NCBI GenBank assembly: GCA_963823665.1
Contig: CAWGMQ010000003.1
Span: 1,696,001 to 1,760,000, forward strand
Reading direction: 5' to 3'
Source: an uncultured Planctomycetota bacterium
Lineage (GTDB): Bacteria; Planctomycetota; Planctomycetia; Isosphaerales; Isosphaeraceae
Length of the DNA stretch: 64,000 nucleotides
Part shown: piece by piece, positions 1 through 64,000 of the stretch
Layout: each line of letters starts with the position of its first letter
Position numbering within the stretch: the stretch's first letter is position 1
Made by a program: the position numbers and the translations under genes
The notes under the pieces: generated by a model
Databases searched by the model: none
What the model was told of the DNA's origin: nothing
What the model saw: only the letters and a program-made list of their open reading frames with translations

Positions 1-394
1 CCGTCGACGTGAGGAACTGCTTGATCAGCCCATCAACGTCAGCCGAAGTCAAGGAAGGCGCCGCAACCACCCGCTCCGGCCGCGGTGGCAAAGGCCCCTT
101 GGGCCCTTCCCCCGCATCCGAGTCTCCTCGATTCTGCTTCCTCGCCGCTTTCGCCTTCGCTTGCGCCTTCTTTCGTGCTTCACCGCCCTCGGCCTGTTTT
201 CCTTGCGCACCGCGTTTCTTGTCTGCGGCCCTGGGCGGCGCCTTGCCGTCGTCTTGCGGCGAAGGCTCGAATGACATCACAACCGTGCTAGAAGCCAGCA
301 CCATGCCGGCACACGCACTCGCCACCAACCCGCGCACGATAGGTCGGAACCCAATCCACCCGGGGCCACACTCGCTGGTGCGTGTGCAAGTCAT
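1..394 (-). CDS. N-terminal part of an exported protein running off the window, possibly DUF1549/DUF1553 family
   Basis: Not in the ORF track. ATG at 394 with GAGGATGAGGGA upstream; open frame MTCTRTSECGPGWIGFRPIVRGLVASACAGMVLASS..., then a K/A-rich linker, then SLTSADVDGLIKQFL. The family is a guess from that last helix. Confidence 0.55.
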   Translation of the reverse strand, partial: MTCTRTSECGPGWIGFRPIVRGLVASACAGMVLASSTVVMSFEPSPQDDGKAPPRAADKKRGAQGKQAEGGEARKKAQAKAKAARKQNRGDSDAGEGPKGPLPPRPERVVAAPSLTSADVDGLIKQFLTST

Positions 395-658
395 GAAGAT
401 TCCCTCATCCTCGACCAACGCTTTCATTCTAGAATAGCTCTACCAAATTGAACCCACCACTGCCCCGGAAGTTTCGAAAGTTTGACCGACCGTCGCTCGG
501 CACGCCTTTTGCCCCCCAGATCTCAAGACGATTCAACTACATTGTGGTACGATGCATTTGGGCAAATCGTGTCACGCATCATGGTGAATCGACCAAAGGC
601 GGCGGAAATTCTCAGATCGCGCATCAGGCGCGAATCGAACACCCAAAGGAGCACAGCC

Positions 659-1576
659 ATGTTGGGCGAACCGCGTCGTATCGGTGGAAAGCTTTCCTTG
701 GTGGTCTTAAGCCTGGCCCTCACGATTTGGCTCGCCGGCGGCGTGACAGCATTCGCTCACGGTGGGGGCGGCGGTGGCGGCGGCGGGCACGGCGGTGGCG
801 GTGGATTCGGTGGTGGTCACATGGGCGGGTTCGGCGGCGGGTTCGGCGGGTTCGGCGGCGGATACGGTGGCTTTGGCCGCGGCATCGGATATGGCGGATA
901 TGGCGGATTCGGCGGACTCGGGCGGTTCGGTTATGGTGGATTCGGATACGGCGGATTCGGTTGGGGATATCCGTGGTACGGTTATGGGTTGGGCGGTTAC
1001 GGGTTAGGTTACGGGTACGGGGGTTACGGCTTGGGCGGCTACGGCTTGGGCGGCTACGGCTTGGGCGGCTACGGCTTGGGCGGCTACGGAATGGGCGGCT
1101 ACGGAATGGGCGGCTACGGAATGGGCGGCTACGGAATGGGCGGCTACGGAATGGGCGGCTATGGGTACCCTTACTACGGAAGCGGATACGGCTATCCTTC
1201 TTACGGGTACGGTGTCGCTTCGGCATATCCTGCCGCCGGCGCCGGCTTCAGCTATTCGCCAGCATACGTCGCGCCGGGTCAGGCGGCGTCTCCCGGCGTG
1301 GTGAACGGCCGTAGGATCCTGGGAATCGACGAAGAGCCGGTCGTGCTCTCCGACGGTCGCAAGGCGATGAAAATCACGAACGTTTACACGGACACCGGTG
1401 CCGCAAAGGCTGGGCTTCAGGTGGGCGACGTGCTGATTTCGGCCAACGGCTACCTCACCGAACAGCGCGGCAATCTGGCCTGGATCATCGCCAAAGCGAC
1501 CCCGGGGACCGAGCTGAAATTGGTTGTCCGCACCGTGAAAGACGGCAAGGACCACACCGTCATGGCCACGATCTGA
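659..1576 (+). CDS. Secreted Gly/Tyr-rich low-complexity protein with C-terminal PDZ domain
   Basis: AAGGAG RBS before ATG 659; signal peptide ending VTAFA; GGYG(L/M) repeats; PDZ-like C-terminus (ILGI...ITNVYTDTGAAKAGLQVGDVLISANG). Confidence 0.85.
   Translation: MLGEPRRIGGKLSLVVLSLALTIWLAGGVTAFAHGGGGGGGGGHGGGGGFGGGHMGGFGGGFGGFGGGYGGFGRGIGYGGYGGFGGLGRFGYGGFGYGGFGWGYPWYGYGLGGYGLGYGYGGYGLGGYGLGGYGLGGYGLGGYGMGGYGMGGYGMGGYGMGGYGMGGYGYPYYGSGYGYPSYGYGVASAYPAAGAGFSYSPAYVAPGQAASPGVVNGRRILGIDEEPVVLSDGRKAMKITNVYTDTGAAKAGLQVGDVLISANGYLTEQRGNLAWIIAKATPGTELKLVVRTVKDGKDHTVMATI
1024..1163 (+). repeat. 15-bp tandem repeat (GGCGGCTACGGCTTG / GGCGGCTACGGAATG), about 9 units, encoding GGYGL/GGYGM
   Basis: Read directly from the sequence. 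Confidence 0.95.
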
Positions 1577-1586
1577 GAGCACAAGC

Positions 1587-1614
1587 GTTGGGCGCGGGTC
1601 TCCCGACCCCGCCC
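1587..1614. repeat. REP-like palindrome
   Basis: GTTG head then GGGCG-C-GGGTC tccc GACCC-CGCCC, 10 nt after the stop codon, between convergent genes. Confidence 0.55.
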
Positions 1615-1675
1615 GCAGCTCTCCAGCCGCGCGGGCCCGATAACGAGACGGGGTGCGCCCGCCCGCCAGGATCGC

Positions 1676-2023
1676 TCAGCCCCCAGACCAATCCATGATG
1701 AGGAACATCACGCCCAGAACGATCAGGCTGACGACGGCGAGCATCCCGCTCGGCATGAATTTCCGGGTTTTGGCCGCGTACCGATAAGCGAATAGGATGA
1801 ACAAGCTGATCGACAGGATCATCCCCAGCGCGATGCCCATGTTCCGATTCTTGTCGGCGAGTGAAAGCCCCACCGCCGCGAACGCAACCAGAGCGCTCAC
1901 CAAGCCGGCGATCAACGACGACCGGCTCCCCGCCTTCACGAAACCGATAATGCCTCCGACTCCCAGCAGCAGAGCATAAATCCCCAAGGTAATCGGCGCG
2001 ATCAGCGGGTTCGGTCCGAGCAT
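1676..2023 (-). CDS. TMEM14-family small membrane protein
   Basis: YALLLGVGGIIGFVKAGSRSSLIAG and KFMPSG motifs; about 4 hydrophobic helices. Confidence 0.85.
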   Translation of the reverse strand: MLGPNPLIAPITLGIYALLLGVGGIIGFVKAGSRSSLIAGLVSALVAFAAVGLSLADKNRNMGIALGMILSISLFILFAYRYAAKTRKFMPSGMLAVVSLIVLGVMFLIMDWSGG

Positions 2024-2197
2024 CAGGTGGTTCTCCGGTGCACGTGTGCAGGATTCACTCTAGGGATCACGCAGCCGAACGTCAACGCGGCCGTTCGAAA
2101 ACAGCACGGCGAGAAGGGCGGCGCTTGCTCGCGCCTCCGCTCTCGCCGTGATCGTTGTGGTCGTCGCGACCGAATCAAGCGACCAAGCCGCTCGGAA

Positions 2198-2686
2198 TTA
2201 CTCCGGTTTCGCAGGTGGTGGCACTTCTCCCGGCGCCGGGGCGGCGGGAACAGGGGGCACTTGCGGCGGCGGAACAGCCCCGCCAGGCACTTCGGCGCCC
2301 GGCATTGCACCGGGAGCGCCCGGTGGCACCGTTTCTGGCATTGTGTTGATGTTCTGGATGCGGCCACCCCGTTGTATCGTTCCTTGCGTCGGGTCGATCG
2401 CACCACCACCGACCGGCCCCCCTCCCACCGGCGGAGGCGGCTCGATCCCCATCGCCCGCATCCGGGCTCGCTGCGTCGCCGCCTGCGAGTTCGCCCACGG
2501 GAAGTCAGGCCCCGATGGGAAATACTGGACGTCGTCGTGCATGTACCGGCCCGAGGGCAACGTCATCCCTGCGTATTCCACCTGGCAGCCGACCGAAGGC
2601 AATATCGTGCCGATCGCCAAGGCCGACCAAAGCGCCACGCGCCGCCTCGTGGACCCTCGCGGCGATCTCATCCGGGGCAAAACCAT
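2198..2686 (-). CDS. Planctomycete-type lipoprotein with Pro/Gly-rich tail
   Basis: ATG 2686 after GGAGGG; RRR plus hydrophobic stretch plus SVGC lipobox; GCQVEYAGMTLPSGRYMHDDVQYFPSGPDF core. Confidence 0.7.
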   Translation of the reverse strand: MVLPRMRSPRGSTRRRVALWSALAIGTILPSVGCQVEYAGMTLPSGRYMHDDVQYFPSGPDFPWANSQAATQRARMRAMGIEPPPPVGGGPVGGGAIDPTQGTIQRGGRIQNINTMPETVPPGAPGAMPGAEVPGGAVPPPQVPPVPAAPAPGEVPPPAKPE

Positions 2687-2756
2687 CGCTTCCACCCTCC
2701 TTGGCGTCTCCGGCGTTCTCACCCTCATTCTCGAGGGAACCAAACCGCCGTCGGGA

Positions 2757-2908
2757 GTCCATTCCTCGTCCCGCCACCCCGAGTCTGCTGGCCATCGTTG
2801 GTCAGGCTCTCCGCCTGACACGCCTCTGGTCCATTCCTCGCCCCGCCAGCACGAGACTGTTGGCCATCGAACGTCAGGCTCCAGCCCGACGCTCCTCCGG
2901 TCCATTCC
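2757..2908. repeat. 71-72 bp imperfect tandem repeat (2 copies plus the start of a third) in the leader of the lipoprotein gene
   Basis: GTCCATTCC starts at 2757, 2829 and 2900; shared TGGCCATCG...GTCAGGCTC cores in the first two copies. Confidence 0.85.
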
Positions 2909-3193
2909 ACTCTCCGGCCGTGTTCAATCCACCTTCGGGCGCGGTCGTCGGGTTATTTACTCGCTTAAGGAATCGGCCGATTCGACCGTTTTGGACCAAT
3001 GATTCCTCTCGATTCCAAGAAATGTCTCTTGACGGTCGCAACGCGCCCACCACCAACCAACCCGACCCCGGCGTCGCATGGAACGATGCATGAAACCATC
3101 GATTCAGTTCCGATTTCACGGTATCCGCCCCGTACTCGGCGAGCGGCCCTGGTAGAATTCATCGTCAATGTAAACCGGAAACCGAGAGTGACC

Positions 3194-4084
3194 ATGCGTC
3201 TGGACAAGCGGATCGCTGTGGAGTTCGGCCTTTCGCGGAGAGCAAGCACGATCGCCGTCCAGCGCGGGCACGTCGATGTCGCCGGCCACACCTGCCTTGA
3301 CCCCGCCCGCGACATTGAGCCGATCACTCCGGTGACCTATCATCCCAGCCGCCCCAGACCTGAGACGATCGCGCGGCGGCTTCGTGTCCTTTTCGAGGAT
3401 CGCGATATCCTCATCGTCGACAAGCCCGCCGGTCTCTTGACCCAGCCCACCCCTGATCGCGAGCGCGACACGCTCCTTGAGCGCGCCGGCCGCTATCTCT
3501 CGCAGAAACGCGGCCTCGCTAGCCCCTACGTCGGCATCGTTCACCGGATCGACAAGCTGACTTCCGGCGTGATCCTCCTGGTCTGCTCACCCAGAGCGCT
3601 CCGGCCGTTTCAGGGCCTGTTTCGCTCGCATGCCATCGAGCGCTCGTATCTCGCCGTGGTCGACGGCGTCGTCCAATCGGCCAGGGGAACGATTGACCGG
3701 CCTCTCGTGGCCGACCGCGGCGACGGCCGCCGCGGCATCGCACACAGCGCGGAGCACGGCGTTCCGGCAATCACGCACTACGAGGTGATCGAACACTTCG
3801 GCCTCCGGGGCAGCCTGCTCACCTGCCGCCTCGAAACCGGGCGCACCCACCAGATCCGGATCCATCTCGCCGAGATCGGCCATCCGGTCGTGGGTGATCC
3901 CATCTACGGACGCAAAGCATCGAGCCGCTTCCCCGCCCCTCTCCCCCGCCAGGCACTTCACGCCCAGGCACTTGGATTCGTGCACCCGATGACCGGCCAA
4001 GCCCTGCGCGTCGAGGCTCCGCTGCCAACCGACATGAAGGACCTCATCGCAGGCCTGCGCGAGCAATTCGGATCGCAACGGTGA
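3194..4084 (+). CDS. RluA/RluD-family 23S rRNA pseudouridine synthase with S4-like N-terminus
   Basis: MRLDK start, DKPAGL, catalytic HRIDKLTSG, LETGRTHQIRIH, GHPVVGDPIYG, RQALHA. Start codon uncertain. Confidence 0.93.
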   Translation: MRLDKRIAVEFGLSRRASTIAVQRGHVDVAGHTCLDPARDIEPITPVTYHPSRPRPETIARRLRVLFEDRDILIVDKPAGLLTQPTPDRERDTLLERAGRYLSQKRGLASPYVGIVHRIDKLTSGVILLVCSPRALRPFQGLFRSHAIERSYLAVVDGVVQSARGTIDRPLVADRGDGRRGIAHSAEHGVPAITHYEVIEHFGLRGSLLTCRLETGRTHQIRIHLAEIGHPVVGDPIYGRKASSRFPAPLPRQALHAQALGFVHPMTGQALRVEAPLPTDMKDLIAGLREQFGSQR

Positions 4085-4097
4085 CGGAATGGACCGT

Positions 4098-4661
4098 TCA
4101 CTCGAAGAATCGACTGACTCGGACGCGGAAGTCACCGAGCACGTCTGGAATGGTTAGCTCCTCGTCGGCGCCTAGTAAACGAGTCATCCCGTCGGCTCGA
4201 TAGAGTTGTGCCATCCGCCGCTGATCGTCGAGCACGAGCACGACGATGGTGCCCGCATCGAGATACTCCGCAACCTTTCCCAGAACCTTCGGCCATCGGT
4301 CGCTGGGCGACCAGACCTCGACAACCAGGTCGGGTGCGACATCCAGGTAGCGGTCAGGCAGAGGGCCCTTGGGAACGCGGGCATAACTGTAGAAGGAGAT
4401 GTCAGCTCCTCGCACCGTGTCGGGACCGCGCTCAGTAATCACGCCCGTGCCGTTGCAGAAGACGCGACCTAGATCGCGCTCCTCGGCGTAATTCCCCAGG
4501 ATTCGTCCAGCTTTGTTGCAGATTTCGCCATGTCTCGGCTTGGGCATCGGCATCGGCACGATCCTTCCTCGAACAAGCTCCTCGGGATACCCAGGATCGG
4601 GCCGGGCGGCGAATTCTTCCGCGGTCATGAACGTTGGTGACGTCAGAGATGCGGTGGACAT
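4098..4661 (-). CDS. Uma2-family (PD-(D/E)xK) endonuclease
   Basis: MTAEEF, ELVRG, PDTVRGADISF, APDLVVEVWSPSD, KVAEYLDAG; AGGAGG RBS. Confidence 0.92.
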   Translation of the reverse strand: MSTASLTSPTFMTAEEFAARPDPGYPEELVRGRIVPMPMPKPRHGEICNKAGRILGNYAEERDLGRVFCNGTGVITERGPDTVRGADISFYSYARVPKGPLPDRYLDVAPDLVVEVWSPSDRWPKVLGKVAEYLDAGTIVVLVLDDQRRMAQLYRADGMTRLLGADEELTIPDVLGDFRVRVSRFFE

Positions 4662-4730
4662 GGCAACCTCCTGGATCGGTCTTCGTTTCGTTCATGACCG
4701 CATTCGAGCCAGGTGCTGAACACGCGGGAC

Positions 4731-5660
4731 CTACCTCGCCCCCGGTATCTGGTAAGCACCGACGATGACCGTCACATTGTCGGTTCCTCCGCGCAGCAGG
4801 GCTTCCTCGAGCAGGGCCCCGGCTGCGTCCTTCGGCTTTTCGTGGTTGAGCATGATCTCGGCGATCCCGGCGTCGTCGACCATGTCGGTCAAGCCGTCGC
4901 TGCATAAGAGGAGCCGGTCGCCGTCGGCAATACGCAGCCAGCGGACGTCGCCCTTGACCTTCCCGGAATGCCCCCCCAGGAAATTGGTGAGGACGTGCCG
5001 CTTCCGATGGTGGCGAACTTCCTCCGGTGCAATGTAGCCTGCGTCGGCCATCGCCTGGGCAACCGTATGGTCCTTCGTCAAAAGCTGCAAATGACCTTTT
5101 CTGAAGAGATAAGCACGTGAGTCGCCCAGGTGGATGATGAACAGGTCAACGCCCGCGCTGTACGCGACCGTGAGTGTCGTGCCCATCCCGAACAGCCGGT
5201 GGTCGCCCTCGCTCTTCTTGGTGATCGCTTCATCGATCGCCTTAACGTGGTCCCTGACTCGCGCGAAGAACTCGCGCGCTTCTTTCTTGTTGATCTGGAA
5301 GCCCCATTTGGGCGAGTGATTCACCAGTTTGAGCGCGGTCGTGATCGCCAGCCGGCTCGCCACTTCGCCGGCCGCCATACCCCCCATTCCGTCGGCAATG
5401 ATCATCGTGTAGCCGTCATCCTCATACCGGGTGGGAAGGTGACTGTCAATGACGTTGGTGCCAAGCACCTCATGGTTGCGGCTGACCTTCGAGACCAGAT
5501 AATGATCCTCGTTCTTGACACGCACCTTGCCGGGATCGCTCACCGCCGCAAAATCAAAGCCGACGACCGACGTCGGTGGCTTGAACTGGCCGGTCTCGAA
5601 CGCCGACGGCGAAATCGATATCTCGTAGTCCGTCGTTTCCATATCCAGGGAGAAAGCCAT
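4731..5660 (-). CDS. PP2C/PPM Ser/Thr protein phosphatase
   Basis: GKVRVKNED, IADGMGG, MGTTLT, HLGDSRAY, DHT, LLCSDGLTD, GGTDNVT. Confidence 0.95.
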   Translation of the reverse strand: MAFSLDMETTDYEISISPSAFETGQFKPPTSVVGFDFAAVSDPGKVRVKNEDHYLVSKVSRNHEVLGTNVIDSHLPTRYEDDGYTMIIADGMGGMAAGEVASRLAITTALKLVNHSPKWGFQINKKEAREFFARVRDHVKAIDEAITKKSEGDHRLFGMGTTLTVAYSAGVDLFIIHLGDSRAYLFRKGHLQLLTKDHTVAQAMADAGYIAPEEVRHHRKRHVLTNFLGGHSGKVKGDVRWLRIADGDRLLLCSDGLTDMVDDAGIAEIMLNHEKPKDAAGALLEEALLRGGTDNVTVIVGAYQIPGAR

Positions 5661-5689
5661 CGGGGTTCGCTCCGAATCGTGAACAAGTG

Positions 5690-6617
5690 TTAGTTCGGGC
5701 GATCCTTCGCCGATTTTTCACCGGCCCCCGCGGCTTTCTCCTTCGTCGTTTCACCCGGAGTGCCCTTCCCCTGCTCGTCGCGCTTCGAGGCCTCGGCCGG
5801 CTTCTCAAAAATGATCACGTGCTGCCACGGCAGAAACTCGAGCGACTCCTTGAACGTGAAGCCCTGGGGCTCGACCTCAAGTCGCACTTGCTTGAGCGTC
5901 ATCTTGTGCTCGGGCTTGATCGGGACGTTTTCATCCTCCCCCCGGAATTCGACAAGCACGAGCCGTCCCTTGGGTTTGAGCGCACTGAAGAGCCCCTTCA
6001 AGCGTGATCTCCGGGTTTGTGCACTCATGATAGACGTCAACCATCAGGATGAGGTCAACCGCACCGGCCGGCAGCTTGGTGTCGAGCTGGGTGGCGCGGA
6101 TGGGCTTGATATTCGTCACCCTGGCCTCGCGCGCATTCCGCTGAAGCATCACCAGCATTTCCGGCTGCAAGTCAGTGGCGAGAACCACTCCCGTGGGGCC
6201 GACTCGTCGCGCCAGGCGGAGGCTGTGATAGCCCGCGCCGGCGCCGACGTCGGCCACGGTCGCGCCCTTGGATATCTTGAGCGCATCGAGCATGGCTTCG
6301 GGCTGCTCTTCCTCGACGCGCGTCTCGCGAAACAGCCAGTCGACCCCCTCCCACGACATCACGTCCGCGATCTGCCGGCCCATGTAAAAGCCGGGTTCGT
6401 CGCGCCGCGACTTCGCCTGCCTGGTGCGCGTGCCTTTGGATCTGGACTTCGCCTTGGATTTCGCCTTTGCGTCGTCGGAATCTTGCCCCGTCTTCTCGTC
6501 GGCCTTCGGCTGACTCTCCTGCTTTGCCTGGGGAGGCTCTGGCGCTGCCGTCTGGGCAAGGAGAGGATGTCCAGCAGCGGCGATCATCAGTCCCAGCAAG
6601 ACGGGCACCAGGCTCAT
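5690..6617 (-). CDS. Exported class I SAM-dependent methyltransferase (one frameshift near 6003)
   Basis: Signal peptide; [26 protein letters not shown]-terminus ([16 protein letters not shown]...LPWQH) continues in the ORF ending at 5690. Confidence 0.85.
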
Positions 6618-6655
6618 TCGAGGCAGAGAGCTTTCAGGCGACCATGGTTTCGTCC

Positions 6656-7410
6656 TCAGTCGGCGATTGCGTAGCGAATGATGCAATAAAGTGCCTGGAA
6701 CCCGTCTTTCAGCCCGATCTTTTTGCCTTCGCGATAGGTTCGCCCGTGATAGGCGACGGGAACCTCGTAGATCCGGCACGGCCGCGGCGCCTCGCCGTTC
6801 GCACCGGGTACCTTGAACCGGGCCACCTTGGCCGTCACCTCCGGCTCGAAGCCAAACCGGTCGCTCTTCAAGCTCGATTCCCTGGATCACCTCGCGGCGG
6901 AAAACCTTGTAGCAGACCTCCATGTCGGTCAGGTTCAGGTTCGTGAACATGTTGGATAAGAAGCGTCAGGAACTTGTTGGCCAGCGAATGCCAGAAGTAC
7001 AGCACCCGGTGCGTCTCACCGATGAACCGCGAGCCGAAGACAACGTCCGCCTGGCCCGCCACGATCGGCTGGATCAGCTCCGGATATTGCTCGGGATCGT
7101 ACTCCAGATCGGCATCCTGCACGATGACGATGTCGCCGGTGGCATAGCGGAAGCCGGTGCGAAGCGCTGCCCCCTTACCCTTGTTTCTCTCTTGAAAAAT
7201 GACCTTCAGATCGTCGTCGCTCGACTTCTCCAGCTCGCGCAGAATCTCACGAGTGCCATCCCGCGAACAGTCGTCGACCACGATGATCTGGGTCTTGATC
7301 GGAACCGCCCGCACTCGCCGCAGAATCTCGTGAATGGTGGCCCGTTCGTCATAGACTGGTATCACGACGGAAAGCGTGAGCGTATCCGGTATTGGGAAAC
7401 GGAATTCCAT
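6656..7410 (-). CDS. GT2 glycosyltransferase, polyprenol-phosphate (DPM-synthase-like); frameshifts near 6955 and 6870
   Basis: [38 protein letters not shown]; then [12 protein letters not shown] and [16 protein letters not shown] in successive frames. Confidence 0.9.
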
Positions 7411-7790
7411 AGATTGCTGGGGATTCGTGATGGATTGTTCGTTGTTCGCGCTGCGACGATGCCACGTGATTTTCGAACTGCGTTCTTCAGACAACAGGAT
7501 AAGCGACGCTCCCGCTCAAGGGAAGCCGACATACTTCCAGCCGGAAGGCGTCCTGGCGGTGAACTTCCTGAGCGGCAAATCCCCCCTCTCGCGCTTTCAG
7601 AACATACTGCGGCCGGCAAAGCCTTCATGAACTCTTCATGGCGATGCAATCGCTGATCGAGCACGTCTCGACGCGCTGGTTTCTTGCGTTACTGGGTTTA
7701 GACGGCAAACAATTGTCACTCGGAAGAGCCAGCGCCGACCGCGAAAATTCCGAACACCCACCGAAATCTTGGCCCCAATCGAGGTGATTG

Positions 7791-9011
7791 ATGCGAAAGC
7801 ATGTCTTGTTTGTCATTTCGCCGGCAGTGTTCGTGAGCGTTGCATCGCTCGCCACCTCATTCGTCGCTGCGCAGGAAACGCCGTCGCCTGCCTTGCTCGT
7901 CCTGCATAAGGGCGAGAACGCGATGGCGATCATCGACCCGCAAACCGGGAAGATCTTCGGTCATGTGCCCACCGGGCAAGATCCGCACGAATTGGCGGTT
8001 TCCAGCGACGGCAAACTCGCTTTCGCCAGCAATTACGCGGGTCCAGGACCGCGCGGCGGCAATACGCTGTCCGTCATCGACATCGCGGCGCGGAAGGAGC
8101 TGCACCGAGTTGATCTCGGTCCGCTCAGCCGCCCGCACGGGCTGTGGTTTTCCGACGGCAAGCTGTACTTCACCGCCGAGGGAAGCATGGCCATCGCGCG
8201 CTACGACCCGCAGAGTAACAAGATCGATTGGCTGCTCGGGTTGGGTCAAGATCGCACGCACATGATCCTGGTCAGCAAGGACCAGAAGACGATTTTCACC
8301 TCGAATGTGAGCTCAAACACGATCAGCATCATTGAGCGCGGAACCTTCGGACGACCCGGCGGACCGGGTGGACCAGGCGGACCTCCTCCAGGCGGCCCGG
8401 GTGGACCCCCACCTGACCGTGCGGGCGGACCTCCTCCCGATGGACCAGGTGGACCCCCTCCCGGCCGACCGGACGGCGGGCCTCCTCCAGGTGGACAGGG
8501 CGGGCCAGGTGGAAGGCAGGGTGGACGACCGCCCGGGGGACCAGGCGGACCGGGTTGGAAGCAGACGGTTATCCCGGTGGGGAGGGGTCCCGAGGGCTTC
8601 GACCTCTCGCCGGACGGAAAGGAGATTTGGGCAGCACATTCGGGCGACGGACAAATCTCGGTCATCGACGTCGCCACCAAGAAGGTCGTACAGACGATCG
8701 ATGCCGGCGCGACCCGTGCCAACCGCCTGAAATTCACACCGGATGGAAAACTGGTGATCGTCTCTGAGCTAGGCGGTGGTGGGGGCGGTCTGGTCTTTCT
8801 CGACGCCGGCACGCGATCCATAAAGCAGCGCCTGAGGCTCGGGGGCGCCAGCGGAATCCTGATTCCGCCCGACGGATCTCGCGCCTATGTCGCGCTCACC
8901 GGCGCGAACGCCGTCGCAGTGATCGACCTCAAGGAGCTCAAAGAGATCGACCGCCTGAAGACCGGCTCCGGTCCCGACGGGATGGCCTGGCTGCCTGCGA
9001 AGGCACCATAA
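7791..9011 (+). CDS. Secreted YVTN/YncE-type beta-propeller protein with a Gly/Pro-rich insertion
   Basis: Signal peptide (FVAA-Q); PHELAVSSDG, NTLSVID, PEGFDLSPDG, GPDGMAW blades; GP-rich loop at about 8350-8555. Confidence 0.85.
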   Translation: MRKHVLFVISPAVFVSVASLATSFVAAQETPSPALLVLHKGENAMAIIDPQTGKIFGHVPTGQDPHELAVSSDGKLAFASNYAGPGPRGGNTLSVIDIAARKELHRVDLGPLSRPHGLWFSDGKLYFTAEGSMAIARYDPQSNKIDWLLGLGQDRTHMILVSKDQKTIFTSNVSSNTISIIERGTFGRPGGPGGPGGPPPGGPGGPPPDRAGGPPPDGPGGPPPGRPDGGPPPGGQGGPGGRQGGRPPGGPGGPGWKQTVIPVGRGPEGFDLSPDGKEIWAAHSGDGQISVIDVATKKVVQTIDAGATRANRLKFTPDGKLVIVSELGGGGGGLVFLDAGTRSIKQRLRLGGASGILIPPDGSRAYVALTGANAVAVIDLKELKEIDRLKTGSGPDGMAWLPAKAP

Positions 9012-9131
9012 GCCGGAGAATGCGCGGTTGCAGCGGTCAGACCCAGGTCGGAAAATCGCTCTTTAGCAAATAGGGTCTCCAGAGCTTCCGACCTGAAGCC
9101 GCTCGGCACCGACCGAGTTGTGATTGCAACC

Positions 9132-11717
9132 ATGATGTCATTCCTCGGCCCGGTTTTGGTCGCCGTGTTGGCAGCGGCCCAGGCACCCGCTCAAACGCCA
9201 CCTGATCGAAAGCTGTCCGGCGAAGTCGTCGACGGCGAAGGCAAGGCCGTGGCCGATGCCCGCGTGGTGTTCTACGTTCCGCCCGCAAACTTTCGGCGTG
9301 TTAGTCCCCTCGAGACGCAAGCGAGGACCGATCAAGCCGGCAAATTCAGCGTGGTTCGGCCTCGCGTAGAAGTACAGAGGCTCATCGGCGGCAACTTCCT
9401 GGCTTTTGCGCCGGGGCGGGCGATCGGGGCGGTGTCTTACATTGGGCAGCCGCGCCGATTGGTGCTGCAAAAGCCACGCACGCGAACGATCAAGATCGAA
9501 GGGCCCGACGGGCAGCCGGTCGCCGGTGCCCGGGTGGCCATCAGACTCCTCTCGGTCTTCCGCAGCACGATCGCCGAAGTTCCGCCGTCACTCGCGGATT
9601 CGCTCGCCACGAGCACCGGGCCGGATGGCACGACATCGATCGGCTACCTGGCAGAACGCGACCAGCTTGTTGCCGTCCGGATCACGGCCGATTCGATTGG
9701 GTCGCAAGACTTCCTGCTCGTGGAACGTCCCAGCCGCGCCTCCGAGCCACCCGTGATCACCATCAAGCTCAAGAGCACCGGCACAATTTCAGGCCGGCTC
9801 GTCGACGCGAACGCCCAGCCAGTCGCGGGACAAGTCGTCGAGGTTTGGACCAGAGGCGGGGGTACCCGGTTGCTGCCGAACCTGGTCGACTTCAAGGATG
9901 GCCCCCTCCGCACAGGTGCCGACGGCTCGTTCGAGACGCCGGCCAACCTCCAGAAAGGCACGCCCTACCGCGTGGCCGTCCGCGAGCCTGGCACAGATCC
10001 GATTTTTTCCGACTGGATCACGATCCAGGAGAAGTCGCATACGCTGCCGCTATGGGTGCAGCGACCGCTCCGGACCATCCGAGGACGCGTCGTCGACCGC
10101 CAGGGAAAGCCGGTCACGGGTGCCCGCCTTGTGCAGTCCGGCGATGGACCGGAGCGCACGGAGACGACGACCGACGCCGACGGCCGTTTTTCGCTGGCAG
10201 GGTTCCGCCAAGGCCCGGTGTTCATCTTCGTGCGCAGCGCCGGATTTCGATTCCACGGGCAACTGGTCAAGGCGACTGAAGTCGACGTGACGGCCGAGCT
10301 CACTCGCGAAGACGAGCGGCCGGCGCGGGAGATGAAGATGCTCCCGGATTTGATCCCGATCGACGAATCACGAGCGCTGGCGCGCCGGCTGCTCGAGCCC
10401 TGCTGGAAAGTCATAGCTGAAAAGTCTGACGACTTGACGAAAAACCGCTTCCTGTTGGATCTGCTGCCCGTCGACCCGGCCGGCGTGCTCCAGAAGCTGG
10501 AAGCCGTGAAATTCCAGTCGGAAACCCCGCGACTACTGCTGTTGCGGGAAATCGTGCTAGCGCTGGCCGAGCGTGATTTCGAGGAGGCCGCCACAGTAGC
10601 CGAGTCGATCCCGGACCCGGCGACGCGGTCCTGGGCCTTCGTTCGGTTGAGCGACCAGCTTCCAGATTCCGGCCGCGAGCGCAAGCTCGCGCTGCTCGAT
10701 CGAGCCTTGCAGCAAGCCAGAATCGCCAGCGACCAGGGCGATCGAGTAAATCAGATGGGCGAAGTCGCCGAGCGCTGGTATGAGCTGGGAAAGCCCGACA
10801 AGGCCAAAGCCCTCTTCGCCGAGGCCCTCAAAATCGCCACCGCGTTCACCGACAAGACCGATTTCAAGCGCGGCATGTTCGCCGCCAAGTTGGCATTAGT
10901 CGATCTTCCGGCGGCCGAGTTGATCGCCGGGGATTATAAGGGCGACCATTCCGAGGGTCGCATTCTCGCCAACATGGCCTTTCACCTCGCCGCGGAGAGG
11001 CCGGCTGATTGCGAGCGACTCTGGCAGCAGAGCCGGCTCAGCGTGATGGACACAGTACTCAGTTGGAAGCTGGCCACGGTCGATCCGTCACGTGCGCTTC
11101 GCGCGGTGAGCGCACGGTCAAAATCCACCCCTCAGCCCGAGCTCGAAATGTATATCGCCCTCGGAGCAAAGGCTCGCGACCAATCGATCTCTCGCCAGGC
11201 CGTACAAACCGCACTGCAAGGGCTCGACAAGCTCATGGAGGAACGGCCGGAGCGCTATGGGCTGGTCGCCGGACGTTTGTTGTGGCTGGTCGAACAGATC
11301 GACCCCACGATGCTGCCCGAGGTCTTTTGGCGCCAGCTCGCGGGCCGCTCACCTTACGGCAACCCGCGCGCTGATCACGCAGACGGTCCGACTGTCCGGG
11401 TCGCGGAGCTCGCCGTGTACGATCGTGAAGTCGCCGCGGCGCTGTTCCAGCCCACGCTCGCCCGCATGGAGCAGACCGATCCAACCGAGCTGGTCTCCTG
11501 GAGCTACGAGTTCATGTGCTGGTCGCTCATCGACCCCCGCGCCGCGGTTGCGCGGCTCGAGAAGATTCCTGTGCCGCAGGTGCCGGATTATCGGAAAGGA
11601 AACATCGCCGCGCGCCTGGCCGTCGCCCGTTTGCTCGCCCGCTCTAGCAAAGAACGCTGGCGCAATGAACGCGCTGACGAGCGCGAGGTCATCTTCGGCG
11701 GCAAACGAGGGTTTTAG
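9132..11717 (+). CDS. Secreted paralogue A1: carboxypeptidase-regulatory/transthyretin-like beta-sandwich repeats plus C-terminal helical (TPR-like) region
   Basis: Intact ORF; signal peptide; repeated GxVVDxxGxPVxxAxV...TDxxGxF units; conserved WSLIDPRAAV near the C-terminus. Confidence 0.85.
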   Translation: MMSFLGPVLVAVLAAAQAPAQTPPDRKLSGEVVDGEGKAVADARVVFYVPPANFRRVSPLETQARTDQAGKFSVVRPRVEVQRLIGGNFLAFAPGRAIGAVSYIGQPRRLVLQKPRTRTIKIEGPDGQPVAGARVAIRLLSVFRSTIAEVPPSLADSLATSTGPDGTTSIGYLAERDQLVAVRITADSIGSQDFLLVERPSRASEPPVITIKLKSTGTISGRLVDANAQPVAGQVVEVWTRGGGTRLLPNLVDFKDGPLRTGADGSFETPANLQKGTPYRVAVREPGTDPIFSDWITIQEKSHTLPLWVQRPLRTIRGRVVDRQGKPVTGARLVQSGDGPERTETTTDADGRFSLAGFRQGPVFIFVRSAGFRFHGQLVKATEVDVTAELTREDERPAREMKMLPDLIPIDESRALARRLLEPCWKVIAEKSDDLTKNRFLLDLLPVDPAGVLQKLEAVKFQSETPRLLLLREIVLALAERDFEEAATVAESIPDPATRSWAFVRLSDQLPDSGRERKLALLDRALQQARIASDQGDRVNQMGEVAERWYELGKPDKAKALFAEALKIATAFTDKTDFKRGMFAAKLALVDLPAAELIAGDYKGDHSEGRILANMAFHLAAERPADCERLWQQSRLSVMDTVLSWKLATVDPSRALRAVSARSKSTPQPELEMYIALGAKARDQSISRQAVQTALQGLDKLMEERPERYGLVAGRLLWLVEQIDPTMLPEVFWRQLAGRSPYGNPRADHADGPTVRVAELAVYDREVAAALFQPTLARMEQTDPTELVSWSYEFMCWSLIDPRAAVARLEKIPVPQVPDYRKGNIAARLAVARLLARSSKERWRNERADEREVIFGGKRGF

Positions 11718-11774
11718 ACTCGACGAAATGCCATCATCCTTTTCGGGCATCCGCCACAAGTAACGAGTTCACAC

Positions 11775-14353
11775 GTGACCACTCTCCCACTTTCGATGCT
11801 TCTCCTGGCTTTGATTGCTCAAACCCGGCCCGCCCCACGGCCGGCGCGGGGCAACGTCGTGGATGGCGATGACAAACCCGTCGCAAACGCGCGGGTCGTG
11901 CTCTATGCCCCGCCCGTGGCTTACTTGAAAGGCGATCCCGTCGAGGTCAAAGCCAAGACCAATGCCGACGGCCAGTTCAGCCTGGTCATTCCTCCCCTGG
12001 AACGGGCCGTGGTCAACGGCATCAGTTTCGTAGCTTATGCACCCGGACTGGCAATCGGCGCCACGTCGATCCTTCGCGGTGCTCACATCGTGCTGCAAGC
12101 TCCACGTCCTCGATTCGTGAAAGTCGAAGGACCGGACGGCGAGCCCATCGCCGGCGCACGGGTGGCACTCCGAGTTCTCTACGCCTTTGGCGGCACGCAG
12201 GCCGAGATTCCCCAATCACTCGCCGATCCTCTGGCAACCACCACCGGCCCCGACGGCATGACATCGATCGGGTACCTCGCGCCCCGGGACCTGCTCGTCG
12301 CCGTCCGGATCACGGCAGATTCCATCGGCTCGCAGGACTTCGTGCTCGTCGAACGGCCAGGCCGCGGCTCCGAGCCGCCCGTGATCACCGTCAAGCTCAA
12401 GAACGGCTATCCGATCTCCGGTCGACTCGTCGACGAAAATGCCCACCCCGTGCCCGACCAGGTGGTCGAAGTCTGGTCGCGTGGCAACGGAAGCTGGCTC
12501 AAAGCAAATCAGGTCGGATTCAAGGACGGCCCGCCAAGAACTAACGCGGACGGCTCTTTCCACATACCGCCAAATCTTCAGCAAGGCTCAGCCTACCGCA
12601 TAGCGATTTGCGCACCGGGCAAAGACCCGATCTTTTCCGCCTGGATCACAATTCAGGACAAAGCACACACCTTGCCTCTGCTGGTGCAGCGATCGTTGCG
12701 GACCGTCCGCGGCCAGGTGGTCGACCGACAAGGGAATCCGGTCGCAGGCGCCCGGGTTTTCCAGTCGGGCGACGGCCCCGATCGCACCGAAACCACAACC
12801 GCCGCGGACGGCCATTTCTCCCTGGGCGGGTTCCGGCCGGGCCCTGTGTTCCTCCTCGTCCGCAAAGATGGATTCCGGTTACACGGCCAGTTGATCAAGG
12901 CCACCGACGTGAATGTCGCGGCCGAATTGACCCGCGAGAGCGAGCCTCCGTCACGGCCGATGAAGACGCTCCCCGACGTGATCACCATCGACGAATCGCG
13001 GGCGCTCGCACGGCGTTTGCTCGAGCCCTGCTGGAAAGTTCTGGAGGGAGCCGAAGACCCGAAGAAAGGCCGCTTCCTCGAAGCCCTTGTGCCAGCCGAC
13101 CCTGCGGGCGTACTCGACAAATTGGCCACGCTGAAATTCACGAATGAATCCTGGCGCTTCCTTCTCTTGCAAGAAATCGTGCTCGCGCTGGCCGAGCGTG
13201 ACCAGGAAGAAGCCGCGTCCGTCGCCGAATCGATCCCGGACCCGGCCACCAGATCGCTCGCGCTGGCCGAGTTGTCCGATCGCCTCCCAGAGCCACAGCG
13301 CGATCGCAGGCTGGCGCTGCTTGATCGCGCGTTGCAGCAAGCCAGAATCACTGCCCACCAAACTGATCGATTGGCTCGGCTGGGCGACGTGGCCCTCCGC
13401 TTGAGCGAGCTGGGACAATTGGACAAAGCCAAGGCTCTGTTCGCCGAGGGCTTGACGATCGCCACGCCGCTCACAGGCAAGACCGATTTCAAGCGCGGCA
13501 TCTTCGCCGCCAGGCTGGCGCTCGTTGACCTCCCCGCGGCCGAGAAAATGGTCCGTGACTTCAAGGGCGACCGCAGTGAGGCCCGTGTAGTGGACAACAT
13601 GGCCTTCGTGCTGGCTCAATCGCGGCCTGACGATGCCGAGCGGTTGTGGTGTCAGATTGCGAGAAGCGGGCGGTCACCAGCCATCATGGACGGGATCGTC
13701 GGTTGGAAGCTCGCGGGAGTCGACCCGCCTCGCGCACTACGGGTCCTCGACACGTTCCGGAAAACCGGCTACGGCCCCGCGGCCTATTTCTACCTCGCCC
13801 TGGGCGCTGCGCTCGCGACGAATCCATCTCTCGTCAAGCGTTTCAGACCGGCTTGCACGGTCTCGACCAGATGATCGAAGAACGTCCGGAGAGCTACCCG
13901 TTTGAGGCCTTAACATTGTTGCCGGTGGTCGAGGCCACGGACCCGGCGCTCGTGCCCGAGGTCCTCTGGCGCCACGTCGCGTCGCGCCTGCCATATGGAA
14001 ACCCGCGAGCACTTCTATCAGAAACATCCTCACTGCAAATCGCCGAGATTGCGTACTTTGACCGACAAGTGGCCGCGGCTCTCCTGGAGCCCACGCTCGT
14101 ACGCATGGAACAAGCAAGTCCAGATGATCTGGCTCACTGGCCCACCGAGTTCGTGGCGTGGTCGCTCATCGACCCCCGCGCCGCGTTCGACCGGCTCGAC
14201 AAGATCCCGGTCGCTCACGACACCGACATCAACTGCGGCAGCAACGCCGCTCGAATCGCCGTCGGCGCTTCCCTCGCGCGATCCCGTCTGGAGCGCTGGC
14301 GTGCCAAACACGACGAGCGAGAAATCATTTTTAGTGGAAAGCGGAACTCTTAA
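11775..14353 (+). CDS. Secreted paralogue A2 (frameshift near 13810)
   Basis: Colinear with A1 (AVRITADSIGSQDF, DESRALARRLLEPCWKV, KTDFKRG). Joins ORFs 11775..13874 and 13646..14353 where A1 reads GAKARDQSISRQA. Confidence 0.85.
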
Positions 14354-14395
14354 GAATGCCCGGGCGACAATAATCTCGGAGGTTTCACTTCACTG

Positions 14396-15837
14396 ATGAA
14401 ATTGAACACAGCCGCATTCGCCCTGGCCCTGGCGCTGGTTCATCCTGCTTTTGATGCCCAAGCCCAAGCCGTCTCTGCTTCCCAGCCAGGCTGGCGCTAT
14501 GTTCTGCCCGCCCCCGGCGACCCGTTCGATCATGCTCCGTTCCGCGCCTTGGTCTTGACCCGAGAGAAGCCCGAGGAACTCGTCGAGAAAGCAGCCTATC
14601 GAGGCGAGAAATCCCGCCGCCGCTACGCACGCATCCGGTACGGCAGTCCCAGCTCGATCAGGGTGAGCATCGTGCTCGACGAGACGGTAAACGGAGAGGT
14701 CGACCTTTACGCCGATGCCGACCGCAACCTCCGCATCGACGACCGAGACCGCGTCAGCGCCCCGCCGGATCTACTGATCGAAGCGCACGGATTTGGCGGC
14801 TTCCCCTCGACGTGGCCGTCATCGAGAACGAGACCGTGCGACCCTTTCCGCGCGCGGTCGTGTTCCGCCTGGGCGCTAGCGGGCAAACGCTCGGTTATGC
14901 CACGGCAGGATACCTGGAGGGAACCGTCGTTGTGCGGTCCCACGAAGATGATAACGACAAACACAAACAGAACCGTGTCCTGGCCGCGCGGCGCGTCGAC
15001 GGCGACGGCAACGGGTTCCTCGCCGACATGCAGGACCGCCTGTACCTCGACCTCGATGGCGATGGGCGTTTTGATCCCGGCGTCGAACAATTCCTCTTCT
15101 CCACCGTGCTGAACCTCCAGGGCGCACGCTATATCGTCCGTTCCGACGAGCTGGGAAACCGGCTTGCGATCGATCCGCTCGAGGGCACGGGCACTCTCCG
15201 CCTGGCGCTTCAACAAAACGGGCCCTCGCCCGCTCCCAAGGTCCTCGAGATGCACGCGACGGCGATCGGCCGCGACGGCTCGGTGTTTGCCTTGTCGGGC
15301 AGCGAGCCAGCGGTCGTACCCGCCGGTGAGTATCGCCTTGGAAACCTGACCGTCTCGCTCGAGCACGCCAAGAGTGGTGAGGCGTGGACGTTCGTCTTCT
15401 CCGACGGCCTTTGGAGTCGCGGGCCCCGCTGGTACAAGGTCGACAAGGATGCCGCGGTCACGATCGACCCGGTCGGTAAGCCGAGTTTCGAGCTCGTGCG
15501 ATTCGATTCCAACGCGACAGCCACGCCCGGCGGGGACGTCGTCGTCCGCCCCGCCCTTTACACCGGCGACGGGCTGCTGATCATCGTCGGCTACTGCGGA
15601 AAGCCGGTGTCGCCCGCAACCCAGGAGCTTCTGGCCGCCCAGGTGAACTTGCTGAAAACCGACGGCCAGACGATGGCCACTGCCCACTCCGGCTTCTCCT
15701 GAGGCACTTTCTGCCAGGCCTCGGTTCGAGTGCCTTCGTCGCAGCCAACGGGGCCTGTCACGATCACCGCCGATTTCGACTCCGGCCCCCTCGCCGGGAC
15801 GTTGCACGCGACCACGACGGTGAACGTGACACCGTAG
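14396..15837 (+). CDS. Secreted protein with Dx[DN]xDG-type Ca-binding motifs; probable selenoprotein with in-frame UGA at 15700-15702 (UxxxC); frameshift near 14768
   Basis: Signal peptide MKLNTAAFALALALVHPAFDAQA; DGDGNG and DLDGDG motifs. After TGA the frame continues GTFCQASVRVPSSQPTGPVTITADFDSGPLAGTLHATTTVNVTP-TAG(15835-15837). A CDS to 15702 is well supported; the extension is inferred. Confidence 0.7.
15701..15736 (+). promoter_or_regulatory. Candidate bacterial SECIS hairpin directly at the UGA
   Basis: GAGGCACUU(15701-09) pairs with GAGUGCCUU(15728-36); upper stem GCCA/U(c)GGU closes the apical loop GGCC (15717-20). Confidence 0.55.
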
Positions 15838-15850
15838 AGAGCGATCCCGT

Positions 15851-15873
15851 GTAGCAGGCACACTCCGTGTGCC
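15851..15873. repeat. GTAG-type REP-like palindrome
   Basis: GTAG-CA-GGCACAC-tcc-GTGTGCC, 13 nt after TAG 15837. Confidence 0.65.
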
Positions 15874-15907
15874 GCCCGCTCACCCAAGTATCAAGGAGAT
15901 TTGAGGC

Positions 15908-18513
15908 ATGACGGCGCTACTCGGCCCCCTGCTCTCCGCGCTCTTTCTGATCCAGGCCCAGACCCATCGCACAGTTGCCGGAACCGTCATTGACAAAGAA
16001 GGCAAACCGATTGCGGGTGCCACAGTCGAAATGGCGCCACAGGCCAATCCCTATCTCCCGGGTGAGCCGGCCCGAGCCCAAGCAGCCGTCAAGGCTTTGA
16101 GCGACAGCAACGGTCGGTTCGAGCTCAGAATCCCGCCGGGCCGAATCTTCACGACCCAACTCCGTCTTTGGGCTCATCAACCGGGGCGAGCCGTCGCCAC
16201 TGAGCAGTTGCTGAACGTGAACGAGATTGGGAAGCCTCCTCAAATCGTGCTGTGGAAACCCGAGCCGCGCACCGTGAAAGTCGAGGGGCCCGACGGTAAA
16301 CCTGTCGTTGGCGCGCGGGTTGAACCCCGGTCGATCTCCTTTCCCGGCGGACCTGCCTTTGGTCGCATTCCCGCGTCCCTGGCCTCGCGACTGGCAGTGA
16401 CCACCGGACCGGACGGAACCGCAACGGTTGCGTACCTCGCCCGCCAGGACCGCCTCGTGGCGCGCGACTCACCGTCGATGCGATTGCTGAGCAGGACCTG
16501 CCGGTGGCGGAGGAAATGCGCAACGGCCCGCTCGGTCCCACCGTCGTGATCAAGCTCAAGAAGACGAGCCGGCTTTCCGGGCGGATTTTAGACGACGCAG
16601 GGAAGGGCGCGGCCGGCCAAACGGTCGACGTCTGGTGCCGAGTCAACGACGGCATATTCGCTTCCGGGTCGGTCACCTTCAAGAACGGTCCGGTGCGAAC
16701 GGCCGCGGATGGGTCGTTTCAGACCCCGGATAACCTCATGATAGGCTCATCCTATCGCTTGGTGGTCCGCGAGCCGGGTAGGGAGCCGATCATCTCCGAT
16801 TGGATCGGAATCACCGAACAGCCCGTGACAGTCGCTCCGCTCAAACGGCGGGCGGTTCATTCGGTCATCGGCCGGGTGATCGACCGGCAAGGGAAACCCG
16901 TCGCCAACGTCGAAGTCTTCCAATCGTTCAACGGGCCCGCCCAGACCCTCCGCACGGATGGCGACGGCGGCTTCGCGCTGGAGGGCTTGCCTCTTGACAC
17001 GGTGTTCCTGTTTGCACGGGGCGAAGGATTCCGGTTCCACGGTCAAATGCTCAAGCCGGGAGATGACGAGGTCACGGTCGTGCTGACGCGCAGCACCGAG
17101 CACCCGCAGCGCGAGTTAAGGAAGCTGCCCGACCCGATCCCGCTTGACGAGTCGCGCGCAATGGCCCGCCGGATCATGGAGCGGTGGTGGAAAGCGGCCG
17201 TCGATAAAGGCGACGAAAACGGCAAGTTCTTCGCCGTCCAGTTCCTCATCCCGGCCGATCCGGTCGGCGCTTTGCAGAAGATCGGTGCCGTCAAGTTTGC
17301 GACCGAGCAGTCGCGGTCCCGTCTTCAGAGCCTGGCAGCCCGCTCGCTGGCCCGGACCAATTTCGACGAGGGCGAGACAGTCGCCGAGTCGATCGTTGAC
17401 CCCGGCATTCGCGCGCGGAACTCTGGCACACCTGGCCGATGTTGCTGCCAGAGAGCGCAAAAGCAGCGCAAGCTGGCGATTGTCGAACAAGCGGCGGTCT
17501 CTGCCAAGGCGACGAGCACGCCTTCGGACCACGTGTCTGCGCTGGGCGAGGTGGCAGGGCGGTTGCTCGATCTGGGAAAGATGGATGAAGCCAAGACGCT
17601 CTTCGCGGAGGGCCTTCGCAATGCGAGGGAGTTCAAAGACGAGACGTTGCGGCGCAGGTCGTTCGCCGGGCTCCTGGCGCTGGTGGACCTGCCGGGGGCA
17701 ATAGAGCTGGCCAAGCAGGCCGGTGACGGGCGCTACGCGGCTGCCGCTCTCCACAGCATCGCCTTCGGCCTGGCCTGGGATAAACCGGCCCAAGCGGAGC
17801 AATTCTTGAAGGAATACCCGCCGGGAAAGGGCGCGGGTTGGCTGACTCCGAAGGTCACCTGGAAGGTCGCAACGCTCGATCCCAAGCGTGCCCGGCAGCT
17901 CGTTGACACCCGCCGCGATCAGCCAAATTACTTCGAGCACGAGTTTTGCCTGGCCCTGGGGGCGAAGGGGCGAGACGAGACAATTTCAAGGGCGGCAATC
18001 CAGGCCGGACTGCAAGCGCTCGATCTGACCCTCAAAAAACGGCCGCTCGTGCTGACCCGATCCGGTGGACCGTCACTGGCGATCATCGAAGCGATCGACC
18101 CGGCTCTGGTTGACGAGGTGATGTGGATCGCAATCGCGGCCCTGCCGCCCTCCGCGCGGGATATGCAGTTGAATGTGCCCGGCCCTGTTGTTGCACCGAG
18201 TGCCTGGTACGACCGCGATGTGGCCGCTGCGCTGCTTGCGCCGCGAGTACGGCGCATCGAGCAGGCTGCCGACCCCGCGCTCGTCAATGCGGAGCGGGTG
18301 CTCGACGTCTGGGCGCTGATCGACCCCCGCGCCGCGGTCGCCTGGCTCGAGAGAGCCCCGATGACCAGCACCAACCCCAACGACAACTTCGGGTGGATCT
18401 ATGTCGTCGAGAAGCTCTCCCTGGACAGAGACGAGCGCTGGCGAAAGACTTTTCTCGACTGGGCACCCGTCTTCAACCCGGCCAATCGCGATGTCATGTT
18501 CGACCGTTTCTGA
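15908..18513 (+). CDS. Secreted paralogue B1 (frameshift near 16465; compensating pair near 17415-17450)
   Basis: AAGGAG RBS; signal peptide; same repeat architecture; DESRAMARRIMERWW; WALIDPRAAV; ends NRDVMFDRF. Confidence 0.85.
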
Positions 18514-18527
18514 AGGAGTGCTTCCAC

Positions 18528-21129
18528 ATGCTGGCCTTGGCTGCCCCCCTGCTCTCTGCCATCCTGCTGGCGCAGCCCGTGCCGGAAGGCAAAGTCGCCG
18601 GCACCGTCGTTGACGAGCAGGCCAAACCAGTCGCCGGTGTCCAGGTCGTGCTGTACGCGCCGCCAATCGGCAACTTCAAGGGCGATCCGGTCGAGGCAAG
18701 ATCCCAGACCGACCCAGCCGGCCGATTCGATTTCACGGCGCCGCCGCTGGGCCGAATCTACCGGCGCGGAGTCCACATCTGCGCATTCAAAGCGGGATTC
18801 GCCATCGCTGCGGTCGAGTTTCAGCTCAACAAACCGCACCAGATCGTGCTCCGCAAACCCGAGACTCGCCGCGTGCGGGTCGAAGGGCCCGACGGCAAAC
18901 CGGTCGCGGGCGCACGCATCGAAGCCGCGTCTGATCTCGTTCTCAGGCGGAACGGGCACCGCCGATATCCCGGCCTCGCTAGCCTCTCCTCTGGCCGCGA
19001 CCACCGGAGCCGACGGCACCGCGACCCTCGCTTTCCTCCGCGATCGCGATCGTCTCGTGGCAGCACGCTTGAGAGCGGACCCAGTCGGCGAGCAAGACCT
19101 GCCCGTTGCGGAGGTAACCGCGGCAGGTAAAGCCCCATCCACCTTCGAGATCAAGCTCAAGAAGACCGGCCGGCTCACGGGCCGTATCGTTGACCTCACC
19201 GGCCGCGGTGTCGCCGGTCAAGCCGTCGAGATCTGGTCCAGAGGTGCCTCCGGCGGGTTCATTCCCAATCCAGTCGGCTTCACTAACGGTCCGCCCAGAA
19301 CGGGATCCGACGGCGCCTTCCAGACACCTGCAAATCTCCTGATCGGCTCATCCTACCGGGTCGTCATTCGCGAGCCCGGCAACGAGCCGATCATCTCCGA
19401 TTTCTTCCCGGTCACCGAGGATTCCGTCGCGATTCCCACCCTCGAGCTGCGACCACTGCGCACCGTTTCCGGCCGGGTGGTCGACCGGCAGGGTAATCCC
19501 GTTCCGGACGTCGAAGTCTTCCAATCGGGCGATGGTCCCAAGCGAACGTCTGTCCGGACCGACGGCTCGGGTCGCTTCGCGCTCGGAGGGTTCCCGATCG
19601 GAACCGCCTACGTCTTTGCTCGCGGCGAGGGCTTCCGATTCCACGGCAAGCTGCTCAAGCCAGGCGAAAAGGAGGTTCACGGTCGAGCTCACGCGGTCTA
19701 ACGAGCGACCCGCACTCGGGCTGACCAAGCTCCCCGACCCGATCCCGATCGAAGAATCACGCGCCATGGCCCGCCGGATCATGGAGCGGTGGTGGAACGC
19801 CGCCGTCGAAAAAAGAGACGAAGGCGGCAAGTTCTTCGTCATTCAATTTCTCCTGCCGGCCGACCCCCTCGGCGCGATGCAGAAGATGAGTGCCGTCAAG
19901 TTCTCTTCGGAGAAGCTGCGCGGAGCCGACTTCACAGCCTCGTGGCCCGCGCCGTGGCCCGCACGGATTTCGAGGAAGGCGAGACCCTGGCCGAGTCGAT
20001 CGCCGACCCGGGCATCCGCGCCGGAACGCTCGCACACCTTGCCGACTTGCTCCCCTCGCGCGAGAAACAACGAAAGCTCGCGATCCTCGAGCGTGCCCTG
20101 ATCCAGGCCAGGGCGACGAACAGGCCGAATACCCGCGTGTACCAGTCCGGCGAGGTTGCCGGCCGTCTGCTCGAGCTCGGCGAGACGTCAAAAGCCCGCG
20201 CCCTCTTCGCCGAGGCACTTGCACAAGCAAAGCAGTCGAAGGATGTGTCGTTCGGACGACGAGCCTTCACCGCGATGCTCGCGCGCATCGACCCGGCCGG
20301 AGCGATCGAGATGGCCAAGCAGGTTGCCGACGACCAGCTCTACGGGCCGCTCGCGCTCTCAAGCGTCGCGTTCGGCCTGCCGTGGGACAAGCCGGCCGAG
20401 GCCGATCGGTTCCTTAGCCTTTATCCCCCTGACAAGCCGCCGAGCTGGCTCGAGCCCGTGATCGCCTGGAAGATCGCAACGCTCGATCCCGCCCGTGCGC
20501 GGAAACTGATCGAATCCCAGCGTGGCGAGCCCGATTATGTGCAGCACGCTTTTTGCGTGGCCCTGGGAGCGAAGGGGCGAGACGAGCCCACCATGAACGC
20601 CGCCGTTCTCGGCGGGTTTGCAAGATCTCGATCGCGTGCTCGACAAGGAACCGCACATGCTGATGCAATACGGCGGGGCGGTACTGGCGATCGCCGAAGC
20701 CATCGACCCCGCCCTTGTGCCGGAGGTGATGTGGCGCCTGGTCTCCGCCCGGAACTTCCCCGGCAATCCGCGGGTCGTCGGGCGCCTATTCTCCGATGCC
20801 GCTCGTCGAGTGCATCGCCTGGTACGACCGGGCGCTTGCCGCCGCGCTCCTCGAGCCCACTCTGGCGCGCATGGACAAGATCAGCGATGCCGAGCTCGGT
20901 GGATTGGGACTGGGCATTCGAAACCTGGACCCTCATCGACCCCCGCGCCGCGGTCGCCCGACTTGAAAAGATCCCGATGCAGAGCACCAACCCGAACGAC
21001 AACCGGCTCTGGATCTACGTCGTCGAGAAGCTGGCCCTGGACCACGACGAGCGCTGGCGAAAGACCTTCAACCAGTGGGAACCCATCTTCAACCCCCACG
21101 TCCGCGATTTCATGCTTGATCGCTTCTGA
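18528..21129 (+). CDS. Secreted paralogue B2 (several frameshifts, near 18930, 19675, 19920 and 20610-20900)
   Basis: AAGGAG RBS, ATG 18528 MLALAAPLLSAILLAQ; pieces colinear with B1 (EESRAMARRIMERWW, STNPNDN, WIYVVEKL); ends VRDFMLDRF. Confidence 0.8.
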
Positions 21130-21138
21130 CCTCCAAAG

Positions 21139-22485
21139 TCAAAAAGTCCACCCCTCCTTCCGCTTCATCGCCTTCTGACAATATTCAATCATCCTTTCAA
21201 TATCGATGCTGCCCGAGGTATCCGGAATTTCATCCGGACAGCTCGCTTCCCCGGACGGCAATCCCAGCTCCTGGCGAAGCGGATCGCGATACCGCTTGAG
21301 CCACGACAGCCGCCGATTCGGATCGGAGAAAGCAAGCAAATAGTCGCAGCCGCACTCCGCCAGCGCGCGCCGCAGCTCCGGGTCGTCGCCCAGGTCCGAA
21401 CAGGCAAGCGTGAAAAAGTTGTCGAGCTTGAAATACTCGATGTCCCTTCGTGACAGACCAAGCTTATTTCGCAAACATTTCGCCTCGGGTGTGCCTTGCA
21501 TCGTGAGAAAGAGAAATGTCTTCACGAACACAAAGTCCGCGTAAAGCTCCACCACAAAGTATCCCACCTTCCTGTCGGGCTCGCCCACTTCGACGAGAAA
21601 GGCGTCGACACCTTCCGCGCGGTGAAGCACGGGCCGCGCCAGTGCCTCGATCATGGACCTGTGCAACACGCTGCGGTCCAGGACGATGGGTACCCGCTCA
21701 TGCAACCTTCGGATCGCATGTTCGCTCACGTAAACCGGCAGGTCGCGGTCGTTGTCGCCGATTCCGATCACGGTCGGGTTCCATAACAATCGTCGCGTTG
21801 TGCCGTCCACCGGATCGGATCGTTCACAAAGGTAGGCTCTGCGCCGCCCTTCCGCCACCGGCAACGAAAGCGGAAGCGGCCGTTTCCTTCCCACAACGAT
21901 TCGGAACGCGGGCCGGGCCGGATATCGGGGGTTCTGTTCGACTCGACACCAGACAACTCGCTCATCGACGCGCAGGAAGAGATCGGCTGCTCTGTTCAAC
22001 TGCCGCGTGACTCTCCGGAAAACATTGTTGAGGTGGTGTTTTTCGAAATGAGCCATCCGCCGCTGCGATTCCTCGAGACGCTCGATCATTGCCGGCTTGA
22101 CGGGCTCTTTTCGTTTGGGCGCATGCTCGCCCAGGAAATACACGAGGTCCCGGACGTTCACCAGCCCTCGAAAAACGTCGTCGAGCGAGACTTCGCAGTC
22201 GTGGCCGTCAAGCTTGAAGCGCAGCGGCATCGCCACCGCTCGTTCGAATAGTGCCTTCACTTCCTCGATTTCCGGGTCGTCTTTCGAGCACTCGGAAATA
22301 TCCACGTCGATTCGGGGCGCGATCACGAACAGGATCGAGGACCTCGGCAGCCAGTCGAGAGGCGTGAAGACCGATTTCAGCCCGAATAGATCGAGCAGCC
22401 GCTCGATAACGTCATACCTGCGGTCATCAGCCTGCCGCCGCTTCGCTTCCTTGTGACGCAGCTTTTGCTTTTTGGTTTTTTTCAT
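21139..22485 (-). CDS. Uncharacterised cytoplasmic protein (about 448 aa)
   Basis: Long open frame with globular composition; motifs PVYVSEHAIRRLHER and KTFLFLTMQGTPEA. Start placed at ATG of MKKTKK. Confidence 0.75.
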   Translation of the reverse strand: MKKTKKQKLRHKEAKRRQADDRRYDVIERLLDLFGLKSVFTPLDWLPRSSILFVIAPRIDVDISECSKDDPEIEEVKALFERAVAMPLRFKLDGHDCEVSLDDVFRGLVNVRDLVYFLGEHAPKRKEPVKPAMIERLEESQRRMAHFEKHHLNNVFRRVTRQLNRAADLFLRVDERVVWCRVEQNPRYPARPAFRIVVGRKRPLPLSLPVAEGRRRAYLCERSDPVDGTTRRLLWNPTVIGIGDNDRDLPVYVSEHAIRRLHERVPIVLDRSVLHRSMIEALARPVLHRAEGVDAFLVEVGEPDRKVGYFVVELYADFVFVKTFLFLTMQGTPEAKCLRNKLGLSRRDIEYFKLDNFFTLACSDLGDDPELRRALAECGCDYLLAFSDPNRRLSWLKRYRDPLRQELGLPSGEASCPDEIPDTSGSIDIERMIEYCQKAMKRKEGWTF

Positions 22486-22547
22486 GATCGATCGGGCCTG
22501 GTTATTGCGATTTCCGCCAAACCAGGCAAGATCGATTTCAGGTGCGA

Positions 22548-23312
22548 TCAAGCCGTCGCCCCGCCGTCCACCACGAAAACCTGGCCGGTTACGAACGAAG
22601 CTTGATCGGAAGCGAGGAAAACCGCTAAACCCGTGACATCCTCCGGCTGCCCCAGCCGCCTGATCGGCTGCGCGCCCACTAATTGCTGACGGCGCGACTC
22701 GTCTTCCCAGAAATAAGCACTGAAATCCGTTTGAATCAAGCCAGGCGCCAGCGCGTTGACCCGAATGCCATGCACCCCAAACTCGCGCGCCGAGGAGCGC
22801 GTCATCATGATCAGACCCGCCTTCGTGAAGCTGTACAGCATCCCCATCGGTTGGGGTCGCAGCCCGGATATCGAGCTCACGTTGATGATTGACCCGACGC
22901 GCCGATCCTCGATCATCCGCGGCACCGTGAGCCGCACCAACCGCAGCGCCGCCTTGATATTGATCTCGATCATCTTGTCCAGCATCTCATCCGTGACATC
23001 CAGCGACGCCCCCTGCCCCACATTCGTCGCGCTATTGTTCACCAGAATATCAACCGGACCCAGCCGGCCCTCGGTCTGCTTCACGAGCGCCTCGACTTGC
23101 TCCACTCGTCCCAGGTGGCAAACGATCGGAACCACTTTGCCCGCAAGATTCGCCAGTTCTTCCGCCGCGGCATCCAGGTTCTCTTTCTTGCGGCTGGCAA
23201 TCACGACATTCGCTCCCGCCTCCGCAAGCCGCCCTGCAATCGCCTTGCCGATTCCGCGGCCGCCGCCGGTTACGAGCGCAACCTTGCCGGTCAAGTCAAT
23301 CGCGTTGCTCAT
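22548..23312 (-). CDS. SDR-family oxidoreductase (DHRS4/FabG-like)
   Basis: [19 protein letters not shown] catalytic motif, [18 protein letters not shown]. Confidence 0.95.
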
Positions 23313-23336
23313 AGTGACTCCTTTGCCCCATATGCG

Positions 23337-24407
23337 TCAAAACCGCCGGGTATCGATCGCACGCACCGCACCGAGCCCCAGCGCGGCAACCAGTTTGTTG
23401 AACCCGGCAAACCGCGGGTCCTTGGTCATTCCACGAACATATCGGGCGTAGATCTGCTGCGCGATCACGGCGACCTTGAATAGACCGCAAACGTAACAAA
23501 ACAGCATGCTGGAAACATCCCGGCCCGTCATCCGGGCGTAGCGCTCGACAATCTCCAAACGGCTCAGGCTGCCGGGCGCCTCGGTCGGCCCGACGATGTG
23601 GAAGTGCAGCGGCTCGGGATCGGACGCCTGGGTCCAGTACGCAAGAGTTGTCCCGAGATCCATGAGCGGATCGCCAATCGTGGCCATTTCCCAGTCGAGC
23701 AGCGCCACGATGTGCGTCAAGTCCGCCGGATCCAGCACGAGATTGTCGAACTTGAAATCGTTGTGAATCAAGCTCGATCCGCCCGATTCGGCCGGAATGT
23801 TCTCGGCCAGCCAAGCCGCAGCTCGCTCCACATCGGGCATCTCGTCCGTGCGGGCGTCTTGATAACGCTTGATCCAGCCTGTCACCTGGCGTAGGGCATA
23901 TCCTTGCGGCTTGCCCAGCTCGGCCAACCCCGCCGCGCCATAGTCGAGCGCATGCAGCTCGGCCATGCGATCGACCAGGGTCTCGCAAAGCCGCCGGACC
24001 AGCTCGGGGGCCAGCGGGCGGTCAGCCGAAGGCGACCCGCGCAAGATCACCCCGCGGCGGCGCTCCATCAGATAGAACGGAGCGCCGAGGACCGATTCGT
24101 CCTCACAATGAAGCACAGGCTGCGGGGCAAGTGGATAAACGGTGTGCAGCCGCGACAGGATGCGATACTCGCGGCCCATGTCGTGCGCCGTCTTGACCCG
24201 GTTCCCGAACGGCGGACGCCGCAGCACCCATTCATCGGCCCCGACCTTGATCAAGTAAGTCAAGTTCGAGTGCCCGTGCAGGAACTGCTCGACGGAAACC
24301 GGCTCATTGGCGCGTGGAAGGTGCGCGGCCAGATAGGCGCTCAGTTTCTCGATGTCGAGCTGCTCGCCGTCACGCACCGGCCGCGCCTGGTCGATCGAGA
24401 AGCTCAT
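23337..24407 (-). CDS. APH-family phosphotransferase (ACAD10/11 kinase-domain / LvaA-like)
   Basis: QFLHGHSNLTY, VLRRPP, AHDMGREY, LIHNDFKFDN, LDWEMATIGDPLMDL. Confidence 0.93.
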   Translation of the reverse strand: MSFSIDQARPVRDGEQLDIEKLSAYLAAHLPRANEPVSVEQFLHGHSNLTYLIKVGADEWVLRRPPFGNRVKTAHDMGREYRILSRLHTVYPLAPQPVLHCEDESVLGAPFYLMERRRGVILRGSPSADRPLAPELVRRLCETLVDRMAELHALDYGAAGLAELGKPQGYALRQVTGWIKRYQDARTDEMPDVERAAAWLAENIPAESGGSSLIHNDFKFDNLVLDPADLTHIVALLDWEMATIGDPLMDLGTTLAYWTQASDPEPLHFHIVGPTEAPGSLSRLEIVERYARMTGRDVSSMLFCYVCGLFKVAVIAQQIYARYVRGMTKDPRFAGFNKLVAALGLGAVRAIDTRRF

Positions 24408-25605
24408 GCGCCACCTCGCTGGTAGCCGTGTAAGATTCGCTTGGTCACCACCACCTTGTGCACTTCATCAGGGCCATCGTAAATGCGGGCCGCGCGCTCC
24501 TGGCGATAGAACCAGGAGAGAACCGTGTCGTCGCTGATCCCGAGCGCCCCGTGAACCTGGACGGCCCGATCGACCACTTCCTGCATCACGCCCGCAACGT
24601 GGAACTTGATCAGCGAGATCGCTTCGCGGGCCCCGGCCATCCCCTGTGTGTCGATCGTCCAGGCCGCATGCAGCACCAGGAGCCGCGCCGCGTCGATGGC
24701 CGCCCGGCTTTCGGCAATCCAGCCCTGCACAATTTGCCGGCTACCGAGTGTATCGCCGGGGGCCAGCTCACGCGACGCGGCCCGACCGCACATAAGCTCA
24801 AGCGAGCGCCGGCACACCCCGATCCAGCGCATGCAATGCTGAATTCGCCCTGGTCCAAGCCGGGCTTGTGCCATGGCAAACCCTTGTCCTTCTTCGCCCA
24901 GCAGATTCTCTCGCGGCACGCGGCAATCGTTGAAGAGTAGCTCGCCGTGGCTCGCCCAATCGTCGCCAGCGTGCCCCATGCACGAAATGTTGCGCACGCG
25001 GCGGAAGCCGGGTGTGTCGGTCGGGACGATGATCATGCTCGCGCGCGATGGGGATCGGCATCGGCATCGGTCACCGCCATCACAATCGCGAACCGCGCCC
25101 CATCGGCCGCCGAGGCAAACCACTTGCGACCGTTCAATACATACTCGTCGCCCTGTCGCTGCGCCGTCGTTCCCATCCACACCGGGTTCGACCCCGGATG
25201 GTCGGGCTCGGTCATGGCAAAGCAACTGCGAATCTCGCCCGCGACGAGCGGTAGCAACCAGCGCTCTCGCTGCGCAGGCGTGCCAAACTCCCGGAGGATC
25301 TCCATATTGCCCGCGTCCGGCGCCTGGGCATTGAACGCGTAATGCCCCAGCGGGCTGCGACCGAGTTCTTCACCCACCAGGGCATACTCAACGCAATTAA
25401 GCCCGAGCCCAGCGCAATCCTTCGGAACGTGCGGCGCCCATAAGCCCATCTGCTTGACCTGCTGGCGAACCCGGTTGAGCGAAGGGACGAGCTGCGCGAA
25501 CGGCCCCGACAAGAGCGCCGGCTCGAGGGGAATCACTTCACTCTCGATCAGCTTGTGCACCCTGGGCAGCACGTCTTCGATCGATCGCGGTATCGAGAAG
25601 TCCAT
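24404..25605 (-). CDS. Acyl-CoA dehydrogenase (ACAD11/LvaC-like; frameshift near 25050)
   Basis: APDAGNMEIL, IRSCFAMTEP, LNGRKWF, QARLGPGRIQHCMR, ARIYDGPDEVH; 4-nt overlap with the kinase gene. Confidence 0.93.
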
Positions 25606-25985
25606 GGCGCGCCTCACGCGACGGGTCAGGGGCCCGACGAAATCGATCGACCCTCCCCGCAGCAATTCGACGTCCGTGAGAAGGTCCGCATTAGCCGTGC
25701 AGATGGCCCACCAGAGGTTACTCGTTTGGCGCACTTTGGGAAACCACCTCACCCCCCCGTCCGCCGGATAAAGTCTCGAGCGTTCGTCAAGTTCATGACG
25801 ATGGGCGACCGCCGGGCGAGCGACGTCTCCACCGGTCCCATTATTCTCCGAATCCGGAAAAGTTTTCGTTGACTGCCGATCTTTCCAGATTAATGATGGA
25901 GAGGTGGTGAAACGACCGACGTGAGGCGTTCACTGATTCCACTCTGAGTTGGACCTGTTCTCGGTGATCTCGCGAGGAATTCACA

Positions 25986-26372
25986 ATGGTAATGGTCAGA
26001 ACGGTGCCGTGTCCGACGTGGGGCGGGATTACTCTTCCACCAGGTATACTCCAGCCGAACACCCAGTACCCTTTCATCGTTTATGGCTCGGGCCTTCATG
26101 CTGCCTACGTTGCCGGCGCCATCTTCAGCCCTCTAATCGTCGACTATAACAATCTCTCGTCCCTGTCGTGGGGAAGCTACTCATACGAGCCCCCTGTACC
26201 GGGCAGCGGGGGTGGTCAGGACCAATTGACCATCTACTCGAGCTACACGGTGGCGTCGGGCACAACGCCGAATCCCAGCGGCATCCTGACGATCACAGTC
26301 ACAATCACGTCTCCGCCCAATACCTGCGGCATCGGGAGTTGGCCGAACCAAGAGGTGACTTATAGTGTCTAA
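25986..26372 (+). CDS. Small Ser/Thr/Pro/Gly-rich, predicted all-beta hypothetical protein
   Basis: GAGGA RBS; protein-like composition with beta-strand patterns (LTITVTIT); no family recognised. Confidence 0.6.
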   Translation: MVMVRTVPCPTWGGITLPPGILQPNTQYPFIVYGSGLHAAYVAGAIFSPLIVDYNNLSSLSWGSYSYEPPVPGSGGGQDQLTIYSSYTVASGTTPNPSGILTITVTITSPPNTCGIGSWPNQEVTYSV

Positions 26373-26392
26373 CGAGCGTGATTCCGCACCGA

Positions 26393-28879
26393 TCAGGGCT
26401 TGGATGCGTCTCTTGAGCGGATCTCGTCCCGACCGCGAGTCGCGGCGTCGAGCAGATTCCGATACATCGTGACGCGGGGAAAGGCCTCGACCAGGCTCGA
26501 CGACTCTGCGATGGCATGCTCGAAGTGGTCCGTGGCCAGGGATCGGCGCTCGGAATCCGACGCGAGCAGCAGTCCGAGTTCGAGCTCCGCCTGCGAGCGT
26601 GCATACGATATGCTCGGTAGCAACGCGGGAACGTTTTTCTGGGACGGCGAGGAGGCCGCGCCGAGTTGCTTCAGAATCGATTTCGCAACGTCGATCGATT
26701 GCCGAAGCCGCTGCTCGGCCTGCTTGGGATGGCCGGATTGCCGCAGTGCTTTGCCCCAGTTGTCGAGCGCCAGTAATAACAGGGTCGCATTACGCGCTCC
26801 ATCGGTCGGGTGCCCCGTCAAGCCGCCGAAGATCCGCGCCGCGATCTCGGCCGAGCGACAAGCTTCGTCCGTCTGCCGCAGGTCGATCTGCACCTGCGCG
26901 AGGCACAACAGGCCCATGGCCCGCGCCAGATAGCAGTTTTGGTCGTTGGGCCTCCGTTTGAGCAGCCGATCAGCGATGGCCACGGCGCCCAAGCAGGTTT
27001 GCTCTGCCTTCTGCAATTCGCCTTCCGCGCGCTCGAATTCACCCCGGTCCGCCAGGGTCAACGCGAGATTGAGCTCGTCGTTCATGTCCCCGGGGAATTC
27101 GGCGAGAAGTCGTTCGCCAAGCGCGATCGATTGGCCGTACGACCTGGCGGCGTCCTTGGGCAAGTTGAGCATGCGCTCGATGTTCGCCACCTTGCGGTAG
27201 GTCAAAGCCGCCTCGCGAATGACGGCCGGGTCGCGTGGTCGCTGCCGGAGAATACGTTCGTTGAACTCCGACACGTCCTTTGCCACATGGAGCCGCAGCT
27301 CCTCCGCTTGCGGCACGGCCGCCAGCGGTCCTTCCGCGGCCTCCGAAAGCACCCGATTCACCGCCTCACGAGCCAACACGAAATTATCCTCCGCAACGGC
27401 GCGCTCTCGCCCGACGCGCACCACGTCCACGCATAAGCCGATCACGACACACACCACCAGCACTGCTGCGGCGGCCACGAGCGGCTTATGGCGTCTGATC
27501 CAGCGGCCGAGGCGGACGAACAGAGGTTCTCGATAAACCGAGACGGGCGCGTCGGCGAGCCATCGCTCGATATCTTCAGCCAGGGCTCGGGCTGTCTTGT
27601 AGCGGTGCTCCGGCTCAAGCGCCATCGCCTTGAGGCACACGGCCTCGAGCGCCGCCGGAACAGCCGCCTCGAGCTCTCGCGGCTTGCGGAAACCCCCCGA
27701 GCGAACCTTCGTGAGTATGGACACAGCATCGTTTGACTCACCCTGGAATGGGGCCTTGCCGGTGAGTAGGCAATAGAGCGTCGCACCCAGCCCATAGATG
27801 TCGCTGGCAAAGCTCACCCGCTCAATAGCACCGGAGGCTTGCTCGGGGCTCATGTAGCTGGGCGTTCCGACTGCCCCCACAGTTGGTGTCCCCTGATCAC
27901 TTCGGCTCGAGAGTCGTGACGTTATCTCGCGCTCGTCCGCCGCTACCTCGGGCCGGCCAATCGATTTCGCCAGTCCCCAGTCGACCACCAGCGTCTCACC
28001 ATACGGACCGAGCATGATGTTCGCGGGCTTGATGTCGCGATGGACGACGCCCCGATTGTGGGCATACGAGATGGCGTTGCACACATCCAGGAACCTCCTC
28101 AGGAGGTTCGGCAGCGCGAGAGCCGGCGCAGCAGCGTCTCCGCCCGAGTTGCTCCTCTCTGCGTGGTGCCTGGCAATCGCCGTCCTGAGACTTTCGCCCT
28201 CGATGAACCGCATGGCGTACTCGGGCCGGCCGTCGCCAAACTTGCACAAGCCGTACACGGGGACAATGCCCGGATGCTCGAGTCTCCCGGTGATCTCAGC
28301 CTCTCTGACGAATCGCACGCGACAATTGGGGTCGCACGCGGCTTCATCCTTCATTCGCTTGAGTGCGACATCGCGATTCAGCTCCTCGTCCCGAGCGACA
28401 AAGATCGCGCCAAGAGCCCCCTCGGCGTGAAACCGCAGAATGCGGAATCGGCCGCCGGACCGCGCAGACACCTCCGGTTCGTACGACACCGTGCCATCGC
28501 TCGCATCGGTCGTACCAAGAGGGTCGTAACTGTCCTCTGGCAACTTCACAGTCGAGAGCAGGCCGAGCGTCTCCTGGGCATCCGGGTCAAGGCTCCGCTC
28601 GAGCTCGGACCGCACGCGATCGTGGAGGCCCAGCGTTGCCACCACCCAGCGCTCCAGCCTCCGGCCGTCGTCTTGCCGATGAACCGCCACGAGTGCATCG
28701 ATCGCATTCTTCCGGTCTTGATCGAGATCACCGCAAGCGACGAGGTACGCCGCCAGCGATTGGCTTTTGTCGCGCTCCCAGCCATGAAACGCGGTGACCA
28801 GGCCCGATTGGTCAATGAATCCGTTCTGCAGCGCAACGAGACCGAACAGCAGATCGCGGTTCACTTCGCCTTTGGCCAT
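26393..28879 (-). CDS. Hanks-type Ser/Thr protein kinase with hydrophobic segment and TPR-like C-terminus
   Basis: DLLFGLVALQNGFI N-terminus, VALK, LEHPGIVPVY, HRDIKPAN, VVDWGLAK, GTPSYMSPEQA, SDIYGLG. Confidence 0.95.
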   Translation of the reverse strand: MAKGEVNRDLLFGLVALQNGFIDQSGLVTAFHGWERDKSQSLAAYLVACGDLDQDRKNAIDALVAVHRQDDGRRLERWVVATLGLHDRVRSELERSLDPDAQETLGLLSTVKLPEDSYDPLGTTDASDGTVSYEPEVSARSGGRFRILRFHAEGALGAIFVARDEELNRDVALKRMKDEAACDPNCRVRFVREAEITGRLEHPGIVPVYGLCKFGDGRPEYAMRFIEGESLRTAIARHHAERSNSGGDAAAPALALPNLLRRFLDVCNAISYAHNRGVVHRDIKPANIMLGPYGETLVVDWGLAKSIGRPEVAADEREITSRLSSRSDQGTPTVGAVGTPSYMSPEQASGAIERVSFASDIYGLGATLYCLLTGKAPFQGESNDAVSILTKVRSGGFRKPRELEAAVPAALEAVCLKAMALEPEHRYKTARALAEDIERWLADAPVSVYREPLFVRLGRWIRRHKPLVAAAAVLVVCVVIGLCVDVVRVGRERAVAEDNFVLAREAVNRVLSEAAEGPLAAVPQAEELRLHVAKDVSEFNERILRQRPRDPAVIREAALTYRKVANIERMLNLPKDAARSYGQSIALGERLLAEFPGDMNDELNLALTLADRGEFERAEGELQKAEQTCLGAVAIADRLLKRRPNDQNCYLARAMGLLCLAQVQIDLRQTDEACRSAEIAARIFGGLTGHPTDGARNATLLLLALDNWGKALRQSGHPKQAEQRLRQSIDVAKSILKQLGAASSPSQKNVPALLPSISYARSQAELELGLLLASDSERRSLATDHFEHAIAESSSLVEAFPRVTMYRNLLDAATRGRDEIRSRDASKP

Positions 28880-29039
28880 GATTGGCGATGCTCCCGGGTG
28901 TCGGCGCGTTCCGATTGCGCCGTCGCGCGGACATCACTGCGGAAAGGCTCGTGCCTCTCAAGTCGGAACGCTCGATTCTTGGATTGTACACCACTCCTCC
29001 ATTCGCATCTCCATTCCGGCGTCACACAGCACCACGCCA

Positions 29040-29175
29040 TTTCCCCAAGCTTGACCTTCTTCACGATGCCCATCGGGGAGATCTGGGCGAGAAAAGGTGG
29101 ATCCGTTACATATTTTTCGGTGAACCAGAAGTTTCCGTCCGCCCCGGCAGCGAACGAAGCGACGGGATAGGGCGC
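29040..29175 (-). pseudogene. Remnant of one Vgb (virginiamycin B lyase-like) beta-propeller blade
   Basis: Minus frame reads APYPVASFAAGADGNFWFTEKYVTDPPFLAQISPMGIVKKV, with no start codon before an upstream TAA. Confidence 0.55.
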
Positions 29176-29202
29176 TCGAATTGTGGAGTCAGCGAAAGAG
29201 AC

Positions 29203-29251
29203 TTGACGCCGGTTGGTTGCCCCGTGTTATGATCACTTTGCATTGCAAAGT
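29203..29251 (+). promoter_or_regulatory. Candidate sigma70 promoter with palindromic operator
   Basis: TTGACG (29203-08), extended -10 TG-T-TATGAT (29225-33), perfect inverted repeat ACTTTGCA-T-TGCAAAGT (29235-51). The 19-nt spacer is long. Confidence 0.55.
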
Positions 29252-29278
29252 TGCCGATCGTCAGGCCGCAGGTTCCTC

Positions 29279-30043
29279 ATGCACGCCTTCAAACGAAAGC
29301 AAGCTCTCGGAGCGGAAGTCACAGAGCGTCGGTTCGTCGTCGTCGTCCACGATGTGTGCCCGATTCACTCGGATGAAGTCCAGGAACTTTTTGCAGCTCT
29401 CGAGCCCCTGGTAGGACGTAGCATCTCGGCGGCGGTCGTACCCAACTGGCACGGAGCGCTTTTTGACACAGAGCTTGGTTTCGCCAAGTGGGTGATGCGC
29501 CAATTTGGCGAAATCCTCCTTCATGGCTGGACACACGAGCGAGAAGCAGGTCGCGGGTTCGTTTCGTACTGCACGAGCGCTTCGGACGAGTTCACGGCGC
29601 TCAGCCACGACGAAACGAGCTCACGAGTTAGGCTCGGGCAAAATCAACTGAAAAACCTTTTCGGACACCGAAGTGCGGGATTCGTTCCGCCGGCGTGGCA
29701 ACGAGGTCTCGTCGACCGGAAAACGCTCTGCGAGCACGGGCTGGAATTTCTATTTGGATATATGGCAATTGATTTCGTAGACGGCAGGCGGATTCCCCTC
29801 TCGACCATCACCTGGGATGTCGGCCGATTCGGGCGATTGGGCTACGTTGCGGAGAGCATCGGGTGTGTTCTTGGCCGGGTTCGCGATCGCAGCCTGCGCT
29901 GCCTGGCTGCTCATCCCGTCGACGCTTCGCGAGGATACCTGCCGAGAATCGTCCGCACGGTGGATTCTTGGCTGCAATCCGGCCGCACACCGATTCTGCC
30001 GAGCGAGCTCCTGGCTCTGACCGACGAGGGTTCTTCATCGTGA
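29279..30043 (+). CDS. DUF2334 / NodB-like polysaccharide deacetylase
   Basis: VVVHDVCP, AVVPNWHG, LLHGWTH, GFVPPAW, LAAHPVD. Confidence 0.85.
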   Translation: MHAFKRKQALGAEVTERRFVVVVHDVCPIHSDEVQELFAALEPLVGRSISAAVVPNWHGALFDTELGFAKWVMRQFGEILLHGWTHEREAGRGFVSYCTSASDEFTALSHDETSSRVRLGQNQLKNLFGHRSAGFVPPAWQRGLVDRKTLCEHGLEFLFGYMAIDFVDGRRIPLSTITWDVGRFGRLGYVAESIGCVLGRVRDRSLRCLAAHPVDASRGYLPRIVRTVDSWLQSGRTPILPSELLALTDEGSSS

Positions 30044-30657
30044 AATGGATCATGGACGGGCTATTGCGGCGCCGAGCAGCACGGCTGGTCCGCTTCATCT
30101 TGCCCGACCTGCCCACGGTTGGTCCCGTTCTCGACATTGGCTCGGGCACGGGCCACAACGCAGATTGCCTGGCCGGCCTTTCGGCGGTCGAGGTCATTGA
30201 AGCAGACGTCGTCGATATCCACCTGGTTGGCCGCGGGCCAGTGCTGTTCGATGGAAAGGTGCTGCCGTTTCCTGACTCTCAGTTCTCTACGTCGATTCTG
30301 CTGTTTGTCTTGCAGTACGCCGCTGAGCCCGACCTGCTGCTCAAGGAGACGCGCCGCGTGACATCCGGCCGGGTCATGGTCCTGCAATCGATCTATTCGG
30401 GACGAGTCGGGCACTCGGTCCTCAGAGCCTGGGATTTCGTCACCGGTCGGTTTGCGTTCGTCGTCGCCCGCACCTTTGGATTTATCTCCGCCAGAACGTG
30501 TGCTCTGCGTCCAGAACGATTCTTCACCCGTGAGAGCCTGGAGCAACTCCTGGGCAATTCTGGATTTCGCATGCTCGCAGTTCGCCGATTCGACGCACTC
30601 AGCCTTCACGTGAGTCGCGAATTGTACGTGTTGGAGCCGCCAGCGCCATGTCCTTGA
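30040..30657 (+). CDS. Class I SAM-dependent methyltransferase
   Basis: VLDIGSGTG, FDGKVLPFPDSQF, LLKETRRV; GTGA start/stop overlap with the upstream gene. Confidence 0.88.
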   Translation: MKWIMDGLLRRRAARLVRFILPDLPTVGPVLDIGSGTGHNADCLAGLSAVEVIEADVVDIHLVGRGPVLFDGKVLPFPDSQFSTSILLFVLQYAAEPDLLLKETRRVTSGRVMVLQSIYSGRVGHSVLRAWDFVTGRFAFVVARTFGFISARTCALRPERFFTRESLEQLLGNSGFRMLAVRRFDALSLHVSRELYVLEPPAPCP

Positions 30658-31433
30658 CCGTCTCCGTCATCATCCCCTCACTGAACGAAGAAGCGCTCAT
30701 CCTCGAGACGCTGGAAAGCGTGCAGCGAGCACTGGGCGTCCTGCCAAGCGAGGTCACGGCCGAGATTATCGTAGTCGACAACGGCAGCACCGATAACACC
30801 CGCCAATTAGTCGAACGAGCCAGCGGCCTCGTTAGGTTGTTACACTGCCCGTCGAAAGGTGCCGCCCATGCAAGAAACCTCGGCGCGCGATTCTCAAGCG
30901 GCGACATTCTGGTTTTTCTGGATGCAGACACGACGATCCCGGTCCGCTCGATCGATCATCTTGTTGAACAATGCTCTCGCAACGGCATCAGCGCGGGAAT
31001 GACAAAGCTCGGTCCTCGGGACGGTGGATTTCGCGCGTGTTGCTGGTGGTCTTTCTGGAATTCCGTCCGGCGGCTTCCGCTGCCGCGCGCCAAGGCGATG
31101 CCGGCATTCATGTTTTGCACGAGGACGACCTTCGACGACCTGGGACCGTTCAACGAAGATGTGGCGATTGGTGAGGAATGGCCGATTCTCGCCAGGCTCT
31201 ATCGATCGCGGCGAAACGAGTTCATCTATCTGCGTTCCATCACGGCTCGCACGTCCAGCCGTCGGATGGAGCTGATCCCATTTGGTTACACCCGGCTGTT
31301 CCTGAAGTATGTCTGGGCCATCCTGCACTATCGGGGCCGAATTCATTACGCCGACACGATCCGGCATCGCGCTGCGGCCCTGCACCGTGCAAAGCTCATT
31401 TCATCGCTTCCGAAAAAAAATCACCAATTTTGA
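30648..31433 (+). CDS. GT2 glycosyltransferase
   Basis: SVIIPSLNEE, VVDNGSTDNT, ARNLGA, FLDAD, TSSRR. Confidence 0.92.
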   Translation: MSLTVSVIIPSLNEEALILETLESVQRALGVLPSEVTAEIIVVDNGSTDNTRQLVERASGLVRLLHCPSKGAAHARNLGARFSSGDILVFLDADTTIPVRSIDHLVEQCSRNGISAGMTKLGPRDGGFRACCWWSFWNSVRRLPLPRAKAMPAFMFCTRTTFDDLGPFNEDVAIGEEWPILARLYRSRRNEFIYLRSITARTSSRRMELIPFGYTRLFLKYVWAILHYRGRIHYADTIRHRAAALHRAKLISSLPKKNHQF

Positions 31434-31585
31434 CCCTCGGCCAGCGCCTTTTTCAGATGACTTCCGGGTGGGAGGGCGAAGTGCGGGCGCATCGGCCAAG
31501 ATTTGCTGCCTCGAGCGCACTTACGTGCACTTCGCCAACTGTCTGCGCGACGTCGCAACGAGGTTCACCAACCAGGAGAGCAACG

Positions 31586-33386
31586 ATGAACGCGATCTTT
31601 GAGTCACTTACACTTGTTGCGAAGGCGAACGAGCGACCGCAGACTGCTCCCCGAAGGCGACGGTTCCTCGCTATCGAGCACATGGAGGAGCGCACGCTCC
31701 TCTCGGCATCACCAATCCGGATCGGCAGCCTGGGCGACAGCCTTACGGATGAATATGCGTTCTATGCCCCGTACAGACCGGCGGCGCAAAACTGGGTGCA
31801 GATTCTTTCGGCCCTCCGAGGACCGCAAGCAACTAACCAGCTCACGTTCGGCGCCTATACCACGACCCTCGCCAGGGGCGAGAACCCGCAACAATGGCTA
31901 CGCGCAGGACTGGGCGCGCAGCGGCGCCACTGCGGTCGGGAACGATGTCGTCGGAGCGATGACGACCCTGGTCAATCAGTACGATGGCGGGTACAACAAC
32001 GAGCCCGTTTCAGAGTCCCCGGGGCTGCTGAACCAGACGATGTCGAACGGCCTGCCGAGCGGCCTTACGAACATCAACGTCGCTACCCTTCTCATCGGCG
32101 GCAATGACTACGAAGCCGACATCGAAAGCGTCCTGTCCACGGTCGCAGCCGCCACATCGATCCCACCCAGCGACACGAACATCGGAGAATTCCTCGGCAA
32201 ATCACTCTACAATGCCTTCACCGGCTTGTCCCAGGGCTCGATCCCGTTTGATATCGCGACGGGAGTGAGTAACGCTCTCACGGCGATCACCGCCCAGAAA
32301 TCGCAGTTCCCCATCGTCGTGGTGAGTCCTCCCAACTTGGCCTACACACCCCTCGTGCAGAGTGCGAATTCCATTGTGAACGGTTTCAACCTTCCCCTCA
32401 TCCCGCAGAACACACTGTTAGGACTCTTCAACGCGGCCGCATCTTTAACTGACAGTCTTCTCACAAATATCGTCGGGAATTTCGCCAAGGCCGATCCCAA
32501 CATCCGATTCCTGAACCTCGACTCACAGGTGCTAGACCCGATCCTCGGCAGCCCAACGAACATCCAGAATCTGGTGATCGGTGGCAAGAACGGAACGATC
32601 ATCAATTCGACGGCCGCCGGCCCCGTCTACACCGACTTCTTCGTTGGTGACAGTTTCCATCCGGGCACAGTCGCCCAGGCGCTGCTTGCCAACGCGATCG
32701 TGGGCCAGATCAACACGATCCAGGTCCCGGTCATCCAGAACAACAAGATCACACCTCTGAGCGACGCGGAGATCCTGGCCTACGCACAAGCGGTTCAGCC
32801 GGTCACAAAGGTCACGCTGACAGGACCCACCGCCTCGGTGCCTCTGGGTTCTCCGGCCACGTTCATGGTCCAGATCCCCAGTTTCGCCAACGTCCCTGAT
32901 CCGGATCAAAACGCGAAGAATTTCGACCAGTATCCGCCGACGGGCTCGGTCACATTCATCGATGTCGCCCAGGGTAACAAGGTGCTTGGCGTCGCCAGCT
33001 TGATACCCCAGGGAAGCGGCGGGACCTTCACCGGCAGCATTGCCACGTTCACCACCAGCACGCTGAATGTGGGGCTTCACCAGGTGGTGGCGATCTACAA
33101 CGGCGATACGGTGTACCCGAGCGCCTCGACCGCCACCGCGACGGTGTACGTCGGCAAGCCCATGCAGGCGCAAGTCTTCTCGGCCGTCACGAACCTCCAG
33201 ACGCAGCTTGGCGTGCAGATCGCCGAGGCTCGAGTGAACCTTTGGAACACTGAACTGAGTCGAGGCGCGCGGCCTCGCCGAGTTGCCCGGGCCGCCGTGA
33301 TGTATCTCTACACCCACACCAAGCTGCCCCGCCAGCAAGCGGTCCGGCTGGTCGACAAGGCACTGCATTCAATCAATTCCGTTTGA
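31586..33386 (+). CDS. Extracellular SGNH/GDSL hydrolase with Ig-like (Big_3) domain and planctomycete LExRxLLS-type N-terminus (frameshift near 31882)
   Basis: AGGAG RBS; IEHMEERTLLS; SGNH blocks GDSLTD, SGAT, IGGND, DSFHP; Ig motif PTGSVTF...GLHQVVAIYNGD. Confidence 0.85.
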
Positions 33387-33480
33387 GCTGCTCGTCAAGG
33401 GGGGGCGAAGCAGACTGGACGCGGGCTGGCTGTCCGCGATTGACCTGGAATTCCGATTCACGAGCGAGGAACCCGCGCTG

Positions 33481-34335
33481 ATGGAAGCATTCGCGCAATT
33501 GCGCTATGGCTTTGTTTCTTGTCTGGGACGCTTGCTCTCGGACGTCGAGCTCAACTCCGTATCCCCAATTCGCATCGACCAACAGACGCACTTCGCAAAA
33601 CGGCGTCTCCGCTTCGTCGCTCCGCTGATCGCCGCCGGGAATCTCTACCTCAAGCGAGAGGGTGCCCACGCGCGGGTTCTGTCAGATCGCGAGTGGCGAA
33701 ACTGGGAAACCAAGGTCTATCGTGCGATCTACGATATTGAGCTGGTGACCGACGAACGCGGACGGCTTTGCGTTCCCGCGCGTTCCGGCGTCAACTTGGC
33801 AGCTTATCTCCAGTCAGAGTCAGCCACCCAACCAGAAAAACTCAGCGCGATCGGCTTGGCGGTCCGGTCGCTCTACCGGCTTCACGCCGTCATCATGCAG
33901 TGGCCGGATGGGCAGAACCGCCCGCTGAGCCACGGCGACGCAACCGTGGAAAACGTGATCATCGACGACGCTTGCGTGAACGCGTCCTGGCTCGATTTTG
34001 ACACCATACATGAGAGCCGGATGGACGCCGCCTGGCGGCATGCGGATGATCTTCGAGCGCTCACCTATTCCGCTGCAGCAAGACTTCCTGCCTCTTCGTT
34101 CCCGGAACTGACCCGGACGATCGTCGCGAATTACGGTTCTACCGTACCGCTTGACGCTCTCGAGGAGATCGTGGCTTATAGGCGGAACCGTCCGATCAGT
34201 TTCCACCTGGCGCAAGCGCGAGTCGCCTTCCGAAAGCGTCGGCTGCTCGATGACGCTTTGCAGCGCTCGCTCTCACAACAAAGTCGAATTACTCAAATGG
34301 CGGCGGATCGCCCGGCTTCGAGCGCCGTGCGGTAG
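33481..34335 (+). CDS. Protein-kinase-like (APH/RIO/Kdo-type) phosphotransferase
   Basis: Catalytic-loop-like HGDATVENVII, metal-binding-like WLDFD, and DDLRAL. Confidence 0.7.
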   Translation: MEAFAQLRYGFVSCLGRLLSDVELNSVSPIRIDQQTHFAKRRLRFVAPLIAAGNLYLKREGAHARVLSDREWRNWETKVYRAIYDIELVTDERGRLCVPARSGVNLAAYLQSESATQPEKLSAIGLAVRSLYRLHAVIMQWPDGQNRPLSHGDATVENVIIDDACVNASWLDFDTIHESRMDAAWRHADDLRALTYSAAARLPASSFPELTRTIVANYGSTVPLDALEEIVAYRRNRPISFHLAQARVAFRKRRLLDDALQRSLSQQSRITQMAADRPASSAVR

Positions 34336-34732
34336 GACAAAAGGCTGTTTTCCAGAATCACCCTCGCGACTCCCTCATCGATGGCAGCTACGTGGAGCGT
34401 CACCATTCCCAGGCCGCCTTTTCCATAGAGCGATATCTTGTTCGGATCGACATCATTTCGCGCACGCATCCAGTTCAAGATTCGTAACGAGTCGTCGACC
34501 CGCATCCCGACAATCGTCTTGCCGACCACGATCGCTCGCAGCAATTCCGGCATGTACTGCCCCAATGCGAGTTGCTCGGGACCGCTCTGGGGCTCTCCCA
34601 GCACGTCGCGGGGATGAGCGCTGGGTTGGCTCCAAAGCCTCCACGACCCGGGTTCTGCGCGACGGCCAGCGCGCCCATCGCAACGAACAGAATTGCGAAT
34701 GAAGTGGACACTCTCTGGAAAAAGGTGTGCAT
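34293..34732 (-). pseudogene. Remnant of a secreted alpha/beta-hydrolase (acetylxylan-esterase-like) with a large internal deletion
   Basis: Signal peptide (MHTFFQ...GALAVAQ) abuts, out of frame, GKTIVGMRVDD..LRILNWMRARNDVDPNKISLYGKGGLG; 3' end runs into the convergent kinase-like gene. Confidence 0.55.
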
Positions 34733-34903
34733 TGTTTATGTGTCCCTTGCTGAGCGAAATCGACTGCTCTCTTGTATCAGGCGCCGCTCGGAGCCGAAAG
34801 GGACGGCAGGCTCCTTGTGACCAACCAGCGATTGTGGACGCGACCGTCTCCCGCAAGAAAACGTGATCCTCGATCCGTTCTCCTCTCTGCTCCGTTCTTG
34901 ATT

Positions 34904-34960
34904 TAACGGCAGTTTAACGGCACAATAACGGAAGTTGCCATTGCCGACAAACTGCCGATA
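34904..34960. promoter_or_regulatory. Array of 11-bp-periodic repeats upstream of fic (candidate operator)
   Basis: TAACGGCAGTT, TAACGGCACAA and TAACGGAAGTT at 34904, 34915 and 34926; inverted copy AACTGCCGATA at 34950-60. Confidence 0.6.
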
Positions 34961-36051
34961 TGCCATTCAAACCCGCGTTCACAATCACTGCGAACATCGC
35001 TCGAAGCCTGATGCGAATCGAGGCGGCGCGCCAGGCGGTTGAGGACTTGCCAATCACGCCCTCGGTCCTGGCGACTTTGCGGGCGACCTCACGCCTGTCG
35101 TCGACCCATTATTCGACGATGATCGAAGGTAATCAGCTCACTCCCGAGCAGGTGGGCAAAGTAATCGGCGAGCACCAGCGCTTCCCCGGCCGCGAGCGCG
35201 ACGAGAAGGAAGTGCTCGGCTACTTTACGGCCTTGGCGAAAGCCGAATCGATCGCCGACTCCCGCAGTGCGGTGACGGAATCGCAGATCGGGCTCCTCCA
35301 CGGCCTGGTGATGGCTGGTGGGCGCAAGACCGCCAAACCAACGCCCTATCGCGACGGCCAGAACGTCATCCGCGATAGCCGGAGCCGCGGCATTGTTTAT
35401 ATGCCGCCGGAGGCCAGGGATGTGCCGAAACTCATGCAGGAGCTGGCGGCATGGATCAAAGCACCGAACCAGGAGGGCCTGCCATGCCCGCTTCGCGCCG
35501 GGATCGCCCACTATCAGTTCGCCACGATCCATCCCTATTACGACGGCAACGGCAGAACGGCACGGCTGCTGACAACCCTGATCCTGCACCTGGGCGGTTA
35601 CGACCTGAAAGGGCTTTATTCACTGGAAGAATACTATGCCCGCGACCTTGGCGCTTATTACGCAGCCCTCGCCATCGGCCCGTCGCACAACTACTACCAA
35701 GGGCGGGCGGAAGCGGATATCACGAAATGGCTGGAGTACTTCTGCGACGGCATGGCGGAGAGTTTCGAGAATGTACAGAAGTGCGCGAGAGAAGCTGCCG
35801 GAAGCGGGGCCCAAGACCGATCGGCGGCGCTGCGTCGGCTCGACCCGCGCCAGCGCGCGGCACTCGAGCTGCTTAGCAAGCGCGACATGATCACAAGTCG
35901 CGATATCGAAGCGCTTTTTGGAATCTCGCAACGCGCTGCCCGCAATCTCCTGACCAGATGGGTGGGCGATGGTTTCCTGCTTGTCGCCGATCCGGCCAAA
36001 AAGAGCCGAAAATATCGGCTGGCTAAGGAATTCCAGGAGATCATGTCCTGA
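34960..36051 (+). CDS. fic: Fic-family protein (class II) with C-terminal winged HTH
   Basis: HPYYDGNGRTAR Fic motif; N-terminal inhibitory STMIEGN; C-terminal ITSRDIEALFGISQRAARNLL HTH. Confidence 0.95.
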   Translation: MPFKPAFTITANIARSLMRIEAARQAVEDLPITPSVLATLRATSRLSSTHYSTMIEGNQLTPEQVGKVIGEHQRFPGRERDEKEVLGYFTALAKAESIADSRSAVTESQIGLLHGLVMAGGRKTAKPTPYRDGQNVIRDSRSRGIVYMPPEARDVPKLMQELAAWIKAPNQEGLPCPLRAGIAHYQFATIHPYYDGNGRTARLLTTLILHLGGYDLKGLYSLEEYYARDLGAYYAALAIGPSHNYYQGRAEADITKWLEYFCDGMAESFENVQKCAREAAGSGAQDRSAALRRLDPRQRAALELLSKRDMITSRDIEALFGISQRAARNLLTRWVGDGFLLVADPAKKSRKYRLAKEFQEIMS

Positions 36052-36092
36052 TCTCCGTGAGGACCCGACTGCGACTCCCGAGTCCAGCTCAT

Positions 36093-38016
36093 TCAAGGCA
36101 ACACCGAAAGCTCGATGTGACTCGCGTTCTCGCGATTGCGGTAGACACGCTGGGTCGCGGCAGTGAAGTCCGACGCCTTGGCCTCGAAGATGTTGGGGAC
36201 GAATTTCTGCGGATTGCGGTCGATCAAGGGAAACCAGGTGCTCTGGATCTGCACCATGATCTTGTGCCCCTTTTTGAAGCGGTGGTCGGTCCAGTGAAGA
36301 TCGATCGAATATGGTTCCACCTGCCCGGACGCGACCGGCTCGGGGCGTTCGAAGCTCTTGCGGAATCGAACGCGACAGACCTCGTTGGCAATCATGAGCT
36401 GGTAGCCGGCGAGCGAATTGTCCGGGCTATCGGGATAGACATCGATCAGCTTGACGATCCAGTCGCCGTCGGTCCCGCTTGTCGAGGCGAAGAGCCGCGC
36501 GACGACCGGGCCGGCGACGTCGACGTCTTGCGACAAAGCGGCTCGGACTCATAGCTGAGAACGTCGGGGCGGAGGTGGACGAATCGCTGATCCTGCACCA
36601 GCCACTCGCTCCACCGGCGATTCGAATAGACGGGCGAGATCGGCCGGGCGTAGTAGGGCACGGGCCGGGTCGGGTCGGAGACATATTCGTCGAAGCCTGG
36701 CACGTCGCCGGCCGTGGCCGGCGGTGCTTCGAACGCGAGGCGGCCTCCGGCATGCAGGTAAAGCCGTCGGGTCGAGCTTCCTCGAGGTGGCCAGCGGTCG
36801 TACGACTTCCACGCATTGGCCCCGGTCCGGAAGCTCAACACTTCTGGGAACTCGCCACGAACGGCGGTGCCAGCCTCTTCCTTGGCCGGACCACCGCCGA
36901 ACTCCTTCTCGAGTGCGACCGACCGGTCCTTGAGGTAGTGGGCGAAGAACGGGCGCTGGATCTTCTCACGATACTGCCGGGCCGTAGGCGCATCGAACTT
37001 GATCGGCCCGAGGTGGTCACCGGCCCCGTTGCTCCAACCGCCATGATTCCACGGTCCCGACGACCAGGGTGCTCAGGCGGCCGGTATCCTGCTTCTCCCA
37101 CGTCTCGTAGATCTTGAGCGGGCCGTAGAAGTCCTCCTGGTCCCACCAGCCGGCGACGTTGAGCGTCGGGACCTTGGGCCGGGTCAGGATCCGCGCGACG
37201 GCCTGCTTGCTGCCAGAATTGATCGTAATTCGGGTGGTGGACGAAGTCGTTCCAGGTCGGGAGCTTCTCGTGGAAGTAGCGCGCGTTGGCCGAGGAGAGC
37301 GGGCCCAGGGCCAGGAACCATTCGTAGGTGTCATGGCGGTCGAACTGGAAGAACTGAATGCCCCGGTCGCTCTCCATCTGTGCGACGTATTCGAACCCGT
37401 AGCTGAGCCGGAACGCGCCGTTGTGGTGGAAATCGTCGCCGAGGAACATGTCGGCCGGCGACGCCTGGGGCGAAGCCGCCTTGAGCGCCGGATGCGGCTC
37501 GAGCAGGGCCATGACGGTCAGCCAGCCGTCGTAGGAGACACCCAGCATGCCGACTCGCCCGTTGTGTCCCCGAACGTTCTTGATCAGCCAATCGATCGTG
37601 TCGTAGGCGTCGGTCCCTTCGTCGATGGCCTTCGGGTCGGCCCGGTCGCGCGGGGCGCGGATCATGGCGAACTCCCCCTCCGAGCGGAACTTCCCCCGGA
37701 TGTCCTGGAAGGCGAAGACATAACCGTCGTCGGCCAGCTCCTTGAGGCTCGTCTGGAACATCGCGGTCCGGCCGTCGATGCCGTACGGGGTCCGCATGAA
37801 CAGAATTGGCAGAGCATCAGGCGCACCCTTGGGCGAAAACACCAGCGTGTGGAGCTTGACCCCATCCCGCATCGCGACCATCGCCTCGACGGTCTCGAAT
37901 TCCGGTACTTCGACGGGCGCTGCATCGCCCCACTTGACCAAGAAAAGGACTGCGGCGAGCGCCCACGCGGCGGTCGCGGCTCGAGACCAGAACCGAGGCA
38001 TTCTCGTCATCATCAT
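36093..38016 (-). CDS. CocE/NonD-family hydrolase (alpha-amino acid ester hydrolase / glutaryl-7-ACA acylase-like); several frameshifts
   Basis: MRDGVKLHT, RTPYG, QDIRGKFRSEG, nucleophile GVSYDG, AGWWDQEDFYG, STSGTDGDWIVKLIDVYP, QSTWFPLIDRNPQ in successive frames. Confidence 0.92.
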
Positions 38017-38366
38017 CGCGAATCAGCTCCTTTAGCTGACGCCGCAAGCCGGAAAGCTCATTTCACGCTGAACCATCATACCCAACCGGCTCGTCATTTT
38101 TCGTGCTCTTGGGATGCGCTGCGTGCCAACCAAGTCGCATGGGCCGGGAATTAGACGGAGTGCCTGGCCTTCGGTCCGACTCGGGCCGAGGCGATTCTGC
38201 GGAATTCTGTATTCGGAGCGGCCGTCGCACGCACTAACGAAGGTAGACGAGTCCGAATGACGATTGAGCTGCGAGTGGGAGTCTGCCCGCGCGGAATGGG
38301 TCATCCCTCGTGTCTTCTCGTTCCGTCCGAACCTCATCAACGAGCTGCAACCCAGGAGTCAATGTC

Positions 38367-39512
38367 GTGACGATCTTCGATCGCCGGTCTTCCTCGCATC
38401 GCGATTCGGCCCACCGACCCCGCCGCACCAACTGCGCTCCCCGCAGGCGGTTCGCCCCAGCCCTGGACCCGCTGGAGGGCCGAGCCCTGCTCAGCAACTT
38501 GGTCGTCACCGACAACCATGACAGCGGGCCCGGCTCGCTCCGCCAGGCCATCCAGGACGCCCACTCCGGCGATACCATCGCGTTCGCGCCCAACCTCCGC
38601 GGCGAGACCATCACCCTGACCAGCGGCGAGCTCGATGTCAGCAAAAGCCTCGCTATCGACGGCCCGGGCGCCGACCAACTGTCCGTCAGCGGAGACGATT
38701 CCAGCCGCGTGTTCAAGATTAGCCAAGGCGCGAATGTCTCGATCTCCGGCCTGACGATCACCGACGGCGAGGCCGCTCAAGGGGGCGGGATCTTCAATTC
38801 CGGCACGCTGACGCTCGAGCATTGCGACGTCGCCGCCAACCGGGTGGTGGCCAGCACGTCCGGCGGCACTATGCAAGGTGGCGGAATCTACAGCGCCGCC
38901 GCCGCCCTCACCATCTTGAACAGCACGTTGAGCGACAACCAGGCCGACGGCGGATCCAGCGCCTCGGGTTCCGGCGGCAACGGCCAGGGCGGCGGCATTT
39001 ATTACGCTCCCTCCGGTTCTCAAGGCACCCTCGTCCTCGCGCCCCTTACTATCACGGACAGCACACTGGCCGGCAACCAGGCGATCGGCGGCGCCACCGG
39101 AAGCGACTTCAACTTCTCCGGAGTAGGCCAGGGCGGCGGCATCATGGTTCTCTCCGGCTCGACCGTGACGATCGCTGGCTGCACCATCAACGGCAACGAA
39201 GCAGTCAGCGGTGGCGGCGTCAACCCCTTCTTGGCGATCGGGGGCGCCATCTATAACGCTGGGCCGGTTTCCGCACCGGCCGGACCGCTCCCCGCCGCCG
39301 ACCTGGCGCTAACCGACGCCCTCATCATCGGGAACCTCGCGCAACGCGGCGACGCCGGTGAAGGCGATCCCGACGGCAGCTCCGGCCCGGGCACCGGCGG
39401 CGGCATCTACCTCGCCTCAGGTGGCACTGCCACTCTGAGAAAGACCGTCGTCGCCGGCAATCACGCCTCCACGAGCAATGACAACATCTACGGCTCTTAC
39501 ACCACGACCTGA
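38367..39512 (+). CDS. Planctomycete extracellular protein with LEGRALLS motif and right-handed beta-helix (PMP-like GGGI repeats)
   Basis: AGGAG RBS before GTG 38367; DSGPGSLRQAI; repeated GGGI(F/Y/M)...N.A motifs. Confidence 0.85.
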   Translation: MTIFDRRSSSHRDSAHRPRRTNCAPRRRFAPALDPLEGRALLSNLVVTDNHDSGPGSLRQAIQDAHSGDTIAFAPNLRGETITLTSGELDVSKSLAIDGPGADQLSVSGDDSSRVFKISQGANVSISGLTITDGEAAQGGGIFNSGTLTLEHCDVAANRVVASTSGGTMQGGGIYSAAAALTILNSTLSDNQADGGSSASGSGGNGQGGGIYYAPSGSQGTLVLAPLTITDSTLAGNQAIGGATGSDFNFSGVGQGGGIMVLSGSTVTIAGCTINGNEAVSGGGVNPFLAIGGAIYNAGPVSAPAGPLPAADLALTDALIIGNLAQRGDAGEGDPDGSSGPGTGGGIYLASGGTATLRKTVVAGNHASTSNDNIYGSYTTT

Positions 39513-39572
39513 CGGATCCACATCCGACCCGGCGGGGCACGTCCTCGCCGGGCCTCAGAGCACGCGATCAAC

Positions 39573-39591
39573 CTCAGAGCCTCCCTCTGAG
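39573..39591. terminator. Short hairpin between convergent genes
   Basis: CTCAGAG-cctcc-CTCTGAG; no U-tract. Confidence 0.3.
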
Positions 39592-39601
39592 CTCGATGGT
39601 G

Positions 39602-40429
39602 TTATTCCATCGCTCGCGCCAGCTCCGCAACAAACTGGCCGATCTCGCGTACGACGTCGCCGTGCGGCCGGGTCGGCGACTCCGCCATCCGCCGCACGAT
39701 TGCACTGCCGACGATCAAGCCGTCGGCAACCGGCACAAGCTGCCGCACCTGCTCCGGGCCGCTGATCCCAAACCCCACGCAGATCGGCAAGTCCGTCTGG
39801 GTCCGTAGCCAGGAGACCGCTTCGACCACTTCTTCAGGCAAGGCCTTGCGCTCGCCGGTGATTCCCGCGACCGAGACATAATAGATGAAGCCAGTCGTCG
39901 TCCGGGCGATCTCAACGGCCCGCTCTCTGGGCGTGGTCGGCGTGATGAGCTGGATCAGCTTGACGCTGCGTGCGGTCGCCATCTCACGCAGCCGCGCTGA
40001 TTCCTCGACGGGCAGGTCCGGAACAATCAAACCGTCCAGCCCGGCGGCCGCCGCTTCGTCCAGGAATCGCTCGACGCCCTGGCGATGAACGATCGCGAAC
40101 GAGACCATTCCGACCAGTGGCGTCGCTTCGAGCCGCGCCGCCCCGTCTGCGCGAAGGGTGCGTATCATCTCGAAGATGCGCGGGATCTTCACGCCGTGCT
40201 CCAGCGCCCGATGGTAGCTCGCGGCGATCACCGGCCCATCTGCAATTGGATCAGAATACGGAAATCCGATTTCGACCAGATGCGCACCCGAAGCAACTAC
40301 CTCGGAAATCAGCGTCGCCGTCGTCGCAAGATCGGGATCACCCGCCGTCACGAACGGCATCAGCGCCCGGCGTTTGTTGGTCCGGAGCTTTGAGAACAAG
40401 GCGTCAATGCGGTTCGTAGGGTCCGCCAC
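39602..40429 (-). CDS. trpA: Tryptophan synthase alpha chain
   Basis: PFVTAGDP, EIGFPYSDPIADGPVI, VPDLPVEE, YVSVAGITG, VGFGIS, DGLIVGSA; GTG start at 40429 assumed. Confidence 0.97.
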   Translation of the reverse strand: MADPTNRIDALFSKLRTNKRRALMPFVTAGDPDLATTATLISEVVASGAHLVEIGFPYSDPIADGPVIAASYHRALEHGVKIPRIFEMIRTLRADGAARLEATPLVGMVSFAIVHRQGVERFLDEAAAAGLDGLIVPDLPVEESARLREMATARSVKLIQLITPTTPRERAVEIARTTTGFIYYVSVAGITGERKALPEEVVEAVSWLRTQTDLPICVGFGISGPEQVRQLVPVADGLIVGSAIVRRMAESPTRPHGDVVREIGQFVAELARAME

Positions 40430-40490
40430 TGCGGACCGATCTTTTTCGCCATGGTCCTCTCGGAAATCAGTCCGCAACGGCGGACCCAAC

Positions 40491-41750
40491 TCAGATCGAT
40501 TCACTCCGGAGCCGCGCGATCTCGTACGCATCCTTGTCGCCGCGGCCCGAGAGGCAGACAACCAGGATCTTCCCCGGCCCGAGCGCGGTCGCTTCTTTGA
40601 ACGCTTGTGCGACCGCGTGGCTCGATTCCAGGGCGGGAAGAATGCCTTCGTGCCGGGCGGTCACATTGTACGCTTCGAGCGCTTCGGCATCCGTGATCGA
40701 TTCATACCGCGCACGGCCGATTTCTTTCCAGAAGCTGTGCTCCGGGCCGACACCCGGATAATCGAGGCCCGCCGAGATCGAGTGCACATCGGAGGTCTGT
40801 CCATCCTCATTCTGGAGCACGTAGCTGTAGCTTCCATGAAGCACTCCCGGCTGGCCCTGAGTAAGGCTGGCCGCGTGCTCGCCTACCTGCGGCCCCCGGC
40901 CGCCGGCCTCCGCTCCAACAAGCGCGACGTCCTGGTCGTCGATGAACGGCGCAAAGATCCCGGCCGCGTTCGACCCGCCCCCGACGCAGGCGACCAGCAT
41001 GTCCGGAAGGCGGCCAATCTGCTCGAGACATTGAGCCTTCGTCTCCCGGCCGATGACGGATTGGAAGTCACGAACGATCATCGGGAAAGGGTGCGGCCCG
41101 ACGACGCTGCCAATCGTATAATGCGTGGTGGCCGACGAGCCCATCCAGTCGCGCATCGCCTCGTTGGTCGCGTCGCGAAGGGTGCGCGAGCCCGTTGCCA
41201 CCGAGACCACACTCGCCCCCAGCGTCCTCATGTTGAAGACGTTCAGCTTCTGACGACGGATGTCTTCTTCACCCATGTAAACCGTGCACTCGACTCCAAA
41301 GAGGGCGCACGCGGTCGCGGTGGCCACGCCGTGCTGGCCGGCGCCCGTCTCGGCAATCACGCGCTTCTTCTTCATCCGCTCGGCCAGCATCACCTGCCCG
41401 ATCGCGTTGTTGATCTTGTGGGCACCGGTGTGATTCAGGTCCTCGCGCTTCAGGTAGATCTCTGCTCCGCCGGCGAATTTGGTCAGACGCTGGGCGTGAA
41501 ACAGCGGCGAAGGGCGCCCGACGTAGTGCTTCAAGTAGCCGTTCAGCCGCTTCTGGAATTCCGGGTCGGACCTGGCCTCTTCATAGGCCACGGTGAGCTG
41601 ATTGAGCGCGTTCATCAGCGTCTCGGGCACGAATCGGCCTCCGAACGGCCCGAACCGCCCCAAAACGTCTGGACCCGTGATCGGAACGTCGAATGGCAGG
41701 GCCTCGGGCGCCTGATCGTGAGGCCTGCCCGTCGTCATGAATCTGGTCAT
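40491..41750 (-). CDS. trpB: Tryptophan synthase beta chain
   Basis: [16 protein letters not shown] (PLP lysine), [38 protein letters not shown]. Confidence 0.98.
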
Positions 41751-42274
41751 CGCGTGGTGATTCCTCGCCGGGTTCGGTCAAGCTCTCTGCTCGCTCGCGG
41801 AATCGAATCACCACCACCAGCGAGACTTCCCGCGCGCAGGCACTGTTTCCTGCGATCGGCTTCATCGTCGTCGGCTGCTTCGGTGTAGAAGTCGAAGAAC
41901 CGCTGGCCGGCAAAGTAATCGGCCATCGCCTTCCGGACAGTGCGCAACTGACTCTGGAACCTTGCGTATTGACGGAGAAATCGCCTGCGATCGGCCTCGG
42001 GCATCTCCAGGATGTCGACATAATACCGGTCACCTGTCGCCGGATCGCGGAAACTCCACAGTCGCTTGACCCGCGTGCCTGTGTCTGGGTCGTCGTATTC
42101 GAGCAAGCGTGCATAGTGCCGCGCTTTCATCTTCTTGGCGAAGGCAACCAGGCCGGCATTGGATTCAAACCCGCGGATTTCCTCGATCCATTTGACGATG
42201 TCGTCGGTTTGAAGCCGTGGACCTTTCTCCTCGCAAAGTTCTTTCAGGCTCGCGACGATCTCAGCGGTTCCCAT
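41747..42274 (-). CDS. Hypothetical protein translationally coupled to trpB
   Basis: GAGGGAG RBS; helical, charged globular sequence; its TGA overlaps the trpB ATG (ATGA). Confidence 0.75.
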
Positions 42275-42522
42275 TGGCGCGCTCCCTCGATGGGTCCCAT
42301 GTCATTCAAGCGGGTTTCCGCATTCCCTCGAGCGGGTCAACCTCGAGAGCCCCTCAATCTTCCGGGATTCGAGCGGGCCTGTCCAGATGTGTCGATGCGC
42401 CTTCGTTCACGCTCACTTGCCCGGCTGGTCCCTTTTCCGTGGTTGCCCGCAGCCTCATAATAGCATGGAGTCGGCATTCGGCGCGAATCGCCGCGGCCCC
42501 CCAGAAGCCGAAGGAGGGAATC

Positions 42523-43939
42523 ATGCGGGCGAGATCGACGTACCTGCGGTTGGCTGCAATGGTGGCGATCGGTTCGGCAATCACGGCCTCCGTGGTGAAT
42601 TCCGGCCGTGAAGCACGCTCGGACGAGACCGGCGGCTGGTCGACTCCGCTGGATCGCGCGGCCGCCGAGAGAGGTCGAACGGCGCTGGTACTCGAGGGAT
42701 TCCTCAAGCCCGAATGGAGCACCGCCGCCTACCGCAACGCTGGCCGCCAGTGGGAAGGGCCTGTGCCTGACCCGGAGAAAGAACCGGCCGCTTACGACGC
42801 CGCGTTCCGGCACCATTACGGCTTGCACCCTGCCCCTTATCCCAACGACGGGCTGCCGATGGGCCTGCGCAGGGGCATCGGGCCCGGCGGCGTCAAGACT
42901 GGCCTCCAGATCGACTGCATGCTCTGTCACGGCGGCTCGATCGGCGGCCAGAGCTACATCGGACTGGGGAATACCCAGCTCGACTCTGAAAGCCGTCCTG
43001 TTCGAGCTGACCATCGCCGACGGCAAGCGCCCGCCGTTCTCAACGTTCGTGCTCAACTCATCGCGCGGCACCAATAACGCCGGTCAGGTCGCCGCCGCCC
43101 TGCTGAGCTTGCGAAATCGTGATCTCACCGTCCGATCGTTTCCACTGCCCCTGGCGGTCAACCTGCCGGAGATGGATACGCCGCCCTGGTGGCACTTGAA
43201 ACGCAAGCGGACCATGTACTACGACGGTCGCACCGACGTGCGCTCCGTACGCACCAACATGCAGTTCATGCTGGGCGAAAAGAGCTTCGCCGACCTGCAA
43301 GCGCTCGAGCCGGCCTTCCGCGACGTCCAGGCCTTCCTCCGCAGCATCGAGCCGCCCAAGTACCCTTTCCCCATCGACGCGGAAAAAGCCGAGCGCGGAC
43401 GCATCGTGTTCGAAGCCAACTGTGCGACTTGCCACGGAACATATGGGCCCGACGGCCACTATCCCAACAAGATCATCCCGCTCGAAAAAATCGGCACCGA
43501 CCCGGCGCGCTTCCATGGCCTCTCCGACCGGCTGGTCGCCCACTACAATTCGACCTGGCTCGGCGCCGAGTATCCTGTCGAAACCAAGCGCGTAGGCTAT
43601 CAGGCCCCGCCTCTGGACGGCATCTGGGCGTCCGCTCCCTATCTGCACAACGGCTCGGTGCCGACGTTACACGCCATGCTCGACTCCACCACCCGCCCTG
43701 CCGTGTTCACCCGCCCGCCGTCGACTGACTTTTGCAACTACGACACGACGAACGTCGGCTGGAAGTTCAGCGAAGTGACCAAGGAAGATCTGGCCTCCAC
43801 TGCCAAGCGCTCGCGTTTCCAGGCCAAGTTCATCGTCGATACATCCCGGTTCGGTATGGGAAATCAGGGCCACACGTTTGGCGACGCACTTTCCGAGACG
43901 GAGCGACTCGATGTGATCGAGTATCTCAAAGGGCTTTAG
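42523..43939 (+). CDS. Exported di-heme cytochrome c (RoxA/CCP-MauG superfamily-like; frameshift near 42985)
   Basis: AAGGAGG RBS; signal peptide; CMLCH and CATCH; IGTDPAR; LDGIWASAPYLHNGSVPTL; GMGNQGHTFG. Confidence 0.88.
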
Positions 43940-43942
43940 CCG

Positions 43943-44794
43943 TCACGGCGAAAGCTCACCAGGCGGGCTCGGCCCGCCTTCCGGCGGAAGATGCCGGTGG
44001 ATCGCGAAATCGTAAAGCGCGATACCCGCGAGCCCGCCCGCTAGCGGCGCCAAAATCGGGATCCAGAAGTAGCTGCCGTGCGACTGGAACACGGCCGAGC
44101 CCCAGCCCAGCAGCGCCGAGGCCAGTCGCGGGCCAAGGTCACGGGCCGGGTTAATCGCGTATCCGGTGAGCCCGCCCAGCGACAGTCCGATCGCCCATAC
44201 CAGGCCGCCAAGCGCCAGCGGCTCGACAAACCCGCCGGGCGCCGCATTGCGCCGATCGGTTAATGCCCGGACGCCTAGCAGCAACACCGCGGTGCCAAGG
44301 AACTCGCTGAAAACGTTCCGCCACGTCGTGTCGAACGCCGGAAACGTCGCAAAGACCCCCGCTCCGCCGGCCGAGGGCCCTACCAGTTTGCCGGCCTCCA
44401 TTATCCCGCGAATCACGTGCTCATCCCGCTCGAAGGCTTGAAACGCGTCGCCGTAATCCGCGTAGACCAAGAGCGCCCCGACGAAAGCACCCGCCAGTTG
44501 CGCTCCCCAGTACGGCAGCAAGCGATTAAGCGGGAAATCACCACGCGAAACCAGCGCGAGCGTCACGGCCGGGTTGATGTGCCCACCGCTCAGCCGGCCA
44601 CTGACATAAACCGCCAGCGCAACGGCCAGCCCCCAGCCGGTCGTGATCATCATGTTGTCGGGCTTGCGGTAGAGCAGCACGACGCCGGCAACCACGCCAT
44701 TTCCCAGGACGACGAGTAGCGCCGTTCCGAGAAATTCGCCGAGCATGGCGGCGTGAAGTGGCGGCTGCGCCGGCGCGTTCGATTCCTTCGCCAT
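43943..44794 (-). CDS. glpF: MIP-family aquaglyceroporin (glycerol facilitator)
   Basis: EFLGT, SGGHINPAVT, GYAINPARDLGPR (NPARD marks the GlpF subtype). Confidence 0.92.
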   Translation of the reverse strand: MAKESNAPAQPPLHAAMLGEFLGTALLVVLGNGVVAGVVLLYRKPDNMMITTGWGLAVALAVYVSGRLSGGHINPAVTLALVSRGDFPLNRLLPYWGAQLAGAFVGALLVYADYGDAFQAFERDEHVIRGIMEAGKLVGPSAGGAGVFATFPAFDTTWRNVFSEFLGTAVLLLGVRALTDRRNAAPGGFVEPLALGGLVWAIGLSLGGLTGYAINPARDLGPRLASALLGWGSAVFQSHGSYFWIPILAPLAGGLAGIALYDFAIHRHLPPEGGPSPPGELSP

Positions 44795-44827
44795 GTCGAT
44801 GCCCTGTGCGAGGGTAGCAACTCGCTC

Positions 44828-46129
44828 CTAGCGGCCGCGCCGCTCCGGCTTGATCTCATCAACCTCGGGCGCCCGCGCGGCCCTCAGCTTCTTCGCAACC
44901 TCGCCCGCCTGGCGAAACGCGCGGAGAGCATTGCCTCCAAGGATCTTGTGCACGTCGGCTTCACTGTACCCGCGGCGCAGCAATTCTTCGGTCAAGCGAG
45001 GGTACGAGGCGACATCTTCGAGCCCCACCGGCCACATCGTGATCCCGTCAAAGTCTGAGCCGATGCCGACGTGGTCGATGCCGGCTGTTTTCACGATGTG
45101 ATCAATGTGGTTGACGACGTCGCGATACGATCCGCGCGAGAACTTCGCTGCGTCCGTCATGTACCACGCCTCGAGCGCCTTGGTGCGTTCTGCCCGGTCG
45201 GGATACTTGGCACGCAGCTCCTCGATCTTGGCCCGCATCTTCTTGCCCGATTCGGGAACGATGAAACCCGAGTAGAAGTTGACCATGACCACACCCCCAT
45301 TCTGCTTGACGAGCTTGAGAATCTCGTCCGGCACATTGCGGGGTGATGGGCAGAGTGCGTAGGCACTGGAGTGGCTGGCGATCAGCGGCGCTTCGGAAAC
45401 CCGCAGCGCATCCGCCATCGTGGCCGGCGACACGTGCGAAATATCCACGAGCATGCCGAGCCGATTCATCTCCTTCACGACGCGCTCGCCGAACGGCGAG
45501 AGGCCGTCGTGCTTGGGCGTGTCGGTCGCGGCGTCGGCCCAGTCGAGTGTCGTGTTGTGAGTGAGCGTCATGTAGCGGGCACCGAGCATGTAGAACGCCC
45601 GAAGCTGGGCGAGGCTGTTCTCGATGGCCACGCCCCCTTCGATGCCAATCAGCGAGGCGATCTTCCCTGCCTTGACAATTCGCTCGACGTCATCCGCCGA
45701 AAGAGCGATCTCGAACGCGTTCGGATAGCGCTCGACCATCCGGTGCACGAGATCGATCTGCTCGGTAACCGTACGCGCCGGGTTCGGGTGCTCGCTGGGG
45801 ATATAGACCGACCAGAACTGCGCTTTCACCCCTCCCTCGCGCAGGCGGGGAATATCCGTCTGCCCCGACGCGAGCCGCTGTGAAAGGTCAAACTTCGTCA
45901 AGCCGAAATCAGCCTCGGCGCGGAGGCGCCAGGGAAGATCGTTGTGTCCGTCGAAGAGCATCCCCGCGGCGTGAACTTGCCGGGCACGCTCGGAGATCGG
46001 CGGGAGCTTCTCCGGCTCATCCGCCCGGATTGCCGGCGATCCGGCCATCGCGACAATGAACACGAGCACCGTACGTTCGAGATATTTCATCCGCCGCATC
46101 AATCCCGCGAAACCCGACCGCAGTTGCAT
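44828..46129 (-). CDS. Membrane dipeptidase (peptidase M19), exported
   Basis: DGHNDLPW, QFWSVY, IEGG, YMTLTH, VDISHVS, ASHSSA, GIGSDFDG. Start could instead be 46090. Confidence 0.95.
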   Translation of the reverse strand: MQLRSGFAGLMRRMKYLERTVLVFIVAMAGSPAIRADEPEKLPPISERARQVHAAGMLFDGHNDLPWRLRAEADFGLTKFDLSQRLASGQTDIPRLREGGVKAQFWSVYIPSEHPNPARTVTEQIDLVHRMVERYPNAFEIALSADDVERIVKAGKIASLIGIEGGVAIENSLAQLRAFYMLGARYMTLTHNTTLDWADAATDTPKHDGLSPFGERVVKEMNRLGMLVDISHVSPATMADALRVSEAPLIASHSSAYALCPSPRNVPDEILKLVKQNGGVVMVNFYSGFIVPESGKKMRAKIEELRAKYPDRAERTKALEAWYMTDAAKFSRGSYRDVVNHIDHIVKTAGIDHVGIGSDFDGITMWPVGLEDVASYPRLTEELLRRGYSEADVHKILGGNALRAFRQAGEVAKKLRAARAPEVDEIKPERRGR

Positions 46130-46314
46130 GGCACCATCTTCCTTTATCTTGAGAGTTCTCCCGCGCGAGGTCCTATTCTGGTTGGGATCGGAGCCGGCGA
46201 CAATCCTCCGGCGGCCAGGAATTTCCTTTGGCGACATTACGGCGGGCAGCGTAAACTGACCGGCCGCCGAATGACGGCATCCCTCTCCACGTTTCCTGCG
46301 CGAGAACCGTTACC

Positions 46315-47277
46315 ATGCGACTCCCAGCCAAGCCATTGATGATTGTGCTTTGTTGCCCGCTCGCTCTAGCATTGCCGGCGCTCTGTGCTCTCGGCCAAGC
46401 CGGTGCAGACGACCGTCAGGGCGACGCCGCTGTCAAGCCAGTCGAGGTCGTGCGCACGAATGATTACACCGAGGGTGTAGTCGTCGACCACGACGGAAAC
46501 CTGTATTTTTCGCACGAGAAGATCGTGACCAAGGTCACTCCCGACGGCAAGGCGTCGACGTGGGCTCAGACAGGGTCTCCCAACGGCCATAAGGTTCTGG
46601 CCGACGGCACGCATCTGATCTGCGACGCGAGCCGGCACGCTCTCTTGCACCTGGCGGCCGATGGAACCGAGCTCAAGCCGGCCGCGACCGAGTCAGACGG
46701 CGAGTCGCTCCGCGGGCCCAATGACCTGACGCTTGATGCAGTCGGCGGGGTTTACTTCACCGACCCCGCCAGGTCCGATGACAAGAACCCGGACGGCTCC
46801 ATTCACTATCTCGATAAGGCCGGAACCTGCCACACCGTGGCCAAGCGTATTGCTTTCCCCAACGGCATTGTCATCCGCCCGGGCGGGAAAGAGCTCCTGG
46901 TCGGCGAAAGCCGCCGGAACCGGATCTTGAAGTTCCCGGTGCTCGAGCCCGGAAAGCTCGGTGAATCGAGCGTGCTGATCGACCTGCCGAAAAAGGGCGA
47001 GGGCCAGATCGACAATCAGCCCGACGGCATCGCGTTGGACGCGGACGGCAATCTTTATGTCGCCCATTACGGCATGCGGCAGATCCAGGTTGTGAGCCCG
47101 GAAGGCAAGTTAATTCACCAGTACCCGGGCGGCAACTTGACGACGTCCAACGTCGCCTTCGCCGGCGCCGCGATGGACAAGCTCTACACGACCGGAGGGA
47201 CGCCGGGCGCCCTCTTCCGGCTCGATCTGCCGGGCGTGAAGGGGCTCGTGATTCTGCCTCCAAAGACCAGCCCTTGA
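46315..47277 (+). CDS. SMP-30/gluconolactonase/LRE-family beta-propeller, exported
   Basis: YTEG, GPNDL, YFTDP, FPNGI, PDGIALDADGNLYVA, TSNVAF. Confidence 0.93.
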   Translation: MRLPAKPLMIVLCCPLALALPALCALGQAGADDRQGDAAVKPVEVVRTNDYTEGVVVDHDGNLYFSHEKIVTKVTPDGKASTWAQTGSPNGHKVLADGTHLICDASRHALLHLAADGTELKPAATESDGESLRGPNDLTLDAVGGVYFTDPARSDDKNPDGSIHYLDKAGTCHTVAKRIAFPNGIVIRPGGKELLVGESRRNRILKFPVLEPGKLGESSVLIDLPKKGEGQIDNQPDGIALDADGNLYVAHYGMRQIQVVSPEGKLIHQYPGGNLTTSNVAFAGAAMDKLYTTGGTPGALFRLDLPGVKGLVILPPKTSP

Positions 47278-47432
47278 CACCCCCGCGCCGCGCAACTTGG
47301 TGACCGGCCCACGACCGGGAACGAGGGATTCGTCGTTCCCGGGCGCAGGCAACGCTTGTCGGCGACTTCCAGAGCACCGCCTGACCACTTGCGCTCGCAT
47401 TCGTCCGCCAACCGCACACTTGACTGTCGCAG

Positions 47433-47559
47433 ACCCCCCAAAACGTCGTCATCGTCGTCATCTCCTTTCCACAACAGGAGTTACGAATGACGACGTTTTC
47501 TAAGCCGAAAAGCGACTCGAACCAACTCTCAAGCCCATCGACACTTACGAATGACGACG
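47433..47559. repeat. Iteron-like module 1 (core CGTCGTCAT: two tandem copies plus two inverted copies)
   Basis: ACCCCCCAAAA head; CGTCGTCAT at 47444 and 47453; TTACGA-ATGACGACG with cores at 47487 and 47551. Confidence 0.8.
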
Positions 47560-47696
47560 CCCTCCGCGCCAAGGATGTCGGATTCAATGCCCGTCCCGTC
47601 CGACGCGCCCCGAGTCGGAACGTCCCCGGCCTCCTCGCCGCCAACGCCAGGGTTTCGGCTGTTTAGGTAAAACGTTGCGCACTCGGGCCCGCGACC

Positions 47697-47758
47697 ACAC
47701 CGGCCCGAAGCGTAAGCGAGGATTCCGCTTACCCTTGCTCGCGTTTCCTGCAAGTGTG
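47697..47758. repeat. Degenerate REP/REPIN-like palindrome
   Basis: CACAC..CCCGAAGCGTAAGCGAGG...CCTTGCTCGCGTTTCC..GTGTG imperfect inverted arms. Confidence 0.5.
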
Positions 47759-48130
47759 CCGCGGGTGTTACCCGCTATCTAACCAGGCCCCAGTTCGTTT
47801 TGTATATTCGACGCGCGTCCTTTCCCTGTAACGATTAAGGGAACGGGCCCGTCCACCCTGTTCGTTGGAAACGGATCGCCAGACCTCACCCCATCGTCGC
47901 CTGGAGTACCGCAAATCTGGGATTAAGAATCCCCCGCAACATCCGGGGGTCTTTCGCTCCGCAAAAGTGCGTCCCCGTTCCCATCGTTTGTAAGGCAACC
48001 AGACGTCTCCGATTCCCGATGATCCTTCGTGGACGCAGCTCGACCTCGAATCCAGCAAGCCCGCGGAGGCACCGGAATCCGTTGGGACAAACGGCAGTTC
48101 GCGGCAGTGTCTCGTGCAACGCGAATGCGT

Positions 48131-48263
48131 ACCCCCCAAAAGTGCCGTCATGCCGTCAGCGCCTTGCCGGGATTGAACTTACGTCTGACGGCGCCTTTTG
48201 GCCCTGGAACGCGAATCGACACATCTCTTTTCGCTCATGACGTTTAAGCCTGACGGCACTTTT
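48131..48263. repeat. Iteron-like module 2 (core TGCCGTCA: two tandem copies plus two inverted copies)
   Basis: ACCCCCCAAAA head; TGCCGTCA at 48143 and 48151; TGACGGC at 48186 and 48251. Confidence 0.8.
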
Positions 48264-48721
48264 GCCAGCCTCCCCCATTTCCCCTCAGCGAGCAGGCGTT
48301 TCGTCAAACCCGAACGCTCCCGTCGATGCCCATCGTCGCCCTTCGCTCCGCCAAGGGATTCATCCGCCCTTGTCGGGCAGGCGGCGCAGAAGCGGCTTCC
48401 GCTCAGGGAAGAGACGGCGTACCCCGAGGCCCCGGATCTCCCTCCCACAGCGGTGAAAAAACAGGCCAAAAACATAGTGAACAACCCCATCGATTCGCAA
48501 TGGCAATTTTGCGTGGCCCGTGCCAAGAGCTGTTGCCATCGCCGAAGATCGCCGCGCTGTTCCGATTCGACTACGCCCATTGAACTTGCAGAACAGCCAC
48601 TCCACCCAAAGCAATCGTCGAGCCCGTCGGAAAAATGGCAAAAAATGGCAATCCTACGAGTCCTTTCAAGCATCCGTACACTAGTGTAAACCGGGCGCTT
48701 CCTGATCTTCATCCACCTCCC

Positions 48722-48768
48722 AATCTTAATCATAATCTTAATCTTAATCCTGGTCCCAATCTTAATTT
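48722..48768. repeat. AT-rich hexamer microsatellite (AATCTT)n, degenerate
   Basis: AATCTT AATCAT AATCTT AATCTT AATCCT ... AATCTT AATTTT. Confidence 0.85.
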
Positions 48769-49116
48769 TGATGTCGATCTCATTTCGGCTCGGACAACCG
48801 GGCCGCAGCCGTCACCCGCCCCACTCTGGCTGTGCCTCCAAAACGCGGCCGGTGCCACGAGCCCGCTCCCGCCGGCTGCAAGACGCACCGCGCAGCGCAC
48901 TCGCTCACGTACAATATGCGACGACTTTGCCGATTCGACGCGCCGTCGACCGGAAGATTTGCAGAAAGATTGCGGGTTCCATCGAAGACATCGATTAATG
49001 GACAAAATTCATTTTCTCCGTGCGCGCTTGCGCAGACCACACGCCCGCCCCCCCAGCCGTTCGGGACAACGCATCAGCTACATTGGTTCCTGACACCTTT
49101 TTTCCGTCCCGCCGCA

Positions 49117-50325
49117 TTAGCCGTGCAACATCGAAAGCGGCTCGAATCGCTGCCCCAGAACCGCTTCCGCCGGCAACCCCAGCCACCTGTCCAGTAGCGT
49201 CGCGTAGACTCGGCGGAAGTCGATCGACCAGCGCAGGTCGCCATCGACCAGCTCGCCGAGCCGGGGCGTTTCGCCGATCAGGCCAGCCTTGGCCTTCGAG
49301 CCGGCGAGGATGACCGGACCCGCCGTGCCGTGATCTGTACCAAGCGATCCGTTCTCGGTGGGGCGCCGGCCGAATTCGCTGAAGGCCATGAGCAGCACGC
49401 CATCGGCCAGCTTGGCGGCGGCCAGGTCGTCCAGGAAGGCACGGATGGACCGCGCGAAATCGCCGAGCAACTGCGCCTGGACCGGCAACTGCCCTGCGTG
49501 CGTATCGTAGCCGGACTGGATCGTGTAATAGACCCGCGCCGTCGCCCCCGCCTTGATGGATCGAGCGACCAGCTCCAGATGGCGGCCCAGTTGGCAATCC
49601 GGGTAACGGGCAGTGGTGCCGCTCGCTCGTCCGGCGGAAGCCGTGAGCTGTTCGGCGGTCGTGTATGCGCTCGTCACCGTGCGATTGACGAACGCGGCGA
49701 GGTCATCGCCGGCCTGTCGGTCGGGTGATGCAACCGCCGCCGCCGGGAGCGCCAGCGCGAGGTCGGCTGGATCTGCGAACGATGCGGACATGGTCCGTCG
49801 CCCGCGCAACGCCCGGGGCAGATCGCGCTCGCCGATGAACACGGCCGATGGCCCCAGAGGCGAGCTAGCGGGCTTGGCGGCCGACACGCCGTCGAGGGCA
49901 CGGCCAAGCCAACCGTGGAACTCGGGTCCGGGATTCTCCGGCTGCGCGGTCTGCCAGATGGCCATGCTCCGGAAGTGCGACCGATCCGGATTCGGGTAGC
50001 CCACCCCTTGCACGATCGCCAGCCGGCCGTCCTGGATCATGTCGGCCGCGGGTCGCAACGCAGGGTGCAGGCCGACGCCATCGGTCACCTTGCACACACG
50101 GTCGGTCGGGATTCGCAGCTCGCGGCGATGCCGGGCATAGTCCTCATCCCCGAACGGGACGACGGTGTTGATGCCGTCGTTGCCCCCGTCGAGCTGGACC
50201 ACGACCAGGATGCGACCGTCGCGCTCGGGCCCGGCCGCCATCGCGGTTCGCGAGAGGAAGCCCGGCACGGTCGGGGCCATCGAGAGCATGACCGAACGCT
50301 TCAACAGGCTGCGACGGGTAAGCAT
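49117..50325 (-). CDS. DUF1501 family protein (Tat-type signal)
   Basis: LTRRSLLK; VQLDGGNDGINT; GVGYPNPDRSHFRS; GYDTH; FSEFGRR; GTDHG. Confidence 0.93.
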   Translation of the reverse strand: MLTRRSLLKRSVMLSMAPTVPGFLSRTAMAAGPERDGRILVVVQLDGGNDGINTVVPFGDEDYARHRRELRIPTDRVCKVTDGVGLHPALRPAADMIQDGRLAIVQGVGYPNPDRSHFRSMAIWQTAQPENPGPEFHGWLGRALDGVSAAKPASSPLGPSAVFIGERDLPRALRGRRTMSASFADPADLALALPAAAVASPDRQAGDDLAAFVNRTVTSAYTTAEQLTASAGRASGTTARYPDCQLGRHLELVARSIKAGATARVYYTIQSGYDTHAGQLPVQAQLLGDFARSIRAFLDDLAAAKLADGVLLMAFSEFGRRPTENGSLGTDHGTAGPVILAGSKAKAGLIGETPRLGELVDGDLRWSIDFRRVYATLLDRWLGLPAEAVLGQRFEPLSMLHG

Positions 50326-50346
50326 GGTCGAGACTCCAAAAGTTTG

Positions 50347-51724
50347 TCAGTTCAACTGGGCTTCCGGTCGCGAGAGCAGCAGGGCAACGGAGCGGTTGAA
50401 TCGCTCGGCGTCCGAGCCGCCTTCCGACGCCGATTTTTCGAGAATCGTCCGGCAGGTTGTCGCTTCGATCGAGCGGCCCAGCGCGAGATCGCCGAAGAAG
50501 CGCAAGGCATCGCTCGAGTCTGTGCCGCGTCCGTGGCGTGCGGCCAGGCTACGGAGGTCAGGCAGATCGGCGGTGGACCCGGAATTCAATCGGCCACCGA
50601 CCAGCGCCGCCGCGAAGTTGGCCCGGCCGACGACCGAGCGCCCCGACAACCAGCTTCGACCGCCCGGCCAGCCACCCACGTTCGGCGGGAAGAAGAGCTC
50701 CTGTCCGAGGCGGCCGGTCCACTCGGCGAGCAAGAGCGTGCTCGGGGGCGGGTCGAAGCGCTCGAGACTCCGCACCGTGGCGATCACGAAGGGGACCGGC
50801 TCCGAGACCTGTGCGTGCAGGTTGCATGCGGAGAAGAACCGCTCCGACCGGAGGATCATCTCGACCGCCCGCCCGACGTGCAGGCCGTCGGCTCGCAATC
50901 GGTCTGCCAGCTCGGCCACGGCAGGCTCGTCAGCGACGTTCTCGCCGAGGAACGACTGGCACAACCGCCAGGCCAACCTTCGAGCCGTGGCCGGTTGCTC
51001 GAGCAGCACGTCAGCGACCTTGTCGCCGTCGAAGCGGTCGCTTTTCCCCAGGATGGTCTTGGGCGAGTCGTCGTGCCAGTCTGGTCGGAGGGCGTACTGG
51101 CCGTGGACGACCGTCCGGCCGGTCAGCGCCCGCGCGACCTCCTTCACGTCGCGCTCGGAGAACTGGCCGACGCCGAGTGTGAAGAGCTCCATCAACTCGC
51201 GGGCGAGGTTCTCGTTCGGCTTTCCCTTCCGGTTCGACGATGCGTCGAGCCAGCCGAGGAGGGCCGGATCGCAGAGCATCGCACGGAGCAAATCGCCGAA
51301 CGGCCCGCGAGCGTCGCGGCGGAAGGTCTCGTTCTGACGACGCATTGCGTCGACGTCTTCGACCTTGAGCTGGCTGGTGGCGAAGTGGTTGTGCCAGAGG
51401 AGCGTCAGGCGTTCGGTCAGGGGGTCGGGCGTGAAGAGCATCCGGAAGAGCCACCAGGCCTGGAGCCGGTGCGAGTCGCCGGCCGCCGGCGGCTGCGTCG
51501 CCCAGCAGATCGGCCGTTGCCGCGAATTCCGCGAGAATGCCCTGCGTACGACTCGTGCCGTTCAGGACCCGGTCCACCGCCGCTTCGGGACCGCCTTCCA
51601 GGTCGCGCTGTAATTCGTCCCAGGTCGCGGCGAAGCCGGCCCGGCGGCGGAGCGTCCAGGCGCGAGCCAGGTCCCAGGGGACACTCGGGCTCGGACGATA
51701 CGCCGACCATCGCGAAGGCCTCAT
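50347..51724 (-). CDS. DUF1800 family protein (frameshift near 51480)
   Basis: LRRRAGFAA; ERLTLLWHNHFATS; PNENLARELMELFTLG; FSERDVKEVARALTG; PPNVGGW; adjacent to DUF1501. Confidence 0.92.
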
Positions 51725-51757
51725 CGGAATTGGCTCCCGCCCGAAATGAACCGTTGG

Positions 51758-54700
51758 TCAAAAGTCCTTCAATGCGATGTCGCCCACGTCCGTGGTTTCG
51801 CCCGGCCGGACGGCGGCATCCTTGAATCCGACCCGCCGTCGAGTGATCCTTGCCCTGCTTTCGGCCACCAGAGAATAGTCGCATCCGGTCGGCACGTCGG
51901 CGAGGGTGAATCTCCCGTCATTGCCGCACCCGATCTCGGGCAGAATCAGGGCGTAACTTCCGCCCGGTTTGAGCACGGGCCGGATGCGTCGCCCCCGAGA
52001 CCGGGTTACCGTCAGGATCCACGATCCGGCCGGTGATCGTCGCGGACGGCTCGAGCGTGACGACGACGGGGCCGTTCTTGTCATCCCCTTCCTTGACATG
52101 AATCACCCGGCCGAGCTTTCGCCCCTCGTGGACGAGCCAGACCATCCGATCCTCTCCGGGTCCCAGGGCCACCACATCGAACTCGGCCTGGGCCTGGGCC
52201 TCGAGCTCGTATCGGCCGCGGTGCGGCGGCCGCCGGTTTTCACCCCGGTCACGGGCTTTCCCTGTTGATCGACCACCCGGAGGTGGACCTTCGCCCCCGG
52301 ATCCAGCGTGATGTCGAGATGGACCGTCTCGGTGCCCTCGGCAGGATTGATCTCTTTCATCGAGGTGGGGAAATGACGACTCGCGCTGACCGGGTTGCTC
52401 CAGGTGGCGAAGTCCCCGTGCTCGTTCATCCCCTTGATCGACTCGGCGCCGGCACCGCGGCGATAGGGCTTGCCCGTATAGACCACAGCCCCGACGATCG
52501 CTCGACCCGGCAGCCCGACCAGGCGATAGGTCCCGTCCGCCTTGCTCAGGTATCGCTGCTGGTAGGAAAACCCATCGGTATAGCCGCCCGGGTGGAATTC
52601 GGGGGTCGCCTGGACAAACTTGTTCTCGCGGAAGGGGAGATAATGGAGCCAGGCCCCTGCGACCGGCGCCCCCGTTTCTTTATCCGTGAGCTTGCCCTCG
52701 ATCCAGAGCCCCTTGTGCAGGTTGATCTCGACTGGAACGGCCCCGAGCCCCGGCGGGTCGGGTATCGCGAGATTCCTGCATGAAATAGGGTTGATCGTCG
52801 TTGGGTACGATCAGCAGCTTGTTTCCAGGGCCCTTGGGAAATCCCGCCAGCCGGAACCGGCCCTCGGCGTCGGTGCGCGTCTTGAGGGTCGTGATCCCGC
52901 TGAGATTGGCGCCGGAGAAGTGCCTGCTCCAGACATCGACGTCTTTCATGACCTTCTTGTCCTTCGCATCGCGGACGACGCCCTCGACGACCCGGCCCGG
53001 CGCGGCCGACAGTGTCAAGTCCGCTCCATAAATCGTCTGGGTCCCCGGACCATAGCTATTGGCGAATCCCTGAGCCGGGAACGGCTCGATCCGCCGCGTC
53101 ACGACGTTCAGTTGCGTGTGGGCGATCGTGGGTCCTTCGATCGAGAGCCTGACGAGCTTTTCGGCGCCCAGGCCCTCGATGCGGAACCGGCCCTGGGCAT
53201 CGGTCTCGGCCTTGCCGGAGGACTTCTCTTTGTCCTCTTCGAGGTGCCGGTACGCCACCCACGATGGCTCGCCCCGCCGCACGGCCTCCAGCCAAGGAGT
53301 CAGGTCGCCTCCCTTGGCCTTGTAGGTCGAGTCGACCTGAATCGTGACCCCCGGAATGGGCCGGCCTTCCAGGTCGACGATCCGGCCCGTGATGGGGACG
53401 TTGCGAGCGGGCGACCTTGCCCTGATCGTGCTTGACGGCGGCCGGTTGCTCAGACGGTTTTGATGGCTTGGCCAGTCGCCGCGCTGAACGTGCCCAGGTT
53501 GATCATCTGGCCCGATTCCAGTTTCACGTTGCGGGCCAGCTCGAACGGTTCGAACCGAGGCGGCTCCATCTTGCCGCTGGCGGAGAGACCGTAGGCCATT
53601 CGGTCCCTCGCCTGCAAGGTATAGGTCCCGCCTGGAGCCAGGTTGTCGATCCGGAATCGGCCATCAGCGCCGATCGCCTCCGTCGAGGAGTAGACGCGCG
53701 CGCGATCGGCGTTTCCTTCACCATCAAGCTCGACCCAGATCCCGCCCGTGACCGGCTTGCCCTCGGCGTCGACGATCCGGCCGGTGACCGTCGCGCAGGG
53801 CTGCAAAGTCAGCTTTGGCCCGCCGGCGCTGGCGGATTCGCCGGGCTTGATCGTGAGGACGGCTCCCAGCTTGCGGTCGCGGTGCAGAAAGAGCACAGTC
53901 TTGGCCTTCGCGGGGTCGAGGCCATAGATCTCGGCCTGGCCCTTGTCGTAGAGGTTTTGGCCCCCGCGTCTCTGGTCGGGGAACTGTCCGAACGCGGTGA
54001 CTTGCGTCAGCGGCTTGCCCTCCGGGTCGAGAAGCTGGATCGTGAGGGAGGGACTCGGCTGGAGTGCGAAGTCCTGGTGCATCCCGACACCCTTCGCCGG
54101 AACATCGACCTCCGCGACCGCTTCGAAATCCTGCGGGCTGATCTGGTTGAAAGTCGGCAGGCCGTCGCGCCGCATCGATTGACGAGCGGGGCGCTCGGAA
54201 AGCCGATCGCTGCCGACACCGAGCTGGTACGAGTGGGCAAAGGTCTTGACCGCCACGATGCCCCGGCCCGGGATTCCCACCACGCGGAACCGGCCTTGAT
54301 CGTCGGTGCGATACCGGTTGCCAGTCCAGTTAGCGGACATGGCGTTGGCTCTGAAGTTGGCGAACGCCTCGGCATGCGTATTGGCCAGGTACGGATAATA
54401 ATGGATCACCGCCCGCACCGGCCCCCCAGTCTTCGCGTCCGTGACGCGGCCGTCGATAAAGACCCCGGCATGCAGCGCGATATCGAACCGGACCGGCGCG
54501 ATTCCAGGCCCGGCTGATACCTTGAGAAAATTGGTCACGAAGTACGGCCCGTCCAGCGGCGGATAGACGCTCAGGACGTGCGCGTCTCCCTTCGGCAAAC
54601 CGATCAAGCGATAACGGCCTTCGGCGTCGGTCGTGGCGGTGATCAGGCCTTCGATGTTCCAGAGCGAGCCGGAGAGTTGCATGGCGGTAACGATCGCTCC

Positions 54701-56767
54701 CGGGATCGGCGCCTTGGTGTCTGCATCCGCGACCACGCCTTCGATCGGTCGACCGGGCTCGGCCACGATCGTCGGACTCGCACCGTAATAGGTCGGGTCT
54801 TTCAGGCCGGGCTCATCGAGATGACGGCCCTGGACGTTGGCCATCTTCCGCGTGACGACCTGGACGCGCCGCATGGCAATCGCTGGGCCGGTGATGTCCA
54901 GGATCGCCATCCGGTCGCGGCCCAGGCCGGAGAGTCGGAAACGCCCGTCTGCATCGGTCGTCGCCCGCGCGGCGGCGACGGGCGCCTCGATGCCCGGACA
55001 TTCCTGGCTGATCGGGAAATAATGAGACCGCGGGCGATCGCCATCGACGGGTCCGCTCTCAAGCGCCTTCAGCCACTTGTCGACCGCGGCCTGGCCCTCG
55101 GCCGCCCAGAGCGAGACGACGCGGATCGAGGCTTCGACCGGGCGTCCCTCCAGGTCGACCAACCGGCCGGTGATCGGCACATCGTCGGGGACCAGCCGGA
55201 TCGGCTGATCCTCGGTCACGTCGCGGGCGAGCGTCTTGGGCCAGGCCGGGCCGAACCCCGGCGCCCAGGCGACGATCGCGGGCCGGCCCCAGAGGTCGGG
55301 GTCAGCCGGATTCGGATCCGAGCCGCTGGCCGAATCGATGGTCGTCAGGCGGAAGCGGCCGTCGGCGCCGGTGACGACGCGGTCGATCTCCTGACGTTCC
55401 CCATCACGATCATAGGGGCCGACGCCCCCACGTCGATACCGCGCCGAGGCCACCGTCGCACCGGCGACCGGACGGCCCTCTTGATCGACAACGCGGCCCT
55501 TTACCGTGATTCGGGACTCCGGCTTGACGGGATCAGCGGGCACCGGTTTCCCTGGCTTCGGCTCGTCCGCGAGGACGTTCCGGCTTTCACCCCCGACACC
55601 GAGCAGGCCCGCGAGGATCGTTCCCGCCAGGCCCGCCAGAAGCGTCGCGGCGATGGTTCGCCGGCCGGCCCGGGTCGAGAGCGATCGCGTCGAATCGAGA
55701 ATCCGCGCGATCCGCCGAGCCAGCAGTGAACGCAGCGAGATCATCCCGACTGCCGACGGCGCCAGCGGGGGCAGCCGGCGCTCGGCCAGCTCGAGCAGGT
55801 GGCCGGCATATCGGCCCCGGTCCGCGCCGAATGCGACGACGAAATCGTCGCAGACCTCCTCGGCCGTCTCCTCGATCCGCCGCGACAACACCCAGAGCAG
55901 CGGCTGCACCCACAGCGCCGCCGTGGCCAGTTGCCGGAGCAGGTTCCACAGCCCGTCGCGGCGGCCCAGATGCGCCAGTTCGTGGACGAAGGTATCACGC
56001 AGGTTCTGGTCCGCGTCGTCCGGCAGCAGGATGGCCGGCCGGCGCAGGCCGTCCAGGCACGGACTTGACAGGAAGGGAGAACGAAGGACGGCAAGGAGCC
56101 TCAGTCGCATTCGCCCGGCTAGCTCGTGGCACAGCGCCTGGGCCTCGGGCTCGGCCGGGATGGCCGTCCCTCGCAGGCGAGCCATGCGGCGGTGGCCGAC
56201 CAGCAGCCGCATGGCGAGGATCGCCGTACCCAGCAGCCAGAACGCCAGCACGATCGAGGCCATCGAGGCGATCCAATCCGGGCCGGTCACCGACTCGACC
56301 GGTTCTGGTGTTGTCCCCGTACTGAGGAAGCGCGGGGGCTCGGCGGTCGTTGATGCGTCGACCGGTAATCCCATCGGACGCAAGGCCTGCATCGGGTCGA
56401 CGGCCGCGGGCGCGATGGCCGCGCGATCGAACGAGGTCGGGATCGCGCTGAAACCTTGCCGGGCGATGGGTCCGACTCGATCGAGCCCACCATCTGCGAC
56501 CTCGATCTTTTCATCCGCCGCCACGCCGGGCACCCGGATCACCAAACCGGGGAATCCCATCGCGGCGATCGCCATTGACGCGATGGGACAGACCAGGACG
56601 GCGACGAGGATCGTGCGATAGAGGGCCGACTGGACGGCCGGCCCTCGCCCCTTCAGGAAGCGGCCGGCCAGCAGGCCCACGGTCAAGAGCACGGTCGACT
56701 GGATCAACCAGGTCAAGACCGCATCGATCGGAGCCACGGAACCGGTTGTGAGCAATTTCCAGGTCAT
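51758..56767 (-). CDS. Giant BlaR1-like M56 metallopeptidase sensor with two extracellular blocks of carboxypeptidase-regulatory-like repeats (several frameshifts in the 3' third)
   Basis: ORF 53450..56767 has TM helices, HELAH zinc motif and EEVCDD. Past its TGA, removing one base at AAAA (~53460) and one at CCC (~53410) continues into NVPITGRIVDLEGRP, paralogous to DVPITGRLVDLEGRP; fragments run to the stop at 51758. No RBS/start seen for a separate gene. Confidence 0.8.
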
Positions 56768-56781
56768 CAGCCGCGCCTCCG

Positions 56782-57156
56782 TCAGTCTTTTTGATGTTGG
56801 TCGATCAACCGGTGAAGCTCGTCGAGCTCATCGCGGGACATCCGCTCGTTTTTCAGCAGGTGGGCGACCAGGCTGCCCACGTCGCCACCGAAGACGCGGT
56901 CGAGCAGCTCGCGCGCAGCGGTTCGCTTGACCCTGTCTTCTTTCAGACGGGGGAAGAACACGAAGGTGCGATCCTCGGCCTCATGCCCCACGGCACCCTT
57001 GGCTTCGAGTTGCCTCAAGAGCGTCTGCACCGTGCTGTGAGCGACCGGCTCAGACTCGTTGAGGGCCTCGGTGATCTCCCGAGCATTCGCCCGCTGGCGG
57101 TCCCAGAGGACCTGCATGATCCGGAACTGCATCCGGCCCAGTTTCGTCCCGCCCAT
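56782..57156 (-). CDS. BlaI/MecI/CopY-family transcriptional repressor
   Basis: GGGAGG RBS; IMQVLWD, AHSTVQTLLRQLEAKGAV, LLDRVFGG; directly upstream of the M56 gene. Confidence 0.95.
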   Translation of the reverse strand: MGGTKLGRMQFRIMQVLWDRQRANAREITEALNESEPVAHSTVQTLLRQLEAKGAVGHEAEDRTFVFFPRLKEDRVKRTAARELLDRVFGGDVGSLVAHLLKNERMSRDELDELHRLIDQHQKD

Positions 57157-57184
57157 CGCCCGCGCCTCCCGAACCCGTTTGTCG

Positions 57185-57225
57185 TTTACCACAGTAAATC
57201 TACCAAGATAGATGACGGGTGTCAA
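57185..57225 (-). promoter_or_regulatory. Sigma70 promoter with overlapping palindromes (candidate BlaI operators)
   Basis: -35 TTGACA (57225-20), 17-nt spacer, -10 TAGATT (57202-197); palindromes TTTAC-N4-GTAAA (57185-98) and ATCTA-N6-TAGAT (57198-213). Confidence 0.75.
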
Positions 57226-57419
57226 CGGGGTGGCGCGTCTCTTTGGGGTGGCGGGTCGTCTGAGGAGTGCCGGTAGCTCGGTGGATTTGCTAAGGAATTC
57301 TTACAAGTTCGGCTGGAAGGCACGCGCGAGGTTCGGCGAACGGCGAAGCATTACAACCTCGACGTGATCCTGGCCGTCGGCTAACGAGTTCGCTCTCCGC
57401 GCGGAACGCAGTTCCGCCG

Positions 57420-57540
57420 CTGGCGTCCGCCATGCCGAGGGCCAGCAGCCGCCACTCCCGCCACTCGCTACCGTGATCGAGCTTCACCCCCTTGCGAGCG
57501 AGTGCCAATGCCGCGCCGAGCTCCGCCTTGCTGGTGGACA
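57420..57540 (-). pseudogene. Possible fragment of a TPR-like helical domain
   Basis: STSKAELGAALALARKGVKLDHGSEWREWRLLALGMA looks protein-like but has no convincing start or end. Confidence 0.35.
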
Positions 57541-57741
57541 CCCGGATCATGCCGCATCCGTGCGCCTCCTTGCCGGTGATGGGTGTGTTGCCAAACCTCA
57601 TCTACGCAAGAGAGGCCCTTTTCGCCTATGTCAATTCGCCCGAACGTGATACGAGAAATCTACGTGCCATTCGTGCTCCTGACCGGTGCAATGAATCAAG
57701 GGCTGGTGAGAACGCCCGTCCTCAGTTCAGGAACACAGGTG

Positions 57742-58340
57742 ATGAGCCAAATGCAGTTGCAACCGGACGACCCGATCCGGCCCCTGGACTGGCTCAAGGT
57801 CATCCCGTTCGAGCCGGCCGCGTGGAGCGACCGGTTGGGGTGGGTCGGCCTGGAGGCGGTGTGCCGCCGAACGGAGCCCGCCTTTGAACTCGACCAGCCC
57901 GCCCTGACCCACCACTTGCCGCCGAGTCGCTGGCCAACCTCCTGGCCGTCCACCTGATCCGCCACATCTCAGCGCCCCGGCGGCTGGAGCGCGGGCGGGA
58001 CGGGGTGCTGCCGCGGGGGCGGCTCCGCGCCGTGGTGGAGTACATCGAGGAGCATCTCGACGGCTGCCCGACCCTGGCGCAGCTCGCTGCGGTTGTCCGC
58101 CTCAACCCCTACCACTTCGCGCGGCAGTTCAAGGCCGCCACCGGGCTGCCGCCGCATCAGTACGTCATCCTGCGTCGCGTCGAGCGGGCCAAGCAGCTCC
58201 TGCAAGCAGGCACGGATCTGTCCCTGGCGGAAGTCGCCCTCCGCGCCGGCTTCTCGGACCAGAGCCAGTTCTCCCATCACTTCAAGCGCCTCGTTGGCGT
58301 CACGCCGGGGCAGTTCCGGACTCCCTCAAGAATCGCTTAA
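57742..58340 (+). pseudogene. AraC-family regulator with internal out-of-frame deletion
   Basis: N-terminus (...SDRLGWVGLEA...PALTHH) joins near 57915 to LAAESLANLLAVHLIRH and an intact double HTH (LNPYHFARQFK, GFSDQSQFSHHFKRLVGVTP); the middle of the sensor domain is missing. Confidence 0.8.
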
Positions 58341-58507
58341 CAGCCAGCAATTCCCGCCAAGAAGCGTTCGCGCCATCCCCTTACCATTCCTCATGAGCAA
58401 GGCGGGTTGGCGTCGCCGTCCCGGTGGGCGCTGACCGATCGGGCAGTCTCTGCCCCACCCGACCCGCCGATCTGGAGTCCGTTTCAAGCCCCGGTTCGGT
58501 CCGGGGC

Positions 58508-58590
58508 AGGAGGATCGTATGCCTCCCGGGCCTGACCGGCGAGCTGGTGCGGACCGGCGAGACGCTCTATATCGCCGGCGGCTTGCGTCA
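58508..58590 (+). pseudogene. Orphan RBS+ATG fused to the C-terminal remnant of an SDR
   Basis: AGGAGG-N5-ATG followed within about 35 nt, in another frame, by TGETLYIAGGLR, a typical SDR C-terminus. Confidence 0.5.
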
Positions 58591-58658
58591 GGCCTCCGCC
58601 CACCGTCTCGCTCGTTCGTTCGACCGTCGTTTCGCACAACCATTCACAGGAGCAAGAC

Positions 58659-59870
58659 ATGACCAGCGTCTTCTTTCAGTCCCTCCATCTGCACGACTTG
58701 ACTCTGCGGAACCGGATTGTCCTGGCGCCGCTGACCCGCTCGCGGGCCGGGACCGCTCGCCTGCCGAACCGCCTGATGGCCGAATACTACTCCCAGCGCA
58801 GCTCGGCGGGTCTGCTCATCACCGAGGCGACCACGATCTCCGCCCCCTCAATATGGATGCTCACCCTGCTCCGGTTCGTGACCGGTCTCGGGCTGGGCGG
58901 CGCCCTGCCCAACGCGATCACCCTCACCTCGGAATACTCCCCGGAGGGCCGCCGCTCCTCCCTCGTGATGATCATGTTCAGCGGCTTCGCCCTCGGCGCC
59001 GCCCTGAGCGGCGTGGCGTCGGCGCACCTCATCGCCGCGTATGGGTGGCGTTCGGTCCTGGTGCTCGGCGGGGTCCTGCCGCTCCTGCTGGCCCCGGTCC
59101 TCTGGGTGATCCTGCCGGAATCCGTCCTCTTCCTGGTGATGCGGGGCGACCGCGACGCCCGCGTCGCGGCCACGCTCTGGCGGGTCGCCCCCGATGTCGT
59201 GATCCCCGCCGGCGCGCGCTTCGTCGGCGCCGGCAGGCCGGAGAAGCTCCCGGTGGGCGAGCTCTTCCGCCGCGACTTGCGGATGGGGACGCTCATCCTC
59301 TGGCTCACCTTCTTCATGAGCCTGCTCTTCTTCTATCTGCTGGGGAACTGGCTGCCGACGCTCCTCCACAGCACCGGCGTCTCCCTCAGGACGGCGTTGC
59401 TGGTCAGCGCCCTGTTCTATACGGGCGGCGTGCTGGGCGGCGTGACGCTCGGCCGGATCATGGACAAGTCCGATCCGCACCGCGTGCTTGGCGTTACCTA
59501 CGCGCTGGCGGGCGCGTTCATCATCGCCCTCGGCAACGTGGCTACGTTGCCCTGGCTCGCGGCGCCCGCCGTGTTCGGCGCCGGGTTCTGCACCGGGGGC
59601 TGCCAGATCGGGATCCACGCCGTGGCCGCCGCCTACTATCCGACGACCAGCCGGGCCACCGGCGTCGACCGCTTGGGCTCGGTGCTGGGCTCGATGCTGG
59701 GGGGCGCCCTGCTGTCCCCCGGGCGTCAATTGTCCACGATCCTCGCAATCGTGGCAGTGCCGGCCTTTGTCGCCGCGGCGAGCATGCTCGCCATGGGCCG
59801 ACAGGAAATCGTAATACACAAGTATCGCTATGACAATGCCTGGCGGGCTCCGCAGAAGGAGGGCATGTAA
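58659..59870 (+). CDS. In-frame chimera: Old Yellow Enzyme N-terminus (about 61 aa) fused to a 5'-truncated aromatic-acid:H+ symporter (PcaK/BenK-like MFS); likely pseudogene
   Basis: AGGAG RBS; LRNRIVLAPLTRSRA...AEYYSQRSSAGLLITEATTIS (OYE), then APSIWMLTLLRFVTGLGLGGALPNAITLTSEY...LPES...YYPTTSRATG (AAHS MFS). Confidence 0.85.
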   Translation: MTSVFFQSLHLHDLTLRNRIVLAPLTRSRAGTARLPNRLMAEYYSQRSSAGLLITEATTISAPSIWMLTLLRFVTGLGLGGALPNAITLTSEYSPEGRRSSLVMIMFSGFALGAALSGVASAHLIAAYGWRSVLVLGGVLPLLLAPVLWVILPESVLFLVMRGDRDARVAATLWRVAPDVVIPAGARFVGAGRPEKLPVGELFRRDLRMGTLILWLTFFMSLLFFYLLGNWLPTLLHSTGVSLRTALLVSALFYTGGVLGGVTLGRIMDKSDPHRVLGVTYALAGAFIIALGNVATLPWLAAPAVFGAGFCTGGCQIGIHAVAAAYYPTTSRATGVDRLGSVLGSMLGGALLSPGRQLSTILAIVAVPAFVAAASMLAMGRQEIVIHKYRYDNAWRAPQKEGM

Positions 59871-59932
59871 ACGCGCTATGTCCCATGTTTTCCCGTCCAT
59901 GTAAACGCGCTATGTCGCCCGTTTTCCCTTCC
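59864..59932. repeat. 34-bp-period direct repeat
   Basis: CATGTAAACGCGCTATGTC at 59864 and 59898, each followed by ..GTTTTCCC. Confidence 0.85.
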
Positions 59933-59957
59933 GTGGTTAAAACGAGTTTTCCGACAT

Positions 59958-62900
59958 TCAGCGGCGGAACGGATCGGCCGGGAAGATCGGATCGTAGAGG
60001 ATCGTCGCCTCGGCCTCATTCTGAAGCAGACGGATCTCCACTTCGTCCCAGAACTCGCCCGGATCCGTGCTCGGCCGGCGGCGGCGAAGCTGTTCCAGGT
60101 AGCGACGAGCCTGATCGCGATGCCCGAGGCGGTGGTGAATCATCGCCAGGAAGACCCAGTCCGGGGGATCGCTGATTCCGTTCCGGACCTGAATGCTTTG
60201 TTCGAAGCGACGGATCGCGTCCTCGTATCGACCGGCGCGATAGAGGGCGGCGCCGAGGACTCGGAGGAAGCCTTCGTCCCGATTGCCATCCGGCGTGCCG
60301 TGCACGGCAAGCTCGGCCAGGCGAACCAGCGATTCGCCGTGAGCGTCCAGTTCTGGGGCCAGCGCGGCATACCTGGCGGCGGCATTCGCATTAACCGGAT
60401 CGGTCGTTGAACGGATTTGGAGGAGAAGGCCGGCACGCACTCGCCTGAGCTCATCGCGGTCGCCAGCGGCCCCGAGCGAGAGGATTTGGCGCCGGCGGAG
60501 TGTGAGGTCCGCCGGTTGGATGCGGACAGCCTGCCCATAGTCCGCGGCGGCCTCGGCCCATTGTTGCCCCTGCGCGCGATCATCGCCGCGTCGACTCCAA
60601 AGCGGGGCGGCCAGGCCGGGCGATTGGGCGATAGCACGATGGAAGAGGGCGTCGCTCCTCGATATCGTTTCGATCAGCTTGCGGTCACGTGATCCCAGAG
60701 CGTACGCCTGAACGAAGTCATCGTTGGCCTTGTCGGGCCGGGAGCGGGCGGCGTGAAAGCGGGCGCGTTCGAGCAGCACGTCGGAATCAAACGGTCGCGC
60801 CAATGCGGCCTGGTTGAAAGCGGCTTCGGCCTCTGCCCACCGCTCGCGCTCAGTCCAGGCCCGCGCGCGGGCCGTGGGTTCGGAGCCGAAAAGGATGGGG
60901 TCGAGCCGCCATTGCCTGCCGGGTTCCGGTGGACCCCCTTCCCGGTCGACCCGCTGGCGATGCTGCTGCCACGCCGCGTTGTCAAGAGGTCGAACCGAGC
61001 CCTGTCCATCGGCCTCCAGGCCGGTGACGAGCTCGACCCAGGTGGTGATGCGAGCCAGGTCGTCCGGCAACTCCGCGATCGTCCAGACCCGGGCGGTCTT
61101 GTCCTGGCTTCCTGTGAGCACAGCCTTGCCGTCGGGGCTGAACGCCACCGCGAAGACCCGCTCCATGTGCGCCAGCGGCGGCCCGACCGGCTTGCCGGTG
61201 GCGACGTTCCAGAGCCGCGCCGTTTTGTCCTGGCTGCCCGTGAGCGCGGTATTGCCGTCCGGGCTGAACGCCACGGCCCAGACCCTGTCCTTGTGCTCCA
61301 GTGGTGGTCCGAAGGGCTCGCTGGTGGTGGTGTTCCATAGCCGCGCAGTCTTGTAACTGCCGGTGAGCACCGCTTTGCCGTCTGGTCTGAACGCCACGGC
61401 CGTGACTTCGGCCTTGTGCTCCATCGGTCGCCCGACAGGCACGCCGGTGACGGCATCCCACATGCGCGCCGTTTTGTCATTGCCGCCCGTGAGTACGGTT
61501 CTGCCGTCCGGGCTGAATGCCGCGGCCCAGACCCGGCCTTTGTGGGTCAGTGGCTGCCCGATAGGCTTGCCGGTTGCGGTGTCCCAGAGCCGGCCTGCAC
61601 TGTCATCACCGCCGGTCACTACGATTTTGCCGTCGGGGCTGAACGCCGCGGCCCTGACCGCGCTCCCGTGCGGCAGCGGCTGCCCGATGGGCTTTCCGGT
61701 TGCAGCGTCCCAGAGCCGCGCCGCATTGTCCTCGCTGCCAGTGACCACGACCGTGCCGTTGTGGCTGAATGCCACGGCATTGACTGCGCCGTTGTGCGCC
61801 AGTGGCGGTCCCACGGGCTTGCCGGTGATCGCGTCCCAGAGCCGAGCCGTTCTGTCATTGCTGCCGGTGAGTACAATCTTGCCGTCGGGGCTGAACGCCA
61901 CGGCCGCGATCCTGTGCTGGTGATCCAGTGGCGGCCCGATGGGCTTGCCGGTGTTGGCGTCCCAGAGCCGCGCTGTCCTGTCATCGCTGCTGGTAAGCAC
62001 GGTGTTGCCGTCGGGGCTGAACGCCACGTCCGCGATCGAGTCCCGGTGCGCGAGTGGTGGCCCGATGGATGTGCCCGTGGCGGCGTCCCAGAGCCGCGCC
62101 GTGTTGTCAAAACTGCCCGTTGCCACCGTATTGCCGTCGGGGCTGAATGCCACGAACCAGACCACGCCCTGATGCACCATCGGTGGCCCGATGGGATTGC
62201 CCGTGGCCGTGTCCCAGAGCCGCGCCGTGTTGTCCAGGCTCCCGGTGAGCACGGCTTTGCCGTTGGGGCTGAACGCCACGTCATTGATCCGGTCATTGTG
62301 CACCAGGGGTGGTCCGATAGGCTGGCTGGTGGCGGCATCCCAGAGCCGCGCCGTCTTGTCGTAGCTGCCGGTGAGCACGGTCTTGCCATCGGGGCTGAAC
62401 GCGGCGGTCAAGACCATATCCTTGTGCGCCAACGGCGCACCCTTGGGCAATCCGGTGGCAGCGTCCCAGAGCCGCGCCGTGTTGTCCGTGCCGCTCGTGA
62501 GAATGGCCTTGCCGTCGGGGCTGAACACCGCGACAAACACCTGGCCTTGGTGCGTCAGCGGAGGTCCGATGGGTTTGCCGCTGGCGAAGTCCCAGAGCCG
62601 CGCCGTGTGGTCCCAACTGCCTGTAAGCACGGCCTTGCCGTCGGGGCTGAAGGCCACGGCCATGATCTTGTCACTGTGCTCCAGGGGTGGCCCGATGGGG
62701 TTGCCGGTGGCGGCGTCCCAGAGCCGCGCCGTGTTGTCAAAGCTGCCTGTGAGTACGGCCTTGCCGTCGGGGCTGAACGCCACGACCAAGACCCGGTCCA
62801 TGTGCGTCAGTGGCGGCCCGATGGGCTCGCCCGTCGCGGCGTTCCAGAGTCTGGCGGTCTTGTCGTCGCTGCCTGTGAGTACGGCCTTGCCGTCGGGACT

Positions 62901-64000
62901 GAACGCCACGGCATTAACCACGCCCTCGTGCGAGAAAACTGCCTTGAGCCCGATTTCATGGCTCTGCCAGCCAGCCAGGCTCGCCCGGGCCGTGTGTTGC
63001 CAACCAAGGTCACCGGCGGCGACACCCGAACGCCAGGTCTCGATCATCTCGAGCAGACCGGATCCGATCTGCCCCTTGTCGAAGGCGACCTGCCCGCGCT
63101 CGAAGTGGAGGGCAGCGAGCCGCTGGTTCGAGGTGGCCAACAGGGCTTGCGAGTTATCGAACGACTTCTTGAGATCTATCGCGATGGCGGCATTCTCGTT
63201 GCGCGACCTGACTTGCGCGAGCATAGAGCACGGCGAGCACGGCCACGGCAACTAACGCCGCCGCCACGGCGCCGAGCGATCCGGCCAGCGACGGGTTCCG
63301 CCGGCACCACCGCCAGGCGCGCTCGATGGCCCCGACCGGCCGCGCCATGATCGGCTCGCCGGCCTGGAACCGGCGCAGGTCATCCGCCAGCGCGGCGGCC
63401 GATTCATAGCGACGGGCAGGGTCTTTCTGGAGGCATTTGAGCACGATCGTCTCAACATCGCCCGGCACGCCGGGCACCAGCCGTGACGGGGGCACCGGCT
63501 CGGCCGTTTTGACCTGCTGCACGGTCTCGAACACGGTCGCGCCGCGGAACGGCGGCCGGCCGGTCAAGAGTTCGTAGAGGATCACCCCGAGGGCGTAGAG
63601 GTCGGCGGCCGAGCCCACTCGCTTGGCATTTCCCTCGGCTTGCTCCGGGGCCATGTAGCTGGGCGATCCCATGATCGCGCCCGACTGGGTCAGACCGGAG
63701 TCGGAGTCGATCGATTTGGCGAGTCCGAAGTCGGCGAGCTTGGGAATACCATCGTTGGTAAGCAGGACGTTGCCTGGCTTGAGGTCGCGATGGATGATGC
63801 CCAGACGATGGGCTTCCCCGGTAGCGAGCGCCAACGTCTCGAGCATCGCGGCGGCGCGGAGGGGAGCCCAGGGCGTGCCGTCGAGCTTCTGTGCGAGACT
63901 TCCCCCCTCGACGTATTCGAGCTCGATGTAGGTTCGGCCGTCATGCTCGCCGATCGTGTAGATCTGCACGACGTTCGGGTGTCGAAGCTTGGCGACGGTC
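59958..64000 (-). CDS. Ser/Thr protein kinase with 15 WD40 repeats and C-terminal TPRs (5' end outside the window; frameshift near 63220)
   Basis: [32 protein letters not shown]; hydrophobic segment; 42-aa repeats [25 protein letters not shown] tail [15 protein letters not shown]. Confidence 0.95.
61083..62930 (-). repeat. Fifteen highly similar ~126-bp WD40 repeat units
   Basis: Recurring GTCCCAGAGCCGCGCCG and GCCGTCGGGGCTGAACGCC on the + strand; 15 FSxxG-type motifs counted in the translation. Confidence 0.92.

Follow-up and report, generated by a model that had tools for sequence, protein, structure and literature searches.

Our comparison of homologues indicates that the in-frame UGA at position 15700 of the window (the whole 64,000-nt stretch of planctomycete DNA analysed here) is almost certainly a selenocysteine codon, lying near the end of a gene for an all-beta, apparently exported protein. 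We consider it very probable, bordering on sure, that this codon is decoded by the standard bacterial SelB/SECIS route, and the evidence for this comes from the codon column in homologues, a silent-site-constrained hairpin downstream of the codon and the selenocysteine machinery of the genomes that carry the gene.

The gene and its in-frame UGA

The original prediction was of a hidden selenoprotein, in which an open reading frame stops at TGA 15700-15702 but stays open for 44 more codons up to a TAG ending at 15837. This layout is borne out on the sequence, which reads ATAHSGFS, then the TGA, then GTFCQASVRVP...VNVTP and TAG 15835-15837 (Table 1). At the same time, the open tail alone is weak evidence, because 44 or more open codons follow the TGA in 89 of 158 long TGA-ended frames of such GC-rich DNA (spurious frames included), and we rejected it as a stand-alone argument. 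Recoding, a weak case from the window alone, is settled by the comparative data.

In the window, the frame starting at ATG 14396 is broken by a one-base shift near 14759. This is most likely an assembly error, because an 88%-identical orthologue (L025) runs unbroken for 482 codons, its codon 436 being the corresponding TGA, and a public contig of depth 3.3 carries an extra base where the shift occurs. At codon 15700-15702 no TGC, TGG or other letter was seen in the public contigs that cover it. The contig that is identical over the UGA extends 15 letters on its left, with the bridging threshold set at 31, and a diverged public contig bridges the UGA with the codon unchanged. The genome of the window holds a second, frameshifted copy of the gene (L024/L101, G000:C6:1760500-1761700), which shares the TGA, the SECIS and the neighbour gene.

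The prediction had also pointed to gene spacing, and here too our measurements agree: the genes of the cluster stand 57, 42, 70 and 14 nt apart (the 14-nt gap running from the upstream neighbour to the ATG of the next paralogue), and the 70-nt gap, counted from the TAG, would be 205 nt if TGA were the stop. The REP-like palindrome noted behind the TAG proved to be a genomic repeat that matches at least 46 places in this genome, on a scoring of 40 of 161 candidates. Public contigs cover it at high depth, and soil metagenome contigs contain it many times over.

Table 1. Features of the selenoprotein locus, in window coordinates.
Feature	Position	Strand	Remarks
Two paralogous large exported proteins (CarboxypepD_reg repeats, then helical repeats)	9120..14353	+	Upstream; second one frameshifted; conserved gene neighbour of the family
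Selenoprotein gene	14396..15837	+	About 480 codons, predicted Sec at about 436; start resembling a signal peptide, three beta domains in the N-terminal part and an MG2-like one at the C-terminus
Signal-peptide-like N-terminus	14396..14470	+	Basic start, hydrophobic stretch, AQA-type site; by eye, similar leaders in homologues
Two to three DxDxDG-like acidic loops (DADRN, DGDGNG, DLDGDG)	14700..15080	+	Putative Ca2+ sites
One-base frameshift	14755..14765	+	Near 14759; orthologue L025 intact, one public contig with an extra base behind 14759
In-frame UGA, almost certainly decoded as selenocysteine	15700..15702	+	Comparative codon data, Sec machinery in genome
44-codon read-through part	15703..15834	+	Last three MG2-like strands (model); conserved GTFCxASVRVP, FDSGPLAG
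Cys of UxxxC motif	15712..15714	+	Cys in 44/44 TGA genome loci
Bacterial SECIS hairpin	15717..15734	+	6-bp stem, 3' bulged U, apical loop GGUUC 15723-15727
REP-like high-copy palindrome	15849..15881	.	3' of the true stop
Two further paralogues of the same neighbour family	15908..21129	+	Downstream; frameshifted in the window

The codon column in homologues

When searched against sampled genomes, the read-through protein matched 34 of 401 genomes of the class and 8 of 401 genomes of a phylum sample, several of the latter weakly. We examined 51 loci, of which 45 could be placed at the codon column and six were matches too weak to place. TGA occupied the column in 44 of the placed loci and TGC in one, with TAA or TAG in none of the 45, and the Cys four residues on, which makes up the proposed UxxxC motif, was present in every one of the 44 TGA loci. 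A scan of metagenomes, using a pattern back-translated from the TGA consensus in which the codon and all silent sites were left free, yielded 62 matches (54 distinct loci), all with TGA; this pattern fixes the downstream residues, so it gives no measure of their conservation, and divergent Cys forms would escape it. Across the 98 distinct loci from genomes and metagenomes together, TGA is the sole stop codon found at the column, while the true stops vary (59 TGA, 18 TAG and 17 TAA, n=94). The tail is 39–55 codons long in 92 of 94 loci and conserved, with identity to the reference of 0.57 after the UGA versus 0.48 before it (35 loci), so that conservation lies on both sides of the stop, as recoding would have it.

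A database search of 1.84 billion representatives returned 490 clusters (at 50% identity) that match the protein at E ≤0.001. Among the best 150 of the 490 representatives, 111 end in GFx at the codon column and three continue with Cys, which confirms the suspicion that annotation pipelines would truncate the protein: database members of the family, named 'hypothetical protein', stop at the UGA, about 45–50 residues early. We identified five natural Cys forms (L054, P0027, P0033, P0055 and P0159), one at the genomic TGC locus and four from the databases, which are scattered on a FastTree tree (four changes, at least three of them forced). One of them, L054, is without the second Cys. Trp was never found at the codon column among the homologues.

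A SECIS hairpin with a covarying loop-closing pair

Downstream of the UGA lies the sequence GGC-CUC[GGUUC]GAG-U-GCC (15717-15734, -7.7 kcal/mol), which can fold into a small hairpin. Counting the U of the UGA as +1, it consists of G18-G19-C20, C21-U22-C23, a loop at 24–28, G29-A30-G31, a bulged U32 and G33-C34-C35, so that the element spans +18 to +35 and places the loop 20 nt beyond the UGA. The bacterial SECIS consensus, as given in the accessible part of PMC13188914, has a loop of 3–9 nt, a stem of 4–16 bp and a distance of 16–37 nt from the UGA, and also a G in the first two loop positions and a minimum free energy of -7.5 or lower. The window element falls within all of these (loop GGUUC, 6–7 bp, 20 nt, -7.7 kcal/mol). 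Its pairing holds in 95.6% of the cells of a 42-row alignment. A positive control came from the same genome, whose own FdhA gene (L214:1924, G000:C5), with an in-frame TGA, has the apex CCC-GGUCU-GGG and a loop 18 nt after the UGA.

The 6-bp stem itself shows little covariation and few compensatory changes, and its support therefore comes from constraint on synonymous sites. All 44 loci keep G18, in codons that span eight amino acids, and the silent sites of Ala GCC, Arg CGA and Val GTG are frozen in all 54 distinct metagenome loci; elsewhere in the same genes CGA and GTG make up 15% and 33% of usage. The apex is where covariation was seen. The bases at +24 and +27, each at a silent site, can pair with one another in 97 of the 98 distinct loci (G-C 54, C-G 26, G-U 15, A-U 2, and a single G-A), compared with a mean of 57.9 and a maximum of 72 under 10,000 shuffles; among control codon pairs, complementarity was seen in 31 of 61 for Ser-Val and in 342 of 772 of a wider set. 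When 86 of these loci were placed on a tree built without the hairpin codons, the C-G form required 12 changes, at least seven of the switches being forced by supported branches. On this comparative evidence, the SECIS apex is a nearly invariant GU closed by a covarying pair, formed by the first and fourth loop bases. At the sole Cys-coding genomic locus the hairpin is absent.

Energetically, the element is only modestly stable: taken alone, the 18 nt have a z of -2.0 against shuffles, and in the full context of the window sequence another fold is preferred over it. An Rfam scan of 15600-15950 gave no SECIS or other family match. A strict SECIS pattern found three matches in the genome versus none in the control, namely the window gene, its frameshifted paralogue and a gene reading RC-UGA-GMLHHGPVRVP, and a loose pattern did no better than its control (15 versus 11).

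The hairpin originally put forward was a different one, beginning at the UGA with a 9-bp lower stem and a GGCC loop. It is indeed the minimum-energy fold, but it does no better than shuffles (z -0.64, with 45 of 200 shuffles as good), pairs in 69% of alignment cells, compared with 95.6% for the conserved element, and has its loop 14 nt after the UGA, closer than the 16–37 nt of the consensus; we rejected it as the SECIS. Nor was the stability of any fold starting at the UGA significant against shuffles. The caveat attached to the prediction, that a loop at 14 nt sits nearer the codon than in fdhF, is lifted at the same time, because the conserved SECIS has its loop at 20 nt.

Selenocysteine machinery

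The prediction called for a search for the selenocysteine genes, and the genome of the window turned out to have selA, selB and selD above cut-offs together with a tRNA-Sec with anticodon TCA. Among the other carrier genomes, 34 of 35 have tRNA-Sec and the remaining one has selB. In the class sample, selA was matched in 29 of 32 carriers versus 218 of 401 genomes of the class overall, and the three carriers that gave no selA match (69–83% complete) all have selB. The co-occurrence is weaker than it looks, because carriers are related and belong to families in which Sec machinery is frequent (64 of 98 and 81 of 88 genomes), and we take it as consistent with recoding rather than decisive. The SelD of this genome (L019, G000:C4:2294119) has Cys, not Sec, at its active-site motif. 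Elsewhere in the genome, a molybdopterin-oxidoreductase-like match with one in-frame TGA (G000:C10:1189390-1189749) is possibly another selenoprotein.

Predicted fold and domains

An AlphaFold2 model was made for the 88%-identical orthologue, with Cys in place of Sec and 110 aligned sequences. It has a mean pLDDT of 93 and is nearly all beta, with one 6-residue helix, which fits the proposed secreted selenoprotein of non-thioredoxin fold. The residues after the UGA form three strands in the model (pLDDT 93–97) as part of a domain at 334–453, so the modelled read-through part completes a C-terminal MG2-like beta-sandwich, much as the Ig-like sandwich of the prediction was expected to be completed, and stopping at the UGA would leave the sandwich incomplete. 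Both the Sec and the Cys four residues on lie within one modelled loop between strands.

Domain 334–453 aligns with MG2 of alpha-2-macroglobulins and complement proteins with Z 9.2–9.8 and rmsd 2.2–2.4, the best match being Salmonella alpha-2-macroglobulin (Z 9.8, rmsd 2.2, 96 aligned residues; human alpha-2-macroglobulin, Z 9.2), and it scores as well against other Ig-like domains, with Z values of 9–10 being uninformative on function. One Cys homologue, 1 of the 110 members, matched PF01835 with E 3e-5 and 24.7 bits, against a cut-off of 32.8. The N-terminal part appears to comprise two units that contain DxDxDG-like loops, besides a sandwich of the CnaB/prealbumin type; a structure search with the N-terminal 333 residues gave middling matches at 234–333 (CnaB/prealbumin-like, Z 8.0) and 19–142 (tripeptidyl peptidase II insert, Z 7.0), and barely covered residues 143–233. 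Two or more DxDxDG-like motifs occur in 103 of 110 family members, D173 (numbered on the alignment's first row) is invariant and 19 of the 110 have weak Pfam matches to GEVED. The acidic loops may bind Ca2+, a proposal drawn entirely from these motifs, and the protein is presumably exported, given the signal-peptide-like start that can be seen by eye in most homologues.

Sequence searches of the PDB gave nothing below E 0.6, and Foldseek returned weak, scattered beta-sandwich matches only. Neither Pfam nor NCBIfam gave a match to a catalytic family. Within the Sec-bearing domain an additional upstream Cys is partly conserved (45 of 108 rows), and the family alignment has no further invariant Cys or His ligand.

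Gene neighbourhood

In 20 of 21 regions (one of them weakly), the family gene has within about 6 kb a gene for a large exported protein that combines CarboxypepD_reg repeats with helical repeats at its C-terminus; mostly the two adjoin directly on the same strand. CarboxypepD repeats are common in such genomes, and therefore the adjacency of this neighbour weighs more than its presence. In the window, four tandem paralogues of it surround the selenoprotein (9120-21129), three of them apparently frameshifted. No recurring metal-transport or metal-resistance gene was found among the ORFs of 20 neighbourhoods, part of which were scanned against Pfam. Two family members (P0135 and P0151) are fused behind an N-terminal BlaR1 M56 peptidase and end at the UGA column.

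Some further genes were seen nearby. Upstream of the cluster in the window, on the same strand, there is a YncE-like beta-propeller gene with a long Gly/Pro-rich insert (7788-9011). Redoxin/TlpA-like genes lie near two loci (L093:11243-12295 and L095:83-442; one recognised by Pfam, one by its CxxC motif), too infrequently for the status of a conserved partner.

A sister family with the partner Cys moved

We also found a sister family, which has RC-UGA (Cys-Sec) at the corresponding site, in the same domain and with the same SECIS register (L082:1501, at G000:C10:265064; L096:6892-13001; L118, L121, L124, L125, L127 and L140). It matches 25 of 201 genomes, and in one genome (G270) three tandem sister-type genes flank a member of the window family. 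The last domains of the two families align with their Sec columns in register (probability 86.7, E 4.4e-6), and the sister N-terminus has the first acidic-loop unit in common with the window family. Surveying 32 loci, we obtained 14 motif sites, with 20 loci yielding none with the pattern. The hairpin CCC-GGUNC-GGG stands at the same distance in all seven sister TGA loci and in at most one of seven TGY loci. The Sec site is constant while the partner Cys is at +4 in the window family and at -1 in the sister family.

Of ten sister-type frames scanned, four are fused to ECF-type sigma-70 domains and others to WD40 or CarboxypepD repeats. Among the four sigma fusions, one has a Cys-Cys pair and one lacks both Cys residues, and TGA was seen in none of them. 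A broader picture, which we regard as possible but doubtful, would be an uncatalogued superfamily of extracytoplasmic selenium modules in Planctomycetota, each an MG2-like sandwich with a fixed Sec, a partner Cys that has moved and a SECIS in register, found alone next to large repeat proteins or in fusions with WD40 propellers, BlaR1-type peptidases or ECF sigma factors, and perhaps acting as a surface sensor of redox state or selenium.

Proposed mechanism and alternative readings

Our explanation has four steps. SelB and tRNA(Sec) would bind the in-frame SECIS at +18 to +35, so that the UGA is decoded as Sec and translation goes on for 44 codons to the TAG at 15837. The read-through part would then complete the MG2-like sandwich with its final three strands, Sec and Cys lying together in the inter-strand loop of the model. 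The protein would be exported, with its acidic loops possibly binding Ca2+. Finally, the Sec-Cys pair could form an extracytoplasmic, redox-active selenol/thiol site that, cycling via a selenenylsulfide, would work with the adjacent CarboxypepD-repeat protein as a switch, a sensor or an exchange catalyst. We find the four-step explanation highly likely as a whole; its last step, an exposed, extracytoplasmic redox-active Sec-Cys pair working with the neighbouring repeat protein, we hold more loosely, at a little under an even chance. Selenium incorporation itself we infer from sequence comparison.

Two readings deny selenocysteine altogether. A genuine stop or a sequencing error at the UGA, with the tail as a chance extension or a separate small peptide, has next to no chance of being right in our view: the window assembly does have many frameshifts, chance open tails of 44 codons are common and databases end these proteins at the UGA, but a column where TGA is the only stop codon across 98 distinct loci, drawn from numerous genomes and metagenomes, together with contigs that agree at the codon and a conserved tail that has no start codon and is continuous in the five Cys homologues, argues strongly against it. 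Very improbable, too, is a UGA that a suppressor or near-cognate tRNA reads as another amino acid, such as Cys or Trp, with the hairpin merely stimulating read-through. The existence of Cys homologues and a modelled fold that tolerates Cys would be in keeping with this, yet Trp never appears at the column, TGA is the usual true stop of the very same genes (59 of 94), the tRNA found with a TCA anticodon is tRNA-Sec, and the hairpin fits both the SelB-type consensus and the FdhA apex and is lost when the codon becomes TGY.

With Sec inserted, the Sec-Cys bond could instead serve as a staple, neither catalytic nor sensing, that holds together or helps to fold a surface scaffold or adhesin, or, in a variant, Sec could tie folding of the last domain to selenium supply. 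The domains are all Ig-, CnaB- or MG2-like sandwiches of the kind typical of surface scaffolds, catalytic family matches are absent, the neighbour is likewise a repeat scaffold, and termination at the UGA would leave the sandwich incomplete. We nevertheless judge this staple, including its variant, rather unlikely, as Cys would suffice for a purely structural bond and yet Sec dominates, the Cys forms being few and scattered (at least three changes), and the partner Cys shifts between the sister families while the Sec site stays. More unlikely again, though well ahead of the readings that deny selenocysteine, is a soft-metal or metalloid site (Cu, Zn, Hg or Fe-S) formed by the UxxxC or CU pair on the exported protein. 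Known CU and CxxU selenoproteins include metal-handling families, as the accessible part of PMC13188914 lists them, and the partly conserved upstream Cys in the same domain could be a further ligand; against this stand the lack of any recurring metal gene in the 20 neighbourhoods and of any other invariant Cys or His. The redox reading is preferred because the partner Cys is constant and has moved from +4 to -1 around a fixed Sec, and because Sec dominates over Cys and related domains are fused to signalling proteins; we therefore commit to ranking it above the staple, and the staple above the metal site.

Comparison with known systems

Pfam has no family over cut-off for the window protein or the 110 members, and NCBIfam 20.0 gave no match. 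By name, motif and visible sequence, neither Table 1 of PMC13188914 (119 families, 2026), where no UxxxC motif is given either, nor Table S1 of deep-Sep (PMC12013277) shows such a family in its accessible form. The planctomycete candidates in the accessible text of PMC4807772 are other named families plus one unnamed hypothetical outside the comparison, and BSepDB (PMC13326102) covers previously reported families, as its accessible text has it. The accessible literature has no description of the family, the families of Haft and Tolstoy 2025 being compared only via Table 1 of PMC13188914. The family, its fold context and its motif thus appear to be new and the recoding mechanism ordinary; the supplements of Haft and Tolstoy 2025 and the BSepDB sequences may bear on novelty.

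If so, this adds a widespread planctomycete selenoprotein family whose fold context and motif spacing are absent from the accessible part of the 2026 catalogue (PMC13188914), and it places selenocysteine on an exported scaffold that does not look like an enzyme. The covarying loop would provide a precise, testable map of SelB recognition in planctomycetes, as well as a rule for annotation repair of the window and sister families.

Like the SelB/SECIS genes of the E. coli fdhF and FdhA type, the window gene combines an in-frame UGA with selA/B/C/D in the genome and with a small coding-region stem-loop, 16–37 nt downstream, whose loop opens with G and then U. It departs from fdhF and FdhA in encoding a protein that has no relation to formate dehydrogenase, in a loop that lies 20 rather than 18 nt from the UGA and in a bulge on the 3' side. 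With the thioredoxin-fold UxxC/CxxU selenoproteins, such as exported DsbG-like and TlpA-like proteins, the family shares a Sec with a conserved Cys nearby and, probably, redox chemistry, but the window motif U-G-T-F-C has three residues between Sec and Cys, and in the all-beta model it sits in an inter-strand loop instead of at a helix start. The DUF1573 fold is Ig-like. The DUF1573 selenoprotein (PF07610, UGC motif) is an entry in the accessible parts of the catalogue (PMC13188914) and of deep-Sep (PMC12013277), and resembles ours in being exported and of non-thioredoxin fold; it differs in motif, size and architecture, and PF07610 matches 0 of the 110 members at E ≤0.01. The Sec-bearing domain at 334–453 aligns with MG2 (PF01835) of alpha-2-macroglobulins and complement C3, C4 and C5, whereas the protein as a whole, at 480 residues, is without the remaining macroglobulin parts, falls under the Pfam cut-off and has a domain that Ig-like domains match equally well. 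Finally, selenoproteins that databases cut at the UGA have been described before, for example SaoL, in the accessible part of the preprint by Haft and Gwadz (10.1101/2022.07.06.499078). SaoL and other UGA-truncated selenoproteins suffer the same annotation failure as the family described here, in different folds, hosts and gene neighbourhoods.
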